Positions 1 through 64,000 of a stretch of DNA of 64,000 nucleotides are shown here, piece by piece. How positions within the stretch are numbered: the stretch's first letter is position 1; every line of letters starts with the position of its first letter. This DNA comes from Mobula hypostoma (lineage: Eukaryota), in assembly GCF_963921235.1 (NCBI RefSeq), contig NC_086097.1, forward strand, positions 26,972,001 to 27,036,000. Direction: 5' to 3'. Both the position numbers and the translations under genes were made by a program. The notes under the pieces were generated by a model. That model saw nothing but the letters and a program-made list of their open reading frames with translations. It was not told the DNA's origin and searched no databases.

Positions 1-903
1 GTTTACAAGCTGTGATACTTGCCAAAGGGGGTGTTACTAAGTACTAACTATGCAGGGTGCCCAAACTTTTGCTGCGGGCCCTTTTCCTTTTTTATTTTGA
101 AACCGTAAAAGATGGAAATAAGAAAGTAATCTTGCTTAAAATATTAAAGAAATGTGTTATCTTTAACTTTATGCCTTTAAAGAGAGCTTTTGTTACATTG
201 GCCTTTATTAATCAAAGTATTGAGTATAAGAGCTGGAACGTTATGATGAGGTTGTTTAAGGCATTGGTGAGGCCGAATCTGGAGTATTGTGTTCAGTTTT
301 GGTCACCAAATTACAGGAAGGACATAAATAAGGTTGAAAGAGTGCAGAGGAGGTTTACAAGGATGTTGCCGGGACTTGAGAAACTCAGTTACAGAGAAAG
401 GTTGAATAGGTTAGGACTTTATTCCCTGGAGCGTAGAAGAATGAGGGGAGATTTGATAGAGGTATATAAAATTATGATGGGTATAGATAGAGTGAATGCA
501 AGCAGGCTTTTTCCACTGAGGCAAGGGGAGAAAAAAACCAGAGGACATGGGTTAAGGGTGAAGGGGGAAAAGTTTAAAGGGAACATTAGTGGGGGCTTCT
601 TCACACAGAGAGTGGTGGGACTATGGAATGAGCTGCCAGATGAGGTGGTAAATACGGGTTCTTTTTTAACATTTAAGAATAAATTGGACAGATACATGGA
701 TGGGAGGTGTATGGAGGGATATGGTCTGTGTGCAGGTCAGTGGGACTAGGCAGAAAATGGTTTGGCACAGCCAAGAAGGGCCAAAAGGCCTGTTTCTGTG
801 CTGTGGTTTCTATGGTTTTGGAAATCAGTTCATCTTTTACTCGCTTCGCTATTCACAGTAACAGAAATTTTGACCGGGGTGCCCAAACTTTGGCATGCCA
901 CGG
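1..903 (+). mobile_element. 3' end of a Tc1/mariner DNA transposon (transposase C-terminus plus right IR/DR-type terminal repeat), split by a CR1 insertion
   Basis: Bases 3-47 read LQAVILAKGGVTKY*, a typical Tc1 C-terminus. The direct repeat GGGTGCCCAAACTTT occurs at 55-69 and 877-891. The element ends ...CACGG|TA at 903-905. Confidence 0.8.
179..816 (+). mobile_element. 5'-truncated CR1 LINE (ORF2 C-terminus plus 3' UTR)
   Basis: Translation contains LVRPNLEYCVQFWSP...RVQRRFTRMLPG...RTRGH-like...FFTQRVVGLWNELP. The 3' tail is TTTCTATGGTT. Confidence 0.9.
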
Positions 904-1584
904 TATAGTCCAAGACACTGAGTGACAATGTCCAGCAGTCGATGTACAGTCTCCCGGCAGTGTACAGATGCACGCAGTCCAGCCCATCATTCCACCGCTC
1001 AAACAGGGGAGGGCAGGCCCCAGCCGAGCTCAACCACACTGTAGTGTTTCTGCGGCTCTCACCTGGTCTGCAGCAGCAAGCAAGCCCGAGACTTGAGGCC
1101 TAGCTCTGGCTACAGCTGAGGCTGCACAACTCCCGTGTCGACTCTCCCACCACTGGACCGGGGTAACAGGCCTGCAGCAACTTACATCATCACTGCCCAA
1201 CAGAGTCTTGCGATCGCAAATGAAATGTCCGAGACATCTCCCACGGTTATACTGCGCCAACTCTGACGATTCCAGGTAGCGAGCAGTGACAGGGTCTGCA
1301 GGGAGGTCAGCTCCTCCAAACCCGAAATGGCTCCTCGGATACACTGGCAGGCTGCTCTGATATCACGACCGGCTCCTGCGATATCCCGACATCTCAGCGA
1401 CTCCGCTGCCGGCACCAGTCCAGCTACTCTGATCGACAAGCACTGCACTGATGGAGCAGCCCTGCAGTACCCGATGTTCTTGGAGAAGAATCGTCTTTGG
1501 ATTGTAAAAAAACACATCCTACAAAGAGAGAAGCGCCTTTGGTTGGCCCCCGAGAGGCCGCTATACTTGCATACTCCACTATCT

Positions 1585-1985
1585 TACCAGAAGTTGGTAA
1601 TGAGGAGAGGGCATGTCCCAGTTGGTGAGGGTCCTCAATGATAGATGCCACGTTTTTCTTGAAGATGGCTTCGATGCTGGGAGGCTGGGGCCCATGACGG
1701 AGCTGGCTGGCTCTGCAGCTCCCCACAGCTTTCTTCAGTCTTGTACATTGAGGCTTCCATACCAGCTGCAGTGGAACCAGTCAGACTGTTCCCCACTGTA
1801 CATCGGTAGAAATTTGCTAGAGTCTTTGGTGACATACCAAATCTCCTCAAACTCCTCATGAAGTATAGCTGCTGGCATGCTTCCTTCATGAATTTATCAG
1901 TATGTTGGGGCCAGGATAGATCCTCTGACACCCAGGAACTTGAAGTTGTTCCCCCGTTCCACTGCTGACCCTTCATTGCAATGGT
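1585..1985 (-). mobile_element. Rex1/Babar-type LINE 3' fragment
   Basis: QQLYFMRSLRRFGMSPKTLANFYRCTV and IIEDPHQLGHALSSLP match the Rex/Babar RT C-terminal motifs. Confidence 0.75.
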
Positions 1986-2144
1986 CTCATACAATAGAAT
2001 CGTACAGCGTGGAAAGAGGATCTTTTCATCTGTTTTAAAATTTAACTTCATTTGAAATTTGAATCCCCGGATTCTGCTACACACCCATACACGAACTGGG
2101 GAAACCCATATAGTCATAGGGACAATGTGTAAAGTCTATTTAGA

Positions 2145-3000
2145 GGATTGTCAGCAGATTTAGTCCCTGTATCTAAGAAAGGATGTGCTAGCATTGGTGA
2201 GGGTCCAGAGGAGGTTTACGAGAATGATTCAGGGAATAAAAGGGTTAGTGTATGAAGAATTCTGATGGGTCTGGTCCTGAACTCACTGGAGTTCAGATGA
2301 GTGATGAGGGATATCATTGAAACCTAATGAATGTTACCGAGGAGCAGGAAAACTCTGATCTCAAGCCTCCGCTGCTTTGTGGCTATACCCACTCATGGGG
2401 AAGGCCTCGGGAGTAAACCCCGAGGAGAAAATCCAGAGCTGGACTCCCTAAGGCAGTCGTACATCGAGTTCAACACTGACCGGCAACTCCTGCGACGCTG
2501 CTGGTGCCAAACTGTATGGGTCTCTGCTGTTCCTGTGGGTTCATCAGATGCATGCAGAGGGGGAGCCTGCTACATGGGCAACAGCTTGCTCTCCATATTA
2601 TACTGCCCCGGCTTGTGTATCTAGACAGCTAGGATGCACCATCCATGATCGACTCTGACCAGCGGAGGCCTCATGCCTGAATACTGAAAGGCATAGACAG
2701 AGTGAACATAGGGAGGGAGTCCAGGACCAGAGGGCACAGCATCAGAATAGATAGTGTCGCTTTAGAACAGAGACGGAGGAATTTCTTCATTCACAGAGTG
2801 GTGAATCTGCGGAATTCATTGCCACAGACAGCAGCAAAGGACAAGTCATCAGCTATATTTAAAGTGGAGATTGATAGATTCTTGATTAGTAAGGGTGTCG
2901 AAGTCACAGGGAGAAGGCAGGAGAATGGGATTGAGAAGGATAATAAGTCAGTCAAATCTAATGGCAGAGTGGGTCAAGTGTCTGCTTTGTCTTACGGTCC
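2145..3000 (+). mobile_element. CR1 3' fragment interrupted by a truncated RTE-related non-autonomous element (about 2338-2675)
   Basis: CR1 motifs ESRTRGHS and NFFIHRVVNLRNSLP flank the insert. The insert matches the copies at 8245-8720 and 61931-62530. Confidence 0.75.
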
Positions 3001-3628
3001 ACACAGTCAGTGCCCGAGGTCAGGATTGAACCTGCGTCACTGAAGCTGTAAAACGGCAACTCTACCAGTTGCCCCACTGCATCTCACTGATAAGAGTGGA
3101 TGAATTACTAGAATAAAGCTGGAAGGCCTGGAATTGATGTCATGATTTTAGAAATCACCCCAACACTCCTACATAATTTAAATTCACACAATTAAGTATA
3201 CCTGCTTTTAAAAGAAGCAGCTACTGAGTAGATACAGAGATCCGCCCTGGCTCCTTGGTGTGGTCTACAGTGCGATTCTATGCCTGTAGAATATTGCTTT
3301 CTGCTTTTTAAAACACCCCGACAGACCATTCAGTGCAGAGGCAGGTGAAGTGCTGACCAGATCCTGGGAAGTGAAAATTGGAAGTACTGTGGAAATCCTG
3401 TTAACACTGTTCTGTTAAAGTGTCTGCATTAAGGCAATTGCTTTTGTGTTCTGTTGTGGAATATTAAGGAGCACAAAAGCAAATTGAGCCTTGCAGTCAA
3501 AGGATGTTTGACACCCGAAACTCACAGAGGACTGAGTCAGAATCACTGTATAAGACGTAAATTTGTTGTTTTTGCATCAGCACTACAATGCAATACATAA
3601 CAATAAACAATGTGAATTACAGTAAATA

Positions 3629-3913
3629 CAGTTCTCAGAAGAGCCCAAGCAGTTCAATCTCTCATACCAACAATAAGAGAAAGACAACTCAGATTTCTAG
3701 GACACATCATGCGGAAAGATGAACTAGAAAAACTCATACTCTCTGGAAAGATTGAGGGGAGTATGCCTAGAGGAAGACCTCGGCTTATGTACATCAAAAG
3801 CATAGCCAGGTGGCTACACATCGAGGAAATGGAGGTCATCCAAAAAACGAAGGATAGATCTATATGGAAAACCATGGTCACCAACGTCCGCGTCGGATAT
3901 GGTACCTAGACAG
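3629..3913 (+). mobile_element. 5'-truncated RTE-clade LINE 3' end inserted in a minus-strand Rex fragment (about 3540-4150)
   Basis: Translation reads RQLRFLGHIMRKDELEKLILSGKIEGSMPRGRPR...DRSIWK. It has an (AGAC)n tail and a perfect 10-bp TSD ACAGTAAATA at 3619-3628 and 3914-3923. Confidence 0.85.
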
Positions 3914-5329
3914 ACAGTAAATATGTATATAATAGCTAAATTACATAAGCAGTGAAATCGTGGGTTTGATGTCCTTTCAGAAATCAGAAGGCAGAGGGAA
4001 GGAAGCTGTTCCTGAAATGTTGAGTTGTGTCTTCAGGCTCCTGTATCTCCTCCCTGATGGTAACAAAGAGAAAGAAGGCATGTCCTGGGTGATGGGGGTC
4101 CATACAGATGGATGCCACCTTTTTGAGGCATCACTCCTTGAAGATGCTATGGAGTTTAAAATTGCCCCTTGGATCCCCTTAAAGTCTTTCCTCTCTGACC
4201 TTAAACCCATCTCTACCCTGGGATAAAAGTCTGACCGTCTACTTTATCCACTGGGGTTGGTTGGGGGGGGTGGTGCATCACAGTAGCATACGATTAACAT
4301 AACACTTTAACACGCCATCTCTGAGATCAGGGTGCAATTCCTGCCACTAGCTGTAAGGAATTTGTACATCCACTCCTTTCGGGTTTGCATTAATTCTACC
4401 CCTCTCAGAACTCTACCTTTGACACCAGATCTCAGTCCCTTCAAAGTGCCGTTTACCCTGTCCCTGACAGTGCTGGATCACCCATTTCCCACTGTCCCTG
4501 CCCCTGGTGAAAGTTCAGAGTTTCACCAATGTGCTGATTAGAATCACTGCTGTCACCATCAAATCTTGTGACAAGGTGATGTATGTATTGTTACCCACAC
4601 TAAATGCTCAAGTAGCTGAGCAGGTGAGGCAGGATCTATGGAGAGGAATAAACAGTTGATGTTTCAGGACGAGACCCTTGATCAGGACTGGAAAGGAAGG
4701 GGCATCCCACCTTCTCCCTCACCTGGTATCACCTCTCACCTGCTCTTGCTGAGTCAGCATTAAACTGATTCTTTTGTGTTTTATTCTCTAGTCTGTAATT
4801 ACATTAGGGTTTTGATGAGGCTGATTAGCCCTGACGCATCACTGTTCATGCAGTGTTCAATATTCATTTTCAATTTAGCAGAACCTACTTTCACTCAGTT
4901 TTTTTTGTTAAATTATGTTCCCTTTTTACTTTCCACAACTGAAGCTGAGTACATTACCATGCAGTGATGAAGGAATCTGTGTGGAAACATTAATTATGTG
5001 GCACCGAAAAGTCTCTGGTAACCGGGATTAGAGTAGGTGGCTAGCACAGACAGGTAGGGCTGAAGAGCCTGCGTCCGTGCTGATGACTCTGTTATCTTTG
5101 AGGTGTTTGGAATACTTTCACCCTTCTATTGACGTAAAAATAACTCGATCAGTTAGAGGGCACTACTGCACAGAAACAGGCCCTTCAGCCCATCTAGCCC
5201 ATGCTTAAAGTATTCTGCAAGTCATGCCAACCTGCACCTGGGCCATAGCCCTCCATACCCCGTCCCTCCAGGTACTTATCCAAACTTCTCTTAAATGCTG
5301 AAATTGGACCTACATCCACGAGGTTAGTT

Positions 5330-5650
5330 TTATTTGTCACACGAACATCATAACATCAAAAGAAACAGTGAAATGCGTCATTTTGTGTCACTGACCAAGG
5401 CAGTCCGAGATTGTGCTTTGGGCAACCCGCAAGTGTCGCCATGCTTCTGGCGCCAACATAACATGCCCACAACTGACATACCCTAACCTGTACGTCTTTG
5501 GAATGTGGGAGGAGGCTAGAACACCTGAAAGAAATCCATGCAGAAATGAGGAGAATGTACAAACTCTTTATAGGCAGCAGCAGGAATTTAACCCTGATCA
5601 GTGATTGCTAGAACTGTAAAGCAGTTGTGTTAATTGCCGCACTACCATGC
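5330..5650 (-). mobile_element. HE1/V-type tRNA-derived SINE (degenerate); similar copies near 12920-13180, 17170-17470, 30625-30920 and 61605-61880
   Basis: Contains the V-domain-like core GGTGCTCCGGTTTCCTCCCACA(T/G)TCCAAAGAC and a shared 3' ACATGTGACAAATAAA segment. Confidence 0.65.
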
Positions 5651-5654
5651 TGTT

Positions 5655-6045
5655 CCACTGTCCATTATCATTATCCATTATCCATCTCCATTGTTCATTA
5701 TCTATGATCCATCATCCACTATCGTTTTCCATCATTTGTTATCTATTGTCAATTATCCATTATCAACTGTCGATTTTCCATTGTCAATTATCCATTGTCC
5801 ATTGTCCATTATCATCATTGATTATCCATTGTCCATTTTCCATCGTCAATTGTCCATTGCCCATGATGCATTGTCCAATCTCTATTGTCTATTTTCCATT
5901 GTCTATTATCCAGTGTCCATTGTCCATTTTCCATTATTCATCATCCATTATCCATTATCTTTTATCAATTATCCATTGTCCATTGTCTACTGTCCATTAC
6001 CCATCTGTCCATTATCTGTTATCCATTGTCTATCTCCTTCAGTTA
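5655..6045. repeat. Degenerate ~7-bp tandem repeat (TATCCAT/TGTCCAT)
   Basis: TCCAT-containing units recur over about 390 bp. Confidence 0.85.
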
Positions 6046-6204
6046 TCTCAGCTTATCATTTTTGGGGTGTCCAAATACATTAACACCTGCCCCTTGTCAG
6101 AGCTGTTACCAAAGCATTGTCCTCTACCCAAACGCTGTTCTATCACCATATTCACAGTCTCTCCACTCACTATCTACTCCATTCTGAACTACCCCCGTAT
6201 TCAT

Positions 6205-6545
6205 TGACCATAAGATATTGTAGTAAAATTAGGCCATTCGGCCCATTGAGTTTGCTGTGCTATTCAGTCACGATTGATTTATTATTCCTCTCAACCACAT
6301 TCTCCTGCCTTCTCCCAATAACCTCCAATGCCTTTACTAATCAAGAACCTATCAACCTCTACTTTAAATATACTGAATAACTTGTGACTATGGCCATCTG
6401 CGGCGATCTATTCCACAGATTCACCAACCCTCTGGCTAAGGAAATACCTCCTCATCTTTTTTCTAAAGGTATTTCCTTCTATTCTGAGGCTGTGCGCTCT
6501 GGTCATAGACTCCCCCACTATAGGAAACAAACTCTCCACTTCCCA
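6205..6545 (-). mobile_element. CR1 3' end fragment
   Basis: Reverse complement of the CR1 3' region, similar to the fragments at 18730-19010 and 28200-28560. Confidence 0.75.
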
Positions 6546-6836
6546 TTCTTCTGCCACTTCTCTGCCTAGTTTTGTGTCCTATTAATGTCCCACTGTAAGC
6601 TATGACGACATTTGTGTCACCAGCAAACTTACTAACCCTCCCTCCCTTTTCCTCATCCAAGTCATTTACAGAATGATTGATATTGATGGGATCTTACTGT
6701 GTACATTTGTTGGCCTCATTGATTGCATTACAAAAGTGGGTATACTTTGAAAATTATTCTTCAACTAGAAAGGTTTCTTGAGACTTCTTAGTGCTTTACT
6801 GTATTCACCTTAAATCCCATGGTATCTAATTCCTGT

Positions 6837-7150
6837 GGGCACGTGGCCAAGTGGTTAAGGCATTGGATTAGCGACCTGAAGGTCATGAGTTCGAGCCCCA
6901 GCCGAGGAAACGTGTTGTGTCCTTGAGCAAGGCACTTAATTACACCATGCTCTGCGATGACACTGGTGCCAAGCTGTATGGGTCCTAATGCCCTTCCCTT
7001 GGACAACATTGGTGTCAAGGAGAGGGGAGTCTTGCAGCACGGGCAGCTGCTGGTCTTCCATACAACCTTGCCCAGGCCTGTGCCCTGGAGAGTGAAGACT
7101 TTCCAGGCGCAGAGCCATGGTCTCGCAAGACTAATGGATGCCTTACTAGT
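6837..7150 (+). mobile_element. tRNA-derived SINE with RTE-related body
   Basis: A box TGGCCAAGTGG at 6844-6854 and B box GTTCGAGCC at 6889-6897. The body shares CTGGTGCCAA(G/A)CTGTATGGGTC with 2501-2522. Confidence 0.8.
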
Positions 7151-7879
7151 TGGGACCTCTATATACTAATAAAGAAAACATTCCTTTTGTCAAACTCTAC
7201 CCCATCCAGTCCCTTTACAGTATGGGAGTCCCAGTCAATTCATGGAGAGTTAAAATCACCCATTATCACAACATTATTTTCTCACAACAGTCTGCAATCT
7301 CTCTACAAATTTGCTCCTCCAAATCCTGCAGACTGTTGGGTGGTTGATAATATAATCCCATTAATGTGGTCATCCCTTTCCTATTCCTCGGTTCCACCCA
7401 TATACCCTTCACTAGACAAGTTCTCTAGTCTGTCCTGTCTGAGCACTACTGTGATATTTTCCCTGACTAGTAATGCCACCCCTTCCCCTTTGATGCCTCC
7501 CACTCTATCATGTATAAAACAAGAAAACCCTGAACATTGAGATGCCAGTCCTGCTCCTCCTGCAACCAAGTCTCACTGGTGGCTACAAAGTCATAATTCC
7601 ACATGCTGATCCATGCCCTGAGCTCATCTGCCTTTCCTACAATATTCCTTGTGTTGAAATGTACACAACGCAGAATATTAGTCCCATCATGGTCATCCTT
7701 TTGATTCCTGACCTTGTACGTAGGTTTAACAACATCTTTCCCCACAGCCTCTCCGCTATCTGCTCTGGTGCTCTGGTTCCCATCCCTCTGCAGCTCCCGT
7801 TTAAACCCCACTGTGCAGCACCAGCAAGTCTTCCTGCAAGGATATTAGTCCCCATCCAGTTCAGGTGCAAACTGTCCCG

Positions 7880-8043
7880 TCCAATCTCTTACTAACTCTT
7901 CCTTCAGTTAGTCCTGACGAAGGGTCTCGGCCTGAAATGTCGACCGTACCTCTTCCTAAAGATGCTGCCTGGCCTGCTGCGTTCACCAGCAACTTTGATG
8001 TGTGTTGCTTGAAATTCCAGCATCTGCAGTATTCCTGTTGTTT
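7880..8043 (+). mobile_element. Penelope-derived short element with hammerhead motif (7910-7945)
   Basis: Reads AGTC-CTGACGA-AGGGTCTCGGCCT-GAAATGTC-GACC, then the family tail GATGCTGCCTGGCCTGCTG...CCAGCATCTGCAG. Confidence 0.75.
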
Positions 8044-8244
8044 CTGTCCTTACAGGTCCCATCTTCCCCAGAAGGGAGCCTAATGTTCCAAAAAGCTTAT
8101 GCCCTCCCTTCTGCATCATCTCCTTAGCCTCTGTTAAACGAAATGATCTTCCTTTTTCTGGCCTTACTAGCACGTGGCATGGGTAGCAATCTTGAGATCA
8201 CAACCTTGGAGGTTCTGTCCTTTAAATTAGCACCTAACTCCCTG

Positions 8245-8720
8245 GGCTCCTTAAGGTTGTTATAGCTGGGGGTGGGAGTGGGGACAAGCTCCCACTAACT
8301 ATTAAATGCTCCTAATGGTGTGCACCTCAAACAGCCTCTGACAACCTAGTCCAGCTCTTGGCTTTCACATGTGGCTTAGCTACGAAGCCCGGCGGAACCG
8401 TTTCTACAAACCTCTGCTGCCGTGTAGCTACACCCACTCATGGGGGAGGCTTCAGGAATAAACCCTGAGGGAAAATCTGGAGCTGGAGTCCCTAAGGCAG
8501 TCTTACATTGAGCTCAACGCTGACCGGCAACTCCTGCGACGCTGCTGGTACCAGACTGTATCAGTCTCTGCTGTTCCTTTGGGTTCGTCAGATATGTGGA
8601 GAGGGGGAGCTAGCTACATGGGCAACAGCTCGTTCTCCATATTGTACTGCCCAGGCCTGCGTATCGAGACAGCTAGGACACAAATTCCACGGTGAACCTT
8701 GACTGTCGGAAGCCTCTCAG
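8245..8720 (+). mobile_element. RTE-related non-autonomous element (internally deleted relative to 61931-62530)
   Basis: Colinear with 61931-62530. Flanked by CTCCCTG at 8238-8244 and 8721-8727. Confidence 0.7.
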
Positions 8721-9704
8721 CTCCCTGAACTCACTTTGCAGGACTTTGTCACCCTTCCTACCCATGTCCTTTGTACTGATGACCTCTGGCTGCTCACCCA
8801 CCCGCTGAAGAATGCTGTGGGCTCAATCCTGGTGCTCAGGAACCAACATGCCATCCAGGAATCTAGTTCTCATCCACAGAACCTCCTGTCTGTTCTCATA
8901 ACAAACAAAACCCCTGTCACCACAACTCACCCCTTCTCCCCCTTCCTTTTTGAGTCACAGAGACAGACGGCCACAGGTGTACTCTGCGCTGGCTGTCTAT
9001 CCCCTTTCCCCCTCCTGACAGTCACCCAGTTACCTGTGTTGTGCACCTTGGGTGTAACTACCTCCCTGTATTACCTGTCGATCAAACCCCTCAGCCTCCC
9101 GAATGATACGTTAGTTCATCCAGCTTCACCTTCAATTGCGTGAGACGGTCTGAAAGAAGCTGCAGCTGGATGCAGGTGTAGGCAGCGGGGACACTGGAGG
9201 TCTCTCTGCCTTCCCACTATCCTGCCTGGCGTCCCCACTGTGCAATAAGAAAGAAAGAAGCAAAAATTATATGAAAAAAATCTCCCTCCAGCCTCCTAAC
9301 AGGAGCCTCTGTGAGTCAAAGCTGGTAATCCTCACTCTTAACACTGGCTCCCTGTCATTTTATTTATAGTTTTTCTGTAAATTGTGTGGTATTTCTTTAT
9401 AATGCCTGCAAGAAAACAAATTTCAAGGTAGTATAGGGTAACACATAGGTACTTTGATTATAATTTTTACTTTCATTTTGATACAGTTCCATTTACCAGT
9501 GACTGGCCCAGATTCTACCAATCCAAGTACCTGCCTCAACCAATTCTTCTGGCAGCTTGTTGGCCTAAGTCCTTTCTCTGCCAAGACATAGCAGGCTACG
9601 CACCACGAGCTGTAAATGGCTTCAGTGCAAATGATTTGTTGATCAGTATAGGCACAATGGGCCAAAGGCCCTAATTCTGTGCTTTATTGATCATTGAGAT
9701 GTTC

Positions 9705-9936
9705 CAAGCAACACACACCAAATGTTGGAGGAACTCAGCAGGCCAGGCAGCATCTGTGGAGAAGAGTATTGTCGATGTTTCAGGCCGAGACCCTTCAGTG
9801 GGTCTTGCTGAAGGGTCTCGGCCCGAAACATCGACTGTACTTTTTACCGTAGATGCTGCCTGACCTGCCGAGTTCCTCCAGCATTTTGTGTGTGTTGCTC
9901 GGATTTCCAGCTTCTGCAGATTTTCTCTTGTTTATG
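9705..9936. mobile_element. Fold-back Penelope-derived element with decayed hammerhead motifs
   Basis: Inverted arms of about 90 bp centred near 9800. Perfect 12-bp TSD ATTGAGATGTTC at 9693-9704 and 9937-9948. Confidence 0.8.
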
Positions 9937-11074
9937 ATTGAGATGTTCTATTTTATTAAGATTGTTTCCTTTTGTTTTTATTGAGTACTTAAGGCATAAA
10001 GTAAAAGTAAACCATATACGTTTTCAAAGTGCCTTAATGTCCTATCCCAATAGTATTGGATGAGCTCGCTTGGGGAGGAAGTGGAATAATGAAATGGATG
10101 ACTATCTTATGGAAAGTATGCAAGTGGAATGAGAGATTCAGCTGTAATTTAGCAATGTCCTGAGGGATAAGATTTAAGGACTAATCATACAGTGAGCATC
10201 AGTCCTGGATATTATTCCACACCCACTGTGGGGAATCTTTTTTTCTGACATCAAATGATAAACAGGGGATTGGTTTATCTGCCTGAATTTCCAGATCAAA
10301 TAATACTTTAATGGGCTGTGTGGAGGGATTCTGATGGCTGCAGGGCTGGTTTAGTTGGGACCACCCAGTGCCTCAATGGTTAATAGCTCCCTGGGGCCAC
10401 TCATTTGTAAACACGTGCCTGTGTATTAACACAAGAGATTCCTTATCCACAAATTTCTTCATAGATGCTAGAAATCTGAAGTATAAACAGCATCTGTGTA
10501 CGGAGAAATATATTTAACATTTCAGTAGATCTGAAACATTCCATCCCCAAATAAAAACAGAAAATGCGAGAGACAATAAACGTATCAGGCATGTTATCTG
10601 TGGATAAAGCAGAGTTGACAGAAAACCAGCTCATCATTTCCCTCTGGTGTCAACATGCTTCCCTTTCCTCCATGGTCCACTCTCCTCTCAATAGCAGAAT
10701 CCTCCTTCTTCGCCCTGATCATCCCCTAGCTTCTTACTTGAACTTCCCCCCTCCCTGATCCTCGATGGTGGGGAGGGTTGTACCCATGATGGGGCTGGTT
10801 GAGTCTACAACCTTCTACAGCCTCTTGTATTCCCTTGCATTGGAGCCTCCACGCCAGGCATTGATGCAACCAGTCAGCATGGCCTCCACAGTACATCTAA
10901 GAACCTTTGGTGACATACCAAATCTCCTCAAACTCCTAATGAAGCAGAGCCTCTGACACGTCTTCTTCATGACCGCTTCAGTGTTTTGGGACCAGGGTAG
11001 ACCCTCTGAGATGCTGGTGCCCGAGAGCTTGAATCTGCTCACCCTTCCACTGCAGACTCCTCAATGAGAATTGG

Positions 11075-11317
11075 AACACGAGGAAATCTGCAGATGCTGG
11101 AAACTCAAGCAACACACACAAAAGATGCTGGTGAACGCAGCAGGCCAGGCAGCATCTATAGGAAGAGGTACAGTTGAGGTTTCGGGCCGAGACCCTTCGT
11201 CAGGACTAACTGTTAGTAGTTAGTCCTGACGAAGGGTCTCGGCCCGAAACGTCGACTGCACCTCTTCCTATAGATGCTGCCTGGCCTGCTGCGTTCACCA
11301 GCATTTTTTGTGTGTGT
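11075..11317. mobile_element. Fold-back Penelope-derived element with two back-to-back hammerhead motifs
   Basis: Near-perfect inverted arms of about 100 bp (11111-11211 and 11218-11318). TSD TCAATGAGAA(T/C)TGG at 11061-11074 and 11318-11331. Confidence 0.85.
11222..11257 (+). ncRNA. Minimal type-I hammerhead ribozyme motif (Penelope type)
   Basis: Helix I AGTC/GACT, core CTGACGA(A), helix II GGGT-CTCG-GCCC, then GAAA. Palindromic ACGT replaces helix III, followed by the GUC cleavage triplet at 11251-11253. Confidence 0.75.
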
Positions 11318-11854
11318 TCAATGAGAACTGGTGTGTGTTCTCCTGACTTCCCCTTCCTGAAGTCCACAATCAACTTCTTGGTCTTACTGAGGAATTGATA
11401 GTGGACTTCCAGAAGGTGAACGTGAGGTTATTGTTGTGACACCACTCAACTGGCCAATCCATCTCGCCCCCGGACACCTCCTCATCGCCATCTGTGGTTC
11501 TACCAACAACCGTGGTTCGGTCTCACAGCCCTGTAGTTCCATGGTCAGGACATTGGCACCAGCTTTCTAATTCCAGAAGTTATATCAATGATTCTGGTCA
11601 AGAAGGTTAAAACACAAGGTATCCAAATGTGTGGGCAGACTAGACACAAAACCGGCTTGGTGATGGGAGTGGTGGAGGGCATTCTTCCGACAGGAAGTCT
11701 GTCACCAGTGATATACTGCAGCGATTGGTGTCGGGGCCATTGTTGTTCGGAATATATAGGAAGTGATTTGGATGAGAATGTTGGTGGTCTGATTGGTAAG
11801 TCTGAAGACCAGGTAAAACATTTTGGGAGGTCAAATTCTGGTTTGGTGTTGGTC

Positions 11855-12094
11855 GGCTGGTGGCGCAGTGACATCAGCGCCGGACTCCAGAACGGAGGTT
11901 CCCGGCTTCGAATCCAGTCGGGCCGTTCCCGAGTACGCTTTCCATCCGTGCCGAGTTGGGTGTTGAGCTCGCAACTCGACCTCGTAAAAATAAAGAAAAA
12001 TACTGTGAAACGTCTGTGCGAGGAATGGAGCCCCACACGGCCTTGAAAATGTCTGACGCTGGCCTCTCAGCCCTGAGTCGACATCATCATCATC
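11855..12094 (+). mobile_element. tRNA-derived SINE with (CAT)n tail (RTE-type), CpG-rich and probably young
   Basis: A box TGGCGCAGTGA, B-box-like CTTCGAATCC, and tail CATCATCATCATC. Confidence 0.75.
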
Positions 12095-13275
12095 GGCTTG
12101 GTTTATTTTTTGTCACATGTACCATGATGTATTGAAAAGCTTTGTGGGAGAGATTGGAGCCACAAAAAGAGAAAGAGAGAAACTTAGGGAGGAAGGGAGG
12201 TAAGGAAGGGATGGAGGGGAAGGAAAAATGAGCTGCGAGGGACAGAGAAGAGGAGGAAGGATAGAGCAAGAGGAGGCAGTGTGGGGAGAAAGAGAAGGTG
12301 GAGGGGAAGGGAGCGGTCTGGGAGATTAGAGTGGGAGCAGTCTGATAGAGATGGTGGACATACAGTGAAGTTTCAGGCTGTGGCTTCACTCTTGTTGACC
12401 ATCCGGAGTAGCTTGTACTCTGCAGCTGTCCAGCTACTGAGCTGTCACCTTACACCGGCTAGCAGTTAAACACACACTTCCGATGAAGTGAACCAATGGG
12501 AGCTCGGTACAGGATTACAACCCGGAGACTCAGCATCAGCCAGAGTGTGGGCGGCTGTAGAAAGGTCAATGGCATTAGTCAGACTGGAGAACCGTGTACA
12601 CACATCAGAGCAGAGTGTAGCAGAATGCCTTTGTTTCTGGCTTTCCTCTCCAGTGCTGATGGCCTGAAACGTCAACTGTTTATTTCCCTGCATGGACCTG
12701 CTGAGTTCTCCCGTGTGTGTTGCCCTTCATGGGTGTCCCAGATCTATTTCATTGTACCTGTCTTTCTCCTTCTCTCTGTCACTCCCAGAGATTTTGTGTT
12801 CACCACAGACCAAGCCATTTGTAGAAGAGATGCCAGCCTACACTTCTCCAAGACCCCCATCCAACAGAAGACATCTGTCTTAAAATCTATCAGATTATAG
12901 AAGGGGTAGATGGGAGTGTAGCATAGCAGCAGGCTGTAAGATCAGGGTTCAACTCCTGCCGCTCTCCAGAAGGAGATCATACATTCTCCCTGTGACCTCG
13001 GGGTGCTTCCGTTTCCTCCCACTGTCCAGAGGCGCATGAGTTGTGAGCACGCTACGTTAGCGCTGGAAAAGTGGCAGCACTTGCAGGCTGCCCAGCAAAG
13101 TCCTCACTGATTTGATTTCACGCAAACGATGCATTTCACTGTATGTTTCAATGTACGTGTGGGCAAATAAAGGTAATCTTTAATGTTTAGATAGTCAGAG
13201 TCGTGTCCCCCGGGGTGGAAATGTCGCGTAATAGAGCGCATAACTTTAAGGTGAGAGGGGGAGGCTTTCAAGGAG

Positions 13276-13405
13276 TCCTGACAAAGGGTTCCGGCCCGAA
13301 ACGTCGACTGATTATTTCCATGGATGCTGCCCGACCTGCTGAGTTCCTCCAGCATGTTGTGAGTGTTGCTTTGACCCCAGCATCTACAGAGTATTTTGTG
13401 TTTTG
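13276..13405 (+). mobile_element. Single-arm Penelope-derived hammerhead element inserted in a CR1 3' fragment
   Basis: Perfect 13-bp TSD GGCTTTCAAGGAG at 13263-13275 and 13406-13418. The core reads CTGACAA (consistent with CpG decay)...GAAACGTCGACT. Confidence 0.8.
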
Positions 13406-14164
13406 GGCTTTCAAGGAGAGGTGCAAGGAGCTTATTTTTATACCGGGAGTGGTAGGTGCCTAGGGCAGTTGCCAGGGCAGGTAGGGGAAGCCGATATGAC
13501 AACAAGGTTTAAGGACATTTAAACAGAATGTGAACATGCAGAGAATGGAGCAGGGGTTCCCAACTTATTCCCTCCCATTAACCGAGGGCTCCGTGGACCC
13601 CAGGTGAGAAAGCATTGGAACGGAGGGATATGGATAATGTGCAGTCAGATGGAATTAATTTAAGCTGGCATGGTGGTTAACACAAATGCCACAGACTGTT
13701 CATCACAGGGTCTGTTCCTATGCGTTTTTAAAATTTTATGTTGTATGGACCTACATCCTGCACATCAATACTCCTAAATTGTTTGAGCTTGTGTCTTATT
13801 GTTCACTGGCTGTGCACTTTCTCCATAGCTATTACATGCTGTTCCATGTTGTGTTATTGTTTTACCTTATTCTACCTCAATGCACTTTGCAATGGTTTAG
13901 TCTGTACAAACAGTCTGCAAGACAACCTTTTGGTACATAGGACAGCAATAAACCAATACCAGTTCCAATTCTAATTCCCGTCTCCATTGATGCTGGCTGA
14001 GCTGCTGAGTATATCCATCTTCTATGTAACTTAAAAGAGTTTTAATTACATAGCGCTTTCCAACCAGTGGGTACATGTAGATATTTTTGCACTTTAGAAC
14101 TACAGCAGCCATTTTGCATACAGAGAGCTCTGTACAAGCAGAAAGGATATAATTATCAGCTCAT

Positions 14165-14655
14165 CAAAGGCCTACAAAAGAAACTGGTGGATACAGCCCA
14201 GTTCATCACAGGAAAAGCCCTCCCCACCATTGAGCCCATCCGCAAAGAGCGCTGCTACACGAAAGCAGCACCCATCAACAAGGACACCCACTATCCAGGC
14301 CATACTGTCTTCTCGAGGTCCAGGAGCCTTGGGTCCCACACCACCGGCTTCAGGGACAATTATTACCCTTCAACCATCAGGCTCCGGAACCAGTGTGGAC
14401 ATCTTCACTCGCTGTAACACTGAGCACAACCTATGGACTCACTTTCAAGGGCTCTATGACACATGTTCTCAGCATTACTTACTTATTTATTGCTTATTTA
14501 TTTGGTATTTGCCCAGTTTGTCATTCTTTGTGCGTATATTTTCATTGATTCTATTGTTCTGCTCTGAATGCTTGCAAGAAAATGAATCTCGGGGGAGTAA
14601 TTGGTCGTATACCATATACAGGCTTTGATAATAAATTTACTTTGAACTTTGAAGT
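14165..14655 (+). mobile_element. Rex1/Babar LINE 3' end
   Basis: Translation reads LQKKLVDTAQFITGKALPTI...DTHYPGH...YYPSTIR. The 3' UTR ends AATAAATTTACTTTGAACTTTGAA. Confidence 0.75.
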
Positions 14656-14761
14656 GACTTAAGGAAGAGATATTGATCCAGAATAATAAAAAAATTGTAA
14701 AGAATCAAGTCAGCCAGGTGGAGAATTGTTAATTACAAGTGTCCAGACTTATAAAACTAAG

Positions 14762-14921
14762 AAACACAAGAGGTTCTGTGTTGTTCCAGAGTAAGACAAA
14801 AACACAAATGCTGGAGGAACTCAGCAGGTCAGGCAGCATCTATGAAGGGAAATGAAGGAGTCAACATTTCTGGCCAAGATCCCTCTAGGCCCAAAACATT
14901 GAGTGTTGATTCCCATCCATT
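14762..14921 (-). mobile_element. Old fold-back Penelope-derived element
   Basis: Family motif TGCTGGAGGAACTCAGCAGGTCAGGCAGCATCTATG and a short inverted arm. Imperfect TSD TAAAACT(A/G)AG at 14752-14761 and 14922-14931. Confidence 0.65.
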
Positions 14922-15601
14922 TAAAACTGAGAGTTGTGTGGAACCCTTTTCTCTGAGAGGGTAATTGGAAACTGCTTTACTGCTGTCGCATGCGCTGGGA
15001 TACACATTTTGCCTGCAATCCTAATGGATCGTTTCATTGCAACAATGTATCGAGGTAGTACAAGGGAAAAGCAATAACAGAGTTGAGAATAAGGTGTTAC
15101 TGTTACAGAGAAAGTTCAGTCCAGGCAGGCAGTAAGTTATTTACGGCCATAATGAAGTAGATTGTGAGGTCAAGAATCTATCTTATTATACAAGAGGTCC
15201 ATTCAATAGTCTTATAAATAGCAGGGTAGCAGCTGTCTTTAAGGTTATTGGGACATGCTGTCAGGCTGTTGTATCTTCTGCCTGATGGGAGAGGAGAGAA
15301 GAGAGAATGTCTGGGGTGGGTGTGATCTTTATACTGGCTGCTTTACCGAGGCAGCAAGAAGTGTAGACCAGGTCCAGGGGGAGAAAGTCTTGTTTCTTGA
15401 TGTGCTGCGCTGAACCCTCAACTCTCTGCAATTTCTTGTGATCACGTGTAGAGCAGTTGCCATATCAAGCCATGGGTGGTGAATCCATGGAATTTCCTGC
15501 CCACGAGGGGGGAATGGAAGCACTGATTATTAGGTATATTTAACCTGAAGATAGCCAAGTATTTCAAAGTTCAAAGTAAATTTATTATCAAAGTACATAT
15601 A

Positions 15602-16156
15602 CACTCAGTGTCCACTTTATTAGGTATACTGTACCTGTGCTCCCACTGGTTAATGCAATTATCTAATCAGGCAGCAACTCAATACATGGAAGCATGCAGA
15701 CATGGTCAAGAGGTTCAGTTATTGTTCAGACCAAACATCAGAATGGGGAAGAAATATGACTTTGACCATGGAATGGTTGTTGGTGCCAGACAGGATGGTT
15801 TGAGTATCTCAGAAACTGCTGACCTCCTGTGATTTTCATACACAACGGTCTCTAGAATTTACAGAGAATTATGCCATAAACAAAAAAAAATCTCGAGAGT
15901 GGCAGACCTGTTGTTGAAAATACCTCATTAATCGGAGGGGTCAGAGGAAAACGGCGAGACTAGTTCAAGCTGACAAGAAGGTGACAGTAACTCAAATAAC
16001 CACGCGTTACATCAGTGGTGTGCTGAAAAGCATTTATGAATGCACATCACATCAAACCTTGAAGTGGCAGAGATAAAGCAGTGAAAGGCCATGGACATAC
16101 ACTGAGTGACCACTTTATTAGGTCCAGGAGAGACCGAATAAAGTAGCCACAGAGTG
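15602..16156 (+). mobile_element. Non-autonomous Tc1 derivative retaining the transposase N-terminal HTH fragment
   Basis: Termini TA|CACTCAGTG.CCACTTTATTAGG ... AATAAAGTAGCCACAGAGTG. Translation reads MGKKYDFDHGMVVGARQDGLSISETADLL. Confidence 0.8.
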
Positions 16157-18297
16157 GATATCTTCATACACTACCTACAATTCATTTTCTTGAGGGCTTT
16201 CACAGTGGATAAAGAGATACAATTGAATCAATGACTGACAAACAACCAAAGTGCAAAAGAATACAAACTGTACAACTAATAAATAAATAATTAACACCGA
16301 GAGCATGAGCTGTAGAGTCCTTGAAACTGGGTCCATAGGTTGTGGAACCAGTTCAGTGTTAGCAAGGCATTGAGGGCTATGGAACTGGCATAAAAGAGGA
16401 GTTGAGGCCTGCATAGACCAGCTACGACTATATTGAAAGGCCTGATGACCAATTCCTTCTTTACTCCTGTACATCATTGGCACCGTTAGTTAGCCCAAAA
16501 GGTCTGTTCCTCTGTAGTGAATTTTTTATTATTTTATTGAGTAGTCAACTCACCGGAGGTAGAGGGGTGAATGTCGGCCAGGGCACAGCAAAAAATGTCC
16601 CAACTTTCATTGTTTTTTTGATTAGTTTATTCTTGTCACATGTACTGAGATACATGAGTGAAAAGTCTTGCATACTGTTCATACAGATCAAAACGTTACA
16701 CAGTGCATTGAGGTAGAACAAGGGAAACCAATAACAGAGTGCAGAATAAAGAGTAACAGCTCCAGAGAAAGTGCAGTGCAGGTAAACAATAAGGTACAAG
16801 ATCATAACGAGGTAGGTCAAGAGATACAAGATAACAGCAGGATAGAAGTGTCTTCAGCCTGGTGGTACGGACTTCCAGGTAGCCTATTGTGAATTCCTTG
16901 TTATTTGAGTCCTGATGAAAGGCTTGATATGTCAGCTATTTACTGTATTCCCTTCCACAGATGTTGCCTGACTTGCCAAGTTCCTCCAGCATTTTGTGTG
17001 TGTTGTCCTTCATTCTTTTATTCAGCAGTCAACCCAGTGGGGGCAGAGGGAGGAATGTTGGCCGGGACACTAAGCAAGAAGTCCCAGCTTTGCTATAAGA
17101 TAGGACCACCTCGATAAACAGGAGGCGCTACAGTTCAGCAAGGACCGGCTCACCTTCTGAGTGGGAACAACATGGTGACGTAGCGTTTAGCACAACGTTT
17201 ACTGCGCCAGCGATCGGGATTCAGTACCCACCGCTGTATGTTTGCCCCCTACTGCCTGGGTTTCCTCTGGATGCTCCAGTGTCCTTCCGTATTCCACAAG
17301 GCGTACTGTTCAGGGTTAGTGAGTTGTGGGCACACTATGTAGGTGCTGGAAGTTGGTGACACTTGCGGGCTGCCTCCAGCACAGCCTCGCATTGAGTTGC
17401 TCAATGACCCAAATGACGCGTTTCACTGTATGTCTCAATGTACATGTGACAAATGAAACTAATTTTCTTTAGGATATTTTGCGTGCAAGCTCCTCATCAG
17501 AGCTCATTACTGAGCTGACAGACACCGCTCTGTGTACAGCTCTCAGTCGCCACATCGGTTTATCCAGAGCTAACCATCTCGTGGCTGCAGTGCCCATTTA
17601 ATCATTGCGGAAGGAGCAGAGTGCCGTGCCTTCGGGCTTTCACATTCATCATGAAGACTGTGACAGTCTGCTACTGGAGAACCAGGTCTAATCACTCCAA
17701 AACAATCTTGTGAAGGAGCTGGCAAGCTCCAGCTCATTGAGCACAACAAGTTATCCGCGAGTTTCCTCTGATCTAATCTCTGACTGATAAACTGTTGTCA
17801 TGAGCTCTTCCGATGGAGATTAAGGGCTGGATGCTGAGGTTCCAGTGCCTGATGGGAGTTCCTGCCCTCCCCCCCCACCTTCATTCCAACCCAAGTGGTA
17901 CCTTGCTGATTGGTCTCTTAACGCTCAATTGCTTTTGCTTGTTGACATGGTGACAGCATCCAACCAATCACAAGTGTTCTCGAAAAGATATCCTATCCAA
18001 TATCAAACCAGAGAGACATACAGGCATTGAGTATAAGAGTCAGAAAATCATATCATAGCTGCTTAAAACTTTGGTTGGGCTTCACTTGTTATGAGGTGAA
18101 GCCCTCTGGTCCTAGACTCCCCCACTACCAAGTACTCCTGCTAGGCAGAATAATAGTTCAGCAGGGACTAGATGGACTAGAATCATAGCACACAAAAGCA
18201 CAGAAGCAGGTCCTTCAGCCCATCTAGTCCATGCTGAACTATTATTCTGCCTAGCAGGAGTACTTGGTAGTGGGGGAGTCTAGGACTGGAGGACTTC

Positions 18298-18717
18298 CAG
18301 ACATCCCACCCTGCAAAAACTCATTTCAGGGAGGTAGCAGCACAATTTGCAGGAGACTCCCGGAACTTCCAGGAGAGGTGGGATGTCTGCAAAAGAGTAG
18401 CTCCTTAGCAGCTAGCCAGGTAGTTTAAATAATGTTAGCTATGCTAATGAACAAATGACACCTGTTAATCTCACCTCAATATGTCTTTTACGGTCTTAAC
18501 CCACCATGGGCAATAGAAAAGTCACTGTTGCAAACAGTGCAACGAGCAACACTGTCATTATTTTTTACCCCTATTAGGCAGGGGTACACTTTAGGGTAGT
18601 CTGGGGTGACGTACGTTTTATATTTTCTATTTTTGGAATTCTCTCTCTCTCTCTATCTCTATCTCTATCTCTCTCACGGGAGACTCCCAGAACTTCCGGG
18701 AGAGGTGGGACGTCTGC
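18298..18717. mobile_element. MITE-like element
   Basis: Terminal inverted repeats CAGACATCCCACC / GGTGGGACGTCTG. ACTTC flanks both sides (18293-18297, 18718-18722). There is an internal copy of the right end at about 18352-18390. Confidence 0.7.
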
Positions 18718-20351
18718 ACTTCACCTCATAATACAAGGATATCACTTTAAAATAAAGATGAGGAAGAATTTCTTTAGCTATAGAGTGGTGAATCTGTGTA
18801 TTTTTGTTTGCCCCAGGTGGCTGTGGAGGCCAAGTCATTGGGTATATTTAAAGCAGAGGTTGATAGGTTCTTGATTAGTAAGGGTATCAAAGTTTATGGG
18901 GAGAACGCAGAAGAATGGGGTTGGGATAGAAAATCAATCGGCCACGATCGAGTGCCAGAGCAGACTCAATGGGCAGACTGGCCTAATTCTGTTCCTAAGA
19001 CTTATGACTTTATGCTCTTAAGTTTACCTGCCGACCCAAGAGACCTTGCATTTCTTCTGGGGACAGGGATTTCCTCCCTCATCCTATAGATGCGTAGGTG
19101 GGTAAATCAATATGGGGGAGTTGATGGGCATTTGAGAGAAAATAAATTGCGGGGGTGCAGAAAAATAAGGAGAGGGGTACTCGCATGGAGCCGAGGGCGG
19201 AATTGCTGCTTCTTTGGTCATTGAAAGATAAATTAGTTGCATCTTTCAGCAGTGTTGCCTTTGAAGCGCTGGTCAAGTAGCTTCAGTAAGAGTTCAACCC
19301 ACAATCTCTTGACTTGTAAATGATGTCAAAACCACCAAGAGAATAAAGAGATTTTGCTAATGCAGAGGATGCAAAGCTAATTGTGTTTTCATTGCTTGTG
19401 TCAAAACATCAGTCAAACAAGTCCAAGCCCTTTGAAGGAGGTTGTTAATCCCCCGTTATTTCAAGAAAAGGACTTGTTGACCTATGACTGTTGGCATTTG
19501 TTTTGCTTTATTATTGTCACCCGTACCGAGATACAACGAAGAGCTTAATTTTATTTAGAGATAGAACATAGTGACGGACAACCCTTCAGCCCGTCGAGTG
19601 CATGTGACCAGTTAACCTCTTATTAAAGGTGAAGGGGAGAAGGCAGGAGAATGGGGTTGAGAAGGAAAACAATACCAGCAGACTCAATGGGCTGAATGGC
19701 CTGACTCTCTTCCTGTCTTACGTTCTAACCGACTAACCAACAACTAGAAAACCTGGAGGAATACCAGGTGGTCATGAGGAGAACCTACAAATTCCTTATA
19801 GATGGCAGCAGGAGCTGAACGTGGGTCACCAGCACCATAATGGCATCACACTTTTGTGCCATTCCCAGTACAGATAGAGCTGTGTGGATGGCTTTGCAAG
19901 CTTTCCACAGAGTTCTTTTCATTACAGTAGTCCACTGAGGTAGCACGAGGGAGAACCCACAAGGGAATGCAGGATAAAGTGCTACAGTTACGGAGAAAGT
20001 GCGGTGCAGGCAGACAACAAGGTGGAGGGGCATGATGAGGTAAATTGTGAGGTCAAGAGTTCATCTTTATCGTACAAGAGATCTGTTCAATGGTTTTATA
20101 ACAGCGAGGGAGAAACTGTCCTTGTAGAAACTGTGTGGAAGGGAAGAGTTAGATTGATCTTAGAGTAGGTTAAAAGGTCAGCACAACATCGTAGGCGGAA
20201 GGGTCTGTACTGTAATGTTATGCTCTATGTTCTTTGTTCGACAAGGACCTGCAAATTTCCCTAGCTTTCTGAGGAAATAAACAGCTCCCCTGGCATTCTG
20301 CTGGTTCCCCCAGGTCTTCTTGCCGTGGTAACATATTTGTCTTCATTGCAG

Positions 20352-21238
20352 GTTTCGGGATGACCACTCCAGCCACCGCTGGTGGGAAGATCTTCCTCAT
20401 ATTCTACGGCCTGGTCGGCTGCGCGGCCACCATCCTCTTCTTCAACCTCTTCCTGGAGCGGCTGATCACGGTGCTGGCCTACGTACTGAAGACCTGCCAC
20501 GAGAGGCGGCTGAGGCGCAGTGGTGTGCGGCCGCAGCTGGACTGCCAGGATGGCGGGGCCAGGCTTGGGGCCCGGGCCGACAGCCTGGCTGGCTGGAAGC
20601 CCTCTGTCTACTACGTTATGCTGATCCTCGGCCTGGCCGCCCTCACCATCTCCTGCTGCGCCTCGGCCATGTACACTCCCGTGGAGGGCTGGAGTTACAT
20701 GGACTCCATCTACTTCTGCTTTGTGGCCTTTAGCACCATAGGTTTTGGTGATCTGGTCAGCAGTCAGAACAGGAGGTACGACCATCAGGGATTCTACCGC
20801 TTTGCCAACTTTCTCTTCATCCTGATGGGAGTGTGTTGTATTTATTCACTGTTTAATGTTATAGCCATTGTTATTAAGCAGTTCCTCAACTGTACTTTGA
20901 GGAGGCTGGAGTGTAGATGCTGCCAACGGTGTCAGCGTAAACTCCTCCAGCCGGGCCGTAACGCAGTGACGCCCAACGTTCTCCGCGCCAACAGGAAGAC
21001 CTCGGCCGAGAGCAACGTGGCCGACTGCCGCAGGCAATCCGGAGAGATGATCTCCATCCGCGACTTCCTGGTCGCCAACAAGGTCTCGCTGGCCATCATG
21101 CAGAAGCAGCTGATGGAGACGGCGAGTGGACACCCGAGGGCAAGCGGTCCTAGCCCCCGCCCCAACGGCTTTAGCGAGGGGGTCGGAGCACTCGCCATCA
21201 TGAACAACAGGCTGGCGGAGACCAGCGTGGACAGATGA
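20352..21238 (+). CDS. KCNK13: Terminal coding exon of two-pore-domain K+ channel THIK-1 (second half of P1 filter, M2, M3, P2, M4, C-tail)
   Basis: The acceptor TTCATTGCAG|GT TTC GGG ATG completes GFG in phase 1. The peptide reads MTTPATAGGKIFLIFYGLVGC...DSLAGWKPSVYYVMLIL...FSTIGFGDLVSSQ...AIMNNRLAETSVDR*. KIFLIFYGL, SVYYV and the ETSxDR end fit recalled THIK-1 better than THIK-2. Confidence 0.92.
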
Positions 21239-21284
21239 AACCAGATCTGGCCTTAGCGATTGCTGAGACTTTTCCCAAATGATA

Positions 21285-21290
21285 ATTAAA
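21285..21290 (+). promoter_or_regulatory. Candidate polyadenylation signal (ATTAAA); an alternative AATAAA lies at 21465-21470
   Basis: The hexamer lies about 46 nt after the stop codon and is followed by T/GT-rich sequence. Confidence 0.3.
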
Positions 21291-21479
21291 TACTGTTCAA
21301 TTCTTATTGTTGGCACTCAGCTTCGATCTTTTACCCCTCACCCTGGAACTGCGGGGGCATCTCCTGAGGCTGCAATATTATGGTGGTTTATTATTGTCAC
21401 ATGTACCAGGATACACAGTGAGGAGTTTTTTTGTTATGCATGGCTTCCAGGAGGCAATGCAAGCAATAAAACACAAAAC

Positions 21480-21665
21480 AGAGGGAGGAGAAGTGAGAGA
21501 GGACGGGAGGGTGTAGGGGAGAGGAAGGGAGATGGAATTGGGGAGAGTGGTGAGCTGTGTGCAGTCGAGAGATGGGGGCAAGGGGAGTTAAGAGGGTAGG
21601 GGAGATGGGAGGGGGCAGAGGGGAGGGAAGGGAAAAGAGAAGTTGGGGGAGGGAGGAGGAGGGGT
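21480..21665. repeat. Purine-rich low-complexity tract (others at 12170-12330, 22110-22265, 25415-25620, 61160-61570)
   Basis: Nearly pure G/A on the + strand. Confidence 0.8.
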
Positions 21666-22424
21666 ATCAGAATGTTTGGATGTGGCCCGAGTGTAGAAAG
21701 AGGACACTGAAGCAGGTCGATAGTTCACCGACTTTACTGAGAACAGTTGCAGAGTTTAAAGGAAAAGAAAAACAACATACGCTAGGCCAAAAGGGCCTTT
21801 AACTGAAACTATCAAACTGAAAGTTAAATGCCAACACTGCGGCTGAAAGCAATAACTAATACTAAATGAACGCTGCTCCTTGACAGTGTCGATCGAAACA
21901 ATAGTCCTCTCTCCCGGACAAGGACGAGGGTAAGTAGGGAGCATAAATGTTGCCGTGCTTTTGGTCAAGTCTCGACAAGACTAGAACGAAGAATTAAACA
22001 GTAATTAGCTGGGACGTGCATACCCGCGAGCGTGATTTCCGAACCTGTGGCACGGCCCAGCTGTGGGACTGCGTAGACCCGGCAGCAGGGTCCAAGGTTG
22101 TGACGGGGAGTGTGCAGTGGTGATAGGGGAGAGAGATGGGAGAGGATGAGGATGGTGTAAGAGAGATGAGGGAGGGAGAAGGGAGAGTGTAAGGGGAGAT
22201 GGGAGGGGAGGTTATATTGAAGATGGGGGAGGGAGATGGGATGGGTATGAGGAGGGGAAATTGGGAGTAGCAGAAAGCAAAACAGAATATGCAGAATGGA
22301 AATGCAGATGCCAGGCGCTGGAGCAACACACAAAATGCTGCAGGAACTTGGCAGGTCAGGTGAAACGGACGGTCAATGTTTCAGGCTGAGGTCCTTCTTC
22401 AGGACTGGAATGCAGAATATAAAG

Positions 22425-22990
22425 GTTGTGTTGAGTTGTTCAATCTTGGCAATTTACTTGCAAACATTTCATCACCATACAAGGAGGTATCAGTGCACAG
22501 TTAACTGAGGTGTGTCCCCCAAATACTTAGCCTTTATATACTGATAGGTCGTCATTTCAGAAACTCAGTTGTGATGTGGGGAGGAAATCTTGTCGGTGAT
22601 TGGTTGTGCAGCAAACTTTGTGTATTGTGTTCTGGAATTTTGCCCGTAATGTGTTTGTTTACAGAATCGTTCATGGAAAACCACGCTTCTAGGAATTCTC
22701 TTGCATGGCATGTGTTCACTTGTGCCATGACTTCCACTGATGCCCAGTTGAAGTTGTGCCCACCTCGGTCTTCATGGGTAGGGACTGGTCGTGCCGCTTT
22801 ACGGTGTTCCAAAATGACGACCAATCAGCTGATTGATAAGTACGTAAAGACCAAGCTTCCGGAGGAGGCACCGCAACTAACAGCACACGGATGATGTCTC
22901 CACGTATGGTGACGAAACACTTGCAAGTAAATTGTCAAGATCAGAGAAAAGCTTTGACCAACCATCAACCAGCCAAGCTCCACACTTTCC
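22425..22990 (-). mobile_element. Penelope-like element remnant (GIY-YIG endonuclease C-terminus) with inverted pseudo-LTR arms
   Basis: Translation reads HEDRGGHNFNWASVEVMAQ...AREFLEAWFSMNDSVNKHI. Inverted arms lie at about 22440-22503 and 22873-22942. A hammerhead-like CGGATGA-TGTC...GAC-GAAAC occurs at 22888-22918. Confidence 0.75.
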
Positions 22991-23217
22991 GATCATTTCC
23001 ACTGGAATTTAATGTTACACTTACAGGGAAGGTCTAGTACAGGGAGACAAATGAAGTGCAAGGGATATGACACATCTCCCCTCCCCCCACTGGGCAGAAA
23101 ATACAAACACATGTAAACATGACCGACCAGGCTCATGGACAACGTCTATCCTGCAGTTACCAGAAACTAGATCAGACATCTTATACACTAGAGCTGAGCT
23201 CTTCAATGCTGAATCTA

Positions 23218-24831
23218 CAGTGTCTATAAAAACTATTCACCCCCCCCCCCCCGGAAGTTTTCAAGTTTTATTCTTTTACAGCATTGAATCACGGTGGATT
23301 TAATTTGGCTTCTCTTAACACTATCAACAGAAAAAATATTGCTTTGTGTCAAAGTGAAAACATCTCTACAAAGTGATCTAACTTAATTACAAATGTAAGT
23401 CACAAAGTAATTGATTCAATAGTTACTCACCCCCTTCAAGTCAGTATTTAGCAGATGCACCTTTACCAGCAATTACAGCCTTGAGTCTGTGTGAATGAGT
23501 CTCTATCAGCTTTACACATCTGGACACTGCAATTTTTCCCCATTCTTCTTTACAAAACTGCTCTAGCTCTGTCAAATTGCATGGGGATCGTGAGTGAACA
23601 GACCTTTTCAAGTCCAGCCACAGATCCTCAATTGGATTCAGGTCTGGACTCTGACTTGGCCACTCCAGGACATGAACTTTGTTGTTTTTTAAGCCATTCC
23701 CGTGTAGCTTTGTCTTTATGCTTGGGGTCATTGTCTTGCTGGAAAACAAATTTTCTCCCAAGTCACAGTTCTCTTACAGACTGCATCAGGTTTTCCTCCA
23801 GGATTTTCCTGCATTTTGCTGCATTCATTTTACCCTCTGCCTTCACAAGCCTTCCAGGGCCTGCTGCAGTGAAGCATCCCCACAGCATGACGCAGCCACC
23901 ACTATGCTTCATAGTAGGAATGTTGTGTTTTTGATGATGTGTGGTGTTTGGCTTATGCCAAATATAGGGTTTAGTTTGATGGCCAAAAAGCTCAACTTTG
24001 GTTTCATCAGACTGTAGAACCTTCTCCCAGCTGACTTCAGAGTCTCCCACAAGCCTTTTGATAAACTCTAGCCAAGATTTCATGTGAGTTTTTTTCAACA
24101 ATGTGTTTCTCTTTGCCACTCTCGCATAAAGCTGAGACTTTGTGCAGTCTCTCCCATCTCAGCCACTGAAACTTGTAACTCCTCCAGAGTTGTCATAGGT
24201 TTCTTGGTGGCCTCCCTCACTAGTCCCCTTCCTGCACAATCACTCAGTCTTTGAGGACAGCCTGCTTAGGGCAGATTTACAGCTGTGCCATATTCTTTCC
24301 ATTTCTTGATGATTGACTTAACTGTACTCCGAGGGATATTTATTGACTTGGAAGTTATCTTGTATCCATCTCCTGACTTGTGCTTTTCAATAATCTTTTC
24401 ACGGGCCTGCTTGGAGTGTTCTTTTGTCTTCATGGTGTAATTTTTGCCAGGACACTGACTCACCAGCAGTTGGACCTTCCAGAGACAACTGTGTTTTTAT
24501 TATAATCAATCGAAACACCGTGACTGCACACAGGTCTCCAAATACAAACCTCCATTTAACTAATTATGTGACTTCTAAAACCAATTGGCTGCACCAGTGA
24601 TGACTTGGTGTGTCATATTAAAGGGGGTGAATACATACACAATCAATTTTATGTTTTGTATTTGTAATTAATTTAGATCGCTTTGTAGAGATCGGTTTTC
24701 ACTTTGACACAAAGGAGTCTTATATGTTCATCGGTGTAAAAAAAGTCAAATTAAATCCACTATGATTTAATGTTGTAAAACAATAAAACATGAAGACCTC
24801 CAAGAGGGGTGATTACTTTTTATAAGTACTA
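23218..24831 (-). mobile_element. Near full-length Tc1/mariner transposon with disrupted DD34E-type transposase
   Basis: Termini TA|CAGTG...TACTA|TA with ~210-bp IR/DR-type TIRs. Protein fragments: HKSGDGYKITSK, WEKVLQSDETKVELFG, KHSGGCVMLWGCF, WPSQSPDLNPIEDLW, LKAVIAGKGASAKY. Several frameshifts. Confidence 0.92.
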
Positions 24832-24904
24832 TACCGTGTCAAAACCCTTACACTCTATTTGTCTGAACGGTTTCTTTGTGAATGCAACACTATGTTCTGC
24901 ATAG

Positions 24905-25030
24905 ACACAAGGTATTCTGCAGATGCTGGAAATCCAGAGCAACACATACGAAACATTGGAGGACCTCAGCAAGCCAGGCAGCATCTAAGAAGAGGATTAA
25001 ACAGTTGAAGTTTCAGGCTGAGACCCTTCA
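24905..25030 (-). mobile_element. Penelope-derived short element (truncated at the hammerhead)
   Basis: Reads CTGCAGATGCTGGAAATCC...GTTTCAGGCTGAGACCCTTCA. Confidence 0.7.
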
Positions 25031-25924
25031 CCTCCCCTTGTGTGGCATGATCTGTGTGAATGGCACACAAACAAAGCTGCTCACTGTATCTTGGTTTGTG
25101 TGACAATACCAAACCAATTATCAATTACTACCTAGATTGGGGGATCGTGGGTTCATCTTCTAGCACATGAGAAGTCCGTGCTTGAGAATATGGGATGCTT
25201 CGTCTGTTTGCTTTGTCTGGAAGGGAGGAGAGTACTCACTGTCATGGACTCTGCCCTCCCACTGGTGAATATGTTCATTGGGCAAGCTGCACCCTGATGC
25301 CCGTCTCTGTTCAGTGCCGCCAGCTGTTCTGTGATGTGTGCCGGTGCTCAGGAGGTTAATAAACACTCCTCAGTGCATCGCCCATGGGCGACTTCAATGA
25401 AGTAGCATTGTTAATATTGGATGGGTGGGTGAGAGGGGAAGGGGTGTGCGGGTGATGGAGGAGGGAGATGGGGGAGGAAGATGGGAGGGTGTGAGTGGAG
25501 GGGTGGAAGGAGATGGGGAGGGACATGAGAAGGGAGGGGAGGGTGTAGGGGAGAAGGGGAGGAGAAGAGGGGAGGGGAATGTATAGGGGAGATTGGAGAG
25601 AGAGGTGGGGGGGAAACTGGAGAGAGCCAAATGGACTCTCTCACCAGGATGATCTTATGAGATCAGGTGGACACACTCCGATGTCCTGGGAGCCCTCGCC
25701 TATGATCTCCCTCCTGATCCCATTCCACTGGTTACCCAGCACCTCACCGTGTCCCACACGCCCTGCCCTCAGCTACAGAAGGGAGAACAGGCTCTTTCTT
25801 CCCTGACTGGACGCAAGTCACACTAACGCACTTCCTCCCCGATGTGCAAAAGAGCTTGGGCAGAAGTGTGCACACGCAAATTATGTGTAGTGTGCAAGGA
25901 CGTGACTGAGTGTGTGCGGGACTC

Positions 25925-27040
25925 AAGCTTGGCCTCAATACCTCCTCGTGCAATTGGATCCCCGATTCCCTCATGTAAAACCCCAGACAGTTCAACATCT
26001 CCTCCGCAATCTCCATCAGCACAGGTGCACACAAAGCTGTGTGCCTAACCTCCTGCAATACTCACATCATGCTTCTGACTGTGAGACTGAGCACAGTTCC
26101 AATGCCATATTTAAGTTTGCTGACGACACTATCATTGTTGACAAAATCAAAGGTGGTGATAAATCAGCATGTAGGAGTGAGATTGAAAAGCTGGCCAAGT
26201 GGTGCCACAACAACAACCTCTCGCTCACTCAACGTCAGCAAGACCAAGGAGCTGATTATTCACTTCAGGAGAGGGAAACCACAGGTCCATGAGCCAGTCC
26301 TCATAGGGAGATCAGAGGTGGAGAGGGTCCTCAACTTTAAATTCCCCTGTGTTACCATTTCCTGGGCCCAGCACGTAAATGTATTCTTAGAAGTTTGTGA
26401 AAATTTGGCACGGCATCTAAAACTTTTACTAACTTCTATAGATGTTTGGTGGAGAATATATTGACCAGTTGCATCATGGCCTGGTATGGAAACAGTTATG
26501 ACATTGAATGGAAAATCCTATAAAAATTAGTGGATATGGCCCAGTCCATCCCAGGTAAAGACCTCCCCTCCATTGAGCACTTCTACATGGAGCGCTGCCA
26601 CAGGAAAGCAGCATCCATCATCAGGGACCCCCACCACCCAGGCCATGCTGTCTTCTCACTGAGCTCAACAAAAAGAAGGTCCCAGGACACACACTACCAG
26701 GTCCAGGAACAGTTGTTACCCCTCAACCATCAGGCTCTTGTACCGGTGGGGATAACTTCACTCACCCATCACTGAACTGTTCTCATAGCCTGTGGACTCA
26801 CTTTCAAGGACTCTTCATCTCAAGTTCTCAATATTTATTGCTTATTTATTTTTTTTCTCTTCTTTATTTGCAAAGTTTGTTGTCTTTTGCTCATTGGTTG
26901 TTTGTCCACCCCATTGGGCGCAGTCTTTCATTGATTCTGTTGTGGTTCTTGGATTTACTGAGAATGTCTGCAAAAAAAAATGAATCTCAAGGTTGTTTAT
27001 GGTGACATATATGTACTTTTTGCAATAAATTTACTTTGAA
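25925..27040 (+). mobile_element. Rex1/Babar LINE RT plus 3' end, degenerate
   Basis: Translation includes SNAIFKFADDTIIV, LNVSKTKELIIHFRR and ASIIRDPHHPGHAVFSL. Tail AATAAATTTACTTTGAA. Confidence 0.85.
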
Positions 27041-27205
27041 TGTGGGGAAGAATGGAACCAGACTGTCTCTGTGAACTGCCCAGTAGAAAGCCGGCTTCTA
27101 CAGGGAGCAGCTGGGGGCTCGGGTGCTGTGGGTCCCTCCGAGAGCTTGTGTCTACAGACAGGAGTGAACATCTCCAAGAACAGTCTGAGGGCTCAAGAAC
27201 GCAAG

Positions 27206-27800
27206 TGAAGCACTCTGGTTCCTCGGCTGCGTAAGTCCAGGGAAGACAATCTCAGGCCTCTCCAAACGTGGGAGATTGAGGTGCGAGCCCCCTCTCCCAA
27301 ACCCCAGTTTGTGTCGATGCTGTGTAATTCACTACCCTGTTACAAATTAATGCCACAAAATAACAGACAGCACACTGTATACGATTAAAGGAATTATATT
27401 TATGAATCTTAACTGAAGGGTTAGTAAAGAATAACAGAAAAGAAAAGGGCCCATTCTAATTAAACAGTCAAATGTCAGTCACGCACTGAGCTCTCGGTCA
27501 ACGTGAACACCCACACCACCTTCCGAACGTCGCTTGCAATCCATCTCGAACGAACGCTTCTCCCACTGGTTCACCCCAGTGTCTTCTCTCTTCATCTCCT
27601 CTCGAACAAAAGCCCCTAGCCTAACCTTAGTGTCCCCTCACCAAGAAAAACCTCCTGGCAATTGGATGGCTCACATTCAACATCACCTCTCATCTTCAAC
27701 AATAACCCAAACAGGCTGAAAGCAGAACAAACAGCTTTTATGGAGTTGCTAAATGAAATGCCTACAGCATAACAGGAAAGGTGTGAACCGGGGCACTACA
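27206..27800 (-). mobile_element. Solo LTR
   Basis: TG...CA termini with 4-bp TSD CAAG at 27202-27205 and 27801-27804. Shares motifs (TGTAACAGGG...CAGCATC.AC.CAAAC) with the LTR at 32529-35348. Confidence 0.7.
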
Positions 27801-29179
27801 CAAGAATCTGGAACAGAAGTCGGCCGTCATTCAAGATCTTGGTTGATGTTCTATCCTATCACCATTTTAAAAAAAGATTAACTATATTTGTCATGTGTAC
27901 ATTGAAACATAGAGTAAAATGTGTCGTTTGTATCAACAAGCAACTGTTTGAGGATGTGCTGGGAGCAGCCCACAAAGGTTGCCGTGCTTCCTGCACCAAC
28001 ATAGCATGTTATAAATCCTAGAATTGGGTCATTCAGCCCATCTAAACTTCCTCACTTAAAGCACATTACAGCAGTCAATAAGAAAATGTTTGCTTTTAGT
28101 TGATGCCTTTGTAGATTTACAGCCACTGATATGCTTTTTAAAGTGCAGTCACAACTGTGAAGCGAGAAAATCAGAAACCACGAAGATCCCAGCAATAGAT
28201 AATAAGACCATAAAACATAGGAGTAGAATTAGGTCATTTGACCCATCACGTCTGCTCTGTCATTCCATCATGGCTGATTTATTATCCCCCTCAACCCCAT
28301 TCTTCTGCCTTCTCCCTGCAACTGTTGACGCCTTTACTAATCAAAAACCTATCAACCTCAGCTTTAGATATACCCAGTAACTTTTCCTGCACAGACGTCT
28401 GTGGCAATGAATTCTTCAGGTTCTCCACCCTCTGGCTAAAGAAATTCCTCCTCATTACTGTTCCGAAGGGACATCCTTGTATTCCGAGGTTGTCCCCTCT
28501 GGTCCTAGACTCCCCTACTATAGGAAACATCCTCTCCATGTCCACTGTATCTATGTTAGCTCTATTTCAGTAGCTTTCAATGGGATCCCTCTCATTCTTG
28601 GAACCAGACTGGTGTAGCTGTGGAGTTCTCCCTCTGTAACTAGTACATCTCTTCCTGGGTCAGAAGTAGGAAGAGAAGAAAGAAAGGTTAGCTTTATTTG
28701 TCACATGTACATTGAAACAGACAGCAAAATGCATTGCTTGTGTCAAAGCAAACCAACAGGAATTGAGATGGGCTGCCGGCAAGTATTGCCACACTTCCAG
28801 TGCCAACGTGGTGGTTGTCAGTCATGTCAGATGATGACGGCAGACCTGTGTGGGAGAGTTTTAATGTGGAAAAGCCTTTGTGCTGAGGCAGTCCCACTCT
28901 CTCAATCAGGGAAGTCCAGGTCCAGTGGTATGAACAAGGGTCACAAACTGGAGTCTTCCTTGGTTACAGTGGATGACCATGATGTCTTCTGTGCCTTGTC
29001 ACAGCCTTTGTTCTCCGGGCGCAGTCTCACCAAAGCCCCACACTGTTGCAGTAGAACTTTGCCACCTTTCTACTCAAATCGTCTTGTGGTAACATACCCC
29101 GTGACATCGCAGTCACTTGTTGACTTTCAGTGACTTGTAGAGAGTATAAAATGGCTAAGCGTTAGGTACAGATGGATGG

Positions 29180-30565
29180 TTAAAGATGTACAGCACAGAA
29201 ACAGACCCTTCAGCCCATCTGCTCCATGCTGACCACAGCATCCCTTCAAGTTCCAGTTGCCTGTGTTCAGCCTTTAACTCTACAAGCAGCACCCCCACAC
29301 CCTCCATGTACCTATCCAAATTCCTCTTAAACTCTACAAGCACCACCCCTACATCCTCCATGTACCTATCCAAATTCCCCTTAAACTCTACAAGCACCAC
29401 CCCTACACCCTCCATGTACCTATCCAAATTCCTCTTAAACTCTACAAGCACCACCCCCACACTCTCCATGTACCTATCCAAATTCCTCTTAAACTCTACA
29501 AGCACCACCCCCACACCCTCCATGTACCTATTCAAATTCCTCTTAAACGCTACAAGCACCACCCCCACACCCTCCATGTACCTATCCAAATTCCTCTTAA
29601 ACTCTACAGCACCACCCCCACACCCTCCATGTACCTATCCAAATTCCTCTTAAACTCTACAAGCACCACCCCTACACCCTCCATGTACCTATCCAAATTC
29701 CTCTTAAACTCTACAAGCACCACCCCTACACCATGTACCTATCCAAATTCTTCTTAAACTCTACAAGCACCACCCCCACACCCTCCATGTACCTATCCAA
29801 ATTCCTCTTAAACTCTACAAGCACCACCCCCACACCCTCCATGTACCTATCCAAATTCCTCTTAAACTCTACAAGCACCACCCCCACACCCTCCATGTAC
29901 CTATCCAAATTCCTCTTAAACTCTACAAGCACCACCCCTACACCCTCCATGTACCTATCCAAATTCCTCTTAAACTCTACAAGCACCACCCCCACACCCT
30001 CCATGTACCTATCCAAATTCCTCTTAAACATTGCAGTTGTACCCTCCTCAACCTCTCCCTCCAGCTTCTCATTCCATGCGCTCACTCTCTTCTGTGTAAA
30101 GAGGTTACCTCTCAGGTAGCTTTTCAATCTTTTGCCTCTTGTAGCTGTACCCTATCATTTTGGAGTCCCCCAACCCTGGGGAAAAGACTATGACCTCCCA
30201 CCTTATCCATATCTGTCATGATTTTATAAACTTCTGTGAGGTCACACCTCATTTTCCCAAGCTCGAAGCAATAAAGATCCAGCATGGCCAACTTCTCCCA
30301 ATAACTCAGGCCCTCTAGTCCAGGCAGCGTCCTTGAAAAAAACTCTTTTGTGTCTTCACTAGATTGGCGGCGTCTTTCCTATAACAAAACCACAGGTAAT
30401 ACTCCAAGTGCATCCTTACCAATGACTTACATAACTGCAACATAATGTCCCCACTACTGAACTCAATGCCCTGACTGATGGAGGTCAGCATGCTAAACAT
30501 CTTCTTCACCACCCTGTCTACTTGTGTGGCTCCTTTCAGCAATCCCTGCTCTTGTACTCCCATGG
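29180..30565 (-). mobile_element. CR1 3' fragment containing an internal tandem amplification
   Basis: Translation includes QVDRVVKKMFSML, LVRMHLEY and NLFTQKRVSAWNE...FKRNLDRYM. Confidence 0.85.
29274..30028. repeat. 54-bp minisatellite, about 14 copies
   Basis: Unit TTAAACTCTACAAGCACCACCCCCACACCCTCCATGTACCTATCCAAATTCCTC, with few substitutions between copies. Confidence 0.95.
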
Positions 30566-32941
30566 TTGATTGTTAGTCCAGACTCAGTGTGCTGAAGGGC
30601 CTGTCATAAATCTAATCACTGGGTGACACGGTAGTGGCTAGCGAAATGTTTTACCAGCTATAAGATCAGTGCTTATTTCCCCCACTGTCTGTAAGGCGTT
30701 TGTACATTCTCCCTGAGAATGCTTGGCTTTCGTTCAGGTGCTCCGGTTTCCTCCCACAGTCCAAAAGCCATACGAGTTAAGGTTAGTAAGTTGTCGGCAT
30801 GCAGTGTTGGTGCCAGGAGCACAGTGACACTTTCAGGCTGCCCCCAGCACATCCTCAGACTGTACTGGTCGTTGACATAATGACACATTTCAATGTACAT
30901 GTGACAAATGAAACTAATATTTAATCTGATCTGATTCTCAATGACATGCGCTCACCTCAATCCCTGTAATTTAAGGCCACCCAGCTTCTCACCATTGAAC
31001 AATGACAATAATCTCAGCGGGACTGTAAGTTTTGGAGAACATACAGAGAAGGTTTGAGGTGGTTTAAGCTAATTGAGAGAGTTGGCACAGAAGTGGAAAC
31101 CCGCGAGAGTCATGGAGTCATAGTGCACCACAGCACAGAAACAGGCCCTTTGGCCCATCTAGTCCATGCCAAACTGTTATTAAGCCTAATCCCATTGACC
31201 CATACCTGGGCCATCACTCTCCATATCCCTCCCATTCATGTATTTACCGTAACTTCTCTTAAATGTTGCAATCAAACCTACAGCCACTGCTTCCACTGGC
31301 AGATTATTTCACACTCGCACCACTCTCCGAGTGAGGAAGTTCCCTCTTATATTTTTGAATATTTCACCTTTCACCCTTTACCTCTGACCTCTACTCTAGT
31401 CTCACACAAACTTAGTAGAAAAAAAACCTGCTTGCATCTATATTATCTATATCCTTCCTAATTCTGTACACCTCAATCAAATCTCCCTCGTTCTCCTGCT
31501 ATCCAGGGAATAAAGTCTTAATTTATTCAACCTTTCCCTATAACTCAGGTCCTCAAATCTCGGCAACATCCTTGCAAAATATTTCTTTGTACTCTTTGAT
31601 CTCAGTGATATCTTTCGGGCAGGTAGGTTACCAGAAATGTAGGTAGGTGACAAGAATAAACTAGTTTGTATTCCATCTACTACATTCTCGTCCACTGACT
31701 CATCCCGGCTGTGAAGTCTCTGCTGCATTGGGGCTGGAGAAGGTCAATGAAGCAGTTTCAGGTCTGGGACCCTCAAACATGCCCCGAACTTGACTCCTCG
31801 CTGTTCCCTCCCACCACCCTTGTCTTTGTGTAGTTGCTCATTCAGTGCTCTGCGCCAGTTGCCCCTCAAACCGACCTCCACGAGGAATTGACACCAGAAG
31901 AGGCCTTCCCGTTGGACCTTAGCAGTAGAACGAAGGAGGTTGGCTTGGAGACGTCCACAACTTCAAGACTTGCAGCATTTTTATGTGGAAAAAGTGGCTG
32001 TCCATTTGGAGTTGGAATTGGAACTGGTCTGTTATTGTCACGTGCACTGAGATGCAGTGAAAAACTTGACTTGTACACTGTTCATACAGATCAGATCATT
32101 ACACAGTGTATTGAGGCAGAACAAGGTAAAACAATAACAATGCAGAATAAAGTGTAACAGCTACAGAGAAAATGCAGTGCAGGTAAACAATAAGGTGCAA
32201 AATTTTAACGAGGTAGATTGTGAGGTCAAGAGTCCAATGCAGCGTAAAAGCTGTTCTTGTGCCCGGTGGTACATGCTTTCAAGCTTTGTATCTTTTGCCC
32301 AGTTGAAGAGGGCTGAAGAGAGAATGTCTGGGGTGGGTGAGATCTTTGATTGTACTGGCTGCTTTACTGAGGCAGCAAGAAGTATAGACAGAGTCCATGA
32401 AGGGAGGCTGGTTTCCATGATCTGCCGAGCTTTGTCCACAACTCTCTGCAGTTTCTTGCGGCTATGGGCAGAGCAGTTGCCATGCCAAGCCGTAAGGCAT
32501 CTGGATATGATGCTTTATATGTTGCATCTGTAACACGACGTAAGGTTTCACTGCTAAGGTAATGGTTTCCCTGTAGCAGCAGTGTTTGGGTTATGACCAG
32601 AGATAACGGGCCATGCTAGCCAATGAGCGGGATGTTGTTCTTTCTTGTGTGTCTGGGAGAGGGGGATTTCGCAGTCTTTTTGCCGGGTAGAGATGAGGAG
32701 AGAAGACGCGAATGGAGAGAGTTGGTAGACTGCCGGACGGAGTGGACAGAGCAAGGGTCCAAAGGTCAGTGACGATCGGAGGAGGTCGATAGTGGACAAT
32801 CGGCTTATCTGTAAGCTCCAACGTTGCACAATAGACTGTTTCATGAGAAAGGACGCTTTTTCTTTTTTTGTTTTCTTTATTAACCATATAGTCAAATTAA
32901 GAATTATAAACCTCAATCATTTAATCGCATATTGTGTACTG

Positions 32942-35206
32942 TAGGGGTCACCAACCTGTCGATCTTTGAGGCTTTCCCAATAGATCCCGAAGAAAAATCA
33001 AAAATAAATACACAAATACTGTTGTAATGTGACCATTATAAAAGTAAGTAATACTAATTAGGATAATGGTAATATAGCAATATTTTCGCTAAAAAGCTGT
33101 TTGTAAAGAGAGATTGTTTCCGGGTTGTGGGGGTTTAGTTCCGTACTTTCTGCCCAGTGTCATGTCTGTAGTTCCCCCCGCCATGCACCACGTTTTCAGC
33201 GTAGCCTGTGCTGCATCAAAGTGACCGATCAGATTAGATAAGAGTACAGACTGTCGCAAACATCAATATACGTCACTGTCCTCAACCTCCGGGCCGCGAA
33301 GCATGCAGGGGTGCAGCGGTAGTCAGGATGCACACAGCACATCTTTAAGAAAAAAAGCCGAAATAAACAAGCTGATTAATTAGGTGCCGCCCGGCACGTA
33401 AATGTCGGGTCAGGTCAGAGGCAATGCAATCGACAATCACTCGTGATATCCTGATAGCATAGTGGAGGTTCCACGAAAGAAGGCGAAAACATACAAATTC
33501 CATCCAGAATGGGAAGAGGAATTCCTGTTTACCTTGGTGAAAGACAAGTGTGTACGTATGTTGTGCCACCAAACACAAGCACTGACTAAAAGAGGGAATC
33601 TGGAGCGGCACCACAACACCAACCACCAGAAATTTAAAGACACCTACCCCCCAGAGAGCGCAATTCGTGCCAGGAAAGTTGAGCTGAAATCGGGGTTGAA
33701 GGCCCAGCAATCGTTTTTCACAAAGCATGCTGCTCAAAATAAGGCTGCTATTGAAGCATCATTTCGTGTAAGTCACCTTTTGGTCAAACACAAGAAGCCC
33801 TTTACAGATGCCGATTTATGCAAGGAAGCAATGGTCATTACCGCAGAGACTGTTTTTAATGACTTTAAAAACAAAAACGGCATCACAACCGCTATACATA
33901 ATATACGGCTTGGCCCTGCAGCAGTGACAAGGAGGGTAGAGTCACTGTCAGAGGGCGTGAATATTTTTCACTACAGTTCGATGAATCCCTGGATGTAATG
34001 CAAACAGCTCAGCTTGTTGTATTTGTCGGAATGGCTTTCCAGGATTTGACGTTTGTACAACAAAGGAGGACTTCCTCACTCTTTTGCAATTAAAGGAAAG
34101 AACGAGAGGTGAGGATATTTACAATGAGTTTAAAAAAATATGTCCGTGAAAATGACATCCCCATTCATAAACTGGTGGCAATTACTACTGATGGGGCCGA
34201 GCAATGCGCGGTGTGCGCGTTGGTTTTATACCACTAAAAGTCAGTGCCTACTTCGGGTCAACTTATCTGTGTGAAATTGCATTTTCACAGATGAAAATTA
34301 TTAAATCTAAGTACAGGAGCTGACTTACTGACAGACACCTCACTAGAGTTGCCAATTTTCTCACTCCCAAATAATGGACAAAAGTAGCAGTCAAATCCCG
34401 GATCATTTGTGTTTACCCCGAGAAAGACTACCATGACCATGAAGTCTTGTGCGGGTACCTGTGTGCGCATGCGCATACGTGCTGAATTTTTTTTACCCCA
34501 TGAATCGGTTTTGGCTTAATTTTCATTATTCGTACTTTATATAGGCTGTGTATTTATTATATCATTCCTGCTTTTACTATATGTTAGTGTTATTTTAAGT
34601 TTTATGTGTTATTTGGTATGATTTGGTAGGTTATTTTTTTGGGTCTGGGAATGCTCAAAATATTTTTCCCATATAAATTAATGGTAATTGCTTCTTCGGC
34701 GTAAAGCATTTCGGCACGAAAGGTTTCATTGGAACGTTCTACCTTAGCGGGGGGAATACGGGACAGTTGGCAACCCTACACCTCACAGACTGTCTCAAAC
34801 TGGCTGTCTGTAGTTATGAGCCAAATTTCAGGGAACTAGCAGAAAGTATTCAGCCCCAGTCATCACACTGAGTGCAACAGTCAATTTTTATTCATTTATT
34901 TTTTGTGTTGAAATAAAACTAAATAATGAAACTTAGAATTAAAGGTGTGAAGTATTGTAATATTCTTAAAGAAAAACAGCTATGGCCTGTTTGATATGCT
35001 AGTTACAGTGTTTTCTTTTTTGAATTAATTTGAAAGTTTGACAGAAGTATTTTTTGTAATTCAAATACAATTCACCCAAATAAAAGGCCTCAAATTGGAA
35101 GTACAATCTGAGCTGTTTTTTTCTCTAAACGATTTAGTAGGTAGATCTTGCCTTTTACTGAGGTCGAGGTAAGGGATCTTGGGCTTAAAAAGGTTGGTGA
35201 CCACTA
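32942..35206 (+). mobile_element. hAT (Charlie/Buster-like) DNA transposon, internally deleted transposase
   Basis: TIRs TAGGGGTCACCAACCT / AGGTTGGTGACCACTA and 8-bp TSD GTGTACTG at 32934-32941 and 35207-35214. Protein fragments: FHPEWEEEFLF...C..C...NLERHH, KHKKPFTD, ITTDG, FGSTYLCEIAFSQMKIIKSKYRS. Confidence 0.92.
34344..34778. mobile_element. hAT-type MITE nested in the transposase C-terminus
   Basis: TIRs TAGAGTTGCCAA / TTGGCAACCCTA and 8-bp TSD CACCTCAC at 34336-34343 and 34779-34786. Confidence 0.88.
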
Positions 35207-35404
35207 GTGTACTGTTTGTTATTTTGCAGTACTGATTTGTAACAGGGGACACATCGCGCAGCATCCACCCAAACGAGATTTCTTAAGTTTGGCCAGACCG
35301 GGGGCTATCATCCCCTATATTGAGCCGCTAGCTGAACTGAGAGTTACACATCGATATTCCACAATGCATTGACAAATATTGGAAGAGTCAATGTGACATG
35401 CCAT

Positions 35405-35700
35405 TGATATGAACACCAATTTCTCCAACTTCTGGTCATTTCTCCCTGCTCCCTCCTTCTCCCTTTTTCCATTCCCCATTTTGGTTCCCCTCTCGCCCCT
35501 TCTCTTCTGTTCAACTGCTCATCACCTCCCCTCTGGTTTCTCTCCTCTTTTTACCTTCTTCCATTGTCCACTGTCCTTTCCTGTCAGATTCTTTCTTCAG
35601 CCCCTTCATCTTTTCCACCTATCACCTCCCAGGTTCTTATTTCATCCCCCCTCACCTGGTCTCACCTATTACCTGCCAGCTTGTACTTGTACCCCCTCAC
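35405..35700 (+). mobile_element. Probable Penelope 3' region (ORF end MNTNFSNF plus pyrimidine-rich tract)
   Basis: The tract CCCCTCACCTGGT.TCACCT also occurs at about 4715-4735, beside a hammerhead-type arm. Confidence 0.5.
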
Positions 35701-36984
35701 ATCAAGTAAGTTCCCTGACTCAAATCTGACCCTTGCTTGAGTCCTATTGACTCATCTTCCCAGCTGGGGGTCCTAATATTCATTGAAAGAAGTATCTGTT
35801 CCTCAGAGTCCCTCTAAACATAGATTTAAATCCACATCCCCAAGTTATTGACCTCTCTGCTGTGGGGAATAAGATCAATGTGTCTAAAACGTGCTGCTGT
35901 CAGCCAGTATCCAATGAAAGGACCTGATGGAAGATCAGCTCTTTGTTCCTCTCCGTAGATGCTGCCTTATGTGCTGGGTTCCTCCAGAATGTTGTGTGCG
36001 TTACTTCAGATTTCCAGCACATGCACAATCTCTTGTGTCCAGTGAAAGGAAGCCTCTTCTTCAACCTCCAAGCCCAACTTCGATATGTGTCAAATCCACC
36101 ATGTTTCAACTTTGTCTCGGACATTTTTTTTGAACCAAGGGCACAGGAGGTTGGCTGAGGGAATGGACAACACTGTGCACCATTAGCAAGCAAATACCAA
36201 GCAGTACTGAGCACCCTTGGAAAAGCTTTGCTGCCTTTTGATTTGCATGGACTTGTCTTTACATCACAACAGAACATGACCTTTGAAGGAGATAAAGATA
36301 AAATAAGTTGGCAAGCTTGATAAACATGTTGCTTATTTAACTGTTCCTATGGAAACAACACAATTAGAGGCTTTTTTAATAAACATTGACAAGCAATGTT
36401 TTCGAGAGACCAGGAATAAAATCACTTTAAACTGGCAACTTTAATTAAATCGTTTTTAAACTTGACATGTTCTTTCTGCAGGTGTGGAGATGGCAGACTG
36501 AATTAAATCGATTATTTACAAGAGATTATGTCTGAAAACTGTTTCCATTTCCTGTCCAATTTGTTGCTCCACTTTTTGTCCCTCCGTTTCTGCCTCCTTC
36601 CCCGGTTCTCCGAGGGTTAACCCTTCATGTACCAAAATGTAGCATGAAGAATTTACCTGACTGACATCAGTGACCCTGGAGTCCAGTCCATTTACTTGTG
36701 GAGATTTGGATTCCTTCGTGCGGGCTGACTCTCTGTGATGTCGGGGGGGAAGACCACACTGTCTGATGGAATGTCTTGGTCCACAGTGTCAGATCCATCT
36801 CATCTTGAAAATAGGATGGGATCTTCTCAGTGTATAAAGGTCCATCAACCCATGGACACTCCCTCGTTATTCCCTTTTATTTTGCGCTATTTATTTATCT
36901 TGTAATTTATAGTAATTTTAAGTCTTTGAACTATATTGCTGCCAGAAAACAACAAATTTCAGGTTATGAGACGGTGATAATGTC

Positions 36985-39900
36985 GGCTGCATCTCTGGCA
37001 CCGAGACGGGACCCTCAGCTCAGGAGGGAAGGAGGGAAAAGAGGAGAGCAGTAGTGACAGGGGATTCGATAGTAAGGAGGACAGATAAGAGATTCTGTGG
37101 AAGAGATCGAGAATCCCGGATAGTCTGTTGCCTCCCTGGTGCCAAGGTCCGCGATATCTCGGATCGAGCTCTCAGTATTCTCAAGAGGGAGGGTGAGCAG
37201 CCGGATGTCATAGTCCATGTAGTGACCAATGACGTGGGTAGGAAGAGTGAGGATGTCCTGAAAGGTGAGTTTAGAGAGTTAGGCGCCAAGTTAAAGGACA
37301 GGACCTCCAGGATAGCAATCTCAGGATTGCTACCAGTGCCACGTGCAGGCGGGTTTAGAAATAGTAAGATAAAGCAGATCAACACGTGGCTGAAGATATG
37401 GTGCAGGAGAGAGGGCTTCAGATTTATAGATAATTGGGCAGTTTTCCAGGGAAGGTGGGAACTGTTCTGGTGGGACGGTTTACATCTGAACTGGAGGGGG
37501 ACAAATATTCTTGCAGGTAGGTTTGCTAGAGAGGCTCCAGTGGATTTAAACTAGATAGGAGGGGGGGAGGGGAACCAGAGTGTAGGAACAGATGTAGGGG
37601 AGAAGGAAGAAAAAGAAAATAGTAAAGTTGTTTGCACCGTTAGTGATAAACAGAGAGTAAGAGGTGGAAAATTTCTTAAGTGCATTTATTTTAATGCTAG
37701 GAGCATTATAAGAAAGGTGGATGAGGTTAGAGCATGGATTGATACCTGGAAGTATGAAGTTGTAGCTATTAGTGAAACATGGTTGCAGGAGGGGTGTGAT
37801 TGGCAACTAAATATTCCTGGATTTAATTGCTTCAGGTGTGATAGAATCGGAGGGACAAGAGGGGAAGGTGTTGCATTGCTTGTCAAAGAAAATAATACAG
37901 CGGTGCTCTGGCAGGATAGATTAGAGGGCTCGTCTAGGGAGGCTATTTGGGTGGAATTGAGGAATGGGAAAAGTGTAATAACACTTATTGGGGTGTATTA
38001 TAGACCACCTAATGGGGAGCGAGAAGTGGAGGAACAAATTTGTAAGGAGATAGCAGATATTTGTAGTAAGCACAAGGTTGTGATTGTGGGAGATTTTAAT
38101 TTTCCACACATAGACTGGGAAGCCCATACTGTAAAAGGGCTGGATAGTTTGGAGTTTGTAAAATGTGTGCAGGATAGTTTTTTGCAGCAATACATAGAGG
38201 TACCAACTAGAGAAGGGGTAGTGTTGGATCTCCTGTTAGGGAATGAGATAGGTCAGGTGACGGAGGTATGTGTTGGGGAGCACTTCAGGTCCAGTGATCA
38301 CAATGTCATCAGTTTCAATATAATTATGGAGAAGGATAGGACTGAACTCAGGGTTGAGATTCTTGATTGGAGGAAGGCTAACTTTGAGGAGATGTGAAAG
38401 GATTTAGAAGGAGTGGATAGGGACAAATTGTTTTATAAGGATGTAATAAAGAAATGGAGGTCATTTAAAGGTGAAATTTTGAGAGTACATAATCTTTATG
38501 TTCCTGTTAGGTTGAAAGGAAAGGTTGAAAGTTTGAGAAAGTCATGGTTTTCAAGGGATATTGGAAACTTGGTTTGGGAAAAGAGAGATACCTAAATAAA
38601 TATAGGCAGCATGGAGTAAATGAGGTGCTCGAGGAATATAAAGAATGTAAAAAGAATCTCAAGAAAGAAATTAGAAAAGCTAAAAGAAGATACAAGGTTG
38701 CTTTGGCAAGTAAGGTGAAAATAAATCCAAAGGGCTTCTACAGTTATATTAATAGTAAAGGGATAGTGAGGGATAAAATTGATCCCTGAGAGGATCAGAG
38801 TGGACAGCTATGTGTGGAACCAAAAGAGATGGGGGAGATTTTGAACAATTTCTTTTCTTCAGTATTCACTAAGGAGAAGGATATTGAATTGTGTAAGGTA
38901 AGGGAAACAGGTAGGGAAGTTATGGAAACTATAATTAAAAAAGAGGAAGTACTGATGCTTTTAAAACTGGATAAGTCTCTGGGTCCTGACAGGATATTCC
39001 CTAGGACCTTGAGGGAAATTAGTGTAGAAATAGCAAGGGCTCTGACAGAAATATTTCAAATGTCATTAGAAACGGGAATGGTGCCAGAGGATTGGCGTAT
39101 TGCTCATGTTGTTCCATTGTTTAAAAAGGGTTCTAAGACTAAACCTAGCAATTATCAGCCTGTGAGTTTGACGTCAGTTGTGGGTTAATTGATGGAAAGT
39201 ATTCTTAGAGATGTATAATCATCTGGATAGATAGGGTTTGATTAGGAAGTCAACATGGATTTGTGCATGGAAGGTCATGTTTGTCAAATCTATTGAATTT
39301 TTTGAAGAGGTTACTAGGAAAGTTGACGAGGGTAAAGCGATGGATGTTGTCTATATGGACTTCAGTAAGGCCTTTGACAAGGTTCCACACGGAAGGTTAG
39401 TTAGGAAGGTTCAATTGTTAGGTATTAATATTGAGGTAGTAAAATGAATTCAGCAGTGGCTGGATGGGAGACGCCAGAGAGTGGTGGTGGATAACTGTTT
39501 GTCAGATTGGAGGCCGGTGACTAGTGGTGTGCCTTAGGGATCTGTACTGGGTCCAATATTGTTTGTCATATACATTAATGATCTGGATGATGGGGTGGTA
39601 AACTGGATTAGTAAGTATGCAGATGATACTAAGATAGGTGGTGTTGTGGATAATGAAGTAGGTTTTCAAAGCTTGCAGAGAGATTTAGGCCAGTTAGAAG
39701 AGTGGGCTGAAAGATGGCAAATGGAGTTTAATGCTGGTAAATGTGAGGTGCTACATTTTGGTAGGACTAATCAGAATAGGACATACATGGTAAATGGTAG
39801 GGCATTAAAGAATGCAGTAGAACAGCGGGATCTAGGAATAATGGTGCATAGTTCCCTGAAGGTGGAAGCTCATGTGGATAGGATGGTGAAGAAAGCTTTT

Positions 39901-40484
39901 GGTATGCTGGCCTTTATAAGTCAGAGCATTGAGTATAGGAGTTGGGATGTAATATTAAAATTGAACAAGGCATTGGTGAGGCCAAATTTGGAGTATTGTG
40001 TATGGTTCTGGTCACCGAATTATAGGAAAGATGCCAACAATATAGAGAGAGTACAGAGAAGATTTACTCGAACGTTACCTGGATTTCAGCACCTAAGTTA
40101 CAGAGAAAGGTTGAACAAAATGCGTCCTTATTCTTTGAAGCGTAGAAGGTTGAGGGGGGACTTGATAGAGGTATTTAAAATTATGAGAGGGATAGATAGA
40201 GTTGACGTGGATAGGCTTTTTCCATTGAGAGTAGGGGAGATTCAAACAAGAGGACATGAGTTGAGAGTTAGGGGGCAAAAATTTAGGGGTAACATGAGGG
40301 GGAACCTCTTTACTCAGAGAGTGGTAGCTGTGTGGAACGAGCTTCCAGCAGAAGTGGTAGAGGCAGGTTCGATATTGTCATTTAAAGTAAAATTGGATTG
40401 CTATATGGACAGGAAAAGAATGGAGGGTTATGGGCTGAGATGGCCTGTTTCCATGCTGTAATTGTTATATGGTTATATGGTTAT
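36985..40484 (+). mobile_element. Near full-length CR1 LINE (ORF1 SGNH/GDSL esterase region plus ORF2 endonuclease-RT), multiple stops and frameshifts
   Basis: ORF1: GDSIVR...CLPGAKVRD...DGLHLN. ORF2: SETWL, YYRPPN, VGDFNFPHIDW, SDHN, DFSKAFDKVPH, YADDTK. Tail (GGTTATAT)n. Confidence 0.95.
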
Positions 40485-42212
40485 AGTAGATCTGATTCTG
40501 AGATAAGATTATGAGAAGCCTAGACTGAGTAGACAGCTGGTACCTTTGTCCCAGGGTCATGATATTTAATACTAGAGGGCATGCATTGAAGGTGAGAATG
40601 GGTAAGTTCAAAGGAGATATGCAGGGCAAGTTTTTTTACACAGAGAGCACTGGGTGCCTTGAACATGCTGTCAGGGGTGGTGGTGGAAGCAGATATGATG
40701 GAGGTGTTTAAGAGCATCTTAGATGGGGACACGTATGTGCAGGGAACGAGGAATATGGACCCTGTGTATGCAGAAGTGATTTGTGTAGTTAGGTATCATT
40801 ATGAACACAACATTGTGAGCCAAAGAGCTCGTCCTGGCCTGTACAGCTCTACATTCAATTTTTATTTTAATTTAGAGATACAGCATGGTGACGGGCCCTT
40901 ACGACCCAACGCGCCCGTGCTGCCCATGTTGCCCATCTGATCAATTAGCCTGCTATCCCATGAGTCTTTGGAACGTGGGAGGAAACCGGAGCACTGGGCG
41001 GAAACCCATGCAGTCAGGGGAGAACGGACAAACTCCTTCTAGGCAGCGGTGGGAGCTGAACGGCAATCCACGATCACTGTAATGTGATGTACTAACCACT
41101 ACTCTACCAATCTGAATCTGAATCAGGTTTAGTATCACTGGCATATGTCATGAAATTTGTTAAAAAAAAGTAGTGAGGTAGTGTTCATAGGTTCAATGTC
41201 CATTTAGGAATCAGATGGCAGAGGGGAAGAAGCTGTTCCTGAATCACTGAGTGTGTGGCTTCAGGCTCCTGTACCTCCTCCCTGATGGTAGCTGTGAGAA
41301 GAGGGCATGCCCTGGGTGATGGGGTCATTAATGTTGGGTGCTGCCTTTTTGAGGCATTGCTCCTTGAAGATGTCCTGGATGCTGGATGCTGGGGAGGCCA
41401 GAGCCCATGATCTACCTGATCGTAGCTTTTTTTCTCATCTTATTGCTTACCTGTGCTGCACTTTCTCCATAACTGTATCACTATATTCTTCATTCTGTTG
41501 TGCTTTCCTCTTACACTAGCTCAAGTGCTAATGTTTTGAAAAGATCTCTGTGGATGCCTTGCAAAGCTAAGTTCCTCACAGTATCTCAGAACATATGATT
41601 GAGGGCATAGTCTACAGTGAGGAATGTTATCAAAACTTGCAACAGGGTCTGAGAAAACCAGCTGAGAAAAAAAGGTTGAAAAATGGCAAATGGAATTTAA
41701 TACAGACACATTAGGAGTTGCACCTTGGGGGGACAAACCAGGATGGGACTTACACAATAAAGGGGGTACAGTGGGGTACAACAGAGGGCTCTGGGAATAC
41801 AGATCCATAATTTCTTGAAAGTGCTCTCACAGGTAAATAGGGTTGTAAAGAGAGCTTATGGCACATTGGGCTTCATAAATCAGAGCACTTAGTACAGGAT
41901 TTGAATGTTATGAAGTTGTATAACACATTGGTGAGGCCAAATTTGGAGTACAGTGTGCAGTTCTGGTCACCCACCAACAGGAAAGATATCAATAAGATTG
42001 GAACAGTATGGAGAAAATGTACAAGGATGTTGCTGGGACTTGAGGACCTGAGCTATAGGGAAAGGTTGAACAGGTTTGGGCTTGATTCTCCCTGAAGCAC
42101 AGGAGAATGAAGCAAGATTTGATGGAGATATACAAAATTTATAGGTGACGGGATGGAGATACGTCTCCACCAAAGGGAGTGTAGGTCACTCCTTTCCTCT
42201 GTTAGACTGCAG

Positions 42213-45200
42213 ATAATAATATGATCAGTTTTAATCTACAACTTGAGAGGGAGAAGGGAAAATTGGAAGTGTCAGCATTACAGCTGAACAAAGGGGACTA
42301 TGGACCCATGAGGGAGGAGCTGGCCAAAGTTGACAGGAAAGATACCCTAGCAGGGATGACAGTGGAACAACAATGGCAGGTATTTCTGGGAATAATACAG
42401 AAGGTGTAGGATCAGTTCATTCCAAAGAGGAAGAAAGATTCTAAGGGGAGTAAGGGGCGACCGTGGATGACAAGGGAAGTCAAGGACAGTATAAAAATAA
42501 AACAGAGGAAGTATAACACGGTAGGCTTATTCAGAAAGTTAGAAGGCATGGGATCCAGGGAAGTTTGGCCAGGTGGATTCAGAATTGGCTTGCCTGCAGA
42601 AGGCAGAGGGTGGTGGTGGAGGGAGTACATTCAGATTGGAGGATTGTGATTAGTGGTGTCCCACAAGGATCTGTTCTGGGACCTCTACTTTTCGTGATTT
42701 TTTTTAACGACCTGGATGTCGGGGTAGAAGGGTGGGTTGGCAAGTTTGCAGACGATACAAAGGTTGGTGGTGTTGTAGATAGTGTAGAGGATTGTCAAAG
42801 ATTGCAGAGAGACATTGATAGGATGCAGGAGTGGGCTGAGAAGTGGCAGATGGAGTTCAACCTGGAGAAGTGTGAGGTGGTACACTTTGGAAGGACAAAC
42901 TCCAAGGCAGAGTACAAAGTAAATGGCAGGATACTTGGTAGTGCGGAGGAGCAGAGGGATCTCGGGGTACATGTCCACAGATCCCTGAAAGTTGCCTCAC
43001 AGGTGGATAGGGTAGTTAAGAAAGCTTATGGGGTGTTAGCTTTCATAAGCAAGGGATAGAGTTTAAGAGTCGCGATGTAATGATGCAGCTCTATAAAACT
43101 CTGGTTAGGCCACACTTGGAGTATTGTGTCCAGTTCTGGTCACCTCACTATAGGAAGGATGTGGAAGCATTGGAAAGGGTACAGAGGAGATTTACCAGGA
43201 TGCTGCCTGGTTTAGAAAGTATGCATTATGATCAGAGATTAAGGGAGCTAGGGCTTTACTCTTTGAAGAGAAGGAGGATGAGAGGAGACATGATAGAGGT
43301 GTACAAGATAATAAGAGGAATAGATAGAGTGGATAGCCAGTGCCTCTTCCCCAGGGCACCACTGCTCAATACAAGAGAACATGGCTTTAAGGTAAGGGGT
43401 GGGAAGTTCAAGGGGAATATTAGAGGAAGGTTTTTTACTCAGGGAGTGGTTGGTGTGTGGATTGCACTGCCTGAGTCAGTGGTGGAGGCAGATACACTAA
43501 TGAAGTTTAAGAGACTACTAGACAGGTATATGGAGGAATTTAAGGTGGGGGCTTATATGGGAGGCAGGGTTTGAGGGTCAGCACAACATTGTGGGCCGAA
43601 GGGCCTGTACTGTGCTGTACTATTCTATGTTCTATGTTCTATAACATAGCAAGGATGAGCAGGAAGCCAGAGGATTGGGAGACTTTTAAGGAGCAACAGA
43701 AGATAACTAAAAAGGCAATACGGGGGCGGGGGGGGGGGGGAGATGAGGTACGAAGACAAGCTAGCCAAGAATATAAAGGAGGATAGTAAAAGCATCTTTA
43801 GGTATGTGAAGAGGAAAAACTTAGTTAAGATCAAAGTTGGGCCCTTGAAGACAGAAACGGGTGAAATTATTATGGGGAACAAAGAAATGGCAGACGAGTT
43901 GAACAGGTACTTTGGATCTGTCTTCACTAGGGAAGACATAAACAATCTCCCAGATGTAATAGTGGCCAGAAGACCTAGGGTAACAGAGGAACTGAAGGAA
44001 ATTTGCATTAGGCAGAAAATGGTGTTGGGTAAACTGATGGGACTGAAGGCTGATAAATCCCCAGGGCCTGATGGTCTGCATCCCAGGATACTTAAGGAGG
44101 TGGCTTTAGAAATTGTGGATGCATTGGTAATCATTTTCCAATGTTCTATAGATTCAGGGTCAGTTCCTGTGGATTGGAGGGTAGCTAATGTCACCCCACT
44201 TTTTAAGAAAGGAGGGAGAGAGAAAACAGGCAATTATAGACCAGTTAGTCTGATATCAGTGGTGGGGAAGATGCTGAAGTCAATTATAAAAGATGAAATA
44301 GCGGCATATTTGTATAGCAGTAGCAGGATAGGTCCGAGTCAGCATGGATTTACGAAGGGGAAATCATGCTTGACTAATCTTCTGGAATTTTTTGAGGATG
44401 TAACTATGAAAATGGACATGGGAAAGCCAGTGGATGTAGTGTACCTGGACTTTCAGAAAGCCTTTGATAAGGTCCCACATAGGAGGTTAGTGGGCAAAAT
44501 TAGAGCGCACGGTATTGGGGGTAGGGTACTGACATGGATAGAAAATTGGTTGGCAGACAGAAAACAAGGAGTAGCGATTAACGGGTCCTTTTCAGAATGG
44601 CAGGCAGTGACTAGTGGGGTACCGCAAGGCTCGGTGCTGGGACAGCAGCTATTTACAATATACATTCATGATTTAGATGAAGGGATTAAAAGTAAGATTA
44701 GCAAATTTGCAGTTGACACAAAGCTGGGTGACAGTGTGAAATGTGAGGAGGATGTTATGAGAATGCAGGGTGACTTGGACAGGCTGGGTGAGTGGGCAGA
44801 TGCATGGCAGATACAGTTTAATGTGGATAAATGTGAGGTTATCCACCTTGGTGGCAAGAACAGGAAAGCAGATTACCATCTGAATGGTGTCAAGTTAGGA
44901 AAAGGGGAAGTACAACGAGATCTGGGTGTCCTTGTTCATCAGTCACTGAAAGTAAGCATACAAGTACAGCAGACAGTGAAGAAAGCTAATGGCATGTTGG
45001 CCTTCATAAGAAGGGGAGTTGAGTATAGGAGCAAAGAGGTCCTTCTGCATTTGTACAAGGCCCTGGTGAGACTCCACCCGGAGTATTATGTGCAGTTTTG
45101 GTCTCCAAATTTGAGGAAGGACATTCTTGCTACGGAGGGAGTGCAGCGTAGGTTCACTGGGTTAATTCCAGGGATGGTGGGAATGTCATATGTTGAAAGA

Positions 45201-45637
45201 TTGGAGCGACTGGGCTTGCATACACTGGAATTTAGTAAGATAAGAGGGGATCTTATTGAAACATATAAAATTATTAAGGGATTGGACATGCTAGAGGCAG
45301 AAAACATGTTCCCGATGTTGGGGGAGTCCAGAACTAGAGGCCACAGTTTAAGAATAAGGGGTAGACCATTTAGAACGGAGTTGAGGAAAAACTTTTTCAC
45401 ACAGAGGGTTGTGGATCTGTGGAATGCTCTGCCTCAGAAGGCAGTGGAGGCCGATTCTCTGGATTCTTTCAAGAAATAGTTAGGTAAAGCTCTTAAAGAT
45501 AGTGGAGTGAAGGGATATGGGGAGAAGGCAGGAACAGGGTACTGATTGTGGATGACCAGTTATGATCACAGTGAATGGCGGTGCTGGCTTGAAGGGCCAA
45601 ATGGCCTACTCCTGCACCTATCGTCTATTGTCTATTG
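42213..45637 (+). mobile_element. 5'-truncated CR1 with a long RT ORF (43743-45479), itself interrupted
   Basis: Motifs KSPGPDGLHPR, NYRPVSL, QHGF, DFQKAFDKVPH and SGVPQGSVLG. The catalytic motif reads FAVD. Tail (TATTGTC)n. Confidence 0.92.
42519..43639 (+). mobile_element. Younger 5'-truncated CR1 of another subfamily (innermost insertion)
   Basis: Motifs SGVPQGSVLGP and FADDTK. Tail (TTCTATG)n. TATAACA is duplicated at 42512-42518 and 43640-43646. Confidence 0.9.
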
Positions 45638-48164
45638 TCACCCTGGGGCAAGGTGTAGCACCTGCTTAGCCTCTCCATCCACCCCAATCAGGGTCAGGTG
45701 AAACCACAGGAGCAGCCGGTGCATGTCAAAAGTTCCGGTTATGCGACCACTGACACCAGGCAGACAATCTCTGAAGAGTATTGGTAATGGCTAGGGTCAC
45801 CCGTCTTATAAAGACACTGCCCAGAAGAAGGCAATGGCAAACCACTTCTGTAGAAAAACTTGCCAAGAACAATTATAGTCATAGACCGTGATTGCCCGTG
45901 CCATATGACATGGCACATAATGATGATGATGATACAAAATATGAGGAACATAGGTAAACGCAGGCAAGCTTTCCCCATTGAAGTTTGGTGAGATTAGAAC
46001 TAGGGGTCATAGGTCAAAGGTGAAGGGTGAAATGTTTGAGGGGATTCTGAGGAGGAACTTCTTCACCCAGAGGGTGGTGCAAGTGTGGAATAAGATGCCA
46101 GCAGAAGTGGTGAATGCAGGTTCGATTTCAACAGTTAAGAGAAGTTTGGATAAGTGCATGGACTCCAGAGGTATGGAGGGCAATGGTCCAGGTGTGGGTC
46201 AGTGGGGTTAGGCAGAATGACAGTTCAGAATGGACCAGATGTGCTGAAGTGTCTGTATCTTTGCTGTAGTGCTCTGACTCATCTCAACACTGAGCTGACT
46301 CCACAGTCACATTCAAACACTCTATAACTCATCTTCTCAGTATGATTTGTCTATTTATTTATTCATTCATTTCTTTTTTTCTTTCTTTCTTTACCTATTT
46401 ATATTTATTTATTGTTATTATTTTTTTTTGTATTTGTGCTTCTTGTCTTCTTTTGCACATTGGTTGTTCATCAGTCTCTGTGTGCAGATTTTCATTTATT
46501 CCATTGCATTTCTTTGTTCTACAGTGAATGCCTGCAAGAAAATGAATCTCAAGCTAGTATGTGGTGGTATGGGTGGGAGGAGAAGATGGCAGCAAGTTAT
46601 GGTATTGCTGCACTGTTGTAACTATATGTTATAATTATGTGGTTTTGTTAGTTTTTCAGTCTTGGTCCGTCCTGTGTTTTTGTGATATCACACCGGAGGA
46701 ATATTGTATCATTTCTTAATGCATGCATTACTAAATGACAATAAAAGAGGACTACGTGTCCTCATAATCTAATCTAATATACATACTTTGATAATAAACT
46801 TACTTTGAACTTTGAACTCTATCTAGGCCTTTCAATAATCGATTGGTTTCAATGAGATTCCCTCTCATTTTCCTAAACTCTAGTGAGTATAAGCCCAGAG
46901 CCATCAAACAGTTATTGCTGCTTACTCAAGCGCAGCGAGGAATGGGCTGTAGGAACTGAGCAGATGAAGTCATCCACCGTGATTAGAAAAGTAATTGTTT
47001 TGCGGTTGCATCCCTGTTGCTAGGATACAGCCACCTTAATGCTCAGATGAGTGTAAGCATCTATGATTCAAAGAATCAAGGTAGAAATGATGCACAGCTC
47101 AGCTGGCAGAATACCTGGTGTCCTCAGAAGCGAAGTCAATGAGAATTTATTGATGCAGGTGGTTCTGGGTTTGTTTGAGTGCAATTTACTGACTTTCTGG
47201 CATCTGCCAGCTCCAGCTCATCAATGGGGGCATGGCCAGAGGCAGTAGGCCGTGTAGAGCCAGTGGGCTTCGTCAACAGGATCTCACCTAGCCTTTGCCA
47301 GAAGACCAGAGGAGCATTCAGTTAGATAATTACTGTCTGTTACCTTGCTGTATCATTGAATAAAAAATTTGAGGTTCGATCCATTCTGAAAATCATAAAA
47401 CCTTCTGGTTGGATAGCTGCATCCAGCGTGTTCATTGTTAACCGAGTCTCAATACACAATTGAGGTCTACCTCATCTGTGTTATTTGCAGCTCTTGACTA
47501 TTGAAGGCCAACACACCACATCCCTCCTTTACCACCCAATCAACTTGTGCAGCGAGCTTGAGGGATGTATGGATCTGGACCCCAAGGTTCCTCTGTTGCC
47601 GCACACTGCCAAGAATCTTGCCGTTAACCCTGTACTCTGCCTTCAAGTTTGACCCATCAAAGGGACGTGCAGAGCTGTGTCTATGACTCTCTATATTTCT
47701 TATGGTCACACGCAGAGCAGTTGCTGGTCCTGGTTTTCTATTCGTTTTCTTCTTTACCCCTTCAGTTGCTGAAGGGCTCTAGCTTTAATCATCCCCCCCA
47801 CCTCCTCTTCATATGTTTATTCGTTCACAGTGCCAACATCAGTGCGGGGGGGGGGGTGCGGTGATTTGGCCTGGAGTCACATATAAACCACAAAGGGCAA
47901 GGACAGCAGATTTCCTCCACCTTCCCCCACCCCCAAGAAACAACAGCAATCTGCACTCAGCGGCCACTTTATCAGCCGTCTCCTGTATCTAACAAAGTGG
48001 CCACAGAGTGTATGTTCCTGGTCTTCTCCTGCTGTAACCCATTCACTTCAGGGTTCGATGTGTTGTGTATCCAGAGATATGTCCCTGCACACTACTGTTA
48101 ATGTTTGTCAGGGAATGCTGAGGAGGATTGACCCAAATGCAGAGCAGCGGAGATTATTTAACAG

Positions 48165-48768
48165 CAGGCAATCACTTTTGTTGTCATTTAGTAATGCATG
48201 CATTAAGAAATGATACAATATTTCCGTCGGTGTGATATCACAAAACACAGGACAGACCAAGACTGAAAAAACTGACAAAACCACATAATTATAACATATA
48301 GTTACACAGTGCAACAATACCATAACTTGATGAAGAAGTCCGTGAGCACAGTAAAGTTCAAGGTTTCTCAAATGTCCCACATCTCACGCAGACGGGAGAA
48401 GGAAGAAAAACTCTCCCTGCCATGCTGACCACGGTCTGACTCTGAGACATCCGAAAACTTTGAGCTCTGATCAGCTCTCCGACACCGAGTACTGAGCGCC
48501 ATCTCTGTCCAAGTGATTTGAACTCCTTCTCAGTCGCCAAAAGCAGGCAAGGCCGGGGATTTTGAGGCCTACCCTCCGAAAGATTCCTGACCACACAGTA
48601 ACGACAGCAGCAAATGGGCGTTTCAGAAATTTCTCCAGATGTTCCTCTGTGCTTTCACGTCCTTCTCCATCAAGTCAGAATTCTCCACAGCCCCTATTTA
48701 ACAGATACGATATCACTTTTCACCGGAGGGCTGCGCACACGCAGGCATGCCGCCATCTTCTCCTCCTG
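48165..48768 (-). mobile_element. Non-autonomous LINE-related element inserted in the left LTR; shorter relative at 46576-46778 (+)
   Basis: Both begin GGAGGAGAAGATGGC and share the 3' ~155 bp (CAAGTTATGGTATTG...TAAATGACAA). Confidence 0.65.
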
Positions 48769-51496
48769 TCTTTCATACAGTTACAAAATAACAAGCCACA
48801 TGAGGCCACAAAACAAGGGAGAAACGATACCTAACGTGTTGAGGAATGAAGGTAACTGAAGGCTAGGAGCGAATGGTTGAGGCCAACTGGTTGGATGGGT
48901 GAAAATGGACTGCAGATGAGAACTGGGTTTAAATAGGCTGCAAGTGATAAGTTGGAAATGAGTGGCAGTTTACTCCTGTTAGGTGGAGTCTGGGAGCTCG
49001 CTGCCTGAGCAGGTCTGATTGGAACTCCCCCCCACCACCACCTTCTATGGCCAACACCCGATAGCCCAGGATGATCCAAATGGGTCCTCGATAAGCAATG
49101 GATCCAAAATGAAACTACTCAAGACCTCTCCTCTAAGACGTACCCTTCCCAGACAACCTGGTACCGTACACCCCACCCACACTGACGTGAAACCATCACC
49201 AGTGAACCGTGTACACTGGACCACTGGGTTCCAGAGGTGCAGGCTCATGTGGGTTGAGCAGTCCATGGACAACAGGCTCGAGGCAGGACATGTAGAAGGT
49301 AGGTGTGATCGTGAGGGACGGTGGCAGCTGGAGATGGTAAGTGACTGGATTGGTGCAATGGATGAGCTTAAAGGGACCGAGGAACTGGGGTGAGAGCTTG
49401 CGGGAGTTGGTGCACAGTGGTAAATGTGAGGTGAACAGCCAGACACAGTCCCCAGGATGGAGTAGTCTGCCTGGGCACCACTGGCAGTTAGCCTGGCAGC
49501 AGTACACACAGTTGACAGCTAGGATGGCCCTCTGCGCTCTCTTCCAAGCCTTCTGTCAGCGGCAAACCAGGATCCTGGCAGACGGGACCTCCACTGTCAG
49601 CTCCTACATGGGGAACAATGGGGGTTGGTCGCCAAAAAGCACTTCAAAGGGTGACAGTCCTGTGGCAGAGGAGGTGTGGAGATTGTGGGACAGAGCAGAT
49701 ACTGCTTCCATGTGGAAGGGTTAGAGGCAGAGAAGTGTCATAGAAGCTTCTCCACTTGCTGATTGGCTCCTTCGTCTGCAGACTGTCCATTGATCTGCAA
49801 ATGATAACCAGAGGAGAAACTCACTGAGGTGTGGAGGAGGGAGCAGAAGGTTCACCAGAAGCAGGAGACAAATTGTGGGTCCAGTCCAGCACAATACCCT
49901 GGAGGAAGCTGTGGAGACTAACTATGTGTTGGAGAAACAGGTCTACCGTCTTAGGAGGGGTTCGGAGCACAAAGACCTGGACCACCTTGGAGAACTGGTC
50001 CACCGCTGTCATGATCACTGTGGCTCCATCGAAAGAAATACATGGTGATGTGGAACCACAGGCATCAAGGGACCGGCAGGAACCCAGAAGGCCGCTGGTT
50101 GTAGGAACAGGACTGGGCACATTGAGGGAGGTTGGCGACAAACTGATGTACATCTTCGATCATGGTGGGCCACCAAAATCGACATCGCAGAAAATCCAGA
50201 GTCCATTGTGCACCTGGATGGCCAGAGAGGGGCTGAGAAGTGGGCCCACTAAAGTTTCTCAGCGTGCACGGCTGCTGGAACATACATCTGGTTATCAGGG
50301 ATACCAGCCGGAGCAGGGTGATACTGTAGGACCTGGTGGATCTGGCTTTCAAGGTCCAAGATGATCAGAGTGAGGATCTTGGAGGATGGAATGATGGGCT
50401 GAGAGTTGCTGTCCATTTCAGCTGCGTTGAACTGTCGTGTCAGGGTATCCGCTTTAGTATTCTTGCAGTCAGGTCATTAGGAGATGGTGAAGTTGAATTG
50501 CTCAAAGAAGAGGGCCCAATGAGCCTGATGTGGGTTGAGCTGGAGGGTCTGTCATTTGGATATGAGGTTCTGATGGTCAGTCCAGATCAGGAGGGGCACG
50601 GTGTTCCCATCAGCCAATATCTCCGTTCCTCCAAAGTCCATTTGGTGTCGAGTAGATCCCTGTCTCCTACTCCATCACAGTGCTGTGTATGCACAAGAAG
50701 AAGGCACAAGGGTATATCTTCCCAACTGGACCTCGCTGGGAGAGGAAGGCCCCGCCTCCCACGTCAGATGCGTCCACCTCTCCCATAAAAGGTCCGGAGG
50801 GGTTCGGATGGCAGAGAATGGGAACGGTAGCGAAGAGTCCCTTGAGCTACTTCGAAGTGTAGTTGATGGCAGAAAACCAAGTTATCCATGAAGTAGATGG
50901 CAGTGAGGGAGGTGAGAGGACTGGCAGTTTGACCGTAGTTTTGATGAAACAGCGGCAGAAGTTGGAGAAGCCCAAGAAGCGCCTTAACAGTTTCAGGGAG
51001 CTTGGTCAGGGCCATTCAATACAGCTTCTCTGAATCCATGGTTTTGTCTTGGGGTGACAAGACGTAATCCAGGAAGGAAATGATTGGGGCGTGGAACTGG
51101 CATTTTTTTAACTTGCAGTACAGCTAGTTTTCAAGGAGACACTGAAGGACTGATTGGACGTTACAGACGTGGTCTTGGGGGCCCTTAGAGAAGATGAGGA
51201 TTTTTCCGAGGTAGACAAACACATACCTCTGCAGCAGGTCTCAGAGGAAGGCTTGGAAAATGGCTGAACTGTTGAAGAGTCCCAAAGGAATCACCAAGTA
51301 TTCGTCGTGGCCAGTTGGTGTTATGAACACTGTCTTACACTCATCCCCCTAGCAGGTGCAGATGAGGTTATATGCAATCTGTAGATCCAGTTTGATGATG
51401 AAGATCTGGGGCCACTGGATTGTTTTGAACACACTATCCATCAACGGGAGAGGGTAACTGCTCTTAATGGTGATTTTGTTGTGTCTACAGTAGCCA

Positions 51497-51608
<112 letters not shown>

Positions 51609-54600
51609 CAGACGACCTCGGGGAGAAGAGGTGCCCAGGAAGTGGTCAATCACCCAGTCGTGTGGTCTATAATGAGGCAGAGTGCTGGCTTCCCTTTTAC
51701 TGAAAGCAATGGCTAAGTTGTGGTATTCTTGTGGGACTTTGGTGAGGTTGCATTTCCTCCATCTCCACGGATTTATGGGATGAGCTCAAATGAGGTTGCA
51801 GGCAGGGGGTCCCCAACCCAGCAGTGAACTGGATGACTGGGCAAGTGAGGGTTTAGAGTGTAGAGCCAGGGGGTAACCCAAGATGAGAGGATTCGTGGGT
51901 GAGTGGATAAATAGGAACTGGGTGGACCCATGGTGCTTTCCGATAATCATATGCAGAGGCCACATGCAAGTTCTAACGTCAAAGGCCCCAGGTGACGTGG
52001 TGCAGAAGAGGTGAGAGAATCCGCGATGCACAAACAGAGTCCAATCCTGAAAGCTGTCTGCTGTGCTGGAATCTACTGGAGCCTCCTGCGTGCGTAGAGC
52101 TGTCGGGGTGTGTTGGAGGCCAGAGAGAGTGAGTCAGTCTATGGTGTTGGAACAAGGGGACGAGGGGAGTTCACCGGATAGAAGGCCCCTCGGCCATACT
52201 TGGCAGCGCCATTTTCCCACACACAGAGGGCATTTGATGCGCGGGTGATCGGTGGCTCTGCAGTAAGCACACAAGTTGATCCTCCACCGATGCTCACACT
52301 CTTGGGGGATTACGGGAGCTCTCTGTAAATGCATGAGTTCTGGAGGTGTTGATGGTGAGAGTCCTGCAGCCTGAAATGGTTCTGGGAATGGAACTGGGGA
52401 TCTGGCTGATGATCTGGAGGGTTGTTCCATAAGACGACTGTCATTTTAGAGGCCAGAGTGATGAAGCTTTCGAGGTCAGTGGGCATCTTCCGAGTAGACA
52501 GCTCATTTTTCAAGTGCTCCGAGTAGATGATAGTAACGGGCCGGCAATGCTCCCGTATTCCAGCCACACTCCAGCGGCACGCCTCAAACGGCTAGAAGAG
52601 CCTACTCCATGCTGTTTCATGACATAAACAAACAAACAAATAAATAAATCCACCGACAACCGTGAACTTGACACAGGCAAAGTATCTGATCCGCTGCACC
52701 CCCCCCCCTTCCACTCCCTGGATGGTCAAAAACCCAGGGCATGTCAGTGGTAAAATCTTCATAGTGGTTTCACTTGGGAGTTTTATTGGCCCAGTTAGCA
52801 GCAGTCCGGACCAGAGGTTGCCCAGTCAGGAATGAAATGACGAGGGCAATCTTGGCTCGGTCCATAGAATACAGAGATGGCTGGAGTTTGAAGTGTAAGA
52901 TGCACTGGGATGGAAAGTTGGGACATTGGGTTAGAGATCCATCGAAGCGTTCGGGTACCGGAATCCGGGATCTGAGGGTTGCGGAATTGAGACGGAGAAT
53001 TGGTTGAGAGTGGTAAGAGAAGTTCAGTGGTTTCCTGCTGCTTCTGGATGGTGTGCTCATGTCAACAGACGCCTACATCTGGGTGAGCGAACTCTGCTGA
53101 GTCAATCGCCCTTTCACCCATCTTGTCAGGAAATGTAGAGGAGGTTTGACCCAAATGCACAGCAGCAGAGACGATTTAGCAGTTAGCGATAATTTTAATT
53201 AAAAACTGCAAAATGACCAGCCAACGGGGCCACAAAACAAGGGACAGCAGATACTTAACCCAACAAGGCAACTGAAGACTAGAGGCAACAGTCTGAGGCG
53301 GACTGGTTTGAAGAATGAACAGAGGACTGTGGGTGAGAGCTGAGTTTACAGGTAAATAGGCTGCAGGAGATGAGTAGGAAACGAGTGGCAAGTGACTCCT
53401 GTTAGCTGGGTGGAGACTGGGAGGTGCCTGCCTGCGCAGTGTGATTATCTGAGTTCCTGTTGGCTTCCTGTCAACTTGAACCAATATGATTGTTTTCCTC
53501 TCTCTTCTGTCTTTAACAAGGTATTTTCATCTACATAACTGCCAGATGTTATTGCACCATTCTCTGTAAACTCTAGACACTGCTGTGCGTGAAAGTCCCA
53601 GGAGATCTGCAGTTTCTGAGATACTCAGACCACCCTATCTGGCACCAACAATCATTAAGAATCAGAATCGGGTTTATTATTACCGGCATGTATTGTAAAA
53701 TTTGCTAACTTAGCAGCAGCAGTTCAATGTAATACATAATATAGAAAAAAAATAAGTAAATCAATTACAGTATACATATATTAAATAGATTAAAATCGTG
53801 CAAAAACAGAAATAATATATATTAAAAAAGTGAGGTAGTGTCTATGGGTTCAATGTCCATTTAGGAATTGGATGGCAGAGGGGAAGGACCTGTTCCTGAA
53901 TTGCTGAGTGTGTGCCTTCAGGCTTCTGTACCTCCTTCCTGATGGTAACAGTGAGGAAAGGGCAAAGTCACTTCGATCACAGTTCTTCTCCATTCTGATT
54001 TTTGGTCTGAACAACAACTGGAGCTCCTGTTCTTGTTCTTGCAAAGTTTAATGGCGGTTGGCCAACCAATGTAAGGTGCATTACCTCTACCTACTGACAC
54101 AGAGTGTGGACCAAAGAGACAGTAAGTATACCCACAAATTCCGCCCTCCCCACCACCACCACCCAAAAGAAACTCAAGTAATATCAAAAAGTCTCATGCT
54201 TTTCAGAAGGTAAAATACACACCTATATTCATTATGATGGCAGTGATTATCCTAATAAACTTTCCATGTTAACTGTGTCTGTCCCAACAATCTCACTTTA
54301 GCCCATATGCCCAAAGGACCATATCATGCATATCAATTCTGAACTAGGAATTAATCAGCCTGGTATATCCAATACATAAATGGCTGCCTATGTGTATACC
54401 TGAACCTCTTGACCATGTCTGCATGCTTTTATGCATTGTGTTGCTGCATCATGATTGGCTGATTCGATATTTGCATTAACAAGCAGGTGTATAGGTGTAC
54501 CTAATAAAGTGGCCACTGACTGTATTTGGTGAATAAATTGAATTCATATTCCAAGGCCAGATTTGAACTTTGGTTGCTAGGTAACTGTGCATGATGGCTT

Positions 54601-54884
54601 TGCAGCAATGTAACCAGGATGCTATTCCATCTTTGGACTTCATGACATCAATGTTCTGACACTAACCAAGATAAAGAGCAAAAAAAAACAGAAATAAAGG
54701 AAGTTTTGAAATACCAAGTGTCGTGGGAGGTATAAAGAAAGCAAAAGGGAAGGATTGTGATAGACTGGAAATGAGGTCTTCTTGGGCATAAAATTAAAAT
54801 TTGATAGAAACTATGGCCAGTCTAAATCCAACCTGGCCACAGTCAATCAAAGCCCACTATGATCACAGCCAATCCAAATCCATA

Positions 54885-55058
54885 AACACGAGAGATTCTA
54901 TGGATGCTGGAAATCCAGAGTAGCACACTAAGATGCTGGAGGAATTCAGCAAGTCAGGTGGCGTCAATGGAGAGGAATAAACAGTCGATATCTCAAGCCG
55001 AAACTCAAGATTCTGATTAAGGGTCTTGGCCCGAAACGTCGACCGTTTACTCCTCTCC
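54885..55058. mobile_element. Fold-back Penelope-derived element with decayed hammerhead
   Basis: Arms ATGGAGAGGAATAAACAGTCGA / TCGACCGTTTACTCCTCTCCAT. Core reads CTGATTA-AGGGTCTTGGCCC-GAAACGTC. Confidence 0.75.
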
Positions 55059-57739
55059 ATATACGAGTTCATCCAGATCTTGTATTTGTCAATCCAAGTC
55101 TATCTTGAACCACAGCCAATTAAAGCCAACGTCACCACCACCAATCCACACCCAACATACACTCACCGATACTGGAGCAACTTCTTCCCCTCGGCACCTG
55201 ATTTCTGAATGGACATTGAACCCATGTACAGTACCTCACCACCTTTTATATACTCACTTTAATTCACGTTTTCTCTATTATTATGTATTTCATTGTACTG
55301 CTGCTGCAAAGACAACAAATTTCATGACGTATGCCGGCGATATTAAACCTGATTCCGATTCTGACTCAGTTATCACAAAGCCAACGTGACCACAGTTTAT
55401 CAGGATGCTGCCTGGATGAGAGGGTATGAGATTTTAGGAGAGGTTGGACAAACATGTGGTTGTTTTCTCTGGAGGACGAGGGAAGACCTGAAAGAAGTTA
55501 TAAAATCATGAGTGGCAAGGATAGGGCAGATACTCAGAATCGTTTCTCCATGGAGTAGAAATCTCAAGTATTAGGGGAACTACATTTATGCCGAGGGGAG
55601 TAAAAGGTTAAAAGGCATGTGGGACAAGTGTTTGTGAGGCTTGTGTGACCAGTCTTTTACACACAAAATGGTGGGTGTCTGAAGCACTCTGCTGGGCTGA
55701 TAGAACAGATACAACAGTAATGTTTAAGACGCATTTAGCCAGAGACATGAACATGCAGGGAATGGGGGATATGGACCAGCTGCAGGCCGATGGAATCAGT
55801 TAGATTGCTATCCTGGTCAGTGCAGACGTGATGGGACGTAAGAAGCTGCGGATGCTGGAATCTGGAGCAATCTGCTGGAGGAACTCAGCGGGTCGAGGAC
55901 TGATGACGGCGAGTCCAGAGAGGTCACAGTCCGTGAGTCTCAACCAGTGGCTGGAGGTTTTGGAGGGCCAAGGACTCCAGAGTCTGTGTGTGTGTGAGCG
56001 GCGAGTGGGATGGCGGGAAAGGAGCTTGTTTTCCTGTTTTGTTGTTGTCACTGCTACAACATCGAACAGTACAGCACAGTCCAGGTCTTCCAGGCCACAG
56101 TGTGGTGCTGACTTTTAACCTGCTCGAAGGTCAATCTAACTCCTCCCTCCTGCATAGCCCTCCAGTTTTCTTTCACCCATGTGCCTGTCTAACCTACTTA
56201 AACCCATCACCCCCGCTGGGGCTTTGACCACAGAGTCCTCCAACCTGGGCCAGTCCTTTCTAGCTCTGTCATCAGGCGTAACCTATTTTGTAAGTCCTCT
56301 AGGCGAAGATTCCTTCCCCTCGCAGAGTTGAGATCTGTCGATGTTTCTGTGGATTTTAATGGGATGGGGTTGCTACCATGTCCAACCCTCCCCCTTTAGC
56401 AGCCGGGCTTGGGAGTGTCCATGGCAGAGCTCTGAGCCTGCCTAAGATTCTCCCTAGAGTATCTGCCTCCACCGCGATCCCAGGCAGTAAGTTCCATGCA
56501 CCCACCACCCTGCCTCTAAAAACCTCAACTGTGACATCACTCCTATACCTCCCTCCAATTGTCTTAAAATTCTGCCCTCTTGTATTCCACCCTGGGGAAA
56601 GGTCTGTGGCCGCCCACTCGACCTCTGCCTCCTATCATCTCCACTGTGTCACATCTCACCTTCCTTCGCTCCAAAGAGTTGTTGCTTGCGTTGTTCCGCT
56701 GAACCTGCTGGGCTTGCTATGTTGGTACTGGGACGTGTAGTGATTCTTGCAGGCTGCCCCCAGCACACCCCTGCGCGTGTTGGCTGTTGACGTGAACGAC
56801 ACACCTCACTGTACGTGTGATTAATAAATAAATAAGTCCGAAACAGTCAGCAGAAAGGGATAGTTGACAGTTTGAGTAGAAACTCTACATCTGGACTACG
56901 AGTGGCAAGGCGAGACAGCCGATATAAAGAAGAGAGGGGGAGTGGTAAGACAGGAGTCTGTGTGGCTGATGGACTGAGGAGGGGTAAGTGATGTTGGGCA
57001 GGTTGTGGCAGGTAGGAGAGGGAGGCAGGGCTGGAGTTGGAGTTAGAGGAAGGTACTGTACAACTGAACGGTTTCCTAAGCCACTTCAGAGAGCAACTAA
57101 AATCAACCAATTGTTCTGATGCAGCTCAATCGGCCCAAAACGCTGACCATCCCTTTTCTCCCACATGCTGCTGGATTCACTGAATTCCTCCATCAAGTTG
57201 TTTGCAGCTTAAAGGTTAGCTATGAATTAAACATAAGTGAAAGGGAAATGGGCCCAATGGCTTCCTTTCTGTCATCTCATCTTCTCCCTTCCTTTTCAGT
57301 CCTAAAGAAGGATTTCTGCCCAAATCGCCACCAGTTTGTTCATTTCCATCCACGCTGAATTCTTCCATCTGTGTTACTTTGGCTTCCTTATATAACGTTT
57401 TATTTTATTTTCCAACAAAGGACAAAATATGAAAGCAACAGTTTTCTGAAGTTTGAAATACTGGGTCACCACTGCTGCTAAATGGACAACGGTTACCATG
57501 GCAAAATGTGCACACTTCCCCACATCACTTTCCCCTACTGATTGCTTACTGGAGAGAAATAACAGGTTGAGCTCAAGCCCTTTGTGAAAATTTACATCAG
57601 AATCACAGCAATGGTGAGCAGTAAATCACAGCAGGTGCTGTGTATTGGCATGAATCTGCAGCAACCCCGATTGTTAAACCTCCGCACAAGCGCTTTGTTC
57701 TGACCATTGTGCTGAGTGTTGATCCTCTGCTCTCTGCTG

Positions 57740-57774
<35 letters not shown>

Positions 57775-57936
57775 TATGTGTTGGTGTGTGTGTGTATGTG
57801 TGTGTGTGTGTGTGTGCGTGTGTGTGCGTGTGTGTGTGTGTGTGTGTGTTGGTGTGTGTGCGTGTGTGCGTGTGTGTGTGCGTGTGTGTGTGTGCGTGTG
57901 TGCGTGTGCGTGTGTGTGTGTATGTGTGTGTGTGTG

Positions 57937-57971
<35 letters not shown>

Positions 57972-57973
57972 TG

Positions 57974-58021
<48 letters not shown>

Positions 58022-58175
58022 GCGTGTGTGTGTGTGCGTGTGTGTGTGTATGTGTGTGTGTGTGCGTGTGTGTGCGTGTGCGCGCGCGTGTGTGTGTATG
58101 CGCGTGTGTGTGTGTGTGTGTGTGTGTGCGCGTGCGTGCGTGCGTGCGTGTGTGTGTGTGTGTGTGTGTTGGTGT
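57740..58175. repeat. Long interrupted (TG)n/(CG)n microsatellite, about 435 bp
   Basis: Directly visible in the sequence. Confidence 0.97.
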
Positions 58176-59244
58176 TGCAAAGAATTGGGACTTTTGGGCT
58201 CCAAGGGCATGGAATCAGGCTCGTTGGCCCAAGATTCCCATTTGCCCGTATTTAGCCCTGTGATCCCTCTGAACCAGGGGATCCCAATCTGGGGTCCATG
58301 AGCCTTCTGGTTAACGGTAGGGGTCCATGGCATGAGAAAGGTTGATAAGCCCTGCTCTAAACCTTTCCTATTCATTCATCTGTCCAAATACTTTTTTAAT
58401 GCTTCCACCACTTCCTCCGGCGGCTCGTTCTATGTACTTCTGGGCAAAAGAAGTGTCCCCCAAGTTTCTATTAATCTCTTCCCTCTCACCTTAGACCTAT
58501 GCCCTCCAGTTCCCATTCTGACTCTTCAGTCCCCAACCCTGAGAAAAAGACTGTTTACATTCACTCTATCTACGTCCATTACCATTCTATACACCTCTCG
58601 GTCCCCTGCATGCCCGATTCTCATTACTACCATCAGGAAGGAGATACAGAAGCCTGATAACACACACTCAGAGCTTCTTCCCTCTGCCATCAGATTTCTG
58701 AACGATTCATGAACCCATCAAAATTGCCTCACTTTTTGTACTACCTGCATTTGTTATTGTAACTGTTAGTAATTTTTTTATGGATTGCATTGTGCTGCTG
58801 CCACAAAACAACAAATTTCATGACGTGTCAGTGACAATAAACCTGATTCTGAATCTGATGATGTGCCAAAGGAAAAAGTCTCAAACTGCCCAACCCTCAT
58901 CTATAACTCCATCCCTTGAGCCCTGACAACATCCCCATAAATCTCTGCACTCTCCCCAGCTTAATGGCATTTTCCCCACAGCAGCGTGAGCAAAGCTGAA
59001 CACGATATTCCAAATGCTGCCTCCCCAACGTCTTGTACAATTGACCATCGGCCGTCCGATTACAATATCCAGACACAAGAGACTCCAGATGTTGGAATAT
59101 GGAGCAGCACACAAAGTGCTGGAGAAATTCTGTGGGTCGGTAATTTGAGCAGGTCCTCCTCTTCCATAGGTACTGCCTCACATGTTCAGTTCCTTCAGCT
59201 CTTTGTGTGTTGATCCATTTACACCAATCCTACACCTGTTTGTT

Positions 59245-59582
59245 TGTTATGTGCCGTGTTGTATGACGTGGCTGATCATGGTCTCGGCAAATTTTTCTAC
59301 AGATGTGGTTTGCCATTGCCTTCTTCTGGGCAGTGCCTTTACAAGGGGAGTGTCCCCAGCCATTATCAATTCTCTTCAGAGATTGTCTGCCTGGCGTCAG
59401 TGGTCACATAACCAGGACTTGTGATGTGCACTGGCTATCCACCACCGGCTCCCAGGGCTTCACGTGACCCTAATCGGGGGCGGAGCAGGAACTACACCTT
59501 GCCCAAGGGGTGACCTGCAGGCTCGCGGAGGGAAGAAGCTCCTTAACCCTCCTTTGGTAGAGACACATCTCCACCCCGCCAC
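59245..59582 (-). mobile_element. RTE-related SINE-like element (same family as 42145-45931)
   Basis: Contains GTGGTTTGCCATTGCCTTCTTCTGGGCAGTG and CTTCAGAGATTGTCTGCCTGG. Confidence 0.75.
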
Positions 59583-59629
59583 CCAAAATCCTACACTACT
59601 CCTTTCTATTCCACCCACGACTTCACTGA

Positions 59630-60920
59630 CTTTTCTCTTTGGAGCAAAGGAGGATAAGAGGTGACTTGATCAAGGTCAAGATGATAAGAGGCATAGATCG
59701 AATGGACAGGCAAAGACTTTTTCCCAGGGTGGAAATGGCAAATACAAAGGGACGTAAATTTAAGGTGATTATAGTGAAGATGTCAGAGGTAAATTCCTCA
59801 CACTGAGAGTGGTGTGTGTGTGGAACCCTCTGCCACGGGTGGTGGTAGAGGCAGATATATTACAGGCATTTAAAAGACTCTGAATTAGGCACACGGATGA
59901 TAGAAAAATGGAAGGCTATGTGGAAGGTAGATTGATCTGGAGTAAAGGCCGATACAACCTGAAAGGCCTGTACTGTGCTGTCATGTGCTATGTTCTAGTT
60001 CCCTCAAACTGGAAGCTCGGACGCACCAGCTTAGGCTCTGCTCAGTGTAATCAATGCCTGACTGTTATTTATCGACCTCTCATTTTATTCAAGTACATAA
60101 ACTTCCAGGTGAAGCGGGAATGAGGTGTTGCGTTTGGAAAGGTCAAATGCAAGAGAAAAGTACACAGAGGGATCTTGGGGTGCAGGTCGATCACTCCCTG
60201 AAAATGGCCACGCAAGTGGATAGGGTGGTGAAGAAGGCAGTTACAATGCTTCCCCTTCGTTGGTCAAGGTATTAAATATAAATCTTGGGAAGTTATGTTA
60301 CAGTTGTATAAATCTTTGTTTTGCCCAATTTAGAGTATTGTGTGCAGTTCTGATAGGGATAAAGTGGAGGCTTTGGAGTGGGAACAGAAGAGATTCACCA
60401 GGATGTTGTCTAGATGAGAGAGCATTGACTATAAAGAGAGGTTGGACAAAGTTTATGAGGGACATAGGGTGGACAGTCAGAGTTTTTCCCAGGGTGGATA
60501 GGTAAAACACTAAAGGGCAGAGATTTAAAGTGAGAAGGGGAGAGTTCAAAGATTTTCAAGGGAAGTTTTCTACACAGAAAGGTAGGTGCTGTCAGGGGTG
60601 ATGGAAGAAGTAGACAGAAGGATGACATTTAAGAATGATTTAGACAGGTATTTAAACAAGCAGTATTTTGAGGGGTGCAGATAATGTGCAGGCAGATGGT
60701 ATTTTTGATTATAAAGGGATTCAAAGGTTACAGAGTGAAGGCAGAAGAATAGGGCTGAGAGAGAAAATAAATCATGCATGATCGAATGACAGAGCAGGCT
60801 CGATGGGACGAATGGCCTCATTCTGATTCTTTGCCTTATGTTCTTATGGTTTAGTTAGATTATTATTTATGGTCAGCAGAAACATGGTGGGCTGAAGGGC
60901 CTGTATTGTTCTATGTTCTA
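59630..60920 (+). mobile_element. Cluster of old CR1 3' fragments
   Basis: QRDLGVQVDHSLKMATQVDRVVKKA and repeated CR1 3' UTR tails. Confidence 0.75.
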
Positions 60921-60949
60921 TATCGTCTGTTTCATTCCGACATTACTAA

Positions 60950-61340
60950 GGAAACGCCGAAGTGCTTAGTATTTAGGAGCGGGCACTTTCTCCAGCGGAC
61001 CAATCCCGGGACCGGCAGATCTAGTCCTCCCACGGCAGGGGGCGCAGGCGGCCGTTTCGAAAACTCCAGTGGAAACGCGTTTCTGCCTCTCAGCCGCCGT
61101 CCGGAGTGACGTGTTTCCAGAGCGACAGTGACGGCGAGAGCGAGAGGAGATGGTAAGTGTGACAGAAAGAAGGGGAGATAGAGAGGGGAAGAAAGAGAGA
61201 GAGGGAAGGGGTGGTGAGAGAGAGAGAGTAGTGAGGGAGGGAGTCTGGGGGCGGCACCGCCGCTCGGGATCGGAGGGAGCGACAGGACGGGACTGCAACG
61301 TCGGTTCTGTCAACTCATCGCCCCTCCCCCCCTCACCGGG
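60950..61340 (+). promoter_or_regulatory. CpG-island-like promoter region
   Basis: High CpG density in non-repeat sequence and a CRE/ATF-like TGACGT at 61107-61112. It surrounds ATG|GTAAGT. Confidence 0.65.
61150..61152 (+). CDS. Candidate ATG-only first coding exon of the next gene (probably 26S proteasome ATPase PSMC1 by synteny; not verifiable here)
   Basis: GAGGAG ATG is followed directly by the consensus donor GTAAGT (61153-61158), with a purine at -3, inside a CpG island. No downstream exon was recognised in the window. Confidence 0.55.
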
Positions 61341-61930
61341 AGAGAGGGGAAGGGAAACGGAAAAGGGGGAAGGTGAGAGGGGCAGCGAGGTGGGGGAGAG
61401 GGGAAAGGAGAGAGAGATGCAGACAGCGGAGAGGAGGGTGATCGGGGGGGAGGAAGAGGAGCAGAGAGTGGAAGGTGAAATCGGAGGGGAATGAGAGGAA
61501 GATGAGATGGGGAAAGAGGAAAAGGGAGCAAAGGGAAGAGGGATGGGAGGGAGACAGAGAGGGAAAGAACTAAAGGGGGGTGACGTAAGGGTAACGTAAG
61601 TGTAGTGGTTGGCGCGACACTTTGTGGTGCTAGTGACCATCAAACGGGGATCAATGTCTGTAAGGAGTTTGTACGTTTTTCTATGATCGACTGTGTTTCC
61701 TCCCACATTCCAAAGACATTAGGGTAAGTGTTGGACTTTAGGGTTAGTGAGTTGGTGGGCACATAATGTTGGCGCAGGAAACGCGGCGGCATTTGCGAAC
61801 TTTGTTGTTTGTTGATGCAAAACAACACATTTCACTCTGTGTTTCCATTTTCGGTGTACATGTGACAAATAAAACTAATCTTGAGAAATGTGGGGGGGGG
61901 AAGAGAAAGGAGTGGTAATGGAGAGGAGTA

Positions 61931-62530
61931 ACGGGGTTTCGTAAAGCTGTTATAGCCGGAGGTGGTAATGGGGACAAACTCCCACTGTCTATTAAATGCT
62001 CCCAATGACGTGTGGCTCAAATAGCCTCTGACAACCAAGTCTGGTTCCTGGCATTCACGTGTGGCTTCAACAAGACAGGAAAAGGCTTTGCTACTAAGCC
62101 CGGCAGAATCATTTCTATTGACAGGAGAAGGGGCAAAGGGTGCGTTACTGGCGCCTTAAAACCAGTCGCTTCTGGCAGATGGAGCTTGTCAGCCATGGTT
62201 GGCAGCTCATCTAGGAGAAGGAAAACTCTGATCTCAAATTTCCGCTGCCTTGCGGCTATACCCACTCCTGGGGAAGGCTTTGGGAATAAACCCAGAGAGA
62301 AAAATCCAGAGCTGGAGTCCCTAAGGTCCTGTGTTGAACTCAGCGCTGACTGGCAACTCCTGCGGCACTGCTGGTGCCAAACTGTATCAGTCTCTGCCAT
62401 TCCTTTGGGTTCATCAGATCCATGGAGTGGGGAAGTGCTCTTCATATTGTAGTGTTCTGCCTTGCATACCTAGACTGCTAGGCTGCAATATCCGTGGTTG
62501 ACCCTGACTGACAGAGGCCTCATCACCATC
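61931..62530 (+). mobile_element. RTE-related non-autonomous element, longest copy
   Basis: Contains the RTE 5'-UTR-like CTAGGAGAAGGAAAACTCTGA and a (CAT)-type tail. AATGGAGA is duplicated at 61917-61924 and 62531-62538. Confidence 0.7.
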
Positions 62531-64000
62531 AATGGAGATGGAGAAAATGACAGAAGGGGAGAGAGTAATTGTAACCAACTAATATCATTGGTGTGGTTTT
62601 GTAGAGTTGTACTGCATGGAAATGGCTTTTAATCCATGTCAACTGTTTTGCCTTTTTATGCTAGTCCCATTTGCTTGTGTTTGGCTCATATAAATATTTC
62701 TGTCTTTCAAACGCTGTAATTGTAGTTGCCTCTACTGCTTCCTCTGGTAGATTATTCCATGTACCTATTATCTTTTGTGTGGAAAAATTGTCCCTTATAA
62801 TGTCTTCAAAGTTTTCATCTCTCACCCTAAACCTACATTCTCCAGTTTCAAACTCTCCACCCCTGGGGAAAAAGACTATCTACCTTGTGTTTGCCCCCTC
62901 ATAATTCCATAAGCCTCCCTATGGTCACCCCGCAGTCTCCTTTACTTTAGGGAAAACAATCTAACCTGTACAGTACATTGACATTTCATTTCCTTGATGT
63001 TACTTTGTGAAACAAGTGGCATATTTAATACAAGAAAACCAGTGTTATTAATGTGTTGGTACAAGAGGCAGATCAATGTTTAATGTGCTCCAGTGTTTTA
63101 AGTTGCTGTGGCTGAGTCCCGTTACTTTCGTTGGGTCATAGTTTATTTTGTAATATAATTTTTATATAATTATTCTTATTATTGAAGCTTGTTTTTGTCG
63201 AGTCTTGCACCAACACCACAGCAAATTCCTAATACACAGAACTGTTCGTGGTGAATGGAGCTGATCGTTGATTGTAGATTTCCAACACAGAAACAGGCTT
63301 TTCAGCCCAACTGGTCCCATGCCAACCACGATCGCCATCTAAGCCAGTCCCATTTGCCTGCATTTGGCCCTTCTCCGTCTAAACCTCTACTATCCATGGA
63401 CCTGTCTATCTTTTAAATGTCCACAGCTCACTAGCCCTAACCTGTATGTTGAAGAAATAGTACATTTTCAGCAGAAAGTTGCCTTAAATGCCCCTAATGT
63501 ATCTGCCTTTACCAACAAGTACTGAGGAAGAAGTGCTGGACTGCTAGATATGCCATCTTTTGGAAGAGTCATTGCAGAGATGTTAAAGTTCCTCTGGAGT
63601 TATTCTGAATGAGGGTAACTTCCTCCTTCAGTAATGACTAATGTTCCTCTGATCAATACATCATATCACTGCTTGCTGGAAAGTGCTATGTGCACCTTGG
63701 CTACTCCGTTCACTATAGTACAATTGTGACTGCTCTTTGATAAATACAGTGAAGTACTTTGCTGTGTTTTCTATTATAAGAATAATCCTTGCTTTAGGGG
63801 AATGTTGTGCACAAAAAAAAACTAAATGTTATACAGATTTGAAACTTTAGAGAAGGGATCATAGGAGTGTATCAAACAAAAATTAACATTGTTACATCAA
63901 GTGGTAATGTAGACCAAGTAGGTTTGTTTAAGCAATGTTCTTATAGGAGCAGAATTGGCAGAGAAATCCTTTCTAACTGATCAGAATTTTTATTTTGATA

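What the first reader, a model, noticed from the sequence alone, without database searches (positions are those of the whole stretch)
11075..11317. 243-bp fold-back mobile element carrying two back-to-back minimal hammerhead ribozymes
Seen: near-perfect inverted arms of about 100 bp and a 14-bp TSD with one mismatch. The + strand has an intact AGTC-CUGACGA(A)-GGGU CUCG GCCC-GAAAC-GUC-GACU. The - strand has a mirror copy with GAAAC CUC. Known: Penelope-like elements carry minimal type-I hammerheads whose palindromic helix III remnant is thought to require dimerisation. Inference: this non-coding unit inserted in one event, so a transcript from either strand contains a hammerhead together with its own antisense. 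That would be a ribozyme locked in a hairpin, sitting in what is probably the KCNK13 intron.
Basis: partly seen in the sequence, partly recalled or inferred. Interest (0 to 1): 0.75.

Follow-up and report, generated by a model that had tools for sequence, protein, structure and literature searches.

The report
Truncated fold-back Penelope retroelement insertion
The 243-base hairpin is real, but it looks like the usual leftover of a Penelope-type jumping gene (two short copies of its end joined head to head), with one intact and one broken hammerhead-ribozyme motif, an arrangement already described in other animals.

Summary
The anatomy is confirmed. Two 100-bp arms are 96/100 identical, the 14-bp target-site duplication is real (empty site seen in a paralogous LINE), and a minimal hammerhead at 11222-11257 (+) fits the published consensus. 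The minus-strand copy is mutated at G16.2 and G1.1 and fails the descriptor, so there is one intact motif, not two. One arm carries an extra 37-nt 3' end. Inverted 5'-truncated copy plus 30-40-bp tail plus TSD is the described insertion unit of Penelope-like elements, and opposite-strand pairs of minimal hammerheads were reported in 2014. The window holds 12 insertions of this family; all three two-armed ones have a tail on one arm and different centres. Best reading: a dead-on-arrival Penelope-type insertion made by priming from both target ends. Folding predicts the ribozyme is locked in the hairpin, a by-product of the geometry. No RT/GIY-YIG frame could be linked, so membership rests on structure. 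Read depth leaves room for a few dozen copies sharing this centre, so movement as a unit is not excluded. The scan found the same kind before, in this genome and in others. Interest is low.

The parts
11061..11074 (+). Left copy of the 14-bp target-site duplication (the copy that differs from the paralogous empty site at one base)
11075..11111 (-). 37-nt 3' 'tail', present only on the left arm; ends 101 nt downstream of the hammerhead cut site
   Evidence: 616 contigs of X1 have unlike loose ends at 11075, i.e. a shared family end
11112..11212 (-). Left arm: inverted, 5'-truncated copy of the element's terminal repeat
11172..11207 (-). Degenerate minimal hammerhead: substitutions at G16.2 (11178) and G1.1 (11175); predicted inactive
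11212..11217 (.). 6-nt centre between the arms; repeats the first bases of the right arm and also occurs in the element body 9 nt further upstream; junction scar
11218..11317 (+). Right arm: sense, 5'-truncated copy of the terminal repeat without tail; ends about 65 nt downstream of the cut site
11222..11257 (+). Intact minimal type-I hammerhead motif; helix I 11222-25/11254-57, core 11226-33, helix II 11234-37/11242-45, predicted cut 11253/11254
   Evidence: consensus in Fig. S3 of PMC4209133
11318..11331 (+). Right copy of the target-site duplication
10855..11480 (-). Older, frameshifted LINE 3' coding fragment that received the insertion (approximate limits of the part examined)
   Evidence: paralogues at 1764-1978 and 26235-26484; the paralogue frame 1638-2135 hits PF09004
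7880..8043 (+). Sister single-arm copy of the same subfamily (91/100 identical to each arm) with tail and about 25 nt more of the element body, including a 7-bp hairpin just 5' of helix I
9705..9933 (.). Second fold-back of the family: tail on the right arm, 15-bp TSD, different centre (left arm begins inside the catalytic core)
54884..55089 (.). Third, older fold-back: tail on the left arm, 14-bp TSD, third kind of centre
20353..21238 (+). Last coding exon of a THIK-type K2P channel (best match KCNK13); context only

Best explanation
A dead-on-arrival insertion of a very abundant Penelope-like retroelement (PLE) family of a cartilaginous-fish-type genome, reduced to the end of its terminal repeat. 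Most likely route: a PLE RT/endonuclease supplied in trans nicked both strands of an old LINE copy 14 nt apart. Each free 3' end primed reverse transcription on element RNA at one of two internal start sites about 37 nt apart (+101 and +65 nt from the hammerhead cut site). Both cDNAs ran through the uncut hammerhead and stopped about 36 nt upstream of the cut site. They were joined head to head, probably helped by a 7-bp inverted repeat that the element carries there, and fill-in gave the TSD. Each arm has a hammerhead only because the motif lies in the terminal repeat. In any transcript the antisense arm is made first, so the motif is base-paired and silent; one copy has since decayed. SHOWN: anatomy, TSD, tail, family, motif state, predicted folding. 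INFERRED from published PLE biochemistry: the enzyme, double priming, and the joining step.
For: Anatomy. The tail is 37 nt and on one arm only. 12 of 14 arms measured end in two clusters, +64..73 (6) and +100..102 (6); two end elsewhere, at +93 and +17. The ruler itself ends at +102, but five long ends abut a TSD. All 3 two-armed insertions in the window have the tail on exactly one arm and three different centres. TSDs of 9-15 bp flank 6 of 11 insertions tested.

Literature. Inverted pLTR with optional 31-bp tail and TSD (PMC3846280). Inverted 5'-truncated copy plus 30-40-bp tail drawn as the typical arrangement (PMC8557442). An anole PLE protein nicks and extends both strands, starts at two internal RNA sites that bound the tail, and uses uncut RNA (PMC11167929). 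Dual minimal hammerheads about 100-700 bp apart on opposite strands (PMC4209133).

Decay. Only 1 of 15 arms in the window passes the descriptor. There is no covariation above shuffles among the 15 arms (143/500 shuffles as high). CpG positions of the core carry other letters in about 8-41% of summed depth in X1.
Against: No RT or GIY-YIG frame was tied to this repeat. A motif scan of the window, Pfam on 10 nearby or paralogous frames, and two protein searches with an open frame through the sister arm returned only host gene models that have absorbed the repeat, or unrelated proteins. A clean snap-back or annealing at the 7-bp hairpin would leave its 8-nt loop in the centre; the centre instead holds a 6-nt copy of the stem, so a further slip must be assumed. 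In run X1, contigs continue through the centre at summed depth 2100-4500 (11215-11218) and 965 (11230-11232), against 11-27 on unique flank, so other copies may share a similar centre. 5 of 11 insertions tested showed no convincing TSD.
Confidence: 0.82

Rival explanations
1. The fold-back propagates as a unit: a palindromic non-autonomous PLE derivative (MITE-like retroposon) whose transcript is copied from the tail end through the centre by PLE enzyme, so that daughter copies share this centre.
For:: summed depth through the centre is about 36-90 times the unique flank in X1 at 11230-11232 (965 against 11-27), but about one copy's worth in X5 (32 against 53) and X9 (6 against about 10). The tool warns that summed depth is no copy number. 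Most arms in the window start within about 20-45 nt upstream of the cut site, as short source RNAs would give.
Against: 3 of 3 fold-backs in the window have different centres, and 9 of 12 insertions are not two-armed at the nhmmer level. The listed centre variants in X1 differ by 1-2 nt (table 4), as independent junctions at a hotspot would. Depth at the centre is below 0.1% of depth on the arm (5-12 million). The 7-bp hairpin in the element body explains a hotspot without clonal spread.
Confidence: 0.12
2. The hairpin-locked ribozyme has been kept by the host as a regulatory device in the KCNK13-like intron (conditional self-cleavage, or an editing or dsRNA substrate).
For: The only intact motif among 15 arms lies on the gene's sense strand. 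Domesticated intronic hammerheads are known in amniotes (PMC6155905, passages).
Against: Two core mutations on one arm against none on the other is within chance for 4 arm differences. The motif is the minimal, dimer-dependent type, with no monomer cleavage reported. Helix formation is predicted at 1e-22 or less in context. Such insertions occur about once per 5 kb in this window.
Confidence: 0.03
3. A single-arm insertion was later turned into a palindrome by a local inverted duplication during replication or repair, or two independent copies landed back to back.
For: A small local inverted duplication exists 30 bp away in the host LINE (11348-11420), and the centre looks like a slippage scar.
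Against: One TSD pair encloses both arms with no loss of flank. The short arm stops at the family's second end cluster. The same one-sided-tail pattern recurs in two other fold-backs.
Confidence: 0.03

Closest known systems
Insertion unit of endonuclease-positive Penelope-like elements: pLTR plus adjacent inverted 5'-truncated copy, 30-40-bp tail, TSD (PMC3846280; PMC8557442; PMC2377424)
   Same: Head-to-head inverted copies with 3' ends outward, tail on one arm only (37 nt), TSD, no poly(A), inverted part of varying size between copies.
   Different: Here both copies are cut down to 100-138 nt, with no ORF left. TSDs run 13-15 bp in 5 of the 6 seen, against 8-10 bp in the rotifer examples. 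The autonomous partner was not identified.
Minimal type-I hammerheads of metazoan PLEs (Cervera and De la Pena 2014, PMC4209133)
   Same: The + motif fits the printed consensus at every position: CUGANGAH, G10.1-C11.1, GAAA, palindromic 15.2-16.2 with no loop 3, UH, 4-bp helix I. Close opposite-strand pairs were reported there (S. mansoni; bracovirus PLE, Fig. S4A).
   Different: No cartilaginous fish appears in their Table S1 or the Fig. S3 rows that I read. The two cores here are only about 20 nt apart, closer than the 100-700 bp quoted.
Poseidon element of Anolis carolinensis studied in vitro (PMC11167929)
   Same: Two internal RT start sites downstream of the hammerhead bounding a tail; both target strands extended; uncut RNA is the substrate. 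Distances are of the same order (111-118 nt from helix II there; about 84 and 120 nt here).
   Different: Different sequence family; clade not determined here; no ORF start at helix II in this subfamily.
Non-LTR retrozymes (bioRxiv 10.64898/2026.07.22.740005; PMC7229834, listing only)
   Same: Short non-coding, hammerhead-bearing, PLE-related repeats, also found in the one chondrichthyan sampled.
   Different: Retrozymes are head-to-tail tandem repeats that allow dimer cleavage; this unit is head to head, which blocks it.
MITEs / fold-back DNA transposons (defining features recalled)
   Same: Small, non-coding, hairpin-forming, high-copy, TSD-flanked.
   Different: The ends are not a matched inverted pair (37-nt overhang), TSD length varies, single arms insert alone, and centres differ.

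Membership tests
Minimal type-I hammerhead of PLEs | CUGANGAH core, helix II closed by G10.1-C11.1, GAAA-N-N'-U-H, helix I of 3 bp or more: + strand copy | tested here: met
   (1 hit in the window, 0 in 200 shuffles); consensus
Minimal type-I hammerhead of PLEs | Same features, including the palindromic 15.2-16.2 pair: minus strand copy | tested here: not met
   G16.2 and G1.1 substituted
Minimal type-I hammerhead of PLEs | Compensatory changes in helices across copies | tested here: inconclusive
   15 arms, covariation 0.166, 143/500 shuffles as high; few, closely related, decaying copies
Minimal type-I hammerhead of PLEs | Self-cleavage after N17 as a dimer or with protein help | not testable with these tools
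   needs an in vitro assay
Rfam hammerhead families | Covariance-model hit | tested here: not met
   none; these models expect a helix III (recalled), so the miss says little
EN+ Penelope-like element insertion | Inverted 5'-truncated copy adjacent to the 5' end | tested here: met
EN+ Penelope-like element insertion | 30-40-bp tail on one end only | tested here: met
   37 nt here; two 3'-end clusters in 12 of 14 arms; same pattern in 3 of 3 fold-backs
EN+ Penelope-like element insertion | Target-site duplication and no poly(A) | tested here: met
EN+ Penelope-like element insertion | Hammerhead within the terminal repeat | tested here: met
EN+ Penelope-like element insertion | Repeat is the pLTR of an element with a telomerase-like RT and GIY-YIG ORF | tested here: inconclusive
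   no linked ORF found; no genome held; the prokaryotic and viral collections hold no match
MITE / fold-back DNA transposon | Matched terminal inverted repeats and fixed TSD length | tested here: not met
   37-nt one-sided overhang; TSDs 9-15 bp; single-arm copies with their own TSDs
MITE / fold-back DNA transposon | Copies share one internal sequence | tested here: inconclusive
   3 of 3 centres differ in the window, but one search suggests some copies with a similar centre elsewhere
Non-LTR retrozyme | Head-to-tail tandem of two or more hammerhead units | tested here: not met
   units are head to head

The most novel reading that the evidence does not exclude
A subset of these fold-backs is a self-propagating palindromic retroposon. 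A 7-bp hairpin at the 5' edge of the hammerhead programs where the inverted copy is joined, and the resulting ribozyme-locked hairpin RNA is itself copied by Penelope enzyme in trans, having spread to some dozens of loci in this lineage only. Even without clonal spread, junction and tail statistics over the very many copies would show directly how PLE inverted repeats form (two primed ends annealing, or one cDNA snapping back), a step still open in the literature read.
Probability: 0.12. Interest if true: 0.5.

Novelty: new member of a known kind. Interest (0 to 1): 0.15.

Why it matters
As a single locus it matters little: it is a compact example of the known Penelope insertion form, in a family for which my paper searches found no description in rays or sharks. 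Its value is as data. Frangieh et al. leave second-strand synthesis and resolution unvalidated, and a family with about one insertion per 5 kb, clear TSDs, two end classes and scorable junctions could test that step from genome sequence alone. If such fold-backs are common in introns, they are also a large source of near-perfect dsRNA in these animals (inference, untested).

Tried and rejected
Rfam: no hammerhead family hit locally or in the window; the 7 weak local hits (E 0.46-8) are unrelated families far below their gathering scores.

Collections: no whole genome held. Pattern scans of viral, metagenome (twice) and GTDB collections gave 0 matches.

Search for the autonomous ORF. Recalled PLE motifs in six frames gave only chance hits. 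Pfam on 10 frames gave no RT or GIY-YIG. An open frame through the sister arm (P0001) found 1 of 11 candidates, a Mobula birostris CoA-synthase model starting with the repeat. Among 1.84 billion representatives it found 5 hits: two host gene models that contain the repeat and three unrelated repetitive proteins. The cluster look-up for those two could not be made.

Expression: no RNA holder listed. X16 (RNA by guess) holds the family but has no depth on the unique flank at 10710-10749; this is no evidence either way.

Presence in the related organism B: undecided. X5 has the orthologous left flank, but no listed piece bridges the junction and most joint rows were not shown. Only the left flank, left arm and centre were laid, so the right arm was not examined in reads.

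Covariation among window copies: none above control. A cofold of two isolated + motifs gave extended intermolecular pairing that I could not read as the active dimer; secondary-structure energy cannot test this.

Papers: Lunse et al. on PLE hammerhead dimers is not held; I saw only its title in a reference list. Searches for Penelope with twin priming and with A-to-I editing gave nothing relevant by listing.

Rejected: 'two working ribozymes', MITE, retrozyme.

Full report
OBSERVATION. The insert spans 11075-11317. Its arms, 11112-11211 and 11218-11317, are identical at 96 of 100 positions and fold as one hairpin (-219 kcal/mol, z -28, 0 of 200 shuffles as stable). A 14-bp direct repeat with one mismatch flanks it; a comparable repeat was found at 4 of at most 3000 random positions. 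It is a real target-site duplication: with the insert and one copy removed, the flanks align across the junction to a paralogous LINE at 26235-26328 (72%, E 1e-9), and one LINE reading frame runs through the site. So both arms arrived together, into an older LINE fragment.

THE HAMMERHEADS. The + strand motif (11222-11257) fits the consensus that Cervera and De la Pena give for minimal PLE hammerheads (PMC4209133; main text parts 1-2 of 4; supplement parts 1-2 of 3): 4-bp helix I, CUGACGA with the extra unpaired base, G10.1-C11.1, GAAA-C-G-U-C with a palindromic 15.2-16.2 pair and no loop 3. My descriptor finds it once in the 64-kb window and never in 200 shuffles. The minus copy does not pass: G16.2 (11178) and G1.1 (11175) are substituted, which removes the palindrome needed for dimer helix III and the pair closing helix I. 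Contigs of public runs laid on the left arm read the intact letters in about 80% and 77% of summed depth in X1, and as the majority in the other three runs. So there is one intact motif and one decayed one. Rfam has no matching model.

LOCKED FOLD. Helix II of the + motif forms with probability about 0.99 in the isolated arm and 3e-22 once the left arm is present. It stays negligible at every nascent length from 11245 to 11400. Because the arms point outwards, a transcript of either strand makes the antisense arm first.

THE FAMILY. nhmmer with the left arm gives 15 hits at E<=0.007, forming 12 insertions, plus 5 weaker hits. In one search, 73,848 contigs of run X1 were laid on a 583-bp stretch, with summed depth of 5-12 million on the arm against 11-27 on unique flank. 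The tool warns that this is no copy number, but it agrees with the window's density of about one insertion per 5 kb. The repeat is abundant in the runs of three organisms laid, and it occurs in a Mobula birostris gene model, so a ray-type host is the natural inference.

Measured from the cut site, 6 of 14 arms end at +100..102 and 6 at +64..73; two end elsewhere. The focal insertion has one of each, giving a 37-nt extension on the left arm only. The two other two-armed insertions (9705-9933, 54884-55089) also carry the extension on exactly one arm, have 14-15-bp TSDs and have different centres; in the first, one arm begins inside the catalytic core. TSDs of 9-15 bp were found at 6 of 11 insertions tested, including single arms; 5 gave none convincing. 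Only 1 of the 15 arms keeps a complete motif, and the alignment shows no covariation above shuffles.

WHAT IS KNOWN. This is the described insertion form of endonuclease-positive Penelope-like elements. Arkhipova et al. 2013 (PMC3846280, parts 1-3 of 5) describe an adjacent inverted pLTR, an optional 31-bp tail on one of the inverted copies, and 8-10-bp TSDs. Craig et al. 2021 (PMC8557442, passages) call the inverted 5'-truncated copy and the 30-40-bp one-ended tail typical. Schostak et al. 2008 (PMC2377424, passages) note inverted repeats that vary in size between copies and a 34-37-bp end repeat. Frangieh et al. 2024 (PMC11167929, parts 1-2 of 4 and passages; supplements not seen) show that an anole PLE protein nicks and extends both target strands, starts reverse transcription at two internal sites that bound the tail, and uses uncut RNA; its hammerhead cleaves only with protein. 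Cervera and De la Pena already report pairs of minimal hammerheads about 100-700 bp apart on opposite strands, and a truncated PLE with a second motif on the opposite strand at its 5' end; a single motif did not cleave and dimers cleaved weakly. I found no paper on this family in rays or sharks, but the library is incomplete and repeat databases were not searched. A 2026 preprint (10.64898/2026.07.22.740005, part 1 of 5 and passages; supplements not seen) finds tandem retrozymes in one chondrichthyan; this unit is not tandem. PMC6765202 and PMC6155905 were read as passages. Lunse et al. is not held.

MECHANISM. Most likely (0.82 for the insertion type; the steps are inferred), a PLE enzyme acting in trans nicked both strands 14 nt apart. 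It primed one cDNA from each end at the two internal start sites, copied through the uncut ribozyme, and stopped about 36 nt upstream of the cut site; the two cDNAs were then joined. The sister copy at 7880-8043 (91/100 identical to each arm) shows a 7-bp inverted repeat just 5' of helix I, exactly where both arms stop, which offers microhomology for annealing or snap-back. Against a clean version of this: the centre does not hold the 8-nt loop of that hairpin but a 6-nt copy of its stem, so an extra slip is needed. Double priming and single-cDNA snap-back cannot be told apart from this copy.

WHAT IS NOT SETTLED. First, no RT/GIY-YIG frame was linked to the repeat, so PLE membership rests on four structural hallmarks and the clade is unknown. 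Second, in X1 contigs run through the centre at summed depth 2100-4500 (11215-11218) and 965 (11230-11232), far above unique flank, whereas X5 and X9 show about one copy's worth at 11230-11232. The listed variants differ by 1-2 nt, which fits a junction hotspot, but a small clonal burst of fold-backs cannot be excluded (0.12). Third, the gene context: a THIK-type exon, best match KCNK13 from residue 113, lies 9 kb downstream on +, and none of 29 upstream + frames of 85 aa or more has a Pfam hit. The insertion is therefore probably intronic, with the intact motif on the sense strand; this assumes the first exon lies before the window. Nothing points to host use (0.03).

EARLIER NOTES. My reading was stated before the first look-up. 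Notes on other windows of this genome and on two windows of other genomes reach the same class of explanation; they are unchecked AI notes and not counted as support.

VERDICT. A real feature, correctly spotted, and an ordinary member of a known kind. Interest 0.15.

Noticed in passing
window 7890-7911 (+): A 7-bp inverted repeat with an 8-nt loop lies just 5' of the hammerhead in the sister copy and overlaps the 5' strand of helix I. It could compete with the ribozyme fold, and it marks where both focal arms stop.
   Followed up: partly
window, 12 insertions of the family: Nearly all copies begin within about 20-45 nt upstream of the hammerhead cut site, at the 5' edge of the ribozyme rather than at the cut. 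RT stalling there or short source RNAs could explain it.
   Followed up: partly
window 4593-4750: An antisense arm is followed directly by a pyrimidine-rich stretch that matches 35649-35676 (89% over 28 nt). Probably an inverted arm plus a piece of element body; 35400-35700 may be a longer decayed body fragment (resemblance recalled, no Pfam hit).
   Followed up: partly
P0002, P0003, P0004: Three predicted host proteins contain the translated sense arm in the same frame, suggesting cryptic splice sites around the hammerhead or gene-model errors. In D. virilis the PLE intron ends at helix I.
   Followed up: no
window 11348-11420: Small local inverted duplication (31-nt arms, 81%) inside the host LINE, 30 bp right of the insertion.
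   Followed up: no
window 20353-21238 (+): Intact last coding exon of a THIK-type K2P channel, best match KCNK13.
   Followed up: partly
window 33447-33998 (+): 183-aa frame that looks like the N-terminal part of a hAT-family transposase (resemblance recalled).
   Followed up: no
window 29155-30190, 5620-6200, 57600-58300: Long tandem or low-complexity arrays, the first apparently built from a LINE 3' end unit.
   Followed up: no
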